A stretch of 64,000 nucleotides of DNA from Girardia tigrina (Eukaryota). The stretch's first letter is position 1. Each line of letters begins with the position of its first letter. The position numbers were made by a program, and so were the translations under genes. Below, in pieces: positions 1-64,000 of the stretch. The notes under the pieces are model-generated. The model was given only the letters and a program-made list of their open reading frames with translations, was not told the DNA's origin and made no database searches. The DNA lies in assembly GCA_001938485.1 (NCBI GenBank), contig MQRK01171719.1, positions 1 to 64,000 of the forward strand, read 5' to 3'.

Positions 1-552
1 TAATTGAATTAATTTAATTTTTATTTTTAATTAGTTTTTAAATCAATTTTAATTATTTAATTTTATTTTTAACAAATGGTTAAAAAAAATAAGTAAAAAT
101 GGAATCGCAACGCGACCAACACGTTTTGATGGAATATTTGAAGCCTTGCCTGCCTTGACTGTATTTGAAACAGGTATCTGCATTGAAAAATTTGTAAAAT
201 TTACATGTTTTAAAGAAACTTTTACTTTATTTGAACANNNNNNNNNNNNNNNNNNNNNNNNNNNNNNNNNNNNNNNNNNNNNNNNNNNNNNNNNNNNNNN
301 NNNNNNNNNNNNNNNNNNNNNNNNNNNNNNNNNNNNNNNNNNNNNNNNNNNNNNNNNNNNNNNNNNNNNNNNNNNNNNNNNNNNNNNNNNNNNNNNNNNN
401 NNNNNNNNNNNACAATTTTGCGGACTATGAAAATTTTCCATACAACATCTGTATAAAGGACATTGTTGAATTTTCGTAGGCATTTTCTCTTGAATCATCT
501 TGGACATTATTTTTTTTTTTGAATATATTCTTTTTCGAACTGGTTTGTTTAT

Positions 553-683
553 AATCATTGTAAAATTCGAAGGACTTAATCAAGAGAACACCATGATGCA
601 GAAGAAAAGACTACTTCGACGATAAACTACATATTTTGTCAGATGGAGTAAGTACATTAGCTCATGGATATTATCTTTTGTGA
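553..683 (+). pseudogene. Protein-primed DNA polymerase B (Polinton-type), frameshifted C-terminal fragment
   Basis: Translates (with frameshifts) to CKIR..LNQENTMMQKKRL/FDDKLHILSDGVSTLAHGYYLL*, matching the Polinton pPolB C-terminal pattern K.ALS..DDKR.IL.DG..TLA.GHY. Confidence 0.7.
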
Positions 684-945
684 ATGATATACTTGTAAAT
701 ATTGTACATATGTTAATAAATTTTTGTTGAAAATACTTGTCTTACACCTATCTTTATTCATAACCTTGTAAAAAACAACTTTTATTTTATGTAACATTTA
801 AAATATAAAATATAAAAATATATAACATACAAAATATATAATATAAAAATATATAACATATAAAATATAACATATAAAATATATAATATAAAAAATATAT
901 AAGATATAAAATATTCAAGAGCACATTACGTTGAAATGTTAACTT

Positions 946-1020
946 AATGAATGCAATACATTAACATGATGAATGCAATACGTTGACATGATGGACGCAA
1001 TAAATTGAAATGATAGATGC
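946..1020. repeat. ~22-bp tandem repeat (ATGATGAATGCAATACRTTRAC), 3-4 diverged copies
   Basis: Direct reading of the repeated units. Confidence 0.75.
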
Positions 1021-1110
1021 ATGACGATATCTCCTTGGATACAGCCATGTTTTGAATGGTTGATATGATTACATAGTATAATATCATTTTATTATTTATA
1101 TTATAATATA

Positions 1111-1157
<47 letters not shown>

Positions 1158-1336
1158 TAATTATATTATATAATATTTGCACACATATTGTGCGTATGTT
1201 CGAAAAAGCACTATGTATTGATGTTTTCGAGAATCTAAGATCATATTCCAACTATTAACCTATGGGTTACTATACATGTGATCAGACAGATTTTCGATAT
1301 ATTGATTGCTTCATCTTATATACCCTGTGGGCATTC

Positions 1337-1510
1337 GGCCTCACTTTACACTATATGTATGTTCTTCCTCACTTTACACTATATGTATGTTCTACCTCAC
1401 TATATGTATGTTCTGCCTCACTTTAGACTATATGTATGTTCTGCCTCACTATATGTATGTGTTGCCTCACTTTAGACTATATGTATGTTTTGCTTCACTT
1501 TACACTATAT
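1337..1510. repeat. Minisatellite (CCTCACTTTACACTATATGTATGTTCT and a shorter 21-bp variant), ~7 units
   Basis: Direct reading. It explains the repetitive ORFs at 1278-1518. Confidence 0.9.
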
Positions 1511-1659
1511 TATATTAAAACATGAATACATTACACTTTGTACAATTGTGAACTTATTGATTTCATACATTTGCACATGTATAGTATTGATAAGCACATA
1601 TGTATCCTAGATAGCCTGCCCAGGCAGAATTGATTTTTTTTGCACATTTTTGTGTAATT

Positions 1660-1755
1660 TTGATGGTTTTTACGTGTTTTCGATGATTTTAAGGTATTTT
1701 TCATGATTTTAAGGTGTTTTTCATGATTTTAAGGAGTTTTTCATGGTTTTTAAGA
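1660..1755. repeat. 20-bp tandem repeat (TCATGATTTTAAGGTGTTTT), ~5 copies
   Basis: Direct reading; the units align at 20-bp spacing. Confidence 0.9.
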
Positions 1756-1844
1756 TAAAATTGATGGTTTCTAAGGTGTATATATAATATAATATATAAC
1801 ATAGTATAATATCTAATATTAAAATGTTACATATCATGGTTACG

Positions 1845-2250
1845 GTAACCATGGNNNNNNNNNNNNNNNNNNNNNNNNNNNNNNNNNNNNNNNNNNNNNN
1901 NNNNNNNNNNNNNNNNNNNNNNNNNNNNNNNNNNNNNNNNNNNNNNNNNNNNNNNNNNNNNNNNNNNNNNNNNNNNNNNNNNNNNNNNNNNNNNNNNNNN
2001 NNNNNNNNNNNNNNNNNNNNNNNNNNNNNNNNNNNNNNNNNNNNNNNNNNNNNNNNNNNNNNNNNNNNNNNNNNNNNNNNNNNNNNNNNNNNNNNNNNNN
2101 NNNNNNNNNNNNNNNNNNNNNNNNNNNNNNNNGCTAAGGTGATCGCGGCCGTTGCCATGGTAACCGTGGCCGTTGCTAAGGTGATCGCGACCGTTGCCAT
2201 GGCAACCCCGCGTGGTAACTGGTTACGTAACCATGGCAACCACGGTAACT
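1845..2250. promoter_or_regulatory. Tandem array of RFX X-box-like palindromes (21/42-bp period), partly hidden in a gap
   Basis: GTTGCCATGGTAAC 2151-2164, GTTGCTAAGGTGAT 2172-2185, GTTGCCATGGCAAC 2193-2206, GTAACCATGGCAAC 2227-2240, and GTAACCATGG 1845-1854 at the other edge of the gap. The motif match is direct; function is inferred. Confidence 0.55.
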
Positions 2251-2653
2251 AGGGACGACCCCCCCCGGGGGGTAGTGCCGCCGAAGGTACATTTCTCCCC
2301 TACTAAATTAATTTAAAATATAATATTAAATAAATATTAAAAAACATTATTCAATAAATAATATGTTTATACATTTACGACATTATGGTTTTGACGGGTA
2401 AAACTTTCAATGTTTTATTATATACTTAAATAAATTATAACTTGTACTAAACAATTTTTATTAATAATCTTAACTCGCAAAAGTTATTTTAATAAAAAAA
2501 TGAACGATTCCTTAATACTTAAGACAAATCATCGTTTTTAAATCATCTTTTTTAAAAAAAATCAACCTCAAAATAACACTTATCCACCAACATCGACGAT
2601 TACCATGTAAAGTTTATTATTATATTTTTAAATAGAATGTTTTCCTATCAATG

Positions 2654-2697
2654 ATCCACCTGATGATGTTCTGATAAGACCAAAACATGTTATGAAT
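2654..2697 (+). ncRNA. Decayed minimal hammerhead ribozyme of Penelope-like element type
   Basis: ATCCAC-CTGATGA-short stem II (GTTCT/AGAC)-CAAAAC (from CGAAAC)-palindromic ACATGT-ATGAAT (from GTGGAT). Three G>A changes separate it from a canonical minimal hammerhead. Confidence 0.5.
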
Positions 2698-4184
2698 TGC
2701 GAAATAATAAATTGTTACTGAAAAGATTTTTATTCGTTTTCTACGTTTCGTTAAATTAATTACATGTATATTAGGGTTATGACTTTTTGTAAAATCTGTT
2801 TTCTGGGGCGACAAATGATGAACTTGAACCTATCTATGACGAATATATCCTTTATTTTGATTGTTTTTAACGTGTCAAACACTAAATTGATACTAAGCAA
2901 AACTTATTTCTCGAAATGTTTTTGTACATAATTTCAATATAATTACGAAAGTGTGTGTTTATATGTGTATATTCGTTTTTATAAATTTTAAATGAAGATA
3001 TTTATCAATTTTGCACGTCATATAAATGTTTTCAATGGTCTTTAAAGCTCTTTCAGCTACAATTTTTGATCGAGAAAAATCAAAAACCTAGGGTTGAGTC
3101 ACTAAGTGTATTTTAAAACTTTGACAACCCAAATTGCATAGAGCTGATAGTAGATTATCGTATACACGAGTGTTGAAATGTTGCTTAGAAAACTAAATTG
3201 AGATAAAAGCATTAGATATTTGGGAGCAGAGATTATTTAACTTATCATATTTCTGAGACAAAATGAAATAAGCAAGAAGAGCAAATGTTCATCCGCAGTT
3301 CCATCTTGTATTATTATATATTTATAACTGTGTGTGAAATATTTATATATGTCCAACACGTTCCACTGATACAAATGTTTTGATCTATAAAAAGATTTTA
3401 TTTTATGAATTCCATTTGCAATAGAATTTATTAAATAATCGTGCAAATTTTAGAAATACGCAGAAACAAAAAGAATTTCATCAAAAATAAAAGAGTATTA
3501 AGACAGTTAAAAAAAATAAAATATTCTATGGTAAAATGTTACTCTAGAATATGACCTTACCTAAACAAACTTATAAGAATTAACTAGTTGTAAATTATAC
3601 TTGTAACATTTAAGTATGATACTTTATAAAAAAAACAAAGCAATCTCAGAAATAAATTAAATTATGATCTGAAATTGATTTCCTTTAACGAATAAAAAAT
3701 AAAATAAATATATGTTTATTAATAGAAAACAAATATTAATTATCCAAAATTTGAAAATCGACAGAATGGAAATGGAGCGATTTATCACACAAAAAATAAA
3801 GTATGCGTGAGCAGCAATGATATTAGTCACTTAGTATGTGTGAATTTGAGAGAACTTGTACAGACAACGTGGTTTAAATATGGCTTCGATATTACTGTTG
3901 TATTTTCAGATTCTCACGAAAAAAGGAGGATGCTTGAACAACGACTGATGGAATATTGTAAATAAATATCGTATTTTAATATGGAAATGATAGAAATGGT
4001 CTTTTTTAATCGGTTTCTTTCAACAGTTAGTATTTCAGTATCTGGTCACTGGGTTATAGTTTTCGATTTTCTTTTGAATTGATATAAATTATTTATGTTC
4101 TTCGGTAATTTCTCTCTTTTTGGTTGCAGTAAAAATTCCACATCATTTGCTTAGCGATATTTATTTTTTTGTATCGATTTTTTT

Positions 4185-6790
4185 ATTTGGCTTCTATAAA
4201 AACCAATAAGAATCTAGGTTATATTTTATATTTTGGATAATATTAATAATCATTTTACATGAGAAATGTGATTTCTTCTTGTAATGCATCGTCATTTGTA
4301 TCTTTAAAAGACTGAATTTAGTTTCGTTCATTCTAATTATCAATAAAATAAGGCAATGTCATTTAAAATTTTATGATAACTTTCTATCAACAAATATATG
4401 TAATTTTCATATCAATGATTTGCTCTTTGCTCCTAACCAGTTCGTTTAATGAAAATAAAAATTGGATTTTAGTTTGTATATGGGATTAGTTCAAAAATAT
4501 TTCTATGTGACTCTTGCGAACGAACATCATTGAACTCGTTTGATTACGGCGGAAGTCGTTGAAATTGCCATTTAGTAATTTGTTTATTTAATGATAATTA
4601 TAATTTTCTCCTGATCCCACAATATTTTTAATCTCAAATGTAATCATGAAATTCATTTACCATTGAACATTAGCTAAATATTCTTATAATAAATATTTTG
4701 ATAGTGTAGTAATGGAGATTCTGTAACTAATTTATAATATATTGTGTCTGTTTACTTTTGACATCATTTCTTTTTTTTAAAGTATGTATGTAGTGTTCTT
4801 GATCAGTGATGTATCCTCATTTTTAATTTTATTTATTTTTGTGTTTGTTGTCTTTTGTTGTATGTGTTGGTAAATTGAGTGAAGAATTTTTTTTCTTTGA
4901 GTTGTATAATTTATGAATTGCGAACTCCTTAAAAAATATTAAAAACAACTCAACTTTTTCTTTTCCTTTTCTTACTATACTCCTGTAGCACTTCCTTTTA
5001 AACGTTTTAAGTCTATTTATCCTCTTAAATTGCTCAGACAATATTTATTGATATTTATTCTGCTCTTGAGATGGATTTCTTTTAAGTTAAAAACTGTGCG
5101 AAGCTCAATCATTGAGCTCGTTGCAATACCATTCCGGCTTCTGATTTCTTCTTCCGTTCCGCGATTATCTGTGCTGGTAGAGCCTAAGTAATTGAAACCC
5201 TTAACTTGTTCAGCTTTTCCCTTTCACTGTCAATCTCGATTTTAACTTCGTTACATTAGTAGTTAAAATAGTTAACAAAAAATTCAAATCAATTAACATT
5301 AATTTCTGATACAAAATATTTTAATACTTTTTAACTAAAATTAATAATAAAATAAATATTAAAAGTTACCAATAAATATGAAAATAATATATTAATATAT
5401 AAACAAGTGTTTTACTAACACTTAAAGATTTTTTAGTGATTTATGTCTCTAAATAAATGTCGGTCAAAAAATATTTATGCTAAATGACGCTCTATTCTAA
5501 AAGATCCAGGAAATGAACGACATCTCTCAGATTTAATTTCCAAATCTTCAAAAACCGTTAATTTGATTCTAACTAAAGTGTTTAGTAATTCTTAAAAGAA
5601 ATTTATAAAATCCGCAAATTTAAATCGAAATCAAATTTAATAAAAATAATTATTTCTGACTTCTTGATAAAAGAAAATAAATTAAATTAAATGAAATCCC
5701 CATTGAATGGATATGGGTTTTCCAGACGTAAATTTGATAAAATGTATGAAATTAGAAGAGAATAATTTTAGAAAAATTTTAACAATTATAAATTCTGTAT
5801 TTTACTTTCATTGAAACATTGATTGACTTTTCTAACTAAAAATTATTTTATTTTCTTTTGCTGTTTTATTTTTATTAAACTAAAACACCTTTTTTTCGTT
5901 TAATATATAAAAATTGTATTATTTTTCTAAAAAAAGATGAATAAATGATTTACAGTGTTATAATTCGTAGTATCATGTAAAATTAAATTTTATTTTTTAA
6001 GTTTAAATATAATTTGTATTTAAAATAAGTTTAAATAAGGTAGAATTTTTATATTAATTTTAAATAATTATTTTTCAGTCTTTTCTAATGACACATAGTT
6101 AAATATATTGGTTCTTATAGATTTTAAATCTACTATGGGAATTAAATTTTAATGATAATTATTACTGCTTAATTTGTAAGTTCACTTTAATATAAATAAT
6201 AATTGAATGCAATAAGTTTTTATTACTGAAAAAACTTATCATTATAAGAAACTATCAAATGGAAAGACAATAATAAGTATTTTACTAATCACTAAAAGAA
6301 AAAAAATAGTCAGATGAGATAGAACAACCATGAACTCTAAACTTGTAAATTACCTGTGTAAAAAAAACCAGGCGGGAATTAATTTAAATATTTATTTGTG
6401 ATTTTTGAAGGGGAAATTGAAAAAGAGATTGCTAGATTTGGTGGAAAAATCTTCTATAGAATAAAAATCATCTTTTATTTTATTACTATATTAATGAGCG
6501 GGTGGAACTACTTTATGATATGTTTTAATACGTGTATACAAGGCATTGGGATACTTTGTAAGATAAATAAAATAAAATATAAATAATAAAATTAAAGACA
6601 AAACATTGCAATTTTTAGACGCCGGGATAACCATATTTAATGAGAATGATAATGGTCGTTTGCAAAATTTTGTTTCTTGTTTAATGAAAAAGAATTTTGT
6701 AGTCTTCTTTACTATAAAAGAAATTTCCACATATATATTCATTGATGAATTTATTAATAATTGGTTTCAAGTTATTAATTGGTATATAAT
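4185..6790 (+). pseudogene. Highly decayed M1-family aminopeptidase (APN/PSA/ERAP-like) gene
   Basis: Collinear remnants: GFYK (~4188), FYDNFL..DLLFAP (4370-4435), *NW.LV for the GAMEN-W motif (4456), EIAI**FVYLMI for HELAHQWFGNLVT (4561, same frame, 35 codons later), IYAK*RSILK (5473), MGFPDV (5713), NERVELLYDMF...LQFLDAG..FNEND (ERAP1-C-like, 6493-6650) with a 40-nt GT-AG intron at 6558-6597. Confidence 0.6.
4955..5250 (-). mobile_element. RTE-clade LINE fragment
   Basis: Reverse complement is homologous to ~14690-15000 (VKGFNYLGST, EEEIRSR.GIA, RLKTFKRKCYR). Confidence 0.8.
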
Positions 6791-6794
6791 AATA

Positions 6795-7714
6795 TCTACC
6801 AATACATGTTAATAATTATTATTAATCAAATACTTACAATTGCAAGTAGATAATAATAATAGAATTTAAAATACAAAAATCAATAAAAATTAATATTAAA
6901 AAAAATAAAATTTAAAAAAATTGAAAAATTAAATAAAAGAACATTAAAAATTTAAGAAATTGAAAAAATCAATATAACAATTAATTAAAAATAATAAACT
7001 TATATAAACTTATAAAAAATTATTATTTAAAAATAAATTAAAATATTTAATAAAAAACAAATTAATAAATAATAATTTAAAAGAATGAATAAATAATTAT
7101 TAATAATAAATAATAATTTTTTGAAAGGGAAGGAATCAATAATTTTTAAAAATAAATAAATAAATTATAATAAGTTTAATAAATAGTAATTAACTAGAAA
7201 AAGACCCGTCATATATGACTTGTGAGCTGAATTTTCGTCCTTGAAAGTTTCTGTTTTAATTTTAAAAATCGTAGTTATTATAATTTATTATTATCGTTTA
7301 ATAAACTATTGTTATTAATAATGTATTTATTATATTATTATTTTATTTTTAATTATTATTTATTAATTTGCTTTTATTAATTAAAAAAATTATTATATTT
7401 CTCTAAAATGTTTGCTTGTTTATTCGTTGGTTTGTCGTTCACGCTCAAGTTTTAATAAGATCATATATATGCTGATAAATTGCAAAATGTTAGAGGAACT
7501 GGATTGAATCTGAGTAAAGAAGTGATACATAACCCGAATCAAAACGGTTCTGTCTGAAAAATACCGGGAAGCCGACGAAATTGACTGGCTGTTAAATGAA
7601 CACCAAATTCGAAAATATAAATGATAAATTATAATAATTACGATTTAAAAATTAAAACAGAAACTTTCTGACGAAAATAAAGCTGACCCGTCATGTATCA
7701 TGGGTCTTTTTTAG
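6795..7714 (+). mobile_element. Non-autonomous Helitron (same family as 43654-44361)
   Basis: A|TC 5' end, body homologous to 43654-44361, 3' hairpin CCCGTCAT..CATGGG followed by TTAG|T. Confidence 0.75.
7194..7310 (-). mobile_element. Inverted Helitron 3' end nested in the previous element
   Basis: A|CTAGAAAAAGACCCGTCATATATGAC... is the reverse complement of the family 3' terminus and ~110 bp of subterminal sequence. Confidence 0.8.
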
Positions 7715-7724
7715 TATATATGTA

Positions 7725-8272
7725 CATTCGTGGCCATAATTCACCGGCCACCCTTGCATTTTAAAGAAAATTAATATTTACGTGCGTGCGTGTGTCTGTA
7801 AGTGCATGTAAATAATGTTCTTAATCAATATCCAACAAGAATACAGCTTCAGTGACATATCCATTGTGCTATTATGATATATAAAAGTATTTTTGTCAAG
7901 TATTTGTGACTATTCCGTCATAACTGGCTACAAAATTTTACCCACTCTGAGGGCACAAATCATCGCTTTACACGATACTGGAGTCTAAAACCGTGAAATT
8001 GCCCCGTGATTCAATATTAGCTGCACTGCAGTAGCCGACACTCTCCGTCTTCATCAAGCCACCGGCGCTTTTGCTTATACGAAACGCAGTGGAAGTACGC
8101 GTATCACAAGCAAGGTGACAGATCGAGCCATTTTGACATCCGGCCAGACATTGATAACCAGCTAACATTGATAATTGCGTAGCGCAAGAACCATTCATTG
8201 ACGTCTGGTTGAAGGAGGCTTTCGATCATAGAAGCATTTTTATTAGTGGCTGGTGAATTATGGCCACGACAA
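7725..8272 (+). mobile_element. Internally deleted Tc1-like element
   Basis: TIRs TCGTGGCCATAATTCACCRGCCAC at both ends in a TA context; internal frame LRAQIIALHDTGV*NREIA..FNISCTAVADTLR...KRSGSTRITSKVTDRAI is a Tc1 N-terminal HTH with a GRPR-like linker. Confidence 0.85.
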
Positions 8273-9403
8273 TATATATATATATATATATATAATTTGT
8301 ATATTTAAAGCAGTGTTTCCACAAATTATGACATTGAATATATTTATTTCTCATATTCATAGTTAAATCGTATATTATTGTGTTTAATTAAGCATTATAT
8401 TATAACATATATCAGAAAAAATTAATTAACTAAGACACATCTCCTGGGGTTATGAAGACGCCCAAACTGTGATAGTAAGAAAAAAAGAAAACTTCGTATC
8501 TCACAAAACTTAAGCAATAAAAAATTTTAATCTCCAACTGCGTTACAATTAAACAACATTAATTAATTAGAAATAAAACAATATCATAAACAAATGTAAA
8601 ATATTTTGAAAAATATTTTTATTGAAACTTATTATTATAAATATGTTTGCAAAATATAAAAAGTAAGACCAATCACTAATACGCTTTTTACCACAAGATT
8701 TTAATACAAGCATGATACACAAAAATTTTGAGTAATAAAAGAAAAATTATAAAAAAAATATTTTTTAACTAGCTGGTCGCTTAGTTCGACCCCTTCTATT
8801 ATCCTGCTTTAACTTTTGGTAATTCCAGTGTTAATCTTAAAAGTGTCTTTGAGCTTTGTATATTGTAGATTAAAGTCATTATAAAATTCAATAGTATATT
8901 ATTTTTTCGATTTATATGCTTTTATAACACCTGCTCTTTAGTTATCAGTCATTCATTTCAATTTTTAGGTTTAACATAAATATGATTGGGGTAGAAACAA
9001 AAACATTAAAAAAATAATCACAAAACTAAAATTTAAGGACACGTTTCTTTTGTCAAGTCTTTTCTTTACTGAGCTATGTATCATTATTGTATTGCATTTA
9101 TCTTTTTAATTTACATGTATTCTAAGCAAAGATTTTTGTATATTTTTACTTTTAAAAGTGTTTGCCAACTGAGAATCGTAGAAATTACAATACCAGCATT
9201 GGTGTAAAGGCTAGTGAGTCATAGACTCTGTATCGGATAGAAACCATAAATAATCAATACAGAACCTACTGACTTTCTCACACGACTTAAGACGCAAGAA
9301 TGCCAGCTTTTAGTACACGGGCATGCTTCAGTTTCCAAGTCAGAAGGGACCATTTATGATCTCACGTACCGAGATTATGTTGAGCATTTTAATATTTGTA
9401 TAG

Positions 9404-9765
9404 TTCTGCATGATTTTGGCTTGTGTGGGCTAGAATTTAATATTTTAATTGTTCTTTATAATATGATTTTAAAATGTATATTAAGTTTAAATGGAATAAT
9501 TTTCAGAATATATTATAATTTATTAAAGTATCATAAGGTAATAATGGCAAAAATATTTTAATTAAAAATTTTAAGTATTGAAATAACTTAGCCCATTAAG
9601 GTCATTTCAATACTTAAAATATTTAAAATATTTTAAAATAATTAAAATATTTTTGCCATTATTACCCAATAATAATTTAAACTTAATATACCTTTTAAAA
9701 TCATATTATAAATAACAATTTAAATAATAGATTTTAGCCCACACAAGCCAAAATCATAGAGAATC
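9404..9765. repeat. Back-to-back MULE terminal inverted repeats (~185 and ~165 bp) separated by the 9-bp spacer AGCCCATTA (9590-9598)
   Basis: Long imperfect palindrome (TGATTTTGGCTTGTGTGGGCTA...TAGCCCACACAAGCCAAAATCA); the right arm runs into the transposase start. Confidence 0.75.
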
Positions 9766-11005
9766 TTGGAAAATATAGTACGTCCAAAAGAAACAATATA
9801 ACTTTATTGTATCGCGGTCATGAATTTTTGTTTCATAGAGAACTGAGGAATGGGTCACGCGTTTGGCACTGTGCGAAGAATTGCAGTTGTATGCGCAAAG
9901 CTAAAATTGTGGCACGTGATCTTGTAATTGTTGAAAACAACAATTCCTCAACACTCAAACGAAGGTAACATAAGTTACGGTCTGGCTAGACTAGCTAATG
10001 GAGAAATTAAACGAAGGCTCGAGGATACTCTTGCTACACCAGGTGCAAAACAAGCTTCAGTCACTTCAACTCTCGCTGATCCTTTTTTGCACGCATTACC
10101 TAGGAAAACTACTTTATCAAGAGCACTAAGGAAATACAGACAAAAATGGAACGCCCACGGAGACACAGCTTTGCCTCTGATTCCAAACAATCGCAATTTT
10201 AGATGGCAGAACGCTTTAATCACTTCGTTCAGTTTGATTTGGGTCTTGGTGTATATTGTATTATTATACTTGGATGTCACGAGCTCGTCAACGGCTTGGT
10301 ACGTGCGTCCGTGTGGCTAGCAGATGGTACATTCAAGACAGTGCCAGACTTATTTTTCCAGCTTTACTCTATTCATTTTCAATTTATCCAGCTGCGTTAT
10401 ACTGTCTTTTACCAAATAAAACACTTGCCATGTACGACCGATTAATCCAGGAAGTAGTGCGTCTCATTCCGTGTGCAGCACCAAGAATTATTCTTACCAA
10501 TTTTGAAATGGCAGCAATGGGTGCATTTCAAGAAATATTTCCTGATGCTCGTACTACAAGCTGCTATTTCCATCTTGCCCAAAGCGTAATACGAAAGGTA
10601 CATGTGGTTGGACTGAAAGTGGAATTTGAAACTAATAAAGATGTATGTATCGGTGTTCGTTGTCTTGCTGCCCTATCTCATGTAAAAGTAAAAGATGTTA
10701 CAGAGGCCTTCAAACTGTTATCAGACTCGATGCCGGCAATTAATAACATTGACGAGGTGCTGACATACTTCAATCACACTTACATCCGAGGACGTCGCAT
10801 GCGTGGTCGTGGAGAAAACTACAAACCTGCCTTATTTGCAATTGAAACTTGGAATTAAATGCAGACGATTGGCGATGGTGTAGCAAGTACGAACGAACAA
10901 CATTTGCGAAGGATGGCATAAAAAGTCTACAGTCGCTGCTACAATGTAGTCACCCAACAATGTGGCGTTTCCTTGACTGTCTGCTTATGGACTACATGAA
11001 GCAGA
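9756..11005 (+). pseudogene. MULE (Mutator-like) transposase with N-terminal FLYWCH finger, frameshifted
   Basis: LLYRGHEF..RVWHCAKNCSC (FLYWCH); WLADGTFKTVPDLFFQLYSIH; YCLLPNKT; TNFEMAAMGAF..FP..TSCYFHLAQSV; YFNHTYI; TNNICEGWH..CSHPTMWRF. Confidence 0.92.
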
Positions 11006-11214
11006 AAATAAATAAATAACCATAAAAAATAAATAACAAAATAACCATAAAACCGTTATTCTTTTAACTAAAATATTTGCATTACATTAATATTTAGATT
11101 AGATTTTATCATTTATATGCGGTCTTAGTTTGTGAATACATTTTTTTCAATATTAAATCTAGTAGGCCTTTATGTGGACCAAAACAAACAAATTCTTTGC
11201 TTTCATATATACAG

Positions 11215-11263
<49 letters not shown>

Positions 11264-12139
11264 CTATTGTCAAACCCCCTGTGTTCAAATTCCCGCTGTG
11301 GACAAACCACCTATGCTCAAAGCACCTAGAACCATCTTGATGCAGTGAGACTATTCTAAGCTGTATACAACTAACAAGACCAATGATAAAATCAAAAAAT
11401 GGATGGAGTCGATGTTCTGCCGCATCCACCTTTTAATCGAAACTGCGTCCCTTCTTATTAGGGTTTTTTCGCTTAATACTGCATTCCATTAAAGCTTGCG
11501 AATTTCAGTCAATAGATGAAGTCGATGAAACATGCCACCTGTTCTATGATTCAAAGAAACCAGAATGCTACTTCAAGCCGATCACATAAGATGGCATGTC
11601 GGTGGCAAATGGAGGAGGACAATGATGTCCTGTATTTTGATGATTAGTTTAATGAGTAAATAATATTTAACAACAAAAAAATTTTTTTTCTAAGATGTAT
11701 TAGAACTATTTGACCAACTTAATAATTTAGAAGATATATCAAGATATAATTTTCTGTGTTATTTATAAACGGATTTTCCATATATTATATATATTATTAA
11801 AATATTGAGTTTCGTGACATTGTTTTATTTTACTGAAGACATTCAAAGATGTAGCATAATTTGCACTAAGCCCAAAATAAAATTTTTCCTTGTATTTAAA
11901 TTATTCTTTATTTTTCTGACAATAATTGCGATTTTTTCAAGGTAAAAAGTCTTTTAAAATGCGAAAGCTATAAAAAATAAAAAGATAATTATTATGACAA
12001 AATTATTCATAAATCTCTTATAAATTTTTAAGACATTCATAAAAGGAGCAATATTCTAGTATACAATCATTTCTTTGAAAAATCATAAAACTTTAAGATA
12101 TTTTAGAAATCCTTTTATGCTAAAAACATATATTCCATC

Positions 12140-12216
12140 TGATCTCCAGGTTTCTCCAAAGACCGGATGTTAGTAGCCAAGACAGGATCGAACCTGGAAA
12201 GTTTTGTGCTGGGATC
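12140..12216 (-). mobile_element. Possible tRNA-derived SINE fragment
   Basis: B-box CCAGGTTCGATCCTG on the minus strand; related short stretches at ~13755-13790 and ~51210-51250. Confidence 0.3.
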
Positions 12217-13861
12217 ATTTTATTATTCAAACTGATCATCTTTTATCATATATATTGAAACAAAAAGAACTCACAGTTCATAAAAAAATATCGATTATTT
12301 TCACAAATTTGTTAAATTAAAAAAAATTGAGATTGTTAACAATAAAAGATTATTTAAATTCATTCTTTTAATAATAAAGCTGTTGATCGAAATAATAATT
12401 ACAACAAAGACGTCTTTCGATATAAAATTGTATTCGTAAAAAAATAATAGTGAACACAAAACTTTCCTTTAAAATTCGTTAAATTTGTGTGCAAATATTT
12501 TTTTCAAAAAATTTTTTGTTGTCTATTGCACAAGTAAAAACATTTTGAATTCGAATCGAAGCCAAAACAAGATATTTGTTGAACAATATCCAAAAACTTT
12601 TTTCAAAAATTTATTCTCAAAAATTGTCGATCATTAATCATAGTGACAGTAAAAAATATCAGTAATCAAAAAAATCTAAGGAAATTATAATTTTTGTGAT
12701 TGTGATTTTAAATCACAATATTCTGTCACAAAACTCGCTTTGATTGGCTGACCAAACAGAGCGCACCATTCGATTTATTTCCCCCCAAATTGAGGCTCTC
12801 AATAATTCCTCAATAGAATGCACGATTATACTGTGATATATATACAAGTTAATATTATTTTGTATTTTAAATAGTATTTAAAATAAAACTGAATTATTTT
12901 CAGTTTTTAAATTTTATTTTTTATTTAATTTTTTCTGATAATTTAAGTTTTTTAATTTAATTAACTCGTCAATTATAAATCTTATTTTTATATACAAGCA
13001 AAGGAGCAGCAAGAATCAACAATAAAAAGATCATTAAATTGTGATTCAAATAAACAATATAACGATGAAGTTTCTGATATAATGGACTTATCTTTTGACT
13101 GGAGAATTTTGAAATATAAGAACGAAATATAAAACTTAATAATGTTAAAATTTTACTTCCAAATAACATTTAAAATTAAATTACTTTGAAATATGTTGAG
13201 AAACTTAAAAAAATATGTTTTTTATAGAATTATTTTACTATTTTATTCTCTTATACACATTTTATATGTATTATGTATTAAATTTTAAAAATAAATTTGA
13301 TAAACTGTCTTGAAAGTATGTGTCATCGGGGTAAGGTTTCTTAAAAAAGCGTCTTCGATCAAATTTACCGAGATTAAGTCAATCGGTATCCAATGTCCCC
13401 GGAAATATATAATTATATAATTTTTATCATAAATTTAAAAATTTTGACTTCTTGAATATATATTTTGTATAAATAAATTATACAAAATATATATGTCCTA
13501 TCCATAAAAAAGTGAATAATAAAATTGTGAAAACACTGAAATAACAAAATTGATCAAAATAAAATGTCAAATTAGTATTAAATATATGAACCTAGAAAAA
13601 ACCTTTCTAAAATAATAAGTTAAATTAAGCTAGCACTTTATTAAATTCAAAAAATTAATAATTATTGATAATTTTAGTGATCATATTTCTTAAATAATAT
13701 TTTAACATTGCTTCTAGTTATTCGTTCATAGACAGTTATAAACATTTAACAACCAGACCAGACGGTCCTGTCTCAGCTAGTAATTTATTTCGGATAAAGC
13801 ATCTAAATCAGGATGGCTTGTAAAAAAAGATTATTTATTTCTAAATTATGTGAGATCAACT

Positions 13862-13865
<4 letters not shown>

Positions 13866-13911
<46 letters not shown>
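13866..13911. repeat. (AT)n microsatellite, representative; others at ~1116, 8272, 11219, 22119, 25632, 38515, 47609 and 53896
   Basis: Direct reading. Confidence 0.95.
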
Positions 13912-13915
<4 letters not shown>

Positions 13916-14213
13916 ATAGTCTTATGAACGCTAATTTGTTTTGAAAAATAATTTTGTTAAAGTTTCTTTAAAAAAAATTATTATTGAACATGCTGCTGAA
14001 TTTTGAATTCAATCATCAGTAATTATAATTTAATATTTGTTAGTTTTAATATTAGTTTTATAAAAGTTACTTTTAAAAAAATGGCTTTTTGATTTATTTT
14101 GATTCTTTTAAATATTATTAAAATAAATTGAGAAATCATTCCCTTAAAACTAATTATTTAAAAAATAAACATTAAAACTAATAAATACTAATTATTATCT
14201 AATCAAATCCAAC

Positions 14214-15312
14214 TATAGATTTCAAAAAGCTTTTGACAGGGTGTTACACGAAGCACTATGGTCACTATGAATAAACACAACATAGGAAAAAAAATTTACG
14301 AAAATTACGAAAATTTATACGAAGACGCAAAGACAAAAGTGTTTACACGTGAGCAATTTAGCGAATGGTTTAAATCATCAGTAGGAGTAAGACAAAGTTG
14401 CATTCTTTCTCCAACACTATTCAACCTTTTCCTTAAGAAAATTGTATGCAATTGTTAAGAATATTGTTATCTAGACTATGTTAGAATAACCTGCGGAGGA
14501 ACAAAAATAACCAACCTACGATTTGCTGACTACATAGACCTAATCGGGAAAGATGTGGCAGAGATTCAGGAACTTACAAATAGATTACACAAAGCGTCAA
14601 CGAAATTTGGAATGGAAATCAACAGACAAAAATGCAAAATAATGGTTCCAGGAAACTATAACAACCAGGTTAAACTGGAAAATGGCATTGCAGGGGAGAA
14701 GCTAGAACAAATTAAGAGTTTCAAATTTTAGGCTCTACTATCACAGAGAATGGGGAAGCGAAGAAGAAATCAGAAGCTGGATTGGTATTGCAACAAGCTC
14801 AATGATTCACATTAGCATAGTTTTTAACCTCAAAGAAATCCATTTCAAGAGCACAATAAAGATTACTAAGGCTATTGTCTAGGCAACACTGCACAATAGA
14901 TGAGAGAATTGGACAATAAATCAGAAGAGCATGGATAGACTTAAAGCGTTTGAAATGAAGTGCTACAGGAGAATGCTGAAGATCATGTGAAAAGAAAAGA
15001 TGACAAACGATTTTGTCTGGAGGAGAGTGACAGAAATATTGTGTAAAAAACCGGCATCAAGAAAAGGAAGCTGAAATTCTATGGCCATAAGAAAAAAAAG
15101 CACTATCAAAGTTTGTAATTGAAGGAAGAGTGGAAGGAGAAAGACCAAGAGGACGACCAAAGAGGCAATGGCTAGACGATTTAAAAGAATGGAGTGGATT
15201 AAGTGTGGAATGTCTGAGAAAAGAGGCTATAAATAGAGAGATGTGACAAAGACTTATGCCTGATTTGGTGCACCAACGGCCGAACAGCTAAGGTCAAAAA
15301 AAAGAAGAAGAA
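14214..15312 (+). mobile_element. 5'-truncated RTE-clade LINE (RT to 3' tail), degenerate
   Basis: IDF.KAFDRV.HEALW, GVRQSCILSPTLFNLF, NLRFADYIDL, IEGRVEGERPRGRPKRQWLDDLKEWSG, ending in an A/(AAG)n tail. Confidence 0.92.
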
Positions 15313-18300
15313 AATATTAAAATACCAATTTTTAAATTTCTATATATACTAAAATCTATCAAAATATTAAGTTACCGAAGATAAACAAATTCGTTTATAT
15401 CTTAATTCGATTTTATCTTTCTAAATTTTAAACTTCCTTATTTTTCATTCTTTTGAAGAAAATGTGAAGTTTTTAAATCTTAAAAATACATAAAAATCTT
15501 TTTCCTAATTTCAAGCGCCTTATAAATATAAATTATATTTTATGTTATTTACATACTAGTAGTAATTACTGATGTGTCTGTAGACCCCTTACCTTAAATG
15601 TCACTTTAAATCACAGGGAAAACTAAACCCCTACAAATGTGTTTATAATTTAAAGCAGAATGTGATGTATGGGTGAGATTGGTATCAGAATAATCTCTAT
15701 TTACTGAGATTTGATCTTTAAAAGATATTTGATTTTATATTTTTTTATGACTGATGAGATAGCAGTTTTAGACAGACTTGACTTTGTCTATAGTAATTAA
15801 GAATTAAGAGACGAATTAATTGAGATTCTTCGGAATTTCTTAATTATGGGTAATTAATTAATTTAATTTTATAGGTTGATTTTATTTTTTATTTATATCT
15901 ATAAAAAAGCTATTTCGAATTAAATTATTCTTTATTCATTGTAATTTAAAAACTCTTACTAACGAAATTGTATTGAATATATTTTTTTTCGAATTTAAAT
16001 TTCAAATTTTAAAATGTAAATATATCGAACTTCAACTTAATTTTATGAAAAAAAAATTTTCAAAATATTTTCATTTAAATTATGTTTGAATATTTTGTTT
16101 GTATACGAAAATTTAAATTACAAATATTTTTAACTAATTAAAAAAGTTAATCATAAAATATAAATAAAACATATACTGTCTATTTACACCTTTTATCTTT
16201 ACCTTAGTGTGAAAACTGAAATAAACTGTGTTTGAAGTTCAAACTGGTAATATAATTGATTGTCTCTCTTTAACAAAGTTAATTGTTGTACTACCATCTA
16301 ATAATCCTTTTGAATTTCGGGAGAGAGCTTTTATTCGGAGTACTCTTGATTTTATCAAATTTTTAACAGTAATAATTATTTAAATACCTAAACATTTTAT
16401 TATTAAATAAAAATAAGATACCTTCTTTCTGATAATCTGACAGAGCGTTCTATTAAACCCCCATTGCAAATATGTTTCCTAGATTCTTATGTTTGTAAAT
16501 TCAAGTTTTATTAATATTCTATACTATCTAGACAAATCCAGGTTGTAAAGAATTCTTCACAGCTTCATTGCTGATATGACACCAAGCTACTGATATTCAG
16601 GTACAACTAATGTACTTTTACATTGCGTTGCCAGTCAATTAACATATATTGAAAGATTTCTTTTGAAATTTCATTCTTTGCTGGTTTATTGTTGAGGAGA
16701 TTCAATGACTGCAAATATACAGTATAACCTGAAGAAATCATTACTTGATCGATTGATTTCCTCAACTCCAGACTCATGAAGCTTATTAGTCTTAGTTTTT
16801 TGTTTGAAATATACTTTGTTGACTAAGAAAATCTTACAACATTTTAGTTTAAAAAAATAACAAAATAAAAAATTTTATAATATTTATTTTTAAAAAATAA
16901 ATACCTTTTAACTTTTGCTAACAACAATTATTATTAATTTATTTGTTATTTAATTATATTTCGGTTAATTAATTTGTTCATTTGTTTTATCTTATTTCTT
17001 TTATATTTTCGAAATAAAGATCACAAAGCAATTTAAACAACAAAAATAAATGAGGCTCAAAAAATATGAAACATTTAATTAATTTTGTAAATTTAGCAGG
17101 AAATTTTTTTTTAAAAAATTAAAAATCTGTCTTCTGATAAAATAGAACAATAACAAAAAACATTTTTAAATTAAAAAAAATGATTCATGAAAATCAAGAA
17201 ATATAAATAAATAAATGAGGATAAAATATAAAATATTCATTGCATCAAATCTTTTTTTAATGATTTTTTGAAAGAAATTTAAGTTTTTAAAAATAAGGTT
17301 AATCTTTTTATTTGTAAATCAGAAACAAGATTTAATTTATTATTTGCCTGTAAAAATGTATTAATTTCTTTTATAATTTTCTTAAAAATTAACATTTTGA
17401 TTTAAATTTTTTTTCTGTTTTTCATTTCTTAAGAATAAGGTAAAAAGAATAAATAATTAAGAATAAATAATAAAGAATAATGTCATATTTATAAATTTGG
17501 TAGAAAATGATAATATCCTTATAATTGTTTATTAAACAGAATTTAATATATTTAAAATATATTATTCAGCAGACTATTTTATGTAAGGGTCTCCGTCATA
17601 AAAGTAGATATTATTATAATTTTATCATTATCTTATGTTGTCTAAGTTAAACTCTTAGAAAGATAAAGTTGAAATAAGGAGGTATAAGAGTTCAATTATA
17701 TCTTACTAAAGTGTTTCTTCTCTCAGTAATAAAGGGGAATTATGAAGATTTTATTCTTTTTGAAACAAATAAATTATGAAAGCATTTTTCCGATTTTTAC
17801 AATATATACAGGAATATGTATCTATTGTAATGAGATATGTATTTTAGTGGTATTTTTAATTTTCATATTTAAGCTAATATCTTCTGATTAGTTATGACTT
17901 AATTTATTAATAACTATCTTAAATTAGTAAAATGAAAAAATATTATATGAATTTTAGCTGGTAGTTTGACATGAGAATTGAGTTGCAAAGTCGAAGTACA
18001 AGGCAAATAAATATTCATAATTTGTACATTCTTTAATATCAAGAAAGTTATATATTGATGCGACACGTAAACATTTATGTATTATTACTATTGTTGTTTA
18101 TAAAGGTCAAAATTCATTAAAAAATATGTTTTATTTTGATTGCCCATTCGAAGATTAAAAAATAACTTTCAAAAATGTATTTTAAAAAATTAAATAAAGT
18201 TTTGCTGACACTAGTTATTTATGGATTAAAAAGACTTTCTGAACTCTGTTATACCTGAACATTCTTTTGTTTGTAAAAATGAGTGATTTTTAGAGCTCCA

Positions 18301-19274
18301 TGGTACTTTTAAACTAAAAAGAGATCTTAGTTTGAAGCTTTACGAAATCGCCACAGATGACAATAGAACGTTAAATAATGTCTTTGATTAGATTATCGTA
18401 TAAAAAATTGTTTTTATCTAATTTAATGAATTGAGACATGAATGATAAAATTTATACATGAAAAGAGACCAACTAAATGTATTTATATAAAAATTATGAA
18501 TGGATTATAATTTATGTATTATTAAACATTTAAATAAAAATTAGTGTTTATAAAAAACATTGATGTAATAAAAAATAAAACATAAAAACTTTAAAAATAA
18601 GACATATTTTATTTATTTTTATTTTTCACTGATTATTAAACACTTTGTGAAACAGAAGGACTTGAAGTAAAATGGTACAAATTCTTGTCAAATTATTTAT
18701 TTTATTGTCAAGATCTGTGAAATAAAACCTGAATTTCCCTTGATTGATATCAATTAATGTTTCTTTTAACAAACCCCTTGACAACATTTATCGTCCTTGA
18801 TTCTAATGAAAACAATTCGGCTATTTATTAGTGTCAATCTACAAATGTATTGCTTCTATTACTAATTGGTGCAAGTAACAGTTGAGAAATAGAAAAACTT
18901 TCAAACTTTAAATTACTTCAAAAATTGTTTAAATAAATATTAACATTTTTCCAATTGGGTTTTGTTTTATCAATATAATTCTTACGTTTAATATAATTAT
19001 TACGATTTTTGCAAAAAGTAAATTTAAACGATATTCTATATTCGATTGAATAAATAAACTAGAAGTGTAGAGACATATCTAGGCATTAATATATATAGCG
19101 TTTATGTCACTTTCAGTATTATCGAATTCCGAAATCATAATTTAACACCACAAAATTTATTTTATCATATTTTTATTCTACATTTTAGTTTTTTTAATTT
19201 ATTTCTTTTAAATTTTCAAATTAAAAAATAATAAACTATTTTGGCGAAACTTAAATTTAAACTAACCCCTTGTA

Positions 19275-19440
19275 TCCCCCTTCTTTAAGAATTTTCTTAT
19301 GTTTTCCACGTTTCGATCTAAAATTCTTCAATCTTCCTTTATTAGTTTATACCTTATGTCATGTGTTTTCTCTACCACTTTATACGGTCCTTCATATTTT
19401 AATAAATTTTTGATAAATTTTAAAATGTTATTTGTTGATT
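19275..19440 (-). mobile_element. Gypsy integrase C-terminal fragment with polypurine tract
   Basis: Minus strand KYEGPYKVVEKTHDIRYKL..ILDRNVENIRKFLKKGG followed by AAGAAGGGGGA. Confidence 0.75.
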
Positions 19441-19454
19441 TCAAGATCGAATTA

Positions 19455-19962
19455 TTGAGGTGTTTAAAACCCTCAGAGTAAGGTAAGCTTAGATTATATC
19501 AAGGTGTGAAACAGTTTTCAATGTTTAAACTATTCATTTGTTCATTGTTGATTTTTTCTTTTACAATTATTTTATCTACTGTCTCACGAGTGAGTCTACG
19601 ATGGAAAAAGAGTTATCGTTATTATTCAAAAACTTAGTCAATGTATAAATACTTTTAATAGATTTTGAAAGCGTAGAGGAAAGAGACCAAGAGTGATATA
19701 ACAAACATCATATTCCTTTTATATTTAAACTCACAAAAACTGTTTAAGGAGGTGTACAAACCAGTATCTATTTTCTTTCGATATATTTCAGTTTCATCAT
19801 GATCATTTTTCTTTTCAATTAACAAATCAAGGAATGGTAATTTTCCATTTATTTCCTGTTCCACTGTAAAGATTATATTTGGATAAATCGAATTCATGTA
19901 TTCTAGAAAAGGAAAAATATGTTCTTGAGATTCAAAGACTAGAAAGATATCACCCACATATC
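19455..19962 (-). mobile_element. Penelope-like element RT/thumb fragment
   Basis: RYVGDIF..FLEYMNSIYPNIIFTVEQEINGKLPFLDLLI..TEIYRKKIDTGLY..NSFC..KYK, with downstream LSLPY. Confidence 0.9.
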
Positions 19963-20419
19963 TCAACCGGAAGCCGATGAAATCGATCAAAAACAGTACA
20001 AGTTGTTAAATGGTTAAATTAACATTGATTTCAAATAATGACGATTTTGACGATTCTTACAAGGAATTTCGTTAAAAGTTTTATGAAAATACTAATAAAA
20101 TACGAATCTATTTGACAAATGATGAATTTTATCACTTATTCACTAATTATTTTTCTAAAAATCAATTTAGTAGAAATTACAAATTTTCGTTATTAAGAAA
20201 TAGTTTCAACAAATAAAATGCAAAATTGCGGAGGAACCGGATGTGGTCAATCTGAATAAAATTCTGTCGGTGTAGCGCCTTGGCGGAAAGACGCTCTGAA
20301 GTCGATGAAATCGATCGAAAATCGTAATTATTAAATGGTCAAATTAACACCAATTTCAAAAAGTGCCAGCATTTTTATTTGGTGGGGCCTACTTCGAATA
20401 TTATCATAAATTTTATTTA

Positions 20420-21100
20420 TTTAATTTAATTTAAGTTAATTAAAAAATTATTTAATATAACTAAAAAAATTCAGATAAAAGATTTTTTTTGAAACAAAAT
20501 TTTAAAATTATTTTATAATTATAAAATATTTACTGAAAAAAAATTATGAAAAAAATTTAACATTTTTTTTAAAATTAAAATAATTTATTAAATATTATTT
20601 AAAAAATATCAGAATTAAATATTGTACATAAATGAGTGCCCTATACACGTTACAGTTATTTTATCCATTAATCCATATTCTTAAACCGATGGGGACCCAT
20701 CAACAAATACACCCCAAATAATAAATAAAATGAATAATTATAAAATAATCAAAAATATATAAGAAAACTATAAAATACAAATATATTTAGTAAGTAAGAT
20801 TAATCCATCATAAAATTGTTGGCCATTCTATGGAAGTATTCTCCGAAATATTTGGTGTTGCACACTATAGTTTTTTTTTTTATTTTTGATTATTTTTTAA
20901 TTATTTTTAGTGTATTTGTTGATGGGTCCTTACCAGTTTTAGAATTATGATTAATGGAAAAGAATAATTCTTTTAATAATTTCTTTCTGTAAATATTTTA
21001 TAATTTTTAAATAATTCTTAAATTTTGTTTTGAAAAAAATTCTTTATTTAAATTTTTTTAGTTATGTCTAATATTTTTTTAATAATTAATTTTAATTTAA
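20420..21100. mobile_element. Fold-back/MITE-like element with long imperfect inverted arms
   Basis: Arms ~20420-20772 and ~20866-21100 (e.g. GGACCCATCAACAAATACAC / GTGTATTTGTTGATGGGTCC) around a ~90-bp spacer. Confidence 0.75.
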
Positions 21101-21289
21101 CTCTAGAAAATTATTTTGAATTTTTAAATATTATATATATTTGTGTCGGAATCGTTTTTGTGTGTTATCGATTAGAATTGGTATAAATAATACACAAAAA
21201 ATATTTATAGAAAATTATTAAATGTTTTGGAGGCCAAATTGACAGAGACAAAACTTGATGTACCGAAAATTTTTAGCAGTAAATTATAA

Positions 21290-21409
21290 TCGAAATAATA
21301 TAATAAATTATACTAATTAGAATTACAATTTAAAAATTAAAAATTAAAATATAAACTTTCATAGACGAAATTTCCGCTCACCCGTCATATATGACGGGTT
21401 TGTTACTAG
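21290..21409 (+). mobile_element. Helitron 3' end
   Basis: Perfect hairpin CCCGTCATATATGACGGG followed by CTAG|T at 21406-21410. Confidence 0.85.
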
Positions 21410-22113
21410 TAACTTAATATTTTTCTGTTTTATAGCTATTTTTTAAAAAAATATTTTTAACCAAAAAGGAACCTTATTCGATCGACGCCATTATGAACAC
21501 TCAGTAATCCATGTTTTGAGATGATGATGTGCCTCTCCAATGTATGAGTTTTTACTCCCCTGACAATTAAATGTTTACATTAGTTTAGCTTGTAATCCAC
21601 AAATCGTTTTTGATATATTCGGGAGGAAGCTTAAAACTTTTGAATATCATTGCAACGGCCTTGACACTAGTTATATTCTTGGAAAAACTCTTCTTAAATG
21701 CTTCTTAAGCTTAAAAAAATTAATTATTGAAGAATATTGTCAAAATCTTGTAAAAAATATGTAAGACAAAATATAAAATGTCTCAGACATTTATTAAAAT
21801 TAATATGTTTACTAATTAGGAATTTTTGGTCGAATATTTCTTAAAATTTAAAACTTACAGAAAAGACTAAAAGCAATTTCTGTAAAAATTCGTGTTTAGT
21901 TACGTTCCAAATAATAAAATGGACTTGTAATTCCAATGTATGTTATCAGATAATACATAGGTTTATGTAGGATAATCATTCAGGATTAAATTGTTTTTAT
22001 ATACTTAAAATATTTACTTTTAATTTTTTTTCTGTTTGATATTATGCAGGATTTATAAACTTATGATTTAAACACAGTTATTTTTATGGTTCTATTTTAT
22101 ATTTCGAATTTGT

Positions 22114-22153
<40 letters not shown>

Positions 22154-22155
<2 letters not shown>

Positions 22156-23326
22156 AGGTGTTATGAAAGTCTTGTCGAAAAGTACCCCAAACAGATATTT
22201 CAGAAAATATAAAAGATACCACTATAAAACCTTAAATTTAAGTTAAATATTTTAAATAATTTATTCAATATGATCGCCTTTCGCATGTATGAAAGCCTCT
22301 AAACGTTTCGTAAATGCGGGACAGCCTTTCACCACAAAAGTCTTTGTTAGATTCTTCCAGACGTTTGCCACGGAATTCCCATGGGCCTTGGCACCTGTGC
22401 GATGAGCATTGTAGGCTTCATCCTCTAAAAGAGCTCGAATGGAGTAATCCAAATGATTTACATCTTATGAATATGGTGTCCACTCATCTTTAGTTGTAAG
22501 AAGTACGGCTTCTTTATATAGCATGGTGCACCATCTTGATAAAAACAAAAATTCTGCAGGTGAAACTCATTCTTTAGCGAGATCAGTACTATTTAGCTCA
22601 GAGCTTGTTAGTAACATCTTTCGTCGTGGCATTCAGTCTGTAACCAGTAGAGAAAAACACTAGGGGTTAACTTTCCCATTCGCTGCCTCCACATATAGTA
22701 TCATAATGTTTGTAGAAGGCTTTGTTCGACTAATCATTTTTCCATCTCTGATATCATCATACTCTAATCGAATGATACGGTTGTTGAGACGGTTCTATAA
22801 TGAATCAAGTGTGAAAGTTTTTAAAAACTTTAACAATACCAGCTTGACAGGACTTTATATCGTTCAAAAAAGCTTATGACCTCATTCAAAGACATTCTGC
22901 TTCATTGCAAAGGTCACTTGATCATTACAAGACTGTTTCAATTAAGTTTCATGACTACATAACTGATCGATGACTTATGAACACCAAACTTTGAAGAGTG
23001 AACTGTTTTTGATTGTTCTATATGTGCCTTGATGGTATTTTTGACCTCGATTTTCGACCACTCCTAGGCTTGTCTGGAATTTGTAACTAATGGTATGCGA
23101 AGTAGATCTACTGTTCACAATGAGTGTCCTAGTTACTCAGAAATTTCGTCGTCAAAGTGGTAGCGGGAGTAATGTGCAACAACAGAACGTTTTGCTACTA
23201 TGCGTTTAGAAACAAGAATGAGAATAATTATAATCTCTAAACCAAATATAAATAAATTGATACATATTAGTTTACGTTTCTTAAATCTATTATCAAAGTC
23301 CATTGAAAGACTTCTTCAACACCCGG
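22154..23326 (-). mobile_element. Degenerate Tc1/mariner element (maT/DD37D-like)
   Basis: TIRs CCRGGTGTT..AAGTCTT; transposase remnants DEWTPYS*DVNHLDYSI and RLEAFIHAKGDHIE*. Confidence 0.85.
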
Positions 23327-23331
23327 CATAT

Positions 23332-25612
23332 CATGGACTACGGCACATGACACGAATTGAAAACTCCAAATAATTTACCACATGACGCGGGACGAATAAA
23401 CGATAGTTGCAACTGCCACTTGAGTGTACTTTAATCTAATTCCCCATTGGGCGGATTTGTAGTGAATTACTTGCATAGTTAAAGTTTGACCTTTGAATTA
23501 ATCATTTTTTGAAGAAGCAACTCATGGTTAACAAATGCTCTGCATTCAGCTGTACTTGTGTGTAAAAAGAAAAAAAGTATCAGGTAATAGCTTTCCTAAG
23601 TTTCATCACTATCTAAGCGAATGGCTCAAGCGATTATCTCTAGTTAATTTTTGTCCAACATCCAATTCTCGTATATGCCATATGTATTTCGTTGAGAATG
23701 ATTTTACATATTCTAGAATGGACACAAATACAACCCGAAAAAGAAAGAAACCACAACATCTCACAAAGAGATATCTCAATGGAGAAGCAGTCCTATTTAT
23801 ATTCCAAAATTGTCCTTCCTATCTCACTCAACAATCCTCATCAGAGCGACCTTCTACAGTGACATCTCAATCTTGTATTGACAATGATAATATTCACCTT
23901 CGCAGTACATTGAAGATCTCCAAAATGAGAATGCATTTCATCTCTTGAGAATCTAATAATGAAGGGGATTTCATGCAACACACTGCTTCGCAAATTTTTT
24001 CAAATTCCCAATATTTCTTGCAATGTGTATTTCCTTATATTTTATACAGAAAGTGATGATCCTTCTGTATTGACATCTGTCAAAACCACAACCCAGCTGC
24101 AAGTATTCATTTGTATTCGCGGTGTTTTTTATCTTGCTACTGAAATTCGTGCATTTCTACCAAATGGCTAAATACCTCATCTGTTAGAGTTTTGCAATGT
24201 ACTGCTTTTCTACGGATAATTTGGTTATGAACGCTCATTCAAAACCATTCCAGTGGTTGCAATTTGCTATCACTTCTCCTTACTTCTGTCTTAAACATAG
24301 CGAGTATGACGCTTACAAATCCATTATCAACTTTGCCCTTTAACCACTAAAATTATCACATTAATGGAAGTATTTCCACTCTTTAACCCAATTTGGCTTC
24401 AATTTATTTTCCACGAGTATAGCTTGCTATCAAACTTCATCCGACCAAGACGTATCGTGTTTCTCACATAATGAAACATTGTAGCGCTTGTTTCAGAAGT
24501 TATGATCTTCTCCTATTATTTTTCTCTTATTTTTTTGACTCCACTGATAATGTAAAGGATATTTTCAATACTTTCGAGAGAGGAAAGCGTATATCACGAC
24601 CTCATTTTTCTGATAATTCATAACATTTTACAGTGGATTATTCTCACATTCATCAATTGCAGCTTCGGGTATCTGGAAAAGCAGTGAAATTAGCTCACAA
24701 ACTATCTGCGTCCATCATGTCTTTTTAGCCATCCAAAAAATCACTGTAAAATTTTCTGCCGCGATTTTTCATCCTTCTACATCAAATACTCTAAATCAAT
24801 ATTCCATTTACCTTCATCCACCACGTCAAGATTTGGCTACAACGGTATTCTTTCGCTCTTTATTGTCATAACGTTTTGTAGTATTATCAATGCAAAAACT
24901 CCTAACAAAGAACCTCAAAATGCGACATTGAGACAGTGTTCATCATGTTCATTGTTATAAAACTCCACGAGTGAAATTGACATTCAATTTCAAGAACTGT
25001 TATACATGGTACACGAATTCTTTAATAAAATTAATCGTAGAGTATCGTACCCGCCGTCAGAGCTGGTATTTGATAAATACATTCGTTGCAGGACAAATGT
25101 TTTCTGGTGTTACAGACTCTACCAATCTTACCAAGCTTCGTATTAACGCCTTCAATTCGCGTATTCTCTTTGTGGAGATCATGGACGCTATATCTTTAGG
25201 TAAGAACTGTGTTGGACGATTGAACTGCGAAAGTGGTAATAATATCGTCAATCCGATTGTGTGAAAGTTGTTCAACTGCTACACAAAGAACTTGATTTCA
25301 TTATTGAATGCTAGCTACCAAAATCTGGCCCGGAAAATAGCGAAATCGGGCTAATCTTCCTGTTAACTTGTAATTACTTTAAAAATTGTGCGCATGTTAC
25401 ATCAAAATATAATTTTTAAAAAACTTATTTCAAATTGAGATTTGTCGTTATTAAAAGAAAAAGCAAATAAATCACCATTGTAAAGAACACAATAAATTGA
25501 TTATAACTGTATTTTTCTTATGTAGAACGTATTTGAAGACTAAAACGTTAACATTCATATTAAATGAATGCCCACGTCATGTGGTAATTCCAGTCATCAC
25601 GTGTAGTCCAGG
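23332..25612 (+). mobile_element. Degenerate P-element-superfamily (THAP) transposon
   Basis: Inverted termini CATGGACTAC/GTAGTCCAGG with inner TTACCACATGACG repeats; THAP domain MVNKCSAFSC..W..RICHMYF..EAVLFIF; THAP9-like KAVKLAHKLS..AAIFHPST. No TSD seen. Confidence 0.85.
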
Positions 25613-25628
25613 TGTTTAAATTAAGTAG

Positions 25629-25669
<41 letters not shown>

Positions 25670-26049
25670 ATATATTTGTGTTTTTTCAATAATACGTGTG
25701 ATGTTTGTGGTGTCATCTTTTGCGTGTGTTTTTTTAAAATAAATTTTGTAATTTTTTTGTCATCTACTTTCGTAATATTTTTTTGTCCATCGCTTGCCAT
25801 TTGTGCAGGATGATACGTTCAAACCGTCAAAGAAAGAAAGCAAAAATAAAGGAAAGGATTTCATCAAATTGAAGCAACGCAAGAAAGATTAAAATAAAGA
25901 AATTAAAAAAAAATAAAATTAAGAAAATTGTTTGGATAACCTCCCCCGCAATAAAATAATTGGAATTAATAAATAAAAATTATTATTATTATTAACAAAT
26001 AAATATCAATAATACATATGGATCAAATTAAAATTAATTATTTACCGTG

Positions 26050-26215
26050 ATATCAATCAATCAATTAAATCAGCTGACTGACTGACTGTTAAATCAACAC
26101 AGAATTCGAAACAATAAATAATATATTATAATAATTACGATTTAAAAATTTAAAACAGAAACTTTCAAAGTCGAAAATTCAGCTCACCCGTAATGTATCA
26201 CGGGTCTTTTTCTAG
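26050..26215 (+). mobile_element. Helitron 3' portion
   Basis: Family subterminal sequence, hairpin CCCGT..ACGGG, CTAG|T. Confidence 0.85.
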
Positions 26216-26593
26216 TTTCTTTTAGATCTTTTTATTTTTCTTTTCTTTTTAGATTATCCAGGTTACATTAGATTCTGGTTATTATTTTTCTGCAATGGAT
26301 CTACAATGTACATTCTATATGGCTAGAATCGAGTAAGGTTGGCTATGTTGATGAGAAATTTTTTTTCATTAACCTTTTGTAGTATCTTGGTAATTTTCTT
26401 TTTTTATTCAATTTTGAATTACTTATTGATCGATTGAGTAAATTTTACTGAAGATCAAAGGGATAATAAAAGAAAATAGGATTATTATATATAGGTGTGA
26501 TTTTGTATATTTAGAAATATTATATATACATATATTTATATATATATGTGTGTGTGTGTGTTTGTGAGTGCGTTTAGTGACCTGCCTAGTAAC

Positions 26594-26760
26594 CAGTGTT
26601 GTCATCGAGTCCCTATTGTCTTTACTCGAGTTGAATCGAGTCGCTAAAATATTGTACGAGTAAAGGGTTGAGTCAAGTCACTCTTAACATTTAATATTAA
26701 AAGAGTAGAGGCACTACATATTTTCGAGTCGAGTCACCTGATATATTTTACGCGCCGAGT
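26594..26760. mobile_element. Probable hAT-type element end with subterminal CGAGT repeats
   Basis: Begins CAGTGTTG, followed by several CGAGT/GAGTC motifs; no partner end found. Confidence 0.45.
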
Positions 26761-28872
26761 AAAATTAAAAAAAACTATTACATGAAATATTTTTTATTTT
26801 AAATCTATATTAGTTTAAAAATTTCAAATTTTTTAAAATTTAGAATTTATGCTTTTAAAGGTATTTAAATATTTTAATAATCTAAATAAATGTTGATCTT
26901 CTCTTAATAATTTTTTTTAAGTTAATCTGAAATCCACGGAGAACAAAAACATTTTTTGTGTATTTTATATTTATTAAAAGTTATATTTAAAGAAATGTAT
27001 TTAAGCAAGATTATTTAATTATTGAGGAGAAAACCAGTATGAAATGTTATTATTTAATTTTTAAATATATATTTATTATTGATAAATATAAAAGTCAAGT
27101 GAAGATTGAACAATAAAAAAATTATTATTTAGCTTAAAATAATGTCAAAATATTTTTTAATTTTTAAATTAAATATATAAAACAAATCTAGGTAAAATAT
27201 TTAGTTTGTTAATTAACATAATTTTTCAATAAATTAAAATACTATTGTTAAAATATTCAACATTTGATTAATTTTTATTTAAAAATAATTTATTCCTTGT
27301 TTTTTTTAATAACAATGATTATATATATATATATACGTTAATATGCTTTAATATCATACCCTTAAAATCATTGATAGAAGACCTTTCCGAAAAACCTTTT
27401 GCTCAGATGAACAAAAATACAGGCCCAAGCATCCCGTAATTAGAAGCTAAATAAAAAATATTAATAATAATTATGTTAAAAACTATTATTAACACAAATG
27501 TAAACATAATAATTCTATAAATTATAATTAATTTAATCATTTTATTAACGATTTTTGATACGTTTAATAAATTAAAATGACTTTCAAATGTATTTATCAA
27601 TCATTATTTAACGTAGACGTTTGCCAAATAAACTTATAAATTAAAGATAAATAAAAAGAAAAGTTGAAATAAAAATCAATTATAAACGTAAATTAAATTA
27701 ATTAAATAAACATGATTTAATTTCAACGGTAAATAAAATATTTTTTTCTGAAAACGATTAAATTATAGTTTTTTTGTAAATAGATGTATATTTTAACATT
27801 ATACAATGTAATCGATAAATACAAAATAAATTTGGTAGGTATATTTGGATCATTTAGAAGTTAGGTTCTTAAAACGGGAAAAAGTCAAATAAATATTTAA
27901 AGTTTTTCTTTTAAATTTATTTATTCGATTGAGATTTTGGTTAACTTTAGTTAGAAAGATCATAAATAGAATAATAAAATCGAGTTTTTAAAATTATGAT
28001 TCCTTTAAAAATGAGTTTCTCCTTACATGGACGATTTAATAGATGATTAAAATAACATTCCGTTCGTAGAAGTGGAGGAATATCTAGAAAAATAAGGATT
28101 CATACGTAAAAGAACCAGAAAAATAGTAAACCAACAGTTTCAAATTCACATATGTATTTTTAAAAAGAAAAATATGGATGAGGAAAAGAACTTAAAATAT
28201 TGCATCAAAAATAAGTCAATTACTAAATTAAAGGCTCATTGAATTTCCATCATACTAGTTATATAGCATCATTGATATAAAATTTTTTAGGGTGTCCTGT
28301 TGTTATCCGAGGATTTATTAAACAAAGTAAAAAAAATAATATTGGGGAATGTGAATTGAAAACAAGATGATTTGAAAAGTGTTAGAGTCGAATAAATCAA
28401 AATTATGGTGTGAAAATAGCAACTGAAAGAATTGAAAGTGAGGAAAATAATTTTAAAGATCAAAGTTGGATTTAAAAGGAATATGATATAATATAAATCT
28501 ATATAAATCTATCAGGATTAGAGACATTGATAAAAGGGATAAAATAATTTTGGAATAGGATGTACAAAAGTTTTATATGTTAACATGTTATCATTTCATG
28601 TTTTCCATCATTTTTAATGGAAAACCGAAAGTAAAAAAATGATGGTGACAATACTTGAGAGATAAACTTTCTTTTCCGAATTCATCCAATATAATAATTC
28701 ACAAGACTAGAATGTTGAAAAGAGGTATTCATTTAAATAGAAAATTTTTAAATAATCACACATTTAATGTGTGGTATGTAACGAAAATTGAACTAGTTTA
28801 AAACTTTGATTAAAAATAAAATGTAACAGAGTCAAAGAAAACAAATTACGATGAATTCAGTATTAAAATTAG

Positions 28873-29400
28873 TGTGATGAATATATTAAAATTGTATGAA
28901 TGTGTGAATGTATTGATGCTGTATTTTGAACTTAGAATGATGATTCTCCCACCCAGATGGAAATTGGTATTTTTTTAAATTTAAAGTGATTGACTATTTG
29001 AACGTAATTAAAAAAATAATTTGATTAGTTTATATTTTTAAAATTAACAATTAAAATCAAGTTTAATATTTTTTTTAAAAAAATAATAGCATTTAATTAG
29101 ATACAAATAAAACTAATTAAATTTAAATTAAATTCATTTCTAACAATTTGATAGCATTTTTTTTATTATTTTGAGTTTTTATAAAGAAATGGTTTAAATT
29201 ATTAATTTTAATTGAGATTTTTAAAAATTAAATATTTTAAAAAGATTTACAAAAATTGTTCGAATATTCATGATTAAAAATAGAAATAGAAAAACCAATT
29301 AGAGCGATGACAAACAGTGAACGATCTTCCGAGAGTTGTGATGACTCTAAATGTGATAATAATACAAATTCAAATGAAAATTGTCTCAATGTTCTTAACG
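28873..29400 (+). mobile_element. Diverged LTR of the Gypsy family at 61386-64000
   Basis: Shares TGTGA start, GATTCTCCCACCCAGATGGAAATTGGTATTT and GACTCTAAATGTGAT with 37486-37950 and 61386-61872. Confidence 0.85.
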
Positions 29401-29995
29401 ATTTAATTAACAAATAAAAAAGCAGTTCAATAATTAAACAGAAATAACATTTATATAAATATATAAACAGAAAATCTTTAAAAAACGTTGAAAAATATTC
29501 TAATTTGTAAATTTTGATACACAAGGTTTAATTTTACATGATTTTTAGATTTATTAAAGTTACATGGTTCATTTTATTACTATTTTATGTTCTGCCAAAT
29601 AAAAAGAAACAAATTTTATTTATTTTTCTTAACAAAATTAGTAATTAATGATGTGAAAAAATATTTTTTTAATAAGAATAATTTAAACTAAGGAGCGACA
29701 CATCGTATCGTACATCGTTAAATATGGTCGATGCATCGAAAAACCTTCATCGTTAAGGATGCATCGAAAGACTGAATATCTTTGTTATCTAACATATAAT
29801 GAAATCACACCTTTATTCACACATATAATAACTCAACAATATAATTACTACAATTTTAGTTTTTTAAACAAATATTTTCGAGGAACTTTCGAATAAAATT
29901 CTATTTTCACTAGTTTTCATTTATTCCTTTTTTAAGGAAAGTTATATTTTAATTTCGTCCTAAAGCAATGATATTTTATTTTAAAAATAATACAT

Positions 29996-30288
29996 TAATA
30001 TTATTTCAGATTTGTTTAATATTTTCATAAACATTATATATTAATTTACTAGTTTATTTATTAGTTTTCACAATAAATTTAACGTTTCTATGAAATTATT
30101 ATTTATCTTATTAATAAATATATTTATTGGTTTTTAATTAATATAAATATTTATATTTAATTTTTTATATTTAAATTAATGTATTAATTTATTTTAAAAT
30201 TAATACTCTAATATTATTTCAGATTTTTTAATACTTTCATAAACATTACATACTAATTTACTAGTTTATCTATTAGTTTTCACAATAT
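29996..30288. repeat. ~80-bp direct duplication (~29996-30076 and ~30210-30288)
   Basis: Both copies read ATATTATTTCAGATTT..TTCATAAACATTA..TAATTTACTAGTTTAT..TTAGTTTTCACAATA. Confidence 0.85.
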
Positions 30289-30444
30289 TCGGTGATGAAA
30301 TTTACTAGAAAAAAATTTATTTTGATCTTAAAATAATTATATTATAAAACAATTTCCGAGTCAAAAATATTTGTTTAAGTAATATTTAATGAAGTTTTAT
30401 TTCTAGTTCAATTAATTTTTTTTTCTTCTGGGTGCTGAAAATTT

Positions 30445-30652
30445 CCTTAATTTTGGATTACTTCACAATGATTAATGAATATAGAGCTAGCTGCATTGAG
30501 TGTGGTGAGCATTACAAGGTGCCCAGGGGGGAGCACAATAGGGATAAGAAATCATCTGAGGACAAAGCATAAGACCGTCTTTGAAACACATGAAGCAAGG
30601 GAGGCCAGAGCGAAAGCAAGATCAACAAGAACTGATCAAAATCGATTGAAAT
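30445..30652 (+). pseudogene. BED zinc-finger fragment, probably from a hAT transposase
   Basis: DYFTMINEYRASCIECGEHYKVPRG/STIGIRNHLRTKH (CxxC..HLxxxH); a cluster of CATCG repeats at 29690-29770 may be the element's end. Confidence 0.75.
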
Positions 30653-31358
30653 AATTTAAAAAGAATATTTGTTCAATTTTATTTTTACATTGACATTTTG
30701 TTTTTATATATTTTCTAAAGACAAGGTAAAATATAATTAAAAAGGAGAAAAACAAAGGTAATCTGACTTTTTTCCTTATTTCTTTATTGAAAAACACAAA
30801 TTTTGCTCATAATATTTAAAAATATATTCTAATCATTTAGAGAATAATATTCTAAAACAAATTAATTAACTAAAATTTAAAAAATATTTTTTTAATAAAT
30901 TTCAAAAAATTATACTTCTTTTATAATTTAAAGTTAGAAAAAAGCCTCCATTTTTTAGACAAAGCAATGTAGCAATTTAAAATTTAAAATATTAAATTAA
31001 TAGATAAATAAAATTTAATAAAAAAAATGAATAGTTTTTTTAAGAATTTCTTTCAATCTTCAAAATGATTGTCAAATTGATAATTTCTGTTAAAAAAAGA
31101 AAATGTAACAAAATTAGAAAATAAATTTATTGATGCTCATGGTAAAAAATAGTACATTATTACGAATTTTTAGTGAATTATTAAAAGAAAATATTTTGTA
31201 AATGGCATTTATCAAAACTAAATAAATAAATATTTCCATAAAATAAATTAACAGTTATAAATATTTTCAATCTTATTGAACTTATCGAGTTCTTTTGGAA
31301 ATAAAATATTGGTCAATTGGGTATAAAATATAATTATGACAAGTTAATTTGAGGCAAT

Positions 31359-31796
31359 TGTGAGGAATATTTTGAATGTTTGATGTTTTGTGTTTGAATG
31401 TTGTATGTTGATTTGGAATGATGTTTCTTCTACCCAGATGGCTGATTAATATTTTAATTCTTATTATCTAAAAATATGCAATATTCATTTTTAATTTAAA
31501 ATAATTGTAAAATTTTAAATAAGTTAATTAATTTTATTTACAATGTTTAAATAAATAAATCAAATTAATATTTTTTTAAATAATTAATAATCATTTTAAT
31601 TTTTAACCAATAAATTTTAAGAAAATATTTTAACAAATTAGTTATTTCTCCATTTGCTAAAAATATTAAAAATAAATTATTAATCAATTAGTTAGAATGT
31701 AATCATACGAAAGCTTTGACAAAGATTGTTTTGAGGACAATCAAACTTGCTATGTTAATAAAAATATGAAAAGTCAAATTGGTGTTGTTAATGACA
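31359..31796 (+). mobile_element. Older related solo LTR
   Basis: Starts TGTGAGGAATATTT and contains ACCCAGATGG like the other LTR copies; the 3' boundary is uncertain. Confidence 0.6.
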
Positions 31797-32279
31797 ATAT
31801 TTAATCATTTAACATAAAGCATGATCAATGATTACTGTACAAATAGACTAATTGATGAATGAAAACTAAATTAACAATTAGCCTATTTTTAACAATGAAG
31901 TAAATAAAAATAAAATAAATAAATATTAACAAATAATATCTAAAATATGTAATTAATGAAAAAATCTAATGGAAAGAATGAAAAAGACGTAACATAACAG
32001 ATAACAGGAGAAATGTGTTTAGGGAGAAAATAATAAACTTTGGTATTTCTGAGTATTCTTGGTATTGTTTAATTTTTTGAATGACGATTTAAGGAGAAAT
32101 CTTCAAATGTTTATATAGGAATGATTCGAGGTATTGTAAGGATTGTTATATGAATTTGAGATTCACCTATCGAGACGTAATCTGTAGGGTAATTGATAAA
32201 AAAACACTAAATAAATAGAAATTTTCGGGTGATTATAGGTTAGATATAAAGAAGACACAGTTATTTAACGAACTTTTAG

Positions 32280-32590
32280 CGCACAAAGTCGTAATAGTAA
32301 TGGATAACGCCTCTTTTCATAAGTATGCTAATATCAAAGAAACTTTTACCAATTCACCAAACAAGCTTCTTTTTCTTCCACCATACTCTCCGTTCTTTAA
32401 TCCTATGGAGAATATGTTTACAAAGTGGAAATTACTAGCTGCAGAATCTCGTCCTAATAATGAAGAGCAATTATTGAATAGCATGAGGAATTTTGCAAGC
32501 ATAATACGTGAGGTGAATGGTAATGGTTAATATAGCAATATGATGAAATTTTTTCAAAATTTCTACGTTCGGAACTAATTATTGATGGAA
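32280..32590 (+). pseudogene. IS630/Tc1-like (DDE_3, DD34E-type) transposase C-terminal fragment
   Basis: VIVMDNASFHK..LLFLPPYSPFFNPMENMFTKWK. Confidence 0.88.
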
Positions 32591-34103
32591 ACTAAATAAA
32601 AATTTTACATCAACTATTGTGACTTTATTTTTTGCTGAAATTTTATGCAGATTATAAATGAAGAATTTAATTTTATTTTTTTGGTTTTTTTATTGTGAAA
32701 CTATGTTTACTCAATTATGGAATGAGAGGTAAACCCCTGAATTATTCAGAATTATTCCGTGAGATCATTCTTGTTGCAAATTCCGATATGCAGAATCTAG
32801 GTCAAAAAAACAACAAAGACTGTATTGAATCGATTGTTTGACGAAAACCGAAAAATAATAATGAACAATCTTACGAGATGTTGATCATTTGTTACTTACT
32901 ACTAATATGGGGACTTCAAATAATCAAAATTGTATAGAGTTTAAAATATAATTAATTAAAAAAAGGGAAAATTTTCAATTAAAAATTTTATATGTATATA
33001 TAATTGTGTAATGTATATGCTATGCCGAATTTGTGTAATTGCCGAATTCACGAATGTTGCGTGAATATTTCCGACGTTATATTTCTGAAATGCGAAATTG
33101 CTAATGCTTTTTATAGTTCATAATCAATTTAATAAAAATTTGATTTCAATGTCCTTTAAGAAAATGGATAAACGTGAATCATTTAAGCATAAAGCGTGAT
33201 AAAGAGTTTTCCTTTTCGTTTTCCTTTGACACAGAACAAATCTACCGTGTTTTGTTGAGCATGACTGTATTTATATTTTATTTGAATTCATTGTTAAATC
33301 CTTTTTATCTACTTGATATTACATCAACGATATATTGTAAAACAATTCAGAAGTGGTTCATTATTTGAGTAATATTATTGTATATTTATTTTTACCTTAT
33401 TCTTCAATTATTTTTTAACGATTAATAAAAAAACAAAGCTATTTTTTCGGTAATGTTATACAACAGAAAATTAAACAGCTTTTCAAAGATCCAATATTTA
33501 CCTCAATCAAACAATTGTTCATTAATAGAAAATTCACTTTTTTCTCAAAATTTTGTGAATAAAAAGTTTGAGAACGTCTCAAACAATGCGACAAAAGATT
33601 TCGATTTAGACACAAGATAATGATTTTTTTCTGAAATACCACTGATATATTATGATTAATAAAGCATGAAAAAGTATTGTTAATGACAGTATTTGTTTTT
33701 CTTGAACATAATTAAATGTTGAAAAATATATTAGACCATTACTGTAATATTTAATTTGGCTTTTATCCTGTCAATAATAATCTCCCGTGTGCATTTATAG
33801 ATTAGGTTTAGTCTTTCAAATATATGAATTATTAGATCAATAATGAAAGATATTTGTTTGAAAAAAATAAAATAAAATAAAACAGGATGATAAAACAAGA
33901 CAACATGTTTCTTGAGATTATTTGATAATCAATTTTCGGATGATAAGCATGAAAAATAAATCCATCAAAAAAGATTAATAATTCTGAGGGACTACTGAGA
34001 ATTACTTAAAGACAGAAAGCGGTGTTTGGGATTCAAAAATTAAAGTGTAAAGAAAAGTCCCAAAGCAGGTCTAAAAGGATTTAAAGAAGTTTTATATATA
34101 ATA

Positions 34104-34210
34104 CTAGGAAAAGACCGGAGTTGGGGAGTTTCATTTTCGACTTTGAAATTTTATGTTTTAATTAAAAAATCGTACTTATAATTTATAATTTATTATTTCG
34201 AATTAGGTGT
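34104..34210 (-). mobile_element. Helitron 3' end, hairpin degenerate
   Basis: A|CTAGGAAAAGACC followed by the reverse complement of the family subterminal sequence. Confidence 0.65.
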
Positions 34211-37200
34211 ATAATTTTTCATTTTTTTAAATTATTTTTTTTTATTTTCTTTACAATTCCTAACCCTAACCTAACCATAACCCGTAAAATGATTTTTGCC
34301 ACAAAAAAATTAAATTAATTTAATTATCAACTTACAGTTGGAAGTAAATAATATGAGTGTTACACAGATGAAACATAGGGCTTTTATATATATTATATAA
34401 TATAATATATAAATATTTATGGTAAATAAATATACGATTGAATGACAAACATTTCCATGATATATTTGAATTTCAAAATTCAAGAAAAAACATTGTTTTA
34501 GCATTTAGGTTTGTTAAAATTTATTTTGTTGAACAATACTTCAAAATTTAATTTTCTTTGTACTTGAAAGTAAAAATAATCAAAATATTCAATAATTATG
34601 TCAAAATGCCATAGTGTATTAATTATAATTTTTAAGCTATTTTTTATTTTATTTGTCATTAGTTAATGTCAAAAACAACTTTGAAAGGATTCTTGATAAT
34701 TCCATGCATTTTATAAATAAATTCAGTGCACATAAAAGATTTGAATAGAATTAAAAAATATATTAAAGAAAGTTTTAAAACTGAGTGAAAGGTTTTTAAA
34801 TAAAAATAATCAAAATTCTTTTAAAAATATATTTTGAATACATTTTTTACCATAATTTAAGTAATATTAGATTAATTAAATTTTAATTAATAATCAATGT
34901 ATATTAATAATACATATAGATATATTTAAAAAATAAATGTAAACGTTATCAGTGATAAATAATATTTTAATTGTATTTATAATACAGTAAGTCTATTAAA
35001 TTAAAATTTTAAAAAAACAATGATATCATTATTTATTTAAAACTACACGAAAATAATTCACGTAAAAATATTATATTAGCACAAACGTTTTGCATTTTTT
35101 AGGTTTCTAATTTCATAACTTTCATAATACTTATTAAATTCAATTGAAATAGGGACCATATTTTAATCAGCACATTCCTATTAAGTTGAAACGAAAGTTT
35201 TGTCAGTAAATTAACATTATATTAAAAGTAAAATTTTTGTAATAATAGTTGGTCGTTTTCATTAATGTAATCGAAATTACTTTCGAAAAAAATACTTGTT
35301 GAAAAAAAACAAGACTCGTGTTGATACCACGAACACAAAAAGCGACCTGAACACGGTCTGATTTGGTGCATACCCTTCAGAGGTGATTCATTGACCGTGC
35401 GGAAAGATTTCCCAGTGAACAGCTCTGAGTGCCATTCATTAAACTTACAGTCACCTTTTTTGATGCGGATCACTTTTGAAAGTCCGTTTTCCAAGTTGAC
35501 TGGGACTCAGCCATTGGTTTAAATGTTTCCAGTTTTTGTAGACTACACACTCTTCCTTGCATGCCAAAATCCGTTGCTTTTCACTGTAGTGTACTATTTG
35601 TCTTTCTTACACCAGTCGAAAATATTCATTTCTATTATTTATGTATATATTAAAGATAATATAGACGTTATGTAATTATTTTTTAACCTATATTATATTT
35701 ATACTTTTTTTTATTTTTAATTACCTATTTATAATTAATTACCTAATTGATTTACCTATTTAATTTATTTACCTATTAAATTTATTTACCTATTTAATTA
35801 CCTAATTATTATTAGTATTTTTATTTTATTTTTTATTCATTATCAATTTAATTCCTTATTTTTATTTTCATTCTTTATTTTAATTTTTTTCATTTTAAAA
35901 CTTACAATAATTATCTCATGGATAATTAAAATATCCATAGGATAATATTAAATTCAAAAATTAAAATTAAATCGATTCAAAAAAAATATTGAATCAGATT
36001 ATAAATGATACTCGCAATTATGATCGATTGAAATTTGCATTTTTTTGTATTAACTAAGAGAATCGAATTTTTTTCTCTTAACCATAAGAAAAATAAAAGA
36101 AAACTGATAATCAATTACCCATCCAAGATTAATCAAGAAAAACAAAGTAAAAACTTTAAACGAAAAATATCCTAAAGTTAGTTGAAGTTATAAAGTCACA
36201 CCAATATAGATCAAAACAGAATCATCCAATAATTATTTTTTTTGTTTGAAAGCCCGGTATTAGAGAAAGTTAGAAGACAGAATCATTAACTCTTACCTAA
36301 AAGAAGTCATCAAGATTTATTAAAATTAATCGAACAAAAAGATAAAGTAACTGGAGCGGAGAATTGCCAATTTGACCGAACATTTTGTTTTTGCCAGTTT
36401 CAAAAATCAAAAATAATTAAATAAATCAAATTTGATTAACAAATTAAATAAAAAGAAAATAAATAAATTAAATTAAATAAATAAAATATAATTAAATAAA
36501 TTAAATAATTAATTGAAATTAAAAACTATTGCTACAACGAACAAAGCTTATGATAAATAGGAGCAATTTTGTATATGAACGGAATGTAGTTTTTTTTTAT
36601 TATCAATCGATAATGTGAGCGATGTGTGGATTGTTGATTGAAGCAAATTGTGAGCCTCATTTTCTTTCTATACCAATGAATGACTGGTAATTTCTTTATT
36701 GCATGTATGTGTGTTGGTGTGAGTGTCTGCATGCATGTGTTTGTGTGTATGTTATGTGATATGTAATTTGTGAATGTTATGTTGATTGGTTGTGTATGTG
36801 TATTTAATTTAATTTGTGAATATCTGTCACAATAAATAATTTTTGGAAAATCGCGGTAACAATTTTCAATCACAAGCAATTGACATTTTTCGGTTTCAAT
36901 TTGGGTGTCGTTTTTGAATCGGTTGAGGATAAAGAGTTTCATAAAGAATAAAAGTTGTGATCTCGTTGCGATTTCATTTTTTTGTCGGGTCCAATTTTCA
37001 ATTGAAGGGAAAAAGGGTGTAAATTGATGAACGAAGTTTAGATGGATCCGATTCCTGGCGGCTTTTTGAATTTTGACATTTCCGTAATCGATGAGCCACT
37101 CGATCTGATTCGATTGAGCTTAAATGAGCGAATTTACATTAAAATAAAAAACGATAGAGAATAACGAGGCAAATTAAATGCTTTTGATTCACATTTAAAT

Positions 37201-37485
37201 GTGACTTTGAGTGATGTAAAGGAAACAGTGACGACTTTGGATATTGATGATGAGACGCTAGAGGAAATTCATAAAATGAAAGGCGATTATTACCGTTTTC
37301 TGTCCAACTCTCTGTCCAAAACAACGTGGAGATACGGAATCCCCTCCAGTAACTTTATTTGTTATTATTGATACCTCTTCACTGATTCACATTTCTCGTT
37401 ATTGTTATCCCTGATACTCTTTTTCTAATCCTTCTGTTAAAGTTGCAATCGTTCAATATTTTATTATTATAAAATTAAATCACTA

Positions 37486-37950
37486 TGGGAGGAATATTTT
37501 AATTTGTTTCAATGTGTAAATGTATGGATGCGGTATGTTGATTTAAGTATGTTGAATTTAGGATGGTGATTCTCCCACCAAGATGGAAATTGGTATTTTT
37601 TATTTAAATTTAAAGTGATTGACTATTCGAACACAATTAAAATTATGTATAATATTTTTTAGTAAAAATTAAATTAAATGCATTTTTAATAATTTGATGA
37701 CATTTTTATTATTTTAAAATTTATTGAAAAATGGTAAAAATTATTATTTTTTTTAATTAATATTTTTAGAGGTTAAATTTTTTAAAAAAATAATTTAGAA
37801 AAATTGTTCGAATAATCATGATTAAAAATAGAAAATAGAAAATCAATCAGAAGGATGACAAACGATGAAAGACTTTCTGAGAGTCATAATGACTCTAAAT
37901 GTGATTGTAATAAACATTCAAACGAGACTTGTTTAAATGTTCTTAATACA
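37486..37950 (+). mobile_element. Solo LTR of the Gypsy family at 61386-64000
   Basis: Near end-to-end match to the reverse complement of 61386-61872; TG...CA ends; possible CTAT TSD. Confidence 0.9.
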
Positions 37951-38009
37951 CTATATTAGTTGTTAGATTCGATTGAAAAGTAATTTACATTTCAATCGAG
38001 TTTCACAAC

Positions 38010-38427
38010 ACCCACTACGGTTGAATTTGTGCAAAAGTCAAGATTAGTCATTAATTAGCCGATTTTTTTGCATTTCTTTGAGTTTGACAACGTTCATTTT
38101 TCTTGTTAATTTTCTGAAGGTTCCGAATAATGGTGTATTGGATGTTTTGAATTCAGTGACCAGTTCGCGCATTGTATGGGTCGGGTCCGCTTCAATAAAA
38201 CGACGATGGAACGTTTATCAACGACTGTTGGGCGACCGGAGCACTTTTCGTCTTTTCGTTGCATATTGCTGAAGAGGAATTCGTTATACCATCAGAAACA
38301 TGTTTTTTCATGCTAATTGATTTTGGCAGTTGTTAGCGCAAATGTTTATAGATTCTTCTCCTGCTATACAAACAAATTTGAATTCTTGGAAAATTAATTC
38401 TGCGAATATCTTCACGTTTTTTGACAT
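38010..38427 (-). pseudogene. mariner transposase N-terminal fragment
   Basis: MSKKREDIR..WYNEF..KDEKCSGRP..IEADPTHTMREL. Confidence 0.7.
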
Positions 38428-38511
38428 TTAACTTCATCCTTAAATCAATAAATTTTCATTCAAAAATGAGTATAAAATACAAATAAAACATATAAATGTT
38501 CCTAAACATCT

Positions 38512-38550
<39 letters not shown>

Positions 38551-41457
38551 ATATTTAAAATTAAATTATAAAAATTATTTACAGTTTTAAACACCTGACA
38601 AAACTTTCATTCCAACCTAATTGACTTATGCATAAAATGAGAAGGTTAAAAAGGTTTATTATATTATATTATGTTATATTTGCTATAATTTGTATTTAGA
38701 ATGTAAGCTCTTTGGGTGAAGTTATAAATGATAGAGTTTTTTTATTATCATCTCTTTCGATAACTGTATAATCTCAAGTAGCATGATTATTTTTACTTGT
38801 ATTGCTTTTTTATTATTTTTATTATTTTTTGTTATTTTTATTGCCGGCATGCTATTTAAAGCTCAGTTTTATGAATTTCATAAAGAAATTATAATTAAAA
38901 AATTCGAAGAAGGTAGTTGAAAAAATGAGTCAATCCAAATTACTTATGAAAGCTCGAAAAAGATTCAGTCATTTCAGTATGCGTCAAGGAAAGTTTTGCC
39001 GATTATCCAGCAATCATGAAAAAAATTATAATTCAAATAACCCATAATAATATGGGATATTTGAATTTGAATTTTAAAAAAAATCACTAATTCAATTATG
39101 AATTATACTTACTTATCTTGGACTGCAAACTGATATTGGACGAAATTCATATTGATTTGACGACAATTAACGAGGACTATATTAAGCTGAATACGTCCAA
39201 AATGTTTATATTTATTCCCATTCCGGTTATGATTATCTAACATTTTGTGGGTAACGGTTAATTGAATTAAAAGTTTACGGTTGAACTGCTTGTTTGTTAT
39301 TTTTTTACCAAATCTCGACTAAATAATATTCAATTTTGGTTAACCTCGTTAGTTTCGCAGAACAATTATAATAACAGATTTGCGTTCTTAAGAGTTANNN
39401 NNNNNNNNNNNNNNNNNNNNNNNNNNNNNNNNNNNNNNNNNNNNNNNNNNNNNNNNNNNNNNNNNNNNNNNNNNNNNNNNNNNNNNNNNNNNNNNNNNNN
39501 NNNNNNNNNNNNNNNNNNNNNNNNNNATTTGGATAAAGTAAATTTTAACAGTACCTTGCATTAATATTAATTTTATTTGCCTAGGTTGACAGATTTGTTT
39601 TTTACATATAAATTTAAACCTTGCAAATTGACAACAAAAAATCAAATAAATTACAAATTTAGTTTTTGTTCACCTTTCCTAATTATTTTTATTTTAATTC
39701 ATTCTCTCTTTATTAGTAATCAAAACTCAATATTTGTTCAGTAGATTTACACATCTTTCTTTAAACGCTGTTTAAACTGTAAAATTACAGATAATTTTAA
39801 AAATCTTTAAAAATATTGTTTTTAATGTTTATGTTTCTCGATAAAAACATTTATCAAATATATTGATTAAATTATTTTTTTTGTTTTACAACAAGAAATT
39901 CAACCATTGAAGAAAACGATTTCTTGAAAGCATAGATTTCAGTAACGAGGCAGTATGAATGATAATGGCTTTTGTTTACAAAAGGAAATAAATTATTTGT
40001 TTTGGTTTTCCTTCACAACTTGCGGTTTTGGGCTAATAGAATTAGAATTTATTTAAAGATAATGCGAAAATAATAATTACGAATTAAAAGTAAGAAACTA
40101 TTTTGACAACCTTCTAAGAATGAGACTTTAAATAATAATTTAAATAACATTTTTCTTAAATATTTATCATTTCACAACAGCCTAATTTTATAGATAGTTA
40201 ATTTCGAAACTTAATCATCACATTCAAGTCATCAAGAAAGAAAATAATCTTTAAATATACTTATCTGATTAGGGCTAAGAATTTTATCACATAGTTTTGA
40301 CATTATGTAAACCGGGTTAATGAACTTTTAATAATTCTGCTTTTGAACATTGATTTTTGTGCAAAGTGATCTAATTAACAAAGCATCACACAACGCTCTA
40401 TGTCAAAAACTATCAGAATGCCTTCACAGAATCTTGATATTATCTATATTAATTACATATTTTGCACATTTTCAGCAATAATACTTTTAACCTCATTTCG
40501 ACCGTTTTATTGAATCCTTTTACAGAAATAAGTTTTTATATCATTCAAAAAAGGTATTAATAAATATATTTTTTCATTTTATTATTATCTAACTTCTTTC
40601 TTAAAACCATCCGGAGAAACAAAACTCTAATTTTTAGAAATCTCTTTTGAAGTTACTTTATCCACCTTTTCCATTATTAATTTTTCGAGAAAAGATTTAG
40701 AATAACCACTATGATTTAAAGAATAAATTATTATATTAAAACAATCTTATAAAAATTTAAATATGTTTAGTAATAAATTCATAGTATCCTTAAATAATGT
40801 GTCCTTGTATTTCATTTATTTTTTGATTTAAAATAATTTTTAATTTCGTTTTAATGAAATTCATGTTTATGTTATCACTTTATTTAAACAACAGTAATTT
40901 AAAAACCTAAAAGTGTTATTCTTAAAAAATAAATGACAATTAATTAAAAATTATTTGACAATATAAATTGATGAATTTTTTATTAGTTTTAGTTTGAAAT
41001 TAAATGCTGAAAATTTTATAATATTATTTTTTTCATTATCACAAAAACCAATTTTCTTATTTTATAAAAATAAATAAAATGTATTATTTTTCTAAAAGTA
41101 AGAAAATATTTTTGAAATATAAAACAACTAATTTTATTTCATAATTTAATCTTCTTTCAGTTAATTAATTTAATTTATTAATTTAGCATGTTTTTGTAAT
41201 AATTAATAAAGTAGAAAAAAATAATTAGAATTGTGTACTGATATTTTAAGTAACAGAATAATTTATTCATAATTAGATATTTAAGGAAATCATTTAATTT
41301 TTCATTTTTATTATAAAGATCTAAAAGTTAATAGTTAATTAATCAACCTTTTATCAAAATAGAAAAGGAAATTGTAAAAATTAAAATTTATACTTCTTTC
41401 TTGTTGACATTTTACCCAGTTTAAGATGAAAAGATTTTTGTTTAAAGAAATTAAATA

Positions 41458-41990
41458 TAGGGCGTTCCAGAAGTAATGGGAGAAAATTATTTTGTATACA
41501 TATCTGACAAAATAAAAGAAAATGCAAATTTAATGATACAGCTGTATCTGGCAACACACGGAGAGTGTTCTGTATGGGATCACATTTACACCTGTTTTCC
41601 CTGCAAGGCCGTGAACTGTTCAAACTGGTCCTACGCTGTATGGCATGCTCTTTTTACCATGTCCTGTGGTATTTCTTTAATGCTGCACTCGATCTCTTCT
41701 CGGAGCTCAGCAATGATAGCAGACCTTGTTCGGTAAGCCAGGCGAACAATAGGGCAACTCGATTGCACCACCTCTACCGATCCGCCGCTGAGAAAACTTT
41801 TGGTTGAGTCAACTGCGTACTGAAGCTGCGTAAAGGGAAGGTGCCCCATCATGCTGGAAGATAAGCCTCTTCTTTCTCGCATAAGGCTACACAGTTGTTT
41901 GCAGCAGGAGTAGATAGACTTCAGCATTGACTGGACCATCAAAAAAGTAAAGTCCTAAGACATTAGCCAGAGTTATTCCACACTACACCA
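41458..41990 (-). mobile_element. Tc1/mariner (maT/rosa-like) 3' fragment with one TIR
   Basis: TA+TAGGGCGTTCC terminus; IFQHDGAPSLYAASVRS*LNQKFSQRRIGRGGAIE; IAELREEIECSIKEIPQDMVKRAC. Confidence 0.8.
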
Positions 41991-43653
41991 TAATTCCCTG
42001 GTGAGAGTTTAGAATCAAATAATAATAGTTAATAATTATTAATGAACATAATAAATCATCAAATCAATCAATGTCAATGAGTATTTTCCTGGTCAAATAC
42101 AAATGAGTGTTGCCGAAATTGTCACATAGAATTTGATGTACCAATACCGATGTATGTTTTCCTCGATACAGTAGGATCTCTGTGAATGATGCGGTTAATG
42201 AAGTCTCCATACACTGCATCATCTCCAAATAGTCAATGTATGTCCACTCGAAGGCATTCCAAAATTAATTGATGTCTAGGGTTAAGAATTTCATCGCTTA
42301 ATTACATTTTGAAAACCTAATTTCTAAACATTTAATAATTCTGCCTTTTGTACAATGATTTTCAAGCAGCGTGGCCTAATTAACAATGCTTTATACAACG
42401 CTCTCTCTCAAAACTTATCAAAATGCTTAGATAGAATACAAATGTTTCGTTGAGGATACATGTAACAGTCAATTCTGATTTCATTTCTTTGTTTTATGTA
42501 CTAACTATAAGAATGTACTAAACTTTAAATTATTTGAAATTTTCCTTCATACATCTAAATTATATTAAAATAAATAATTGAAATATTCTTTTTCCAGAAA
42601 AATATTAAAAACTTTATTTATTGATAGTATAATTATATTTTTTTAATTAATCTTCGAGTTTTAATTGTAAGTCCTTTCAACCCCATTAATATTGGTTCAT
42701 AATTAATTCTCTTCACAAAAGCATAAAGGTCGTTATTTCTTTCATATTTTTTCAGAACATTTAATGTTAAAATTTCAAAGTCGAAAATTCTTTGAAATGT
42801 TCTTTTGAAGATAAAATAATACAATAAAATATTTTAATAAAAAATTTTTTAATAAGTAAAAATAGGATTCTGATTATTTAAAATTATTATATGTTATATA
42901 TTGAAATTATAATGTTTTTTTAATTAAATACTTTTTATTTTAATAAGAGAAAAAAATAGTTTTTTCAATTAAATTAAAAATATATGAAGAAATTAATCAG
43001 TTAAAATTTCAAAACCAACATATTTATTAAATTATATTTTAAAAATTAATTTAAAAATTGAGATACATTTGTTACAAATCGAAATAACCATAATAATTGA
43101 ATATAAATTATTATTAAATATTTGGTTGATAAAACACAAATTTATAGTTTATTCCATTAATATTAATTTCAATTGTTTTTGATAGACGTACATCATTTAA
43201 AAATAGAAAAATTTAAATAAATGTATACTTGATTTAGCCTATTTAATAATGGATATTCCATATAGGTACACAATTTTCTTTTGAATTTAGATAATTTTGA
43301 AAGCATAATTTTATTAGTAATTAAACATTTTTTTACATAAAATACAAATAACGATATAAAAATTTTATAAAAAAGAAATATAACCTGTTATTAAAAATCA
43401 TCGAGGGATTAAAAAAGTTACTTATAACAGAAATTTACTTATAAGCGACAAATAAACAAATTAAAAGCCTGAGTGTATTATGGAATAAGATAGTCTGATA
43501 TAAGAGTTTGTCTTTTTATTTTTTGATTATATCGATTTCAGTGAGCATAACATATATTTACCAAATATTTGTTTATTTGTTGATTTGTCACTCACGCTTG
43601 ATAGTCTACTTAAATTGTAAGTAGATTATTAAACAAAAAGTTATATCATATTA

Positions 43654-44361
43654 TCTACAAATATAATAATAATTATAATAATTTGACTACTTACAATTGC
43701 AAATAGATAAGAATAATATAATTTTTAAATACAAAAAGAAAAGAAATTTAATAAATTGAAAAAAATCAATATAATAATTAATTAAAAGTAAAAAACTAAA
43801 ATATTAATGTTTAAAAATAAATTAAAATAATTAATAAAAAAACAATTAATAATAATAAAAAATAATTAATAATTAAATAATAATAATAAATTATTAAATA
43901 ATAATTAAATAAAAAGAAATGAATAAGTAATTATTAAAAAAAGGAATGAATAAATAATTATTAATAATAAATTAAATAACTATTAATAATAAATTAAAAA
44001 ATTAATTAATTTAATATAAATATTAAAAACAAATATATATACATATATATTATATTTGTATAAAATGTATGTTTTTTGTTTGTCGGTAACGCTTCGATCA
44101 AAATTGGAAATTACATAGGAACCCAAACGAATCCACGTAAGGATGTGGTCAATCTGGATAGCCCGCATGGAGACGGTTCCATCTGTGCAGCCCTTCCTCC
44201 GGAAGGTGATGCATAGCCGACTTAATTGACCGACTGTTAAATCAACACATAGTTTGAAACAATAAATAATAAATTGTATTAATTAAGATTTAAAAATCAA
44301 AACAGAAACTTTTAAATAAAAAAATCAGCTCAACAATCATTTATGACGGGTCTTTTTCTAG
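43654..44361 (+). mobile_element. Complete non-autonomous Helitron (~708 bp)
   Basis: A|TC...CTAG|T termini, no TSD, degenerate 3' hairpin (..TCATTTATGACGGG), homologous to 6795-7714. Confidence 0.85.
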
Positions 44362-44599
44362 TTGTCAATACTTAGCATCACATCTTGTATAGTTTATCGA
44401 CAGTTTTGTCTTGATAACATAAATTAAACAGTTTTGTGAAGTTAATGATGATGCTTGATCACATGTCAGTTTCACACATGTTTTATAATTATTGATGGTA
44501 ACACCAAGTTCCTTTTTTTCTGAATCTAAAGAATCAATTTGATTTTGGTCTGGTAGTTTAAAAAAACATTCAAGTCATTTCCGATGTTTGAAAATCAAT

Positions 44600-45730
44600 G
44601 AATTGTTTTCTTTTTTAAAATAAATTATTTATTTTGCAACTTTCCTCCTGAAAAATGGTTTCATCCTTTTTTTGAGGAGCTACAAATCTTTTGGTTTTTT
44701 GAGGAGCTGCAAATCTACAAAAGCAATTAATGATAGTAATTTTCTTTACATTTTCTCATGTTTTTATTGACATTTGAAAGACATTAAAAAGCCTTAATTT
44801 AATTTTTTTTATCATTATCAATTGCATAAAGAAATTATCTGACTCAGCTTTTGTAATGAAATTTGAAATTGTTGATTACACATCGATCCATCAGTTACAA
44901 ACCCTCATTGTGTTTTATGGCCAAAAATAATTTCGATATTGAATAGCATAGTTCCTTTTCATGAAATGTAATGGACAGTTATATATTATTGAAAGTGTTT
45001 TTCTTCTTATTCTTGTTAGCTCGCTATATCATTCATCCACACAGTTTTGTTTGAATAATAATCAATTTTTCCTGTTTTTATTTGTAAAACAACTTTGATT
45101 AGTTCAATTCACAGATAACGAAAAATGTAAGCTTTTTTCTATATAAACTGGTGCATAAATATACGGTAATTCTGGACTTTATTTTCTTTCACCATTACTT
45201 TTTTAAACTTTGATTTTTTAATGTTTTTCTTTGCATTGCATTTGTAAAAACACCGCTCTCGTCCTTGCTTAAAACATCATCATCTTTATATGTTTTTCAC
45301 AATTTGATCCACTCATTTTTTATCGAAGATTCAACCGTTTATAAATTAACAGACATCGACAATATGGTATCTTTATTCATCTTATTTAAACCCTTACATT
45401 CATAATTATTCAGAAATTTTGTCTGCTTAATCTTGTAAAATAATACCACGAATAGCTGCAGTTGTGTTTCTTTGAAATAAAAATCATTCAAAAAGCTTTT
45501 TATTTCATTCAGCATTCTCAATCATTCGAATTAATTTTTCTTTTCTGAAAATTTAGACCTTTTGACAATATGTTTTTCTTTATTTGTTTATGATTCACGA
45601 TATAACATACGAACTCACTGGGAAGTCTTCCTTTAGATCGGCATTCTCGGTTCTTTTTTGAAGAAGCATATGATTTCGAATTTCTGTTCTAAACTTTTAC
45701 CTTTTCTGGTTTGTTTTGACGTAGTATTTT
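44600..45730 (-). pseudogene. Degenerate Tigger/pogo (CENP-B-like) transposase
   Basis: YKDDDVLSKDESGVFYK (N.DETGLFYK-like), KVRITVYLCT, DYYSNKTVWM, with upstream CENP-B HTH-like remnants. Confidence 0.65.
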
Positions 45731-46079
45731 GACGTAAAATATGGTATTAAAAAGAAGGAAAGACAAATCGAGTCAAACAAGCAATTTTATTTTCAAATTA
45801 TTTTGCAAGTACAAATTTTTAGTGATTTTTATTGTAAAAAAACTTTTCAAAATGAAATTTATTTTCGAATAATACGATTTTCGATAACCAATTTTGCTTT
45901 TAAGTTATAACGCAACATTGAGTCAAAAAACTGATGTTTACGAGAACGCAATGTAGAACTTGTCTACAATCGACAAATTGTCAATAGGTGAATTGTTAAT
46001 GACCGAATTTTACATTTCTTCTTTACACATCTTTATAAGAAAATCTAGTCAATTTAATTGAATTGATAAAATTATTTAT

Positions 46080-47320
46080 AGAAACGGCTTTCTATACAGT
46101 TCCAATCTAGTTGTTATTTATTGCTACACTTGATGATTTCGGATTACCAGATACTTTTATTGAAACTATCAGAATTGTTTACAAATTAACATTACTTGAC
46201 ACTATCTTTAGACTCGCAATGAATTCCAATACACTCGAACCTGTTTTATTCAATTTTTAGTTGTACGATCTCATACGCATCGAACATTTGTGAAACCCAC
46301 GACAAATTTGCATAAAAATAGGTTTGAGAGTATCCCTAGCTTGTAAATATGGTTTCTTATCATTATCAAGGATACTGGTCGTTTAGTACTGTTATCCATT
46401 TAAAATAAAATGACTAATTCCGATTCTAAGATTTATTAATTATAACACAATATTAATAATCTCAACTTTTTAATGGGAAAAATAGTGATGTTATAATGAC
46501 TCACATTTTCAAAGCCTTTTCATTGGTTTACACTCTCAAATACACACATACTATCAACATACATTCAACATCAGACAAGTAACCCATATTATTGTATCAT
46601 CACAACTGACTTTACACAATCAATATAATCAGCAATCACATCAAAATTATTACGTAATTAATATTAGTTATTTCTGTTAGTAACAAACCATATTTATTAC
46701 GTAACTATTTCTACTGTACAATGATTTTTTAATGATTATTATGTACCATCTTTACATGAATCCAATACAATACACTTTCCCGAGATAATATCAAATAATG
46801 AAAATATCGTATCAATTCTTTTTATTATCAAATCTTGATTTATCCAGGATTTGATGCGATTAGTGTTATTGACACTAATTCTTTATATATCGTTATCCTT
46901 CCTTTCGTGTATTATTAATGGAGTTGCTTTTCTACCGTCAGCCCAAAAAGATAAAACAACACTTATTCCCACTGAAGAAAGTCACATTGATTTTATAACA
47001 ACATGGCATCGACAAAAAATTGATACTTTATGTTTTACTATAATTTAAATAAGATAATTTTTAAGATCAAAAGCTGTTACATCCATGAACAGTGATTTGA
47101 CCCAATTAATTTTATTAATTGATGTTTTCAAATATGTCATTTATGGCTCTAGAAAGTAAAACTTGATAAGATAAAACTGCTAGATTTGTGAATCTTCTAA
47201 GGTATATCTTTTTTCTATTGAAAAATCACGTAACATATCCACTCGTTGCTTTAAGTTAAATGTTTTTATCCAAAGTTGATGTTTTTGAACGACCACATAT
47301 AAACAATCTGGTTACTATAT
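46080..47320 (-). pseudogene. Second degenerate pogo-family (DDE_1) transposase
   Basis: LFMDVTA, HVVIKS..ISVVLSFWADGRKATPLIIH, SWINQDL, CIVLDS, PYLQARD. Confidence 0.65.
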
Positions 47321-47329
47321 ATTTCCTAA

Positions 47330-47420
47330 CTAGAAAAAGACCCGTCATATATGATGGAAGAGCTCAATTTTCTTCTTTTAAAGTTTCTCTTTTAATTTTA
47401 AAATTTAAATTCTAAAAAAA
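47330..47420 (-). mobile_element. Helitron 3' end
   Basis: A|CTAGAAAAAGACCCGTCATATATGATGG plus family subterminal sequence. Confidence 0.8.
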
Positions 47421-47602
47421 ATGAATTTGAGTTTCCCTCGCGATTTTGAATAATTCATATCATTGGGTTCGTGATAAATTGGAAGTCATAATTTTTCAAA
47501 CTTTATTTCTACTACAATTTCCATTATTGAAAGAAATTTATGAGGAACAATATTTCAATTACATAATTCAGATCTAAAAATTCTAATTATAAATAATAAT
47601 AT

Positions 47603-47649
<47 letters not shown>

Positions 47650-47735
47650 NNNNNNNNNNNNNNNNNNNNNNNNNNNNNNNNNNNNNNNNNNNNNNNNNNA
47701 TATATATATAAATTTTAAAAAAATATATATATGTA

Positions 47736-47776
<41 letters not shown>

Positions 47777-47939
47777 TATTTTCTTCAATTTTGCATAAAT
47801 CTTATTTTGTTTCTGTTTTATTAATTTTTTACAATCTTTATAAATTTAGATCTTTAAAAATATTTTAATGGACATATCCTGTAAAAATTCAATTCCTAAA
47901 TAATCTTTCTTTAATTTTAAATCATTCTATTTTAAATTA

Positions 47940-48440
47940 TTTTTTTAATAAAACTTTCCATTGACAATTAAATTCAATAACATTATGATTTTTATTTTAG
48001 ACTTGATTTTAAAATATTCACTAAATTATTTTTTTAATAAAAACTTTCCATGTACAATTAAATTCGATAAACATTCTAATTTTATTTTAAATAGTGTTAC
48101 AACATATATCAAAATCTTCTTTACAATATTCTTTAACTTCGAAGATGATATTTTAATTGTAAATTTTTAAAACTTAATTTTTATAAAAATTTGTCCCAAT
48201 TTAATTAAAATATTATCATTACTCTAAAATTTTTACAAAACTTATTTCATTTTAATTAGTAACATACTATCTGTGAACTATAATTTTTACAAAAATTATT
48301 TCAATTTAATTAGTAGAAATATTACCTATAAAATATATTTTTCATGCAATCTTATTTATTTTAATTAGTAAAAAATATTACCTATAAACTTAAATTTTTT
48401 TATTTAAAAAATTATTTCATTTTAATTAGTCGAACATTAT
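47940..48440. repeat. AT-rich minisatellites (two ~58-bp copies, then ~5 units of ~55 bp containing TTATTTCATTTTAATTAGTA)
   Basis: Direct reading. Confidence 0.7.
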
Positions 48441-50163
48441 TTTTAGTTTATCTAAAATATAAATATGATTTTTAATTTAAAAAGCTCAAAAATTTAAAAA
48501 TATCAAAAATTTAAAGTTAACCAAAAGGAACCCCAACACATAAATCCGTAGGGTGAACCAAAAGTTTTTTTCGGATATGTTGTCATTCTTAAATAAATAT
48601 ATATATTTTATGTGCAAGTGTTAGATTCTATTTTAAAAGTCTGCAATCGTTTTATTCCTATATGTAGCAGATCCGCAGACGCTGCTTATTTTGGCGTGTA
48701 ATTTCATTTTAGCCGGAGTTATTATGCATTTATTAAAAGATTCAGCCCTGCAAAATTAAGAAAAAATTTGATCACAGCAAATTTTGAGCTTTACGCAGAT
48801 GAAACTCTTGGTTTTATATTTCCTAATTCTTTAGTCGATCATTTTATTGAACAATAACTTTTCAAATAATTAACAATTTTTCGTTCTGCACAATTTATTG
48901 AAGATCTATTTTCTTTCTGTTGACAAACCAATTTTTAAAACATTGTGAGAGGGTAATAGATATTGTCTCACTGAAAAAGATTTAATACGTCTAACTACTT
49001 TAAAAATTTTGAATAATAAAAATTCATAAATTGAAATTGATTTATCTGAAAAATGATTAAAATTATTTGTATAAAATTTATTCTATAAACTCACCAATAA
49101 GTTGTATTAATATTAAAAAGCTAATAAAATTAATATTCTTAATAAAGATAAATTAACTAAATATTCCATTGATTTTCACTTAATCCCACACATGAAAATC
49201 AACGCCATTTCAGTTCAGATCTAGTAAAAAATGATTCACGTAAATCTGAAAAGCAAAAAGATATATGTTCAAAATTTAGTAAATCGAGAAAAAAAGCATC
49301 TTCACTTGCGAAAGTTACGAACCGAAATTATTTAAGCTAAATCCCAATTTTAAAACGGACACAACGAACTAAAAATAATCAATCAAGTCAGACGACTTAG
49401 CAAAAATCGGAAAGTAAAACGGCTCATAATGGCCACAAATTATGATTGTTGGGACACCGATAATAAAACTTATTGGCCGGATATTCCGGATCAGTGCGGT
49501 TTGAGTTAGTTAACTATTTGTTTTGTTGAAGAAGTAAAATATATTTCATAATTTAACTAAATATTTTCCAACAAATTATTTATATAAAGGAAGAAAAAAT
49601 AATGTAAAATAAAAAAAAATTTATTTTTTTTAATTTATATAAAAATAATATTTAATTAATGCTTTTATATTGATAAAATCTTTTGCAAATTAAGAGACAT
49701 TGTGAAAATTTTGAAAAAAATATTAAATCAATAATTAATGTCTTAAAAATGTTCAAATTTTAGTAATCTTTATAAAATAATAATCCAATAAAAAATAAAA
49801 AAAACCAGGTACGTGTTTATTAATTATTATTTTAAAAATAAAATTGTATTTTCAACTGTTAAAAAAAATTTCTTTTTCATGTCACAATTTATGATATACT
49901 TAATCAAAATTTTAAGACTTATAATTTGAATTTAATAATGTTTGATTCATAGCTTTATCATTAATAATAATAATGTTATTGAATTTGATTTAAAATATCT
50001 AAATTTCACAATTATTATTCAATAATTAACATGTGTTATAGCTAGATTATACTACTTCTTTTAAAATAATTTTGTTGAAATTGAAAAGCATATTTTAATG
50101 GCATACTTTGCCATAAAATACCGGCTTAGTAAATTTAACAATTTTATATTTTAAAAAAATATA

Positions 50164-51189
50164 CAGGGTGCGGCAGCTATTTGAGAACAAAATCACATTA
50201 AGTTCAAAAAATGAATATACAACAGAAAAATAACATTTATTACAATTTAAAATTTTACATATATTAACACGTACATAAAGGACTACATCATTCAATGAAA
50301 CCGCCATTAGCGGNNNNNNNNNNNNNNNNNNNNNNNNNNNNNNNNNNNNNNNNNNNNNNNNNNNNNNNNNNNNNNNNNNNNNNNNNNNNNNNNNNNNNNN
50401 NNNNNNNNNNNNNNNNNNNNNNNNNNNNNNNNNNNNNNNNNNNNNNNNNNNNNNNNNNNNNNNNNNNNNNNNNNNNNNNNNNNNNNNNNNNNNNNNNNNN
50501 NNNNNNNNNNNNNNNNNNNNNNNNNNNNNNNNNNNNNNNNNNNNNNNNNNNNNNNNNNNNNNNNNNNNNNNNNNNNNNNNNNNNNNNNNNNNNNNNNNNN
50601 NNNNNNNNNNNNNNNNNNNNNNNNNNNNNNNNNNNNNNNNNNNNNNNNNNNNNNNNNNNNNNNNNNNNNNNNNNNNNNNNNNNNNNNNNNNNNNNNNNNN
50701 NNNNNNNNNNNNNNNNNNNNNNNNNNNNNNNNNNNNNNNNNNNNNNNNNNNNNNNNNNNNNNNNNNNNNNNNNNNNNNNNNNNNNNNNNNNNNNNNNNNN
50801 NNNNNNNNNNNNNNNNNNNNNNNNNNNNNNNNNNNNNNNNNNNNNNNNNNNNNNNNNNNNNNNNNNNNNNNNNNNNNNNNNNNNNNNNNNNNNNNNNNNN
50901 NNNNNNNNNNNNNNNNNNNNNNNNNNNNNNNNNNNNNNNNNNNNNNNNNNNNNNNNNNNNNNNNNNNNNNNNNNNNNNNNNNNNNNNNNNNNNNNNNNNN
51001 NNNNNNNNNNNNNNNNNNNNNNNNNNNNNNNNNNNNNNNNNNNNNNNNNNNNNNNNNNNNNNNNNNNNNNNNNTCATTCGTAAGAGTAGCTTCTGCCATG
51101 TCTACCAGCAAAAATAAAATTATGTAATTATAACACACAAAAAGATATGGTGTTTATATTACGTGTTCTCAAATAGCTGCCGCACCCTG
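50164..51189 (-). mobile_element. Young maT-like Tc1/mariner element with its interior in a gap
   Basis: Perfect 25-bp TIRs CAGGGTGCGGCAGCTATTTGAGAAC with TA TSDs; the gap edges give the transposase start MAEATLTNE and end ANGGFIE*. Confidence 0.9.
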
Positions 51190-51645
51190 TATGTGTACAA
51201 AAGTTCCAACCGATCCCCAGATTGCCCCGAAGACCGGAAGGTGGTAGCAGAAGTACACAGTTGGAATAGGAGCTCGGACTCGTAGTACTTAGCACATTTT
51301 GTCTTTAAATAATTTGGTAAGTTTTTTATATCAGAATATTTTTTTTTATATCAGAAAACAGGATTTTTGAGAATTCGATTTTGACTCTCAAAATGATATG
51401 AAAATTCTAAAAAAGTCTCAAAATAAATTTTTGAATTGGAAATAAAAGAAATATCGGTTTTACCACAAAAAGTATTAATAGTTTAGAAATTCAGTCAAAT
51501 TGTAACATAAAAAATAAATAAATCTTTGCATGAGAGGAAATGCAAATATAAATGACGATAAAAATTATATAATTAAATCGAATTTAAATTCCGAACAATT
51601 GTAACCAGTCTTTATATAAAACAACATATAATTCTAAAATAAATA

Positions 51646-52940
51646 TTGGGTTGAGGAATAAGTTCCCGCCGTTTTTTGAAAAATTAAAATTTTATTTTTT
51701 AACAAAAAAGTTACTACAAATTAATCACAAATATAATCTCCGCCATTGTTCACGACTTCTTCCAATCGTTCAACGAGTTTTTCAATGCCTCTTTGGTAGA
51801 AATCGCCCGGTCTTGATTCGAAGAATTCAGCAAACCAAACTTGCAGTTCTCCATCACTGTTGAACGAAACACCACTCAAAGCGTTAGAAAGCGAACGGAA
51901 AAGATGAAAATCAGATGTAGCCAAGTCAGGTGAATACGGAGGGTGCGGTAATACTTCCCAACCAAGCGTTTGAATGGCTTCTTTTGTCATTCTGGCAATA
52001 TGAGGACGTGCATTGTCGTGTTGCAAAATAACGCCATGATGTCGATCCGGATGTTTTTGTCTTATAACGGCGTTGAGTCTATGCAGCTGATGATCATAAA
52101 GTTCTGCGTTCACTGTTTGTTTTTGAGGAAGCAATTCATAATGAATAATCCCTTCCCAACCCCACCAAACGCATAGCATTGTCTTTCGTGGATGAAGATC
52201 CTGTTTTGCTAGCGGTGTCGATTGTTCTTCTCGGCTACGCCATTCTTTGCGCTGTTTCATGTTGACATACAGGCACCATTTTTCTTCACCCGTTACAATT
52301 CGATAAAGAAATTGTTGGTTATGACCGTGAGTAGAGCGATGACGGGCAAGCAAACTCGCCGAAATTGTGGATCGCTGGTTTATTTTATTTTCGGTCAAAA
52401 GATGTGGGACCTAAGCTCCCACTTTTTGAACTTTTCCCATTGATTTCAGGTGGTTCACGACAGTTTTTTGATCATAATCCATTTGTTCCGCCAATTCTCG
52501 AGTGGTTTGATGCGCGTCTTTATGCAAAAGTTTGTTCAAACGCTCTTTATCGAATTCATTTGGTCGTTCTGAACGAGGTGCATTCTTGAGGTCAAATTTG
52601 CCAATTTTAAATTTTGCGAACCAATAACGAGCGGTTCTATCAGCTATAGCACCTTCTCCGTATACAGCACAAAGCTCTCGGGCAGCGTCAGCGGCTTTGG
52701 CGCCTCAATTATACGCAAACAATAGATGGTGTCGGAAATGCTCATTTTGTCGACTTGACACTCCATTTCAATGGTCTAAAAATCGACAAAAATTAATCTG
52801 AATAAAAATATGAAATACACCATTTTTTAGAGCAAAACAATAGCTTTCAAATAACATATAACAATACATCAAAAAAATTGATTTAAATATTAAATTGATT
52901 AAAAATTCAAAAAACGGCGGGAACTTATTCCTCAACCTAA
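51646..52940 (-). mobile_element. Full-length mariner element (1295 bp)
   Basis: TIRs TTRGGTTGAGGAATAAGTTCCCGCCGTTTTTTGAA with TA TSDs. Confidence 0.97.
51721..52766 (-). pseudogene. mariner DD34D transposase, inactivated
   Basis: MECQVDK/EHFRHHLLFAYN*...; *VPHLL (WVPH motif mutated to stop); IVTGEEKW (first catalytic D>E); HDNARPH; HPPYSPDLATSDFHLF. Confidence 0.95.
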
Positions 52941-54386
52941 TATATAACAAATTTAACAAGGAAAATTTATTAATTTTAAAACCGGTTTATCGACAATTTT
53001 CAGAAAAAAGTCTTATTGTCTAAATGTATATTTTTATTTAAAAAATGAATGAATTTATTATCGTAAAATCATTTAAAAGCAGAATTTCTGAAAGAAATTT
53101 CGGAATATTTTTTTTGTTTCAAATATCTTTCATTGCGTCTGCATTTTCTTTTATAACAGTTGGTAAAACTGTATTAAGTAAATACTAAATTTACAAATTT
53201 TCTTATAATGTTTTGTGTTAACAACCGTTGAATTAGTATATAATAACCCCATAAAATAAGTTTAGGTAGGTAAAACAGTAATTATAACTGAGTTTTAACC
53301 AAATGTCATCAATAGTGTAACTCCCGCAAATTTTCCAATAATTTTCATATAATAAATTGGTCCCAAGAGAAGTCTTTTTAATTTCTTATAACAACACCAA
53401 AAGTGACATCTATCCACAGCTCTGAAACAACTGTTTGTATTTTTTATACTCTTTCCACTATTTACTAAATAATTTTCTATTCAGGCAATCTTATTTTAAA
53501 AAATATTTATGGCAAACCTGTCTGTCAATTAACTGATTTTTATAAATAGGTCAGTTAAAAACATGGATCTATTTTATTAGAATAGTTATTTATTAGCATA
53601 TTGTAAAAGTAGAGGAACCAAAATTAAACCAAATAGTAAGAGTAAAATTAAGTTCAAAATAATAGTTCCTTTTCGATTTTCTATAAAATTAAGTATGACT
53701 AAAATTTTGAGTGCCAAAAATGAATATAATGTTTGTAAAATTGAGTTGACAGATTTATAGATTTATAGAAATCTATAAAATCACATTTAGCCAAATAAAT
53801 AATATGTAAGAGATAATAAAGTGTGTGGAAGTAGATTATTTCATATTCAAAAGCTTTTAAAACTATTAATGTAAAAAATTAAAGATTAAAAAAATTATAT
53901 ATATATATATATATATATATTTCGAATTATATTAATTAAATAACTTTCGAAAATGAAGAAAAACACAATTAATCACCACCAAAAATTAGTAAATTTTATA
54001 GAGAAGTCACAAGAAATAAATACGTTACTTTTTATATAGAATGTCGAATAATTTTAAGGTTTGTTAGATCAATGGAGGTGAGAAGAAGTGTTCGTTATGT
54101 TTTAACTGTAATATGAGCTGTTATAGGTTCTTTTTGGTGAACTGTAAATTTTGATATTTTTAAATTAAAAATCATATTTATATATGCGATAAATTAAAAT
54201 AATGTTTTACTAATTAAATTGAAATAAATTTTTTATTAAAAAATATAGTGTAATGATAATATTTTATTAATTAAATGGAAACAACTTTTTACAAACAATT
54301 AGGTTTTAAAAAATCACAATGAAAATAACAGCTTCGTAGTTAAAGAATATTGTAAAGAAGATTTTGATATATCTTGTAACACTATT

Positions 54387-57300
54387 TGTAACACGCGAAA
54401 AGTTTGTTTTCAAAACACTGTTTAATTGATAATTCAAACAAAATATTTATCAAAAAAGCTTATATTAAATATTTCAAATAATTAAAATATCTAATATCCA
54501 ACACTCCCACCAGCTTCGTCCTCAGAAGAATCTGAATCCACGAGGTAATCATTTCGATAAGACGGTCTTCGTCTTTCTCTACTAGTCCTACTGTTCAATG
54601 ATTGTTCCTCTTGTGTTTGATTGTCTGGTAGTGATGTGGTTTCCCCATATTCATATAGTATGACTTGGAATTTTCAACAAAGTCAGGCTATCTAGGTCGA
54701 ATTCTGCGATGTGTCTTGGACCGCAAAATCCGTTGCAATTTACTAGATATTTCCTTTTGATCTATTCTTTTCACGACAACACCCTTGGCCCATTGATGTG
54801 TAAATGATGTACTGTTTTCCGGTTTTATCCACACTAATTGATTCTCAACATAATCTGGATTTCCACAAAACGGTTCCTTTTCTTCCAATTATATCTAACC
54901 CTATGGTCAAATAGCTATACAGCGCCGTGCTTGGTGTTTCTTTTCCTTCAGATGGAGTGTTATTATACCACCATAAGGCTTTCAATATGCTAATATTTGA
55001 TCTGGACGCAATTTTTTTGATTGCTCTATCATTCCTTTCTATTATTCCGTTGCAGTTAGATCGATTGATGACACTATACATGACTCGAACGTTCCACTTT
55101 TCCATTAGCTTGTTGAATTCTACCAAATACAATGTGGCATAATTATCGATAATTAGTTCCTTGGCAGACCCACGTTAACAAAACAAACTTAAAAATTCTG
55201 AGATAATTGATTTGACGTCTTCAGCCTTAATTAATTTCCATATTGCAAAGCGAGAAGGACCACAATAGATTACACTTAAAAATTTTTGTTGATTGTACTT
55301 TGTAAGCAAGTCTTGTCCAGTTTTCGTTGACGCTCAGCCTACCGGTTTTCCATTTTACGGGTGCCGGATCGATGGATTGACATTTTTGACATCTTGAAAT
55401 CAGATCCTTGATATCCGCGTTTGATACACCTATTCCTTGCTTCGCACATAGATATCGCATTCTGTTTGCCCCTAAATGACACTTATCATGAAGTTGCTCC
55501 AGCTTGAGTAGATCGTCCGTAACCATTAAAAAAACAATTGCTTCTTTTTAATTGTTTTTGGATTCTTGTCAACTCGTTCGCCTTTTTATCTTCGCTATTA
55601 ACAAACTCAATCTTCAAATCGATTTCATACTCCTGACACAGCTCCTTGATCATCAATAGTCTTCGTTTTATTAAAAGCTCAGATGAAACCTTGGTATTTA
55701 ATTTTTCGCGATCTGAGATTGTTGTGGTTACCCACGAAACTACTGATTTATTATCCGATTTTACTATCACACTCCTTAAACCCCATTTCACACATAAGTT
55801 TAAACCATTTACAACTACTTCTAGTTCTGCTACATTAATATGTCTAGAATCATCAGTTTTTCTCAACCATGATGCATCCTCGATTATGTTCCCTTTGACT
55901 TCTAACGCCACACCAATGGCTATTGAACTTGCGTCGGACCATATAATACCTTCCCTGCAGTCATCAATGGCCCATAAACCTCTGCAATGATCACTCGCCC
56001 TCACTGTCTTTAAAACCCATTTAATATTCTATAATAATTCATCATCTATCTTTTTATCGCACCTTCCCTCACTAAGTCGTTTAAGATATGAACATGACTG
56101 ACGTAGCCAACTAGCTACCGGATGTATTTCTACTAATTGTCCACATAACGAATATAACTCACGACGGAAAATTGATTCCACATCCAACTCATCCCTTATC
56201 TGATTATTCCTCTTCCATCTCACTACACGTTGGTCCATAAAGACTTTCATTCTTAAAACTCGAACTTCGTTGGCTTGTGACAGATTTTCCGGTTTTTTAC
56301 ATTTGAGACCGAAGTTATTGAACACTTTTTCTACTTCTTCAACAGAAATGAAACTTTCATTTACATAAATATCATCAATATAAGAGTTGGTATTTTCACG
56401 CATCCTGGTGTCAGAGTTTAGAATCCACCTGACGATTTCGGTCATTATAGTTAGTGCAATGTTTAAACCAAAACCCATCCTAGTTAAAGCATATTTCTTG
56501 TTGTTAACGATACAAGATTGGTAACGCCACATCTCCTTATGAACATGAATCTACATGTACGCCTCTGACAAATCAAGCATTGAAAAAGTCGAACCCCTAC
56601 GTCACCAATCGCGGAGCTTTTCTAAACATATGTCCGCAGAACCACTATAAACGTCCACGTAATTGTTTAATTTTCTAAAATCAAAAATGGGTCTTATCTT
56701 GGACTTATTAGCCTGTAATATTTCAAATATGGGTATGGATCCCATCGATTTACCCATTTCTTTCTCATTGTACTCGATTGGATAACCCTTTTCTTCCCAA
56801 CCGTCTAAAATTTTTAACGTTGAATTTTTCAACATCTTTTAATTTGTTGTCCTTAAAAATTGACTGACGATTCGGAAGATGACTCGGAGCCTCACTTTTC
56901 CAATTCCATTTAATCGACCAATTTTCCTTAAACTCAATTTCAAAATTATGATTTTTTATACTAACAAGATGTGCATACGATGCAGTACAACTCAAGTTAC
57001 TATTTATCTCTTTAATTTTTTCTTCGCCGAACTCAATAACACCCTTATTAATTCTCACACCGCCCAATTTACATATGACATCCATACCTATTAAGATCTG
57101 TAGACCATACGGCAAATGTTCCATGACCGAACATTCCACCCTAATGATCCTGTCATTTATATTCAACCACACTTCACCCGAACCCACTCTAACACCCTTT
57201 CCATTCGCCAAAACCATACTTTCTCCGTCAGAAAACAACATACAATCTCTAACTAACCATTTTAAAACAACCGTTTTCGAACAACCCGAATCAATCAACG

Positions 57301-58251
57301 CTATGTCTGACCTGTCATTTACGGTGACGATCATCGTCGGCAACGCCTGCCACTGTGAAGGGAGAGAGCCGGCACCTACAAACTCCCCTGTTCGTTTCCC
57401 GACCGACAATATTTTGCGATATGACCCGGTTTCTGACATTTGTAGCAAATTGTTTGTCTGTTTGATTGCCACTGAGAACCTTTATGATGATAACTTTCCT
57501 TCGATTTAGTGTCTCTCTCACGATGAACATAGGGTCCTTTCTGAAGATTTGCTCTGGGTTTATCGAGTTTTCCCTGACCTCCGGAACTCCCTATTTCTTT
57601 GTTGTTGTTTCCGTGTTGTATTGCGCCATTGAACCATGTAATAAACCACTTTTAATCCCCAAATACCTGCGGATATACTCGATCATTTCGGCCAGGGGTT
57701 GGTCACCGGCCCGTTCCAAATCCACCTGCAACTCAAAAGGCAGTTCAGCCATGAAGGTAGCCTTTGTTAGATCGTCGACCTTTGTTGCAAACATCTTCAC
57801 CTAAGACGCATATTCATCGATAGTCTCGCCCTCGTGATACTGTAAATTTATCAATTGACTGTACACAGAATGTCTAGTCAGGCCGAACGAATTATTTAAT
57901 ATCTTGAAGAACCGATCGTAGCTGCTTTGCGTCTTCTCGTTCGATTCCATGTAGATGTTCAGTGCAACCTCTGATAGTAAAAAAGGGAGATACGGGGCTG
58001 GATCAGTAATCTTCTGGATTTTCATGACCATTTCAAATTTCTTCTGCCAAATCTCGAAGCTGTTGCTTCCATCGAATTTTTCCAAAAACTCCAAAACGAT
58101 TTTCATATCATTCATTATAACCGGATAGCTTGTAACACACGAAAAGTTTATTTTCAAAACACTGTTTAATTGATAATATTTAAACAAAATATTTATCAAA
58201 AAAGCAATTATATTAAATATTTCAAATAATTAAAATATCTAATATCCAACA
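54387..58251 (-). mobile_element. Complete, degenerate compact Ty3/Gypsy-like LTR retrotransposon (3865 bp)
   Basis: LTRs at 54387-54503 and 58131-58251 (TG..CA), near-TSD CTATT/CAATT, purine-rich PPT GGTGGGAG next to the 3' LTR, domain order gag-PR-RT-RH-IN. Confidence 0.95.
54504..58115 (-). pseudogene. gag-pol (gag, aspartic protease, RT, RNase H, integrase) with stops and frameshifts
   Basis: FDGSNSFEIW (gag), ALIDSGCS (PR), KIRPIFDFRKLN / LTRMGFGLN / SYIDDI (RT), WSDASSIAIG..HINVAEL (DIRS-like RNase H), H..CHLG..CQKC and NGIIER..YNNTP (IN). Confidence 0.93.
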
Positions 58252-60156
58252 CAATTTAAAATAAAAAAATCATAATGTTTATTGAATTTAATTTTCAATG
58301 GAAAGTTGTATTAAAAAAATAATTTATTGAATGTTTTAAAATCAAGTTCTAAAATAAAAATCATAATGTTTTATTGAAGTCCACAAAAATTCTTATTAAA
58401 AATAATTTATAATTGAATGTTTTCAAATTAAAGAAAAAATTATTTAGGAATTGAATTTTTGTCCATTAAAATAATTTTACAGTTTTACACAGTTTTGTTT
58501 AATTTCTTTGTTACCTTTTAAAGTAAATTATATCTATTAAATTTATATTAAAATTGTATTATTCAAACATTTACCAAATATCCGAAAATTGATGATGATG
58601 ATGTATGTAAACATTGAAACATGTCCAATAATAATATAAAAAAAGCTTTAATCAAATTATATTTTCGAAATACTAAACTTGCGTTCACAAGACTCAATAT
58701 TATATATACTTAAGATATACATATAAATATTTATAATATATATACTCAATATAAGCATTTAATAAAGAATAAATATAACATATAAATATAAGTATAACTA
58801 ATTAATGTAGGGATAATGTTCTAGAAGTATATCTACAATCTTTTACTTTACAAAATTATAATAAAATAATTTAAAGCGTTTTGACACGAAATATTGAAGG
58901 AAAAATAAAAATTACTCAAATTAATGTTGAGGAAATTTAGAAATAGACAAAGGATTTTAATTAAAATTGTTACAGTTATTACTATTTAGTTCAAATGTAA
59001 TAACTATTATGACCATTTATAACAAAGAATAATAGAATATAATAATTTTTTAAAAAGATTATAAGGGAGATTAAATTTACATCTAAAATTCAATAAATTA
59101 TCCTGAATCCTTTTCAAAAGTCTTTTTTGACATCAACTAATGACTAATAAAATTCAAAGTAAAAATTATAATTAATAAGCCGGGACATTTTGACAGTATT
59201 CATGAATATTTTCATTCTAAAGTACAGAAAAAAAAGAAAATTGGAAAAGATTTTTCAAAGAAGTAAATCTGTAAAAACCAACAACTCGATTTTCTTTAAC
59301 AATATTAATTTTAAATTTTAACCCAAATTTGTGAGTATTTTTTGTAAAAAAATCTTTTCATTGAAATATTTTCCTTTCTATTATAACAATGTGAAAAGGT
59401 TTAATAAATAAGAGATAGGGAACACAAGAAAGAGATGTATCTAACATTATCATTATATACAAACATATTGTAATTAATCTGTAAAATCTCATATGGGTTG
59501 TTAGTCGTTGAAGATGCCAGGGATATATAAGAAACTTTAGGAAACATTATTAAACTAATCTCATAACTTCTTGCTAAAAACGTTTTAAAGAAAAATAGTA
59601 AGTTAACAAATAGTTAAGTTGGTTAGAAAAATACTAAATGTTTGGGATTATTAAAATAAATATTATCAAATCCAATTTTAAATTCCCTCTGAGTCATTCA
59701 AATTTGAAAATACTACAAAAATTATCAGAAAACACTTCAAAAATACAGATTCAAACAATATACACACTTTGAAAGATTTCTCAATACATGTATATAAAAA
59801 AATTGCGTTATTTGTCATACAATAAATCAATATAGCACATTTCCAATTTTAAATGTTCATTAGAAAACATATTCACAAAGAATTTTGTGGTACCGTAAGT
59901 TATATTTCAGTGAACGTATAAATTTAATACGTATAAAAATACTTCACTTTGTCTTAATTTGATTGGATAATTCATTTTCTACATTTAATCAATTTTTTAA
60001 AAATTAATTAACTATGTTTCAGTAATTATCCTTTCATAATTGTGTTCCGATGTTTACTAATGAAATGTTTAAATTGAATTGAATTTATTTAACTTCAAAT
60101 AATGTTTAATGTAAATTCTGAATTACTTATTAAATTATCGTTGTCAATTGTTTTAT

Positions 60157-60830
60157 AGGATGTTTATTCGAAAAAAATAATAATGGAAACAATAACTAAA
60201 GATAATAATTGAAATGTTAATTAATTATCAACAGAGAGAAAAGAAAATATGTTTTAAGATTATAAATAAACAGGAAAATTAATCACAATAGATATGCATG
60301 TAAAAATAGAATAGAAATTGTCAATACAGTATGTACACAGTAAGGATTGGGATTGCTTAATTAATGGAATATAAATGAATGTTAAATTTTGAAATAAGAT
60401 TTTTAATTATTCTTTAAAATCATCTATATCACAAGGAAAAAATCATAATAAATTTTACAACATTTTTTATTTTTAATTTGATTGTTAAAAGGAAAAAACG
60501 TTTATTGTTTGTTATATTTATAGGTGTAACCTAAAAATAATTCGTTTTTTTAAAAAAATTTTTATATCAGTTTGTAGTCATCGATTTTCTTATTTTATAA
60601 TTATTTTAATGTAATAAAAATATTTTATGTTTAATATTTGTGTAGTATAGTACATTTTATCATGTAATATCTTCGTGTTGGTATTGTTATGCTGGAATTG
60701 TAAAAATTTTACTCGAAGCAGAAAATGTAAATTTCTCAATACTTGCTATATTATGTTATTAAATGAAAACTAGGGAGGTCGATAAATTAGTGTACAATAC
60801 AGGAGTAGCGTAAATCTGACTAGTAAACGT
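60157..60830 (+). pseudogene. Possible decayed ankyrin-repeat gene fragment
   Basis: RYACKNRIEIV (~60290) and SCWYCYAGIVKILLEAENVN (~60670) resemble ankyrin helices; many stops. Confidence 0.3.
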
Positions 60831-61385
60831 TAGATGTAACAAATGACAATAAAGTTAATCTCAGACATTTGAATAAAATCTAAAGTATAAAAAAAGATCA
60901 AACAATCTTAGGCAATCAACAACAGCAGAAAATGTTGTTCAAATGAGTGATCTTATAGAAGCAGATTATAAATATTCAAGAAAACCCTATAAAAACCTTG
61001 AGTTTCAGTTCAATGTATTCTTACCAAAGATCCTTATAAACACATTGGTTTTTTAGTCATATCTTTCATATACTTACATTTGAAAGGAAACAAGCCAGAG
61101 TAAAAATAGTAAAAGGTTTGTGATTTTGAAAATGATTTATCATTGCACAACTGACAAATACACTTTTACTTCTACTTAAATGATCTTTAATAAATTATTA
61201 ATTAATAATGCTGAATATTTGCTTTAAATCATTACATTTTTATGCATACTTTACTTTATTCACAACACAGATGTTTATAGTACTGCATTTGATAATTCAT
61301 TTAATTTGCGTTTGTTATTTTTCAAAGTAAGACTTCCATTATTTGTTTTAATGAACACAAATTTTTCTGGGTACTTCTATATGAT

Positions 61386-64000
61386 CGTATTACGAACATT
61401 TAAACAAGTAACGCTTGAACTTTTATTACAATCACATTTAAGATCATTATGACTCTCAGAAAGTCTTTCATCGTTTGTTATCATTCTAATTGGTTTTCTT
61501 ATTTCTGTTTTTAATCATGATTATTCGAACAATTTTTCTGAGTTATTTTTTAAAATATTTAACCTCTAAAAAATATTAATTAAAAAATAATATTTTTTAC
61601 AATTTCTTAATAAATCCCAAAATATTAAAAATGCATTTAATTTAAATTTTACTAAAAATTATTAACCTTAATTTTAATTTGTGAAATTATAAATATGAAC
61701 TTATCAAATGATTATTTTAATTATGGTCAAATAGTCAATGACTTTAAATTTAAATAAAAAAATACCAATTTCCATCTGGGTGGGAGAATCACCATTCTAA
61801 ATTCAACATACTTAAATCAATATACAGCATCCATACATTTACACGTTCAAACAATTTAAAATATTCCTCACATCCCCCTCGGTTTAAATTGCTTTAGCCA
61901 TTCTACATTTCTGATCAAGATCCTGCCATCCTCTAGTTGTATCTCATAACTTCTTTGTGTCTTTGTTTCATGATTTTAGCTGGTCCCATATAACGATCAT
62001 CATCTTTTGATGGGTTAAATTTCTTTATCACGACTTTATCTCCGATCTGAAATATTCGCTTTGTTTCAATTATATTTTTATTTTCTTTTTCTCCACTTTT
62101 TCCTTCTGTTATAATTTTCCACCAATCTTAGTTTTCTTCCGAAGATTATTTCGGCTGGAGATATTCCAGTTGTTGCTTGAATTGTACCGTTTAATATGAA
62201 TTTTATTTCTGCCAACATTTCTCCCCAATCTCTGTGCATTTCATCCGTTAATCGTATACTTATGGCGTCTCTTATTGTTCTGAATTGTCTTTCTATGATC
62301 ACGTTAGTGTTGTGGTGATAAGGGTTTGAATAGACTATCTCCGTCTTAAATTTCTTCGTCGTTTCTTTAAAGAGTGCTAATTCGAATGTTTTCACTCTAT
62401 CAACGTATATCTCTTTTGGTGATCCTAATTTCCAAATCCATTTATCCAATAGTACCTTTCGTGTAGTCTTCTCGCCTTGGTGTGCTACTGCAGTCAAGCT
62501 GATATATCTACTAAATTGATCGAGTATTGCTAAAATGTATTCGTATCCATTCATAGTCCTTCTGAATGGTCCGCAAAAGTCCATGTAAATTTTTTGAAAT
62601 GGTTCGTCGGCAGATTGTTTAATGTAAACACATTATGTAAACACAATGTGTTTCTCTTTCGTTTTTGCCGTCAGCGTCTTCCTTTTCTGGCAGTTTTCAC
62701 AACTTTGTACGATTTTCTTTATCTGTTATCTTATTTCATACATATCAAAATCATCTTTTATGTAATTGTATACTTTCTTACTTCCTGCATGGCATAAAAT
62801 TTTATGTATATTTTCTATGAAGTCTGTTCTCTTCTTCATATGGATCCAATAGTTGTTATCTCTTGTCTTCACGATATTGTTTTTCAGTAGTCATTCTTTT
62901 GTCTTTCCCATTCTAATATTTTCTTTAATCTGTTCTATTTCTTCATCATTCGTCTGCCAAATAAACCCTTCTGAATCTTCTGTTAATTCTAGGATTCTAG
63001 TTTTCTATTCAGACAATCTTATTTTAAAAAAAATATTTATGGCAAACCTGTCTTGCAATTAACTGATTTTTATTAATAGGTCAGTTAAAATTCTAGTTTT
63101 AACTTTTCCTTTTTAGCGTCATCGTGCATTGTCTTTACACATAATTCACATGTATTTCTCGACATTTCGTCTGCATTGGTGTGTTTTTCGCTCTTGTCAT
63201 CCATCATCATGTCTAGTCCACTAAGGAAGTTAATCCAAGTTTGGAATTGTGGAGTTATTGGGTTCTTTGTTGTCATAATGAATGTGATGGCCTTATGGTC
63301 CGTTCTAGGTAGAAACTTCTTTCCGTATAAGAAATGTTTGAAGTGTTGGGTAAAGTAATAGATTGCCAATAATTCTTTTCTTGTAATACAGTATCCCAGT
63401 TCGTGTTTATTCATCTTGTGGGATCCATATGCAATTACTCTTTCCCTTTCGTATGCATCCTTCTGTGCCAGTACTGTCCCGATTGTATCAAAACTGGCGT
63501 CTGTATCCAGTATAAACTCCTTTTCGAAATCTGGATATGCTAGGATCGGTGTTTTTGTCATTTTATCTTTTAATGTCTGAAATGCTTCGTCACATTCCTT
63601 TGTCCATGTCAATTTTTTATCTTTATTTTTTCCACATAGCACTTCCAGTATTTTTGAATATTTTGCATAATCCTTCAAAATTTTCTATAATAGTTCATTA
63701 GCCCCAAGAAACTTCTTAAATGTTTAATGCTTGAAGGATTTTGAAATTTGTTGATTGCTTCAATTTTCGTTTTATCCGTCTCTATCTTTCCTCACGACAT
63801 ATCCTAAAAATTTAGTCTTTTCTACCATGAATTGACACTTTTCAGGGTTTATCCAAAGGCCCGATTCCTCAATCTTTTGAAATATGTGTTCGACTCGTCC
63901 AAAATGTTCTTCTTTGTCTTTTGCGAAGATCAGAATATCGTCCAGGTATACAACTGCTTCTTTTCAGTTTAATTCTCCTATCACTCTTGTCATTAGTTCT
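61386..64000 (-). mobile_element. Ty3/Gypsy LTR retrotransposon, 3' half (RT, RNase H, integrase, PPT, 3' LTR 61386-61872), degenerate; continues beyond the window
   Basis: VVYLDDILIF (RT), FILDTDAS..YCITRKELLA..RTDHKA (RH), H..CHAG..CENC and MDFCGP..DQFSRY..IIERQFRT (IN), PPT GAGGGGGA immediately before TGTGAGG. Confidence 0.95.
63005..63089. other. 85-bp insertion flanked by the 11-bp direct repeat ATTCTAGTTTT; second copy at ~53473-53560
   Basis: Direct repeats at 62994-63004 and 63090-63100; removing the insert and one repeat copy gives the continuous pol-like peptide KVKTRILELTEDSEGFIWQ. Confidence 0.9.

Follow-up and report, generated by a model that had tools for sequence, protein, structure and literature searches.

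The 64,000-nt stretch of Girardia tigrina DNA analysed here (the window) opens inside a mobile element that is already under way at its first letter and that ends at position 2304, raising the question of what kind of element ends there and what reads the repeated motifs close to its end. An earlier note had taken this end for a Polinton terminus carrying an array of RFX X-boxes. The end is indeed a Polinton terminal inverted repeat (TIR), as sister copies with 6-bp target site duplications (TSDs), a pPolB gene (PF03175) and hundreds of matching ends bear out. Ends that start with AG and a 6-bp TSD are hallmarks of Polintons, and these elements have both. The element boundary is sharply defined across the 30 copies compared, and the terminal 29-mer has 341 exact matches in the host assembly (control, 0), which comprises 1.43 Gb of AT-rich sequence in 255,254 contigs; a first look gave 2950 candidates for the element end, 40 of which were scored. 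Taking identity and function jointly, we think it fairly probable that the window end is the TIR of a Polinton of two element types, A and B, and that its array recruits host RFX together with NF-Y. The window copy is of type A because its positions 49 to 579 match the type A polymerase gene region, the matched stretch of L041 lying directly upstream of pPolB frames (Table 1).

The four X-box-type 14-mers reported near the end are all present, three of them starting exactly 21 bp apart as described, and the one at 2193 is a perfect palindrome. Their fit to the RFX consensus GTNRCC-N0-3-RGYAAC (PMC7077322, in excerpt) is less complete than had been thought: three of the four boxes match and the box at 2172 does not, whereas all four, with 2172 on the minus strand, fit another published RFX consensus, RTNRCC-N1-3-RGYAAC (PMC2375033). 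The boxes are not a product of chance, because among 5000 dinucleotide shuffles of positions 2133-2304, which hold three strict boxes, 58 gave one and none gave two or more; in the 61.7 kb beyond the element end there is no strict X-box. The visible part of a fifth unit, of the 33-nt repeat family D7, adjoins the N stretch. The motif at 1845-1854, on the far edge of the 278-N gap, had been counted as a further X-box. This proved wrong: in read-through copies TACTT-type letters come next, which rules it out as an array member, and it lies 0.68-2.0 kb from the end in 21 gap-free readings in copies as against 450 bp in the window. The array is longer than the window shows, as had been expected, spanning in sister copies from ~60 to a median of 387 bp from the end, where the last strong half-site lies (n = 66). 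As for the proposed C8/G6 hairpin, the run itself exists but shuffled sequences fold as well as the 55 nt at the terminus do (z +1.18), leaving a stable terminal hairpin unsupported. Between this run and the terminal motif, both of which are kept, sits a hypervariable 14-bp segment, which might encode the specificity of replication or of integration.

Table 1. Features of the window element end and of the other Polinton family of the host (positions refer to the window unless a locus is named).
Feature	Position	Strand	Basis or remark
X-box 1	2227..2240	.	fits GTNRCC-N0-3-RGYAAC
X-box 2, perfect palindrome	2193..2206	.	consensus match
X-box 3, asymmetric type	2172..2185	-	fits RTNRCC-N1-3-RGYAAC, not GTNRCC-N0-3-RGYAAC
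X-box 4	2151..2164	.	consensus match
Fifth unit, visible part, cut by N stretch	2133..2143	-	21-bp step beyond X-box 4
Terminal 15 bp of TIR, AGTAGGGGAGAAATG	2290..2304	-	common to types A and B
Host flank, candidate half of 6-bp target duplication	2305..2310	+	sequence; opposite end off contig
Hypervariable 14-bp segment, differs between sublineages	2276..2289	-	36 variants among 75 ends
C8/G6 palindromic run	2259..2272	.	sequence; present in 33/42 unfiltered ends
Short palindrome, near inner edge of TIR, not an X-box	1835..1854	.	sequence comparison across copies
AT-rich non-coding region, TIR to type A polymerase gene	580..1833	.	79-95% identity to L031, L041
5' part of type A polymerase gene region, N-interrupted	49..579	-	matches L041:2357-2761
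190-bp terminal unit, other Polinton family	L167:8215-8405, L169:4290-4480		C234723

Across 614 units, which come from copies of shared ancestry and are non-independent events, as copy counts are too, the consensus positions of the X-boxes are better conserved than the spacers: with mismatches allowed anywhere, the seven fixed positions have an entropy of 0.11-0.33 bits and the 7-bp spacer 0.74-1.47 bits. The degenerate positions of RGYAAC vary as the consensus permits, R16 being a purine in 610 and Y18 a pyrimidine in 603 units, a restriction that could partly reflect transition bias. Half-sites follow one another by 21 bp in 379 of 806 steps, and 565 steps are within 1 bp of whole helical turns while 241 are off phase, figures that rest on few unit lengths. 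The possibility that the repeat is a satellite unrelated to Polinton ends is ruled out by 42 ends collected through gene searches without an X-box filter, of which 37 show a strict box in the outermost 300 bp and 26 show CTGATTGG in the outermost 600 bp; three of the five ends without a box are, judged by eye, unrelated look-alikes. This is the only unfiltered set, and the ends used for the X-box averages of the shuffle test, for steps and phasing, and for half-site and Y-box distances passed filters that favour the array. Short contigs in sequencing runs with four other organism labels cover the arm at 80-99% identity. Four ends of another, unrelated Polinton family of the host contain no X-boxes, which contradicts the idea of such arrays as a general Polinton trait; judged from these ends, the array is specific to the family. 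Pattern scans of IMG/VR for X-box arrays gave 3 and 29 matches with no array among them, and 46 metagenomic loci of TBP relatives contained no strict box, a negative of little weight because the ends of these loci are mostly absent from the sequence. In one 40-kb viral contig of IMG/VR (L133:2997-3053), a 241-aa frame without a Pfam match is closely preceded by a pair of strict X-boxes at a distance of 43 bp from each other.

The flank consensus of NF-Y is CCAAT with RR upstream and CAG downstream. CCAAT boxes that match it are found in sister copies, farther inward from the end, none being present in the readable part of the window copy, and in 73 filtered ends the 10-bp CCAAT box occurs 1.74 times per end compared to 0.002 in shuffles. 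The two bases after ATTGG are pyrimidines in 162/162 and 161/162 cases, varying between C and T, and position +5 after the CCAAT box is likewise a pyrimidine (160/162), so that transition bias could account for part of this pattern too. An intact X half-site stands 24-25 bp upstream of 128 of 159 of these Y boxes. This arrangement tentatively resembles the X-Y module of MHC class II genes, which consists of RFX5 plus NF-Y and has a phase-dependent spacing (PMC4381081, PMC4374748, PMC4889920, PMC2278383, all in excerpt): in the array CTAGCAAC precedes CTGATTGG by 24-25 bp with both facing the same way, and by hand count the distance is 24 bp in the H2-E primers of PMC4374748 (in excerpt). The array differs in being built of tandem repeats and in residing in an invertebrate mobile element. 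The match in distance is suggestive only and may be a by-product of unit lengths, because the distance is set by these and because a second, loose half-site is found only 4 bp away from the Y box. The argument from MHC class II geometry is weakened as well, because in 90 of 159 cases the altered half-site adjoining the Y box remains compatible with the loosest consensus for an X-box. Half-sites next to a Y box are intact in 58/112 as against 135/144; as proof of exclusion by NF-Y this decay loses force, the variant fitting RRNRAC.

The host genome encodes NF-YA and RFX domains, one of which is RFX5-like and closest to RFX5 (PDB 8zjr, E 7e-17). One RFX exon is identical on three contigs (L126-L128), reflecting assembly redundancy or a recent duplication. 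The suggestion that the element may recruit RFX is partly supported, by motif constraint and by the fit across the family, and falls short in that the module named was incomplete, being RFX plus NF-Y rather than RFX alone. We are reasonably confident in predicting, from its motifs, that the array is a landing pad for both host factors. Work on planarians links the Rfx motif with cilia modules and NFY with open chromatin of neurons (PMC12660999, in excerpt) and finds an enrichment of CCAAT in promoters of gut and epidermis (PMC10558129, in excerpt), so that the motifs by themselves imply no link to the germ line. RFX binding to a viral inverted terminal repeat is already known: the D sequence of the AAV ITR is bound by RFX1/RFX3, as shown by EMSA, with an effect on expression (PMC5760533, in excerpt). 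There, as here, an RFX site lies inside a terminal repeat, the present one being predicted from sequence, but AAV has one short element of a parvovirus and the Polinton has a phased multi-box array with CCAAT boxes. HBV uses RFX1 at the EF-C site of enhancer I and NF-Y elsewhere in its genome (PMC7077322, in excerpt); those are single internal sites, in contrast to terminal arrays. In the literature searched we found neither RFX-bound Polintons nor TIR arrays of host factor sites in Polintons. A named pair of candidate host factors makes the activation of Polintons testable, and several hundred to a few thousand ends would scatter dense RFX/NF-Y clusters through the host genome.

Type A elements are 6.5-10.2 kb long and bounded, like type B, by TIR arms of 0.45-1.6 kb. 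Their order is TIR, pPolB, ORF2 (reverse), TBP-like, TIR, and some copies have a second ORF2 paralogue next to the other arm; the array lies more than 1 kb from the first gene. The polymerase matches PF03175 (E 2.5e-11), the pol copies in view all being broken with a longest frame of 621 aa. The TBP-like protein of 145 aa (PF00352, E 1e-14) is modelled with a TBP fold (pLDDT 93). For the C-terminal half of ORF2 a T7 gp2.5/Enc34-type ssDNA-binding fold is predicted (Z 8.3-8.8, rmsd ~3, 107-110 residues aligned), and its product is predicted to be an ssDNA-binding OB-fold protein, not a sequence-specific binder. Perfect 6-bp TSDs flank five type A copies (C224054, C184433, C216139, C212312 and C230143). 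We had first considered that a non-autonomous element with pPolB as its sole gene was being mobilised by the other Polinton family, an idea that was dropped after type B was found.

Type B came to light when the host assembly was searched with the 404-aa putative capsid of two metagenomic Polintons, L237 and L244. These elements, of 5-9 kb, have the same arms as type A, no polymerase in any copy examined, and the order TIR, ATPase, integrase, putative minor and major capsids, putative protease, TIR. The integrase combines rve (E 7.6e-13) with a chromo domain, and the ATPase is 56-68% identical to the L237/L244 protein, that of L237 passing Pox_A32. The capsid and protease labels are putative, based on size, gene order and weak hits: one member each of the 410-aa putative capsid family hits Capsid_N (E 0.009) and DJR-like (E 0.04), the family has no match in the PDB, and the best match of the protease is ASFV S273R (E 0.78). 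Three type B copies have perfect TSDs (C226144, C203575 and C222231), and a further one, C223974, has one at 5/6. Another end pair of the family, C228106, has both ends and no TSD; the tally over end pairs of the whole family is 8 perfect, 2 at 5/6 and 1 without. Most copies have stops or deletions. A 2-kb derivative without genes (L172:1706-3669 on C222998) has both arms, X-boxes and a 5/6 target duplication, resembling a third, MITE-like class.

The two gene sets stay apart. Our own overlapping loci, 269 in total, include 84 with A genes only, 57 with B genes only and none with both, and pPolB and integrase occur on the same element in 0/269 loci and in 0/9 gene-bearing copies with TSD-paired ends. 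The ATPase gene is followed by a TIR in 25/30 loci and by an A gene in none, the TBP gene by a TIR in 15/25 and by a B gene in none, and the protease end by a TIR in 8/20 and by pol in none; junctions without a TIR run into short contigs, N or unrelated DNA. Contig lists of A and B hits (187 and 138) have an overlap of 0, which is a weak test. Because the assembly is in pieces and scoring covered 40-150 of the 472-1940 candidates for each gene, the host may still contain an undivided master copy that is rare; one candidate, C185658, proved to be separate insertions. Common to A and B is ~1 kb of arm that the second Polinton family does not share. A tree built from 56 inner arms intermingles A and B, with 7 label changes of which at least 3 are forced, and places them in separate clades in 0/200 bootstraps; arms nevertheless cluster by type more than shuffled labels do (7 changes vs 19), and both arms of a copy usually group together. 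Genes split over two element types with common ends very probably amount to a two-segment Polinton.

On one contig each, L237 and L244 carry TBP, ATPase, integrase, capsid-like genes, protease and pPolB. L257 and L268 are likewise metagenomic Polintons that are undivided and bear a TBP-like gene, and one ORF of L237 resembles, by eye, a ubiquitin-conjugating enzyme. The B genes and TBP are 46-68% identical to their L237/L244 counterparts, the type A polymerase ~36% compared to 49-53% with two IMG/VR elements, and the gene order of A differs from that of these relatives. A and B are thus not a simple fission product, because the A polymerase is nearer to other Polintons than to L237/L244, and the comparison of sequences points to a polymerase swap in type A. 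Scans of IMG/VR for TBP-like and integrase returned no matches. A TBP-like label also appears in a figure legend on MELD viruses (PMC8502044, in excerpt).

Polintons/Mavericks (adintoviruses) have the same repertoire of pPolB, retroviral-type integrase, ATPase, protease and capsids between TIRs, the last two being putative here, and are described as one molecule of 15-25 kb that carries both pPolB and integrase (PMC6431247, PMC8502044, PMC11161782, in excerpt). In the present family these two genes lie on separate TIR-bounded elements of 5-10 kb. In bidnaviruses and the segmented Drosophila DNA viruses the segments share terminal repeats, and bidnaviruses are ssDNA viruses with parvovirus-type capsids and no integrase. 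Bidnaviruses are bipartite pPolB parvo-like viruses (PMC8502044, in excerpt), and in both groups a pPolB genome is likewise in segments (PMC8363768 for the Drosophila viruses, in excerpt). Complementary gene sets on molecules with common ends also occur here, as seen in genomic copies, but unlike bidnaviruses the two-type Polinton integrates with TSDs. We found no two-segment Polinton in the literature, in a search that left out most subscription papers and Repbase.

Based on our data we propose that A and B would complement each other in trans like two segments of a single virus-like genome, with A providing replication and B providing both integration and packaging. A would be unable to integrate alone and B unable to protein-prime alone, so that each likely uses the other's proteins and both need to be active in one nucleus. 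The 21-bp-phased X-boxes and the CCAAT boxes would bind RFX and NF-Y on one helix face, and this binding would open chromatin at all four ends. The common array could thereby serve as a shared enhancer through which the two segments become active in one and the same cell, and it may in addition be an accessory component of the origin used in protein priming; the adenovirus origin uses accessory host-factor sites. The TBP-like protein of the element may also adjust basal transcription.

Two other accounts of the array deserve attention. It could be a signal for packaging or replication that is read by one of the element's proteins, such as the packaging ATPase, the likeness of the array to RFX sites being incidental or secondary. 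Both types would need a shared cis signal near their ends, 21-bp steps dominate, the distance from the first gene suits such a role, and in adenovirus, too, the packaging repeats close to the end of the genome recur at intervals of two helical turns. We nevertheless regard this as unlikely, for two separate host consensus motifs are matched down to their degenerate positions, ORF2 is predicted to bind ssDNA through an OB fold rather than specific sequences, and the other Polinton family of the host bears an ATPase without having the array. That the array is a neutral minisatellite amplified in the TIR, resembling X-boxes by descent from one chance copy, would agree with a unit number that varies freely between copies and with tandem duplication, which by itself explains the 21-bp spacing. 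It is highly improbable, given 32 shared unit types in which the consensus stays fixed while the spacers and the neighbouring 14 bp change, and given that the array also occurs in the runs of the four other organism labels.

The division of genes might likewise have arisen otherwise. If A and B were classes of deletion derivatives of an undivided master, still present or recently lost, they would never have been segments; internal deletions are common, the gene-less 2-kb copy included, the assembly is in fragments and undivided relatives exist. Yet no junction links A to B genes, the partition is functionally clean and is kept in many sublineages, and A departs from the relatives in gene order and in the affinity of its polymerase, which makes this account quite unlikely. 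About as unlikely, or marginally more so to our minds, is one-way parasitism, in which A would be a plasmid-like pPolB satellite with the ends of B, using its integrase and capsid, while B replicates via the polymerase of another Polinton or moves by cut-and-paste. Candidates for A genes (1375-1940; TBP-like, 1751) exceed those for B genes (472-703) two- to four-fold, the A polymerase has a different affinity, and the host has other pPolB-bearing Polinton families; but B lacks a polymerase in every copy examined, shares its arm with A and not with the other family, and has repeatedly exchanged arms with A.

Polintons are defined by polymerase and integrase together, and a two-segment Polinton would offer a natural example of a segmented genome among integrating, virus-like dsDNA elements, kept over many sublineages and with undivided relatives on hand for comparison. 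Entries of repeat libraries that have only a polymerase or only capsids would then not have to be debris. As a tentative extension, which in its full detail is rather doubtful, we put forward a bipartite integrating polintovirus whose replication/transcription segment (pPolB, SSB, TBP) and integration/virion segment, at separate chromosomal sites, would be co-activated via a shared RFX-NF-Y enhanceosome at their ends, laid out with the X-Y geometry known from MHC class II promoters; if true, this geometry would be far older than vertebrate immunity.

Ends of the X/Y family are nested in, or lie next to, copies of the other Polinton family (L173:1803, L172 and L180), and that family terminates at both ends in the 190-bp unit of Table 1, itself bounded by inverted AGTAGT termini. 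Elsewhere in the window are a fragment of a MULE transposase (10238-10858; PF10551), a weak THAP domain below cut-off (23535-23948), a fragment of a mariner-type transposase (51721-52260; PF01359), and pieces of LTR retrotransposons (56029-57509 and 62078-63561) with DUF7047, a weak aspartyl protease, integrase and RNase H.
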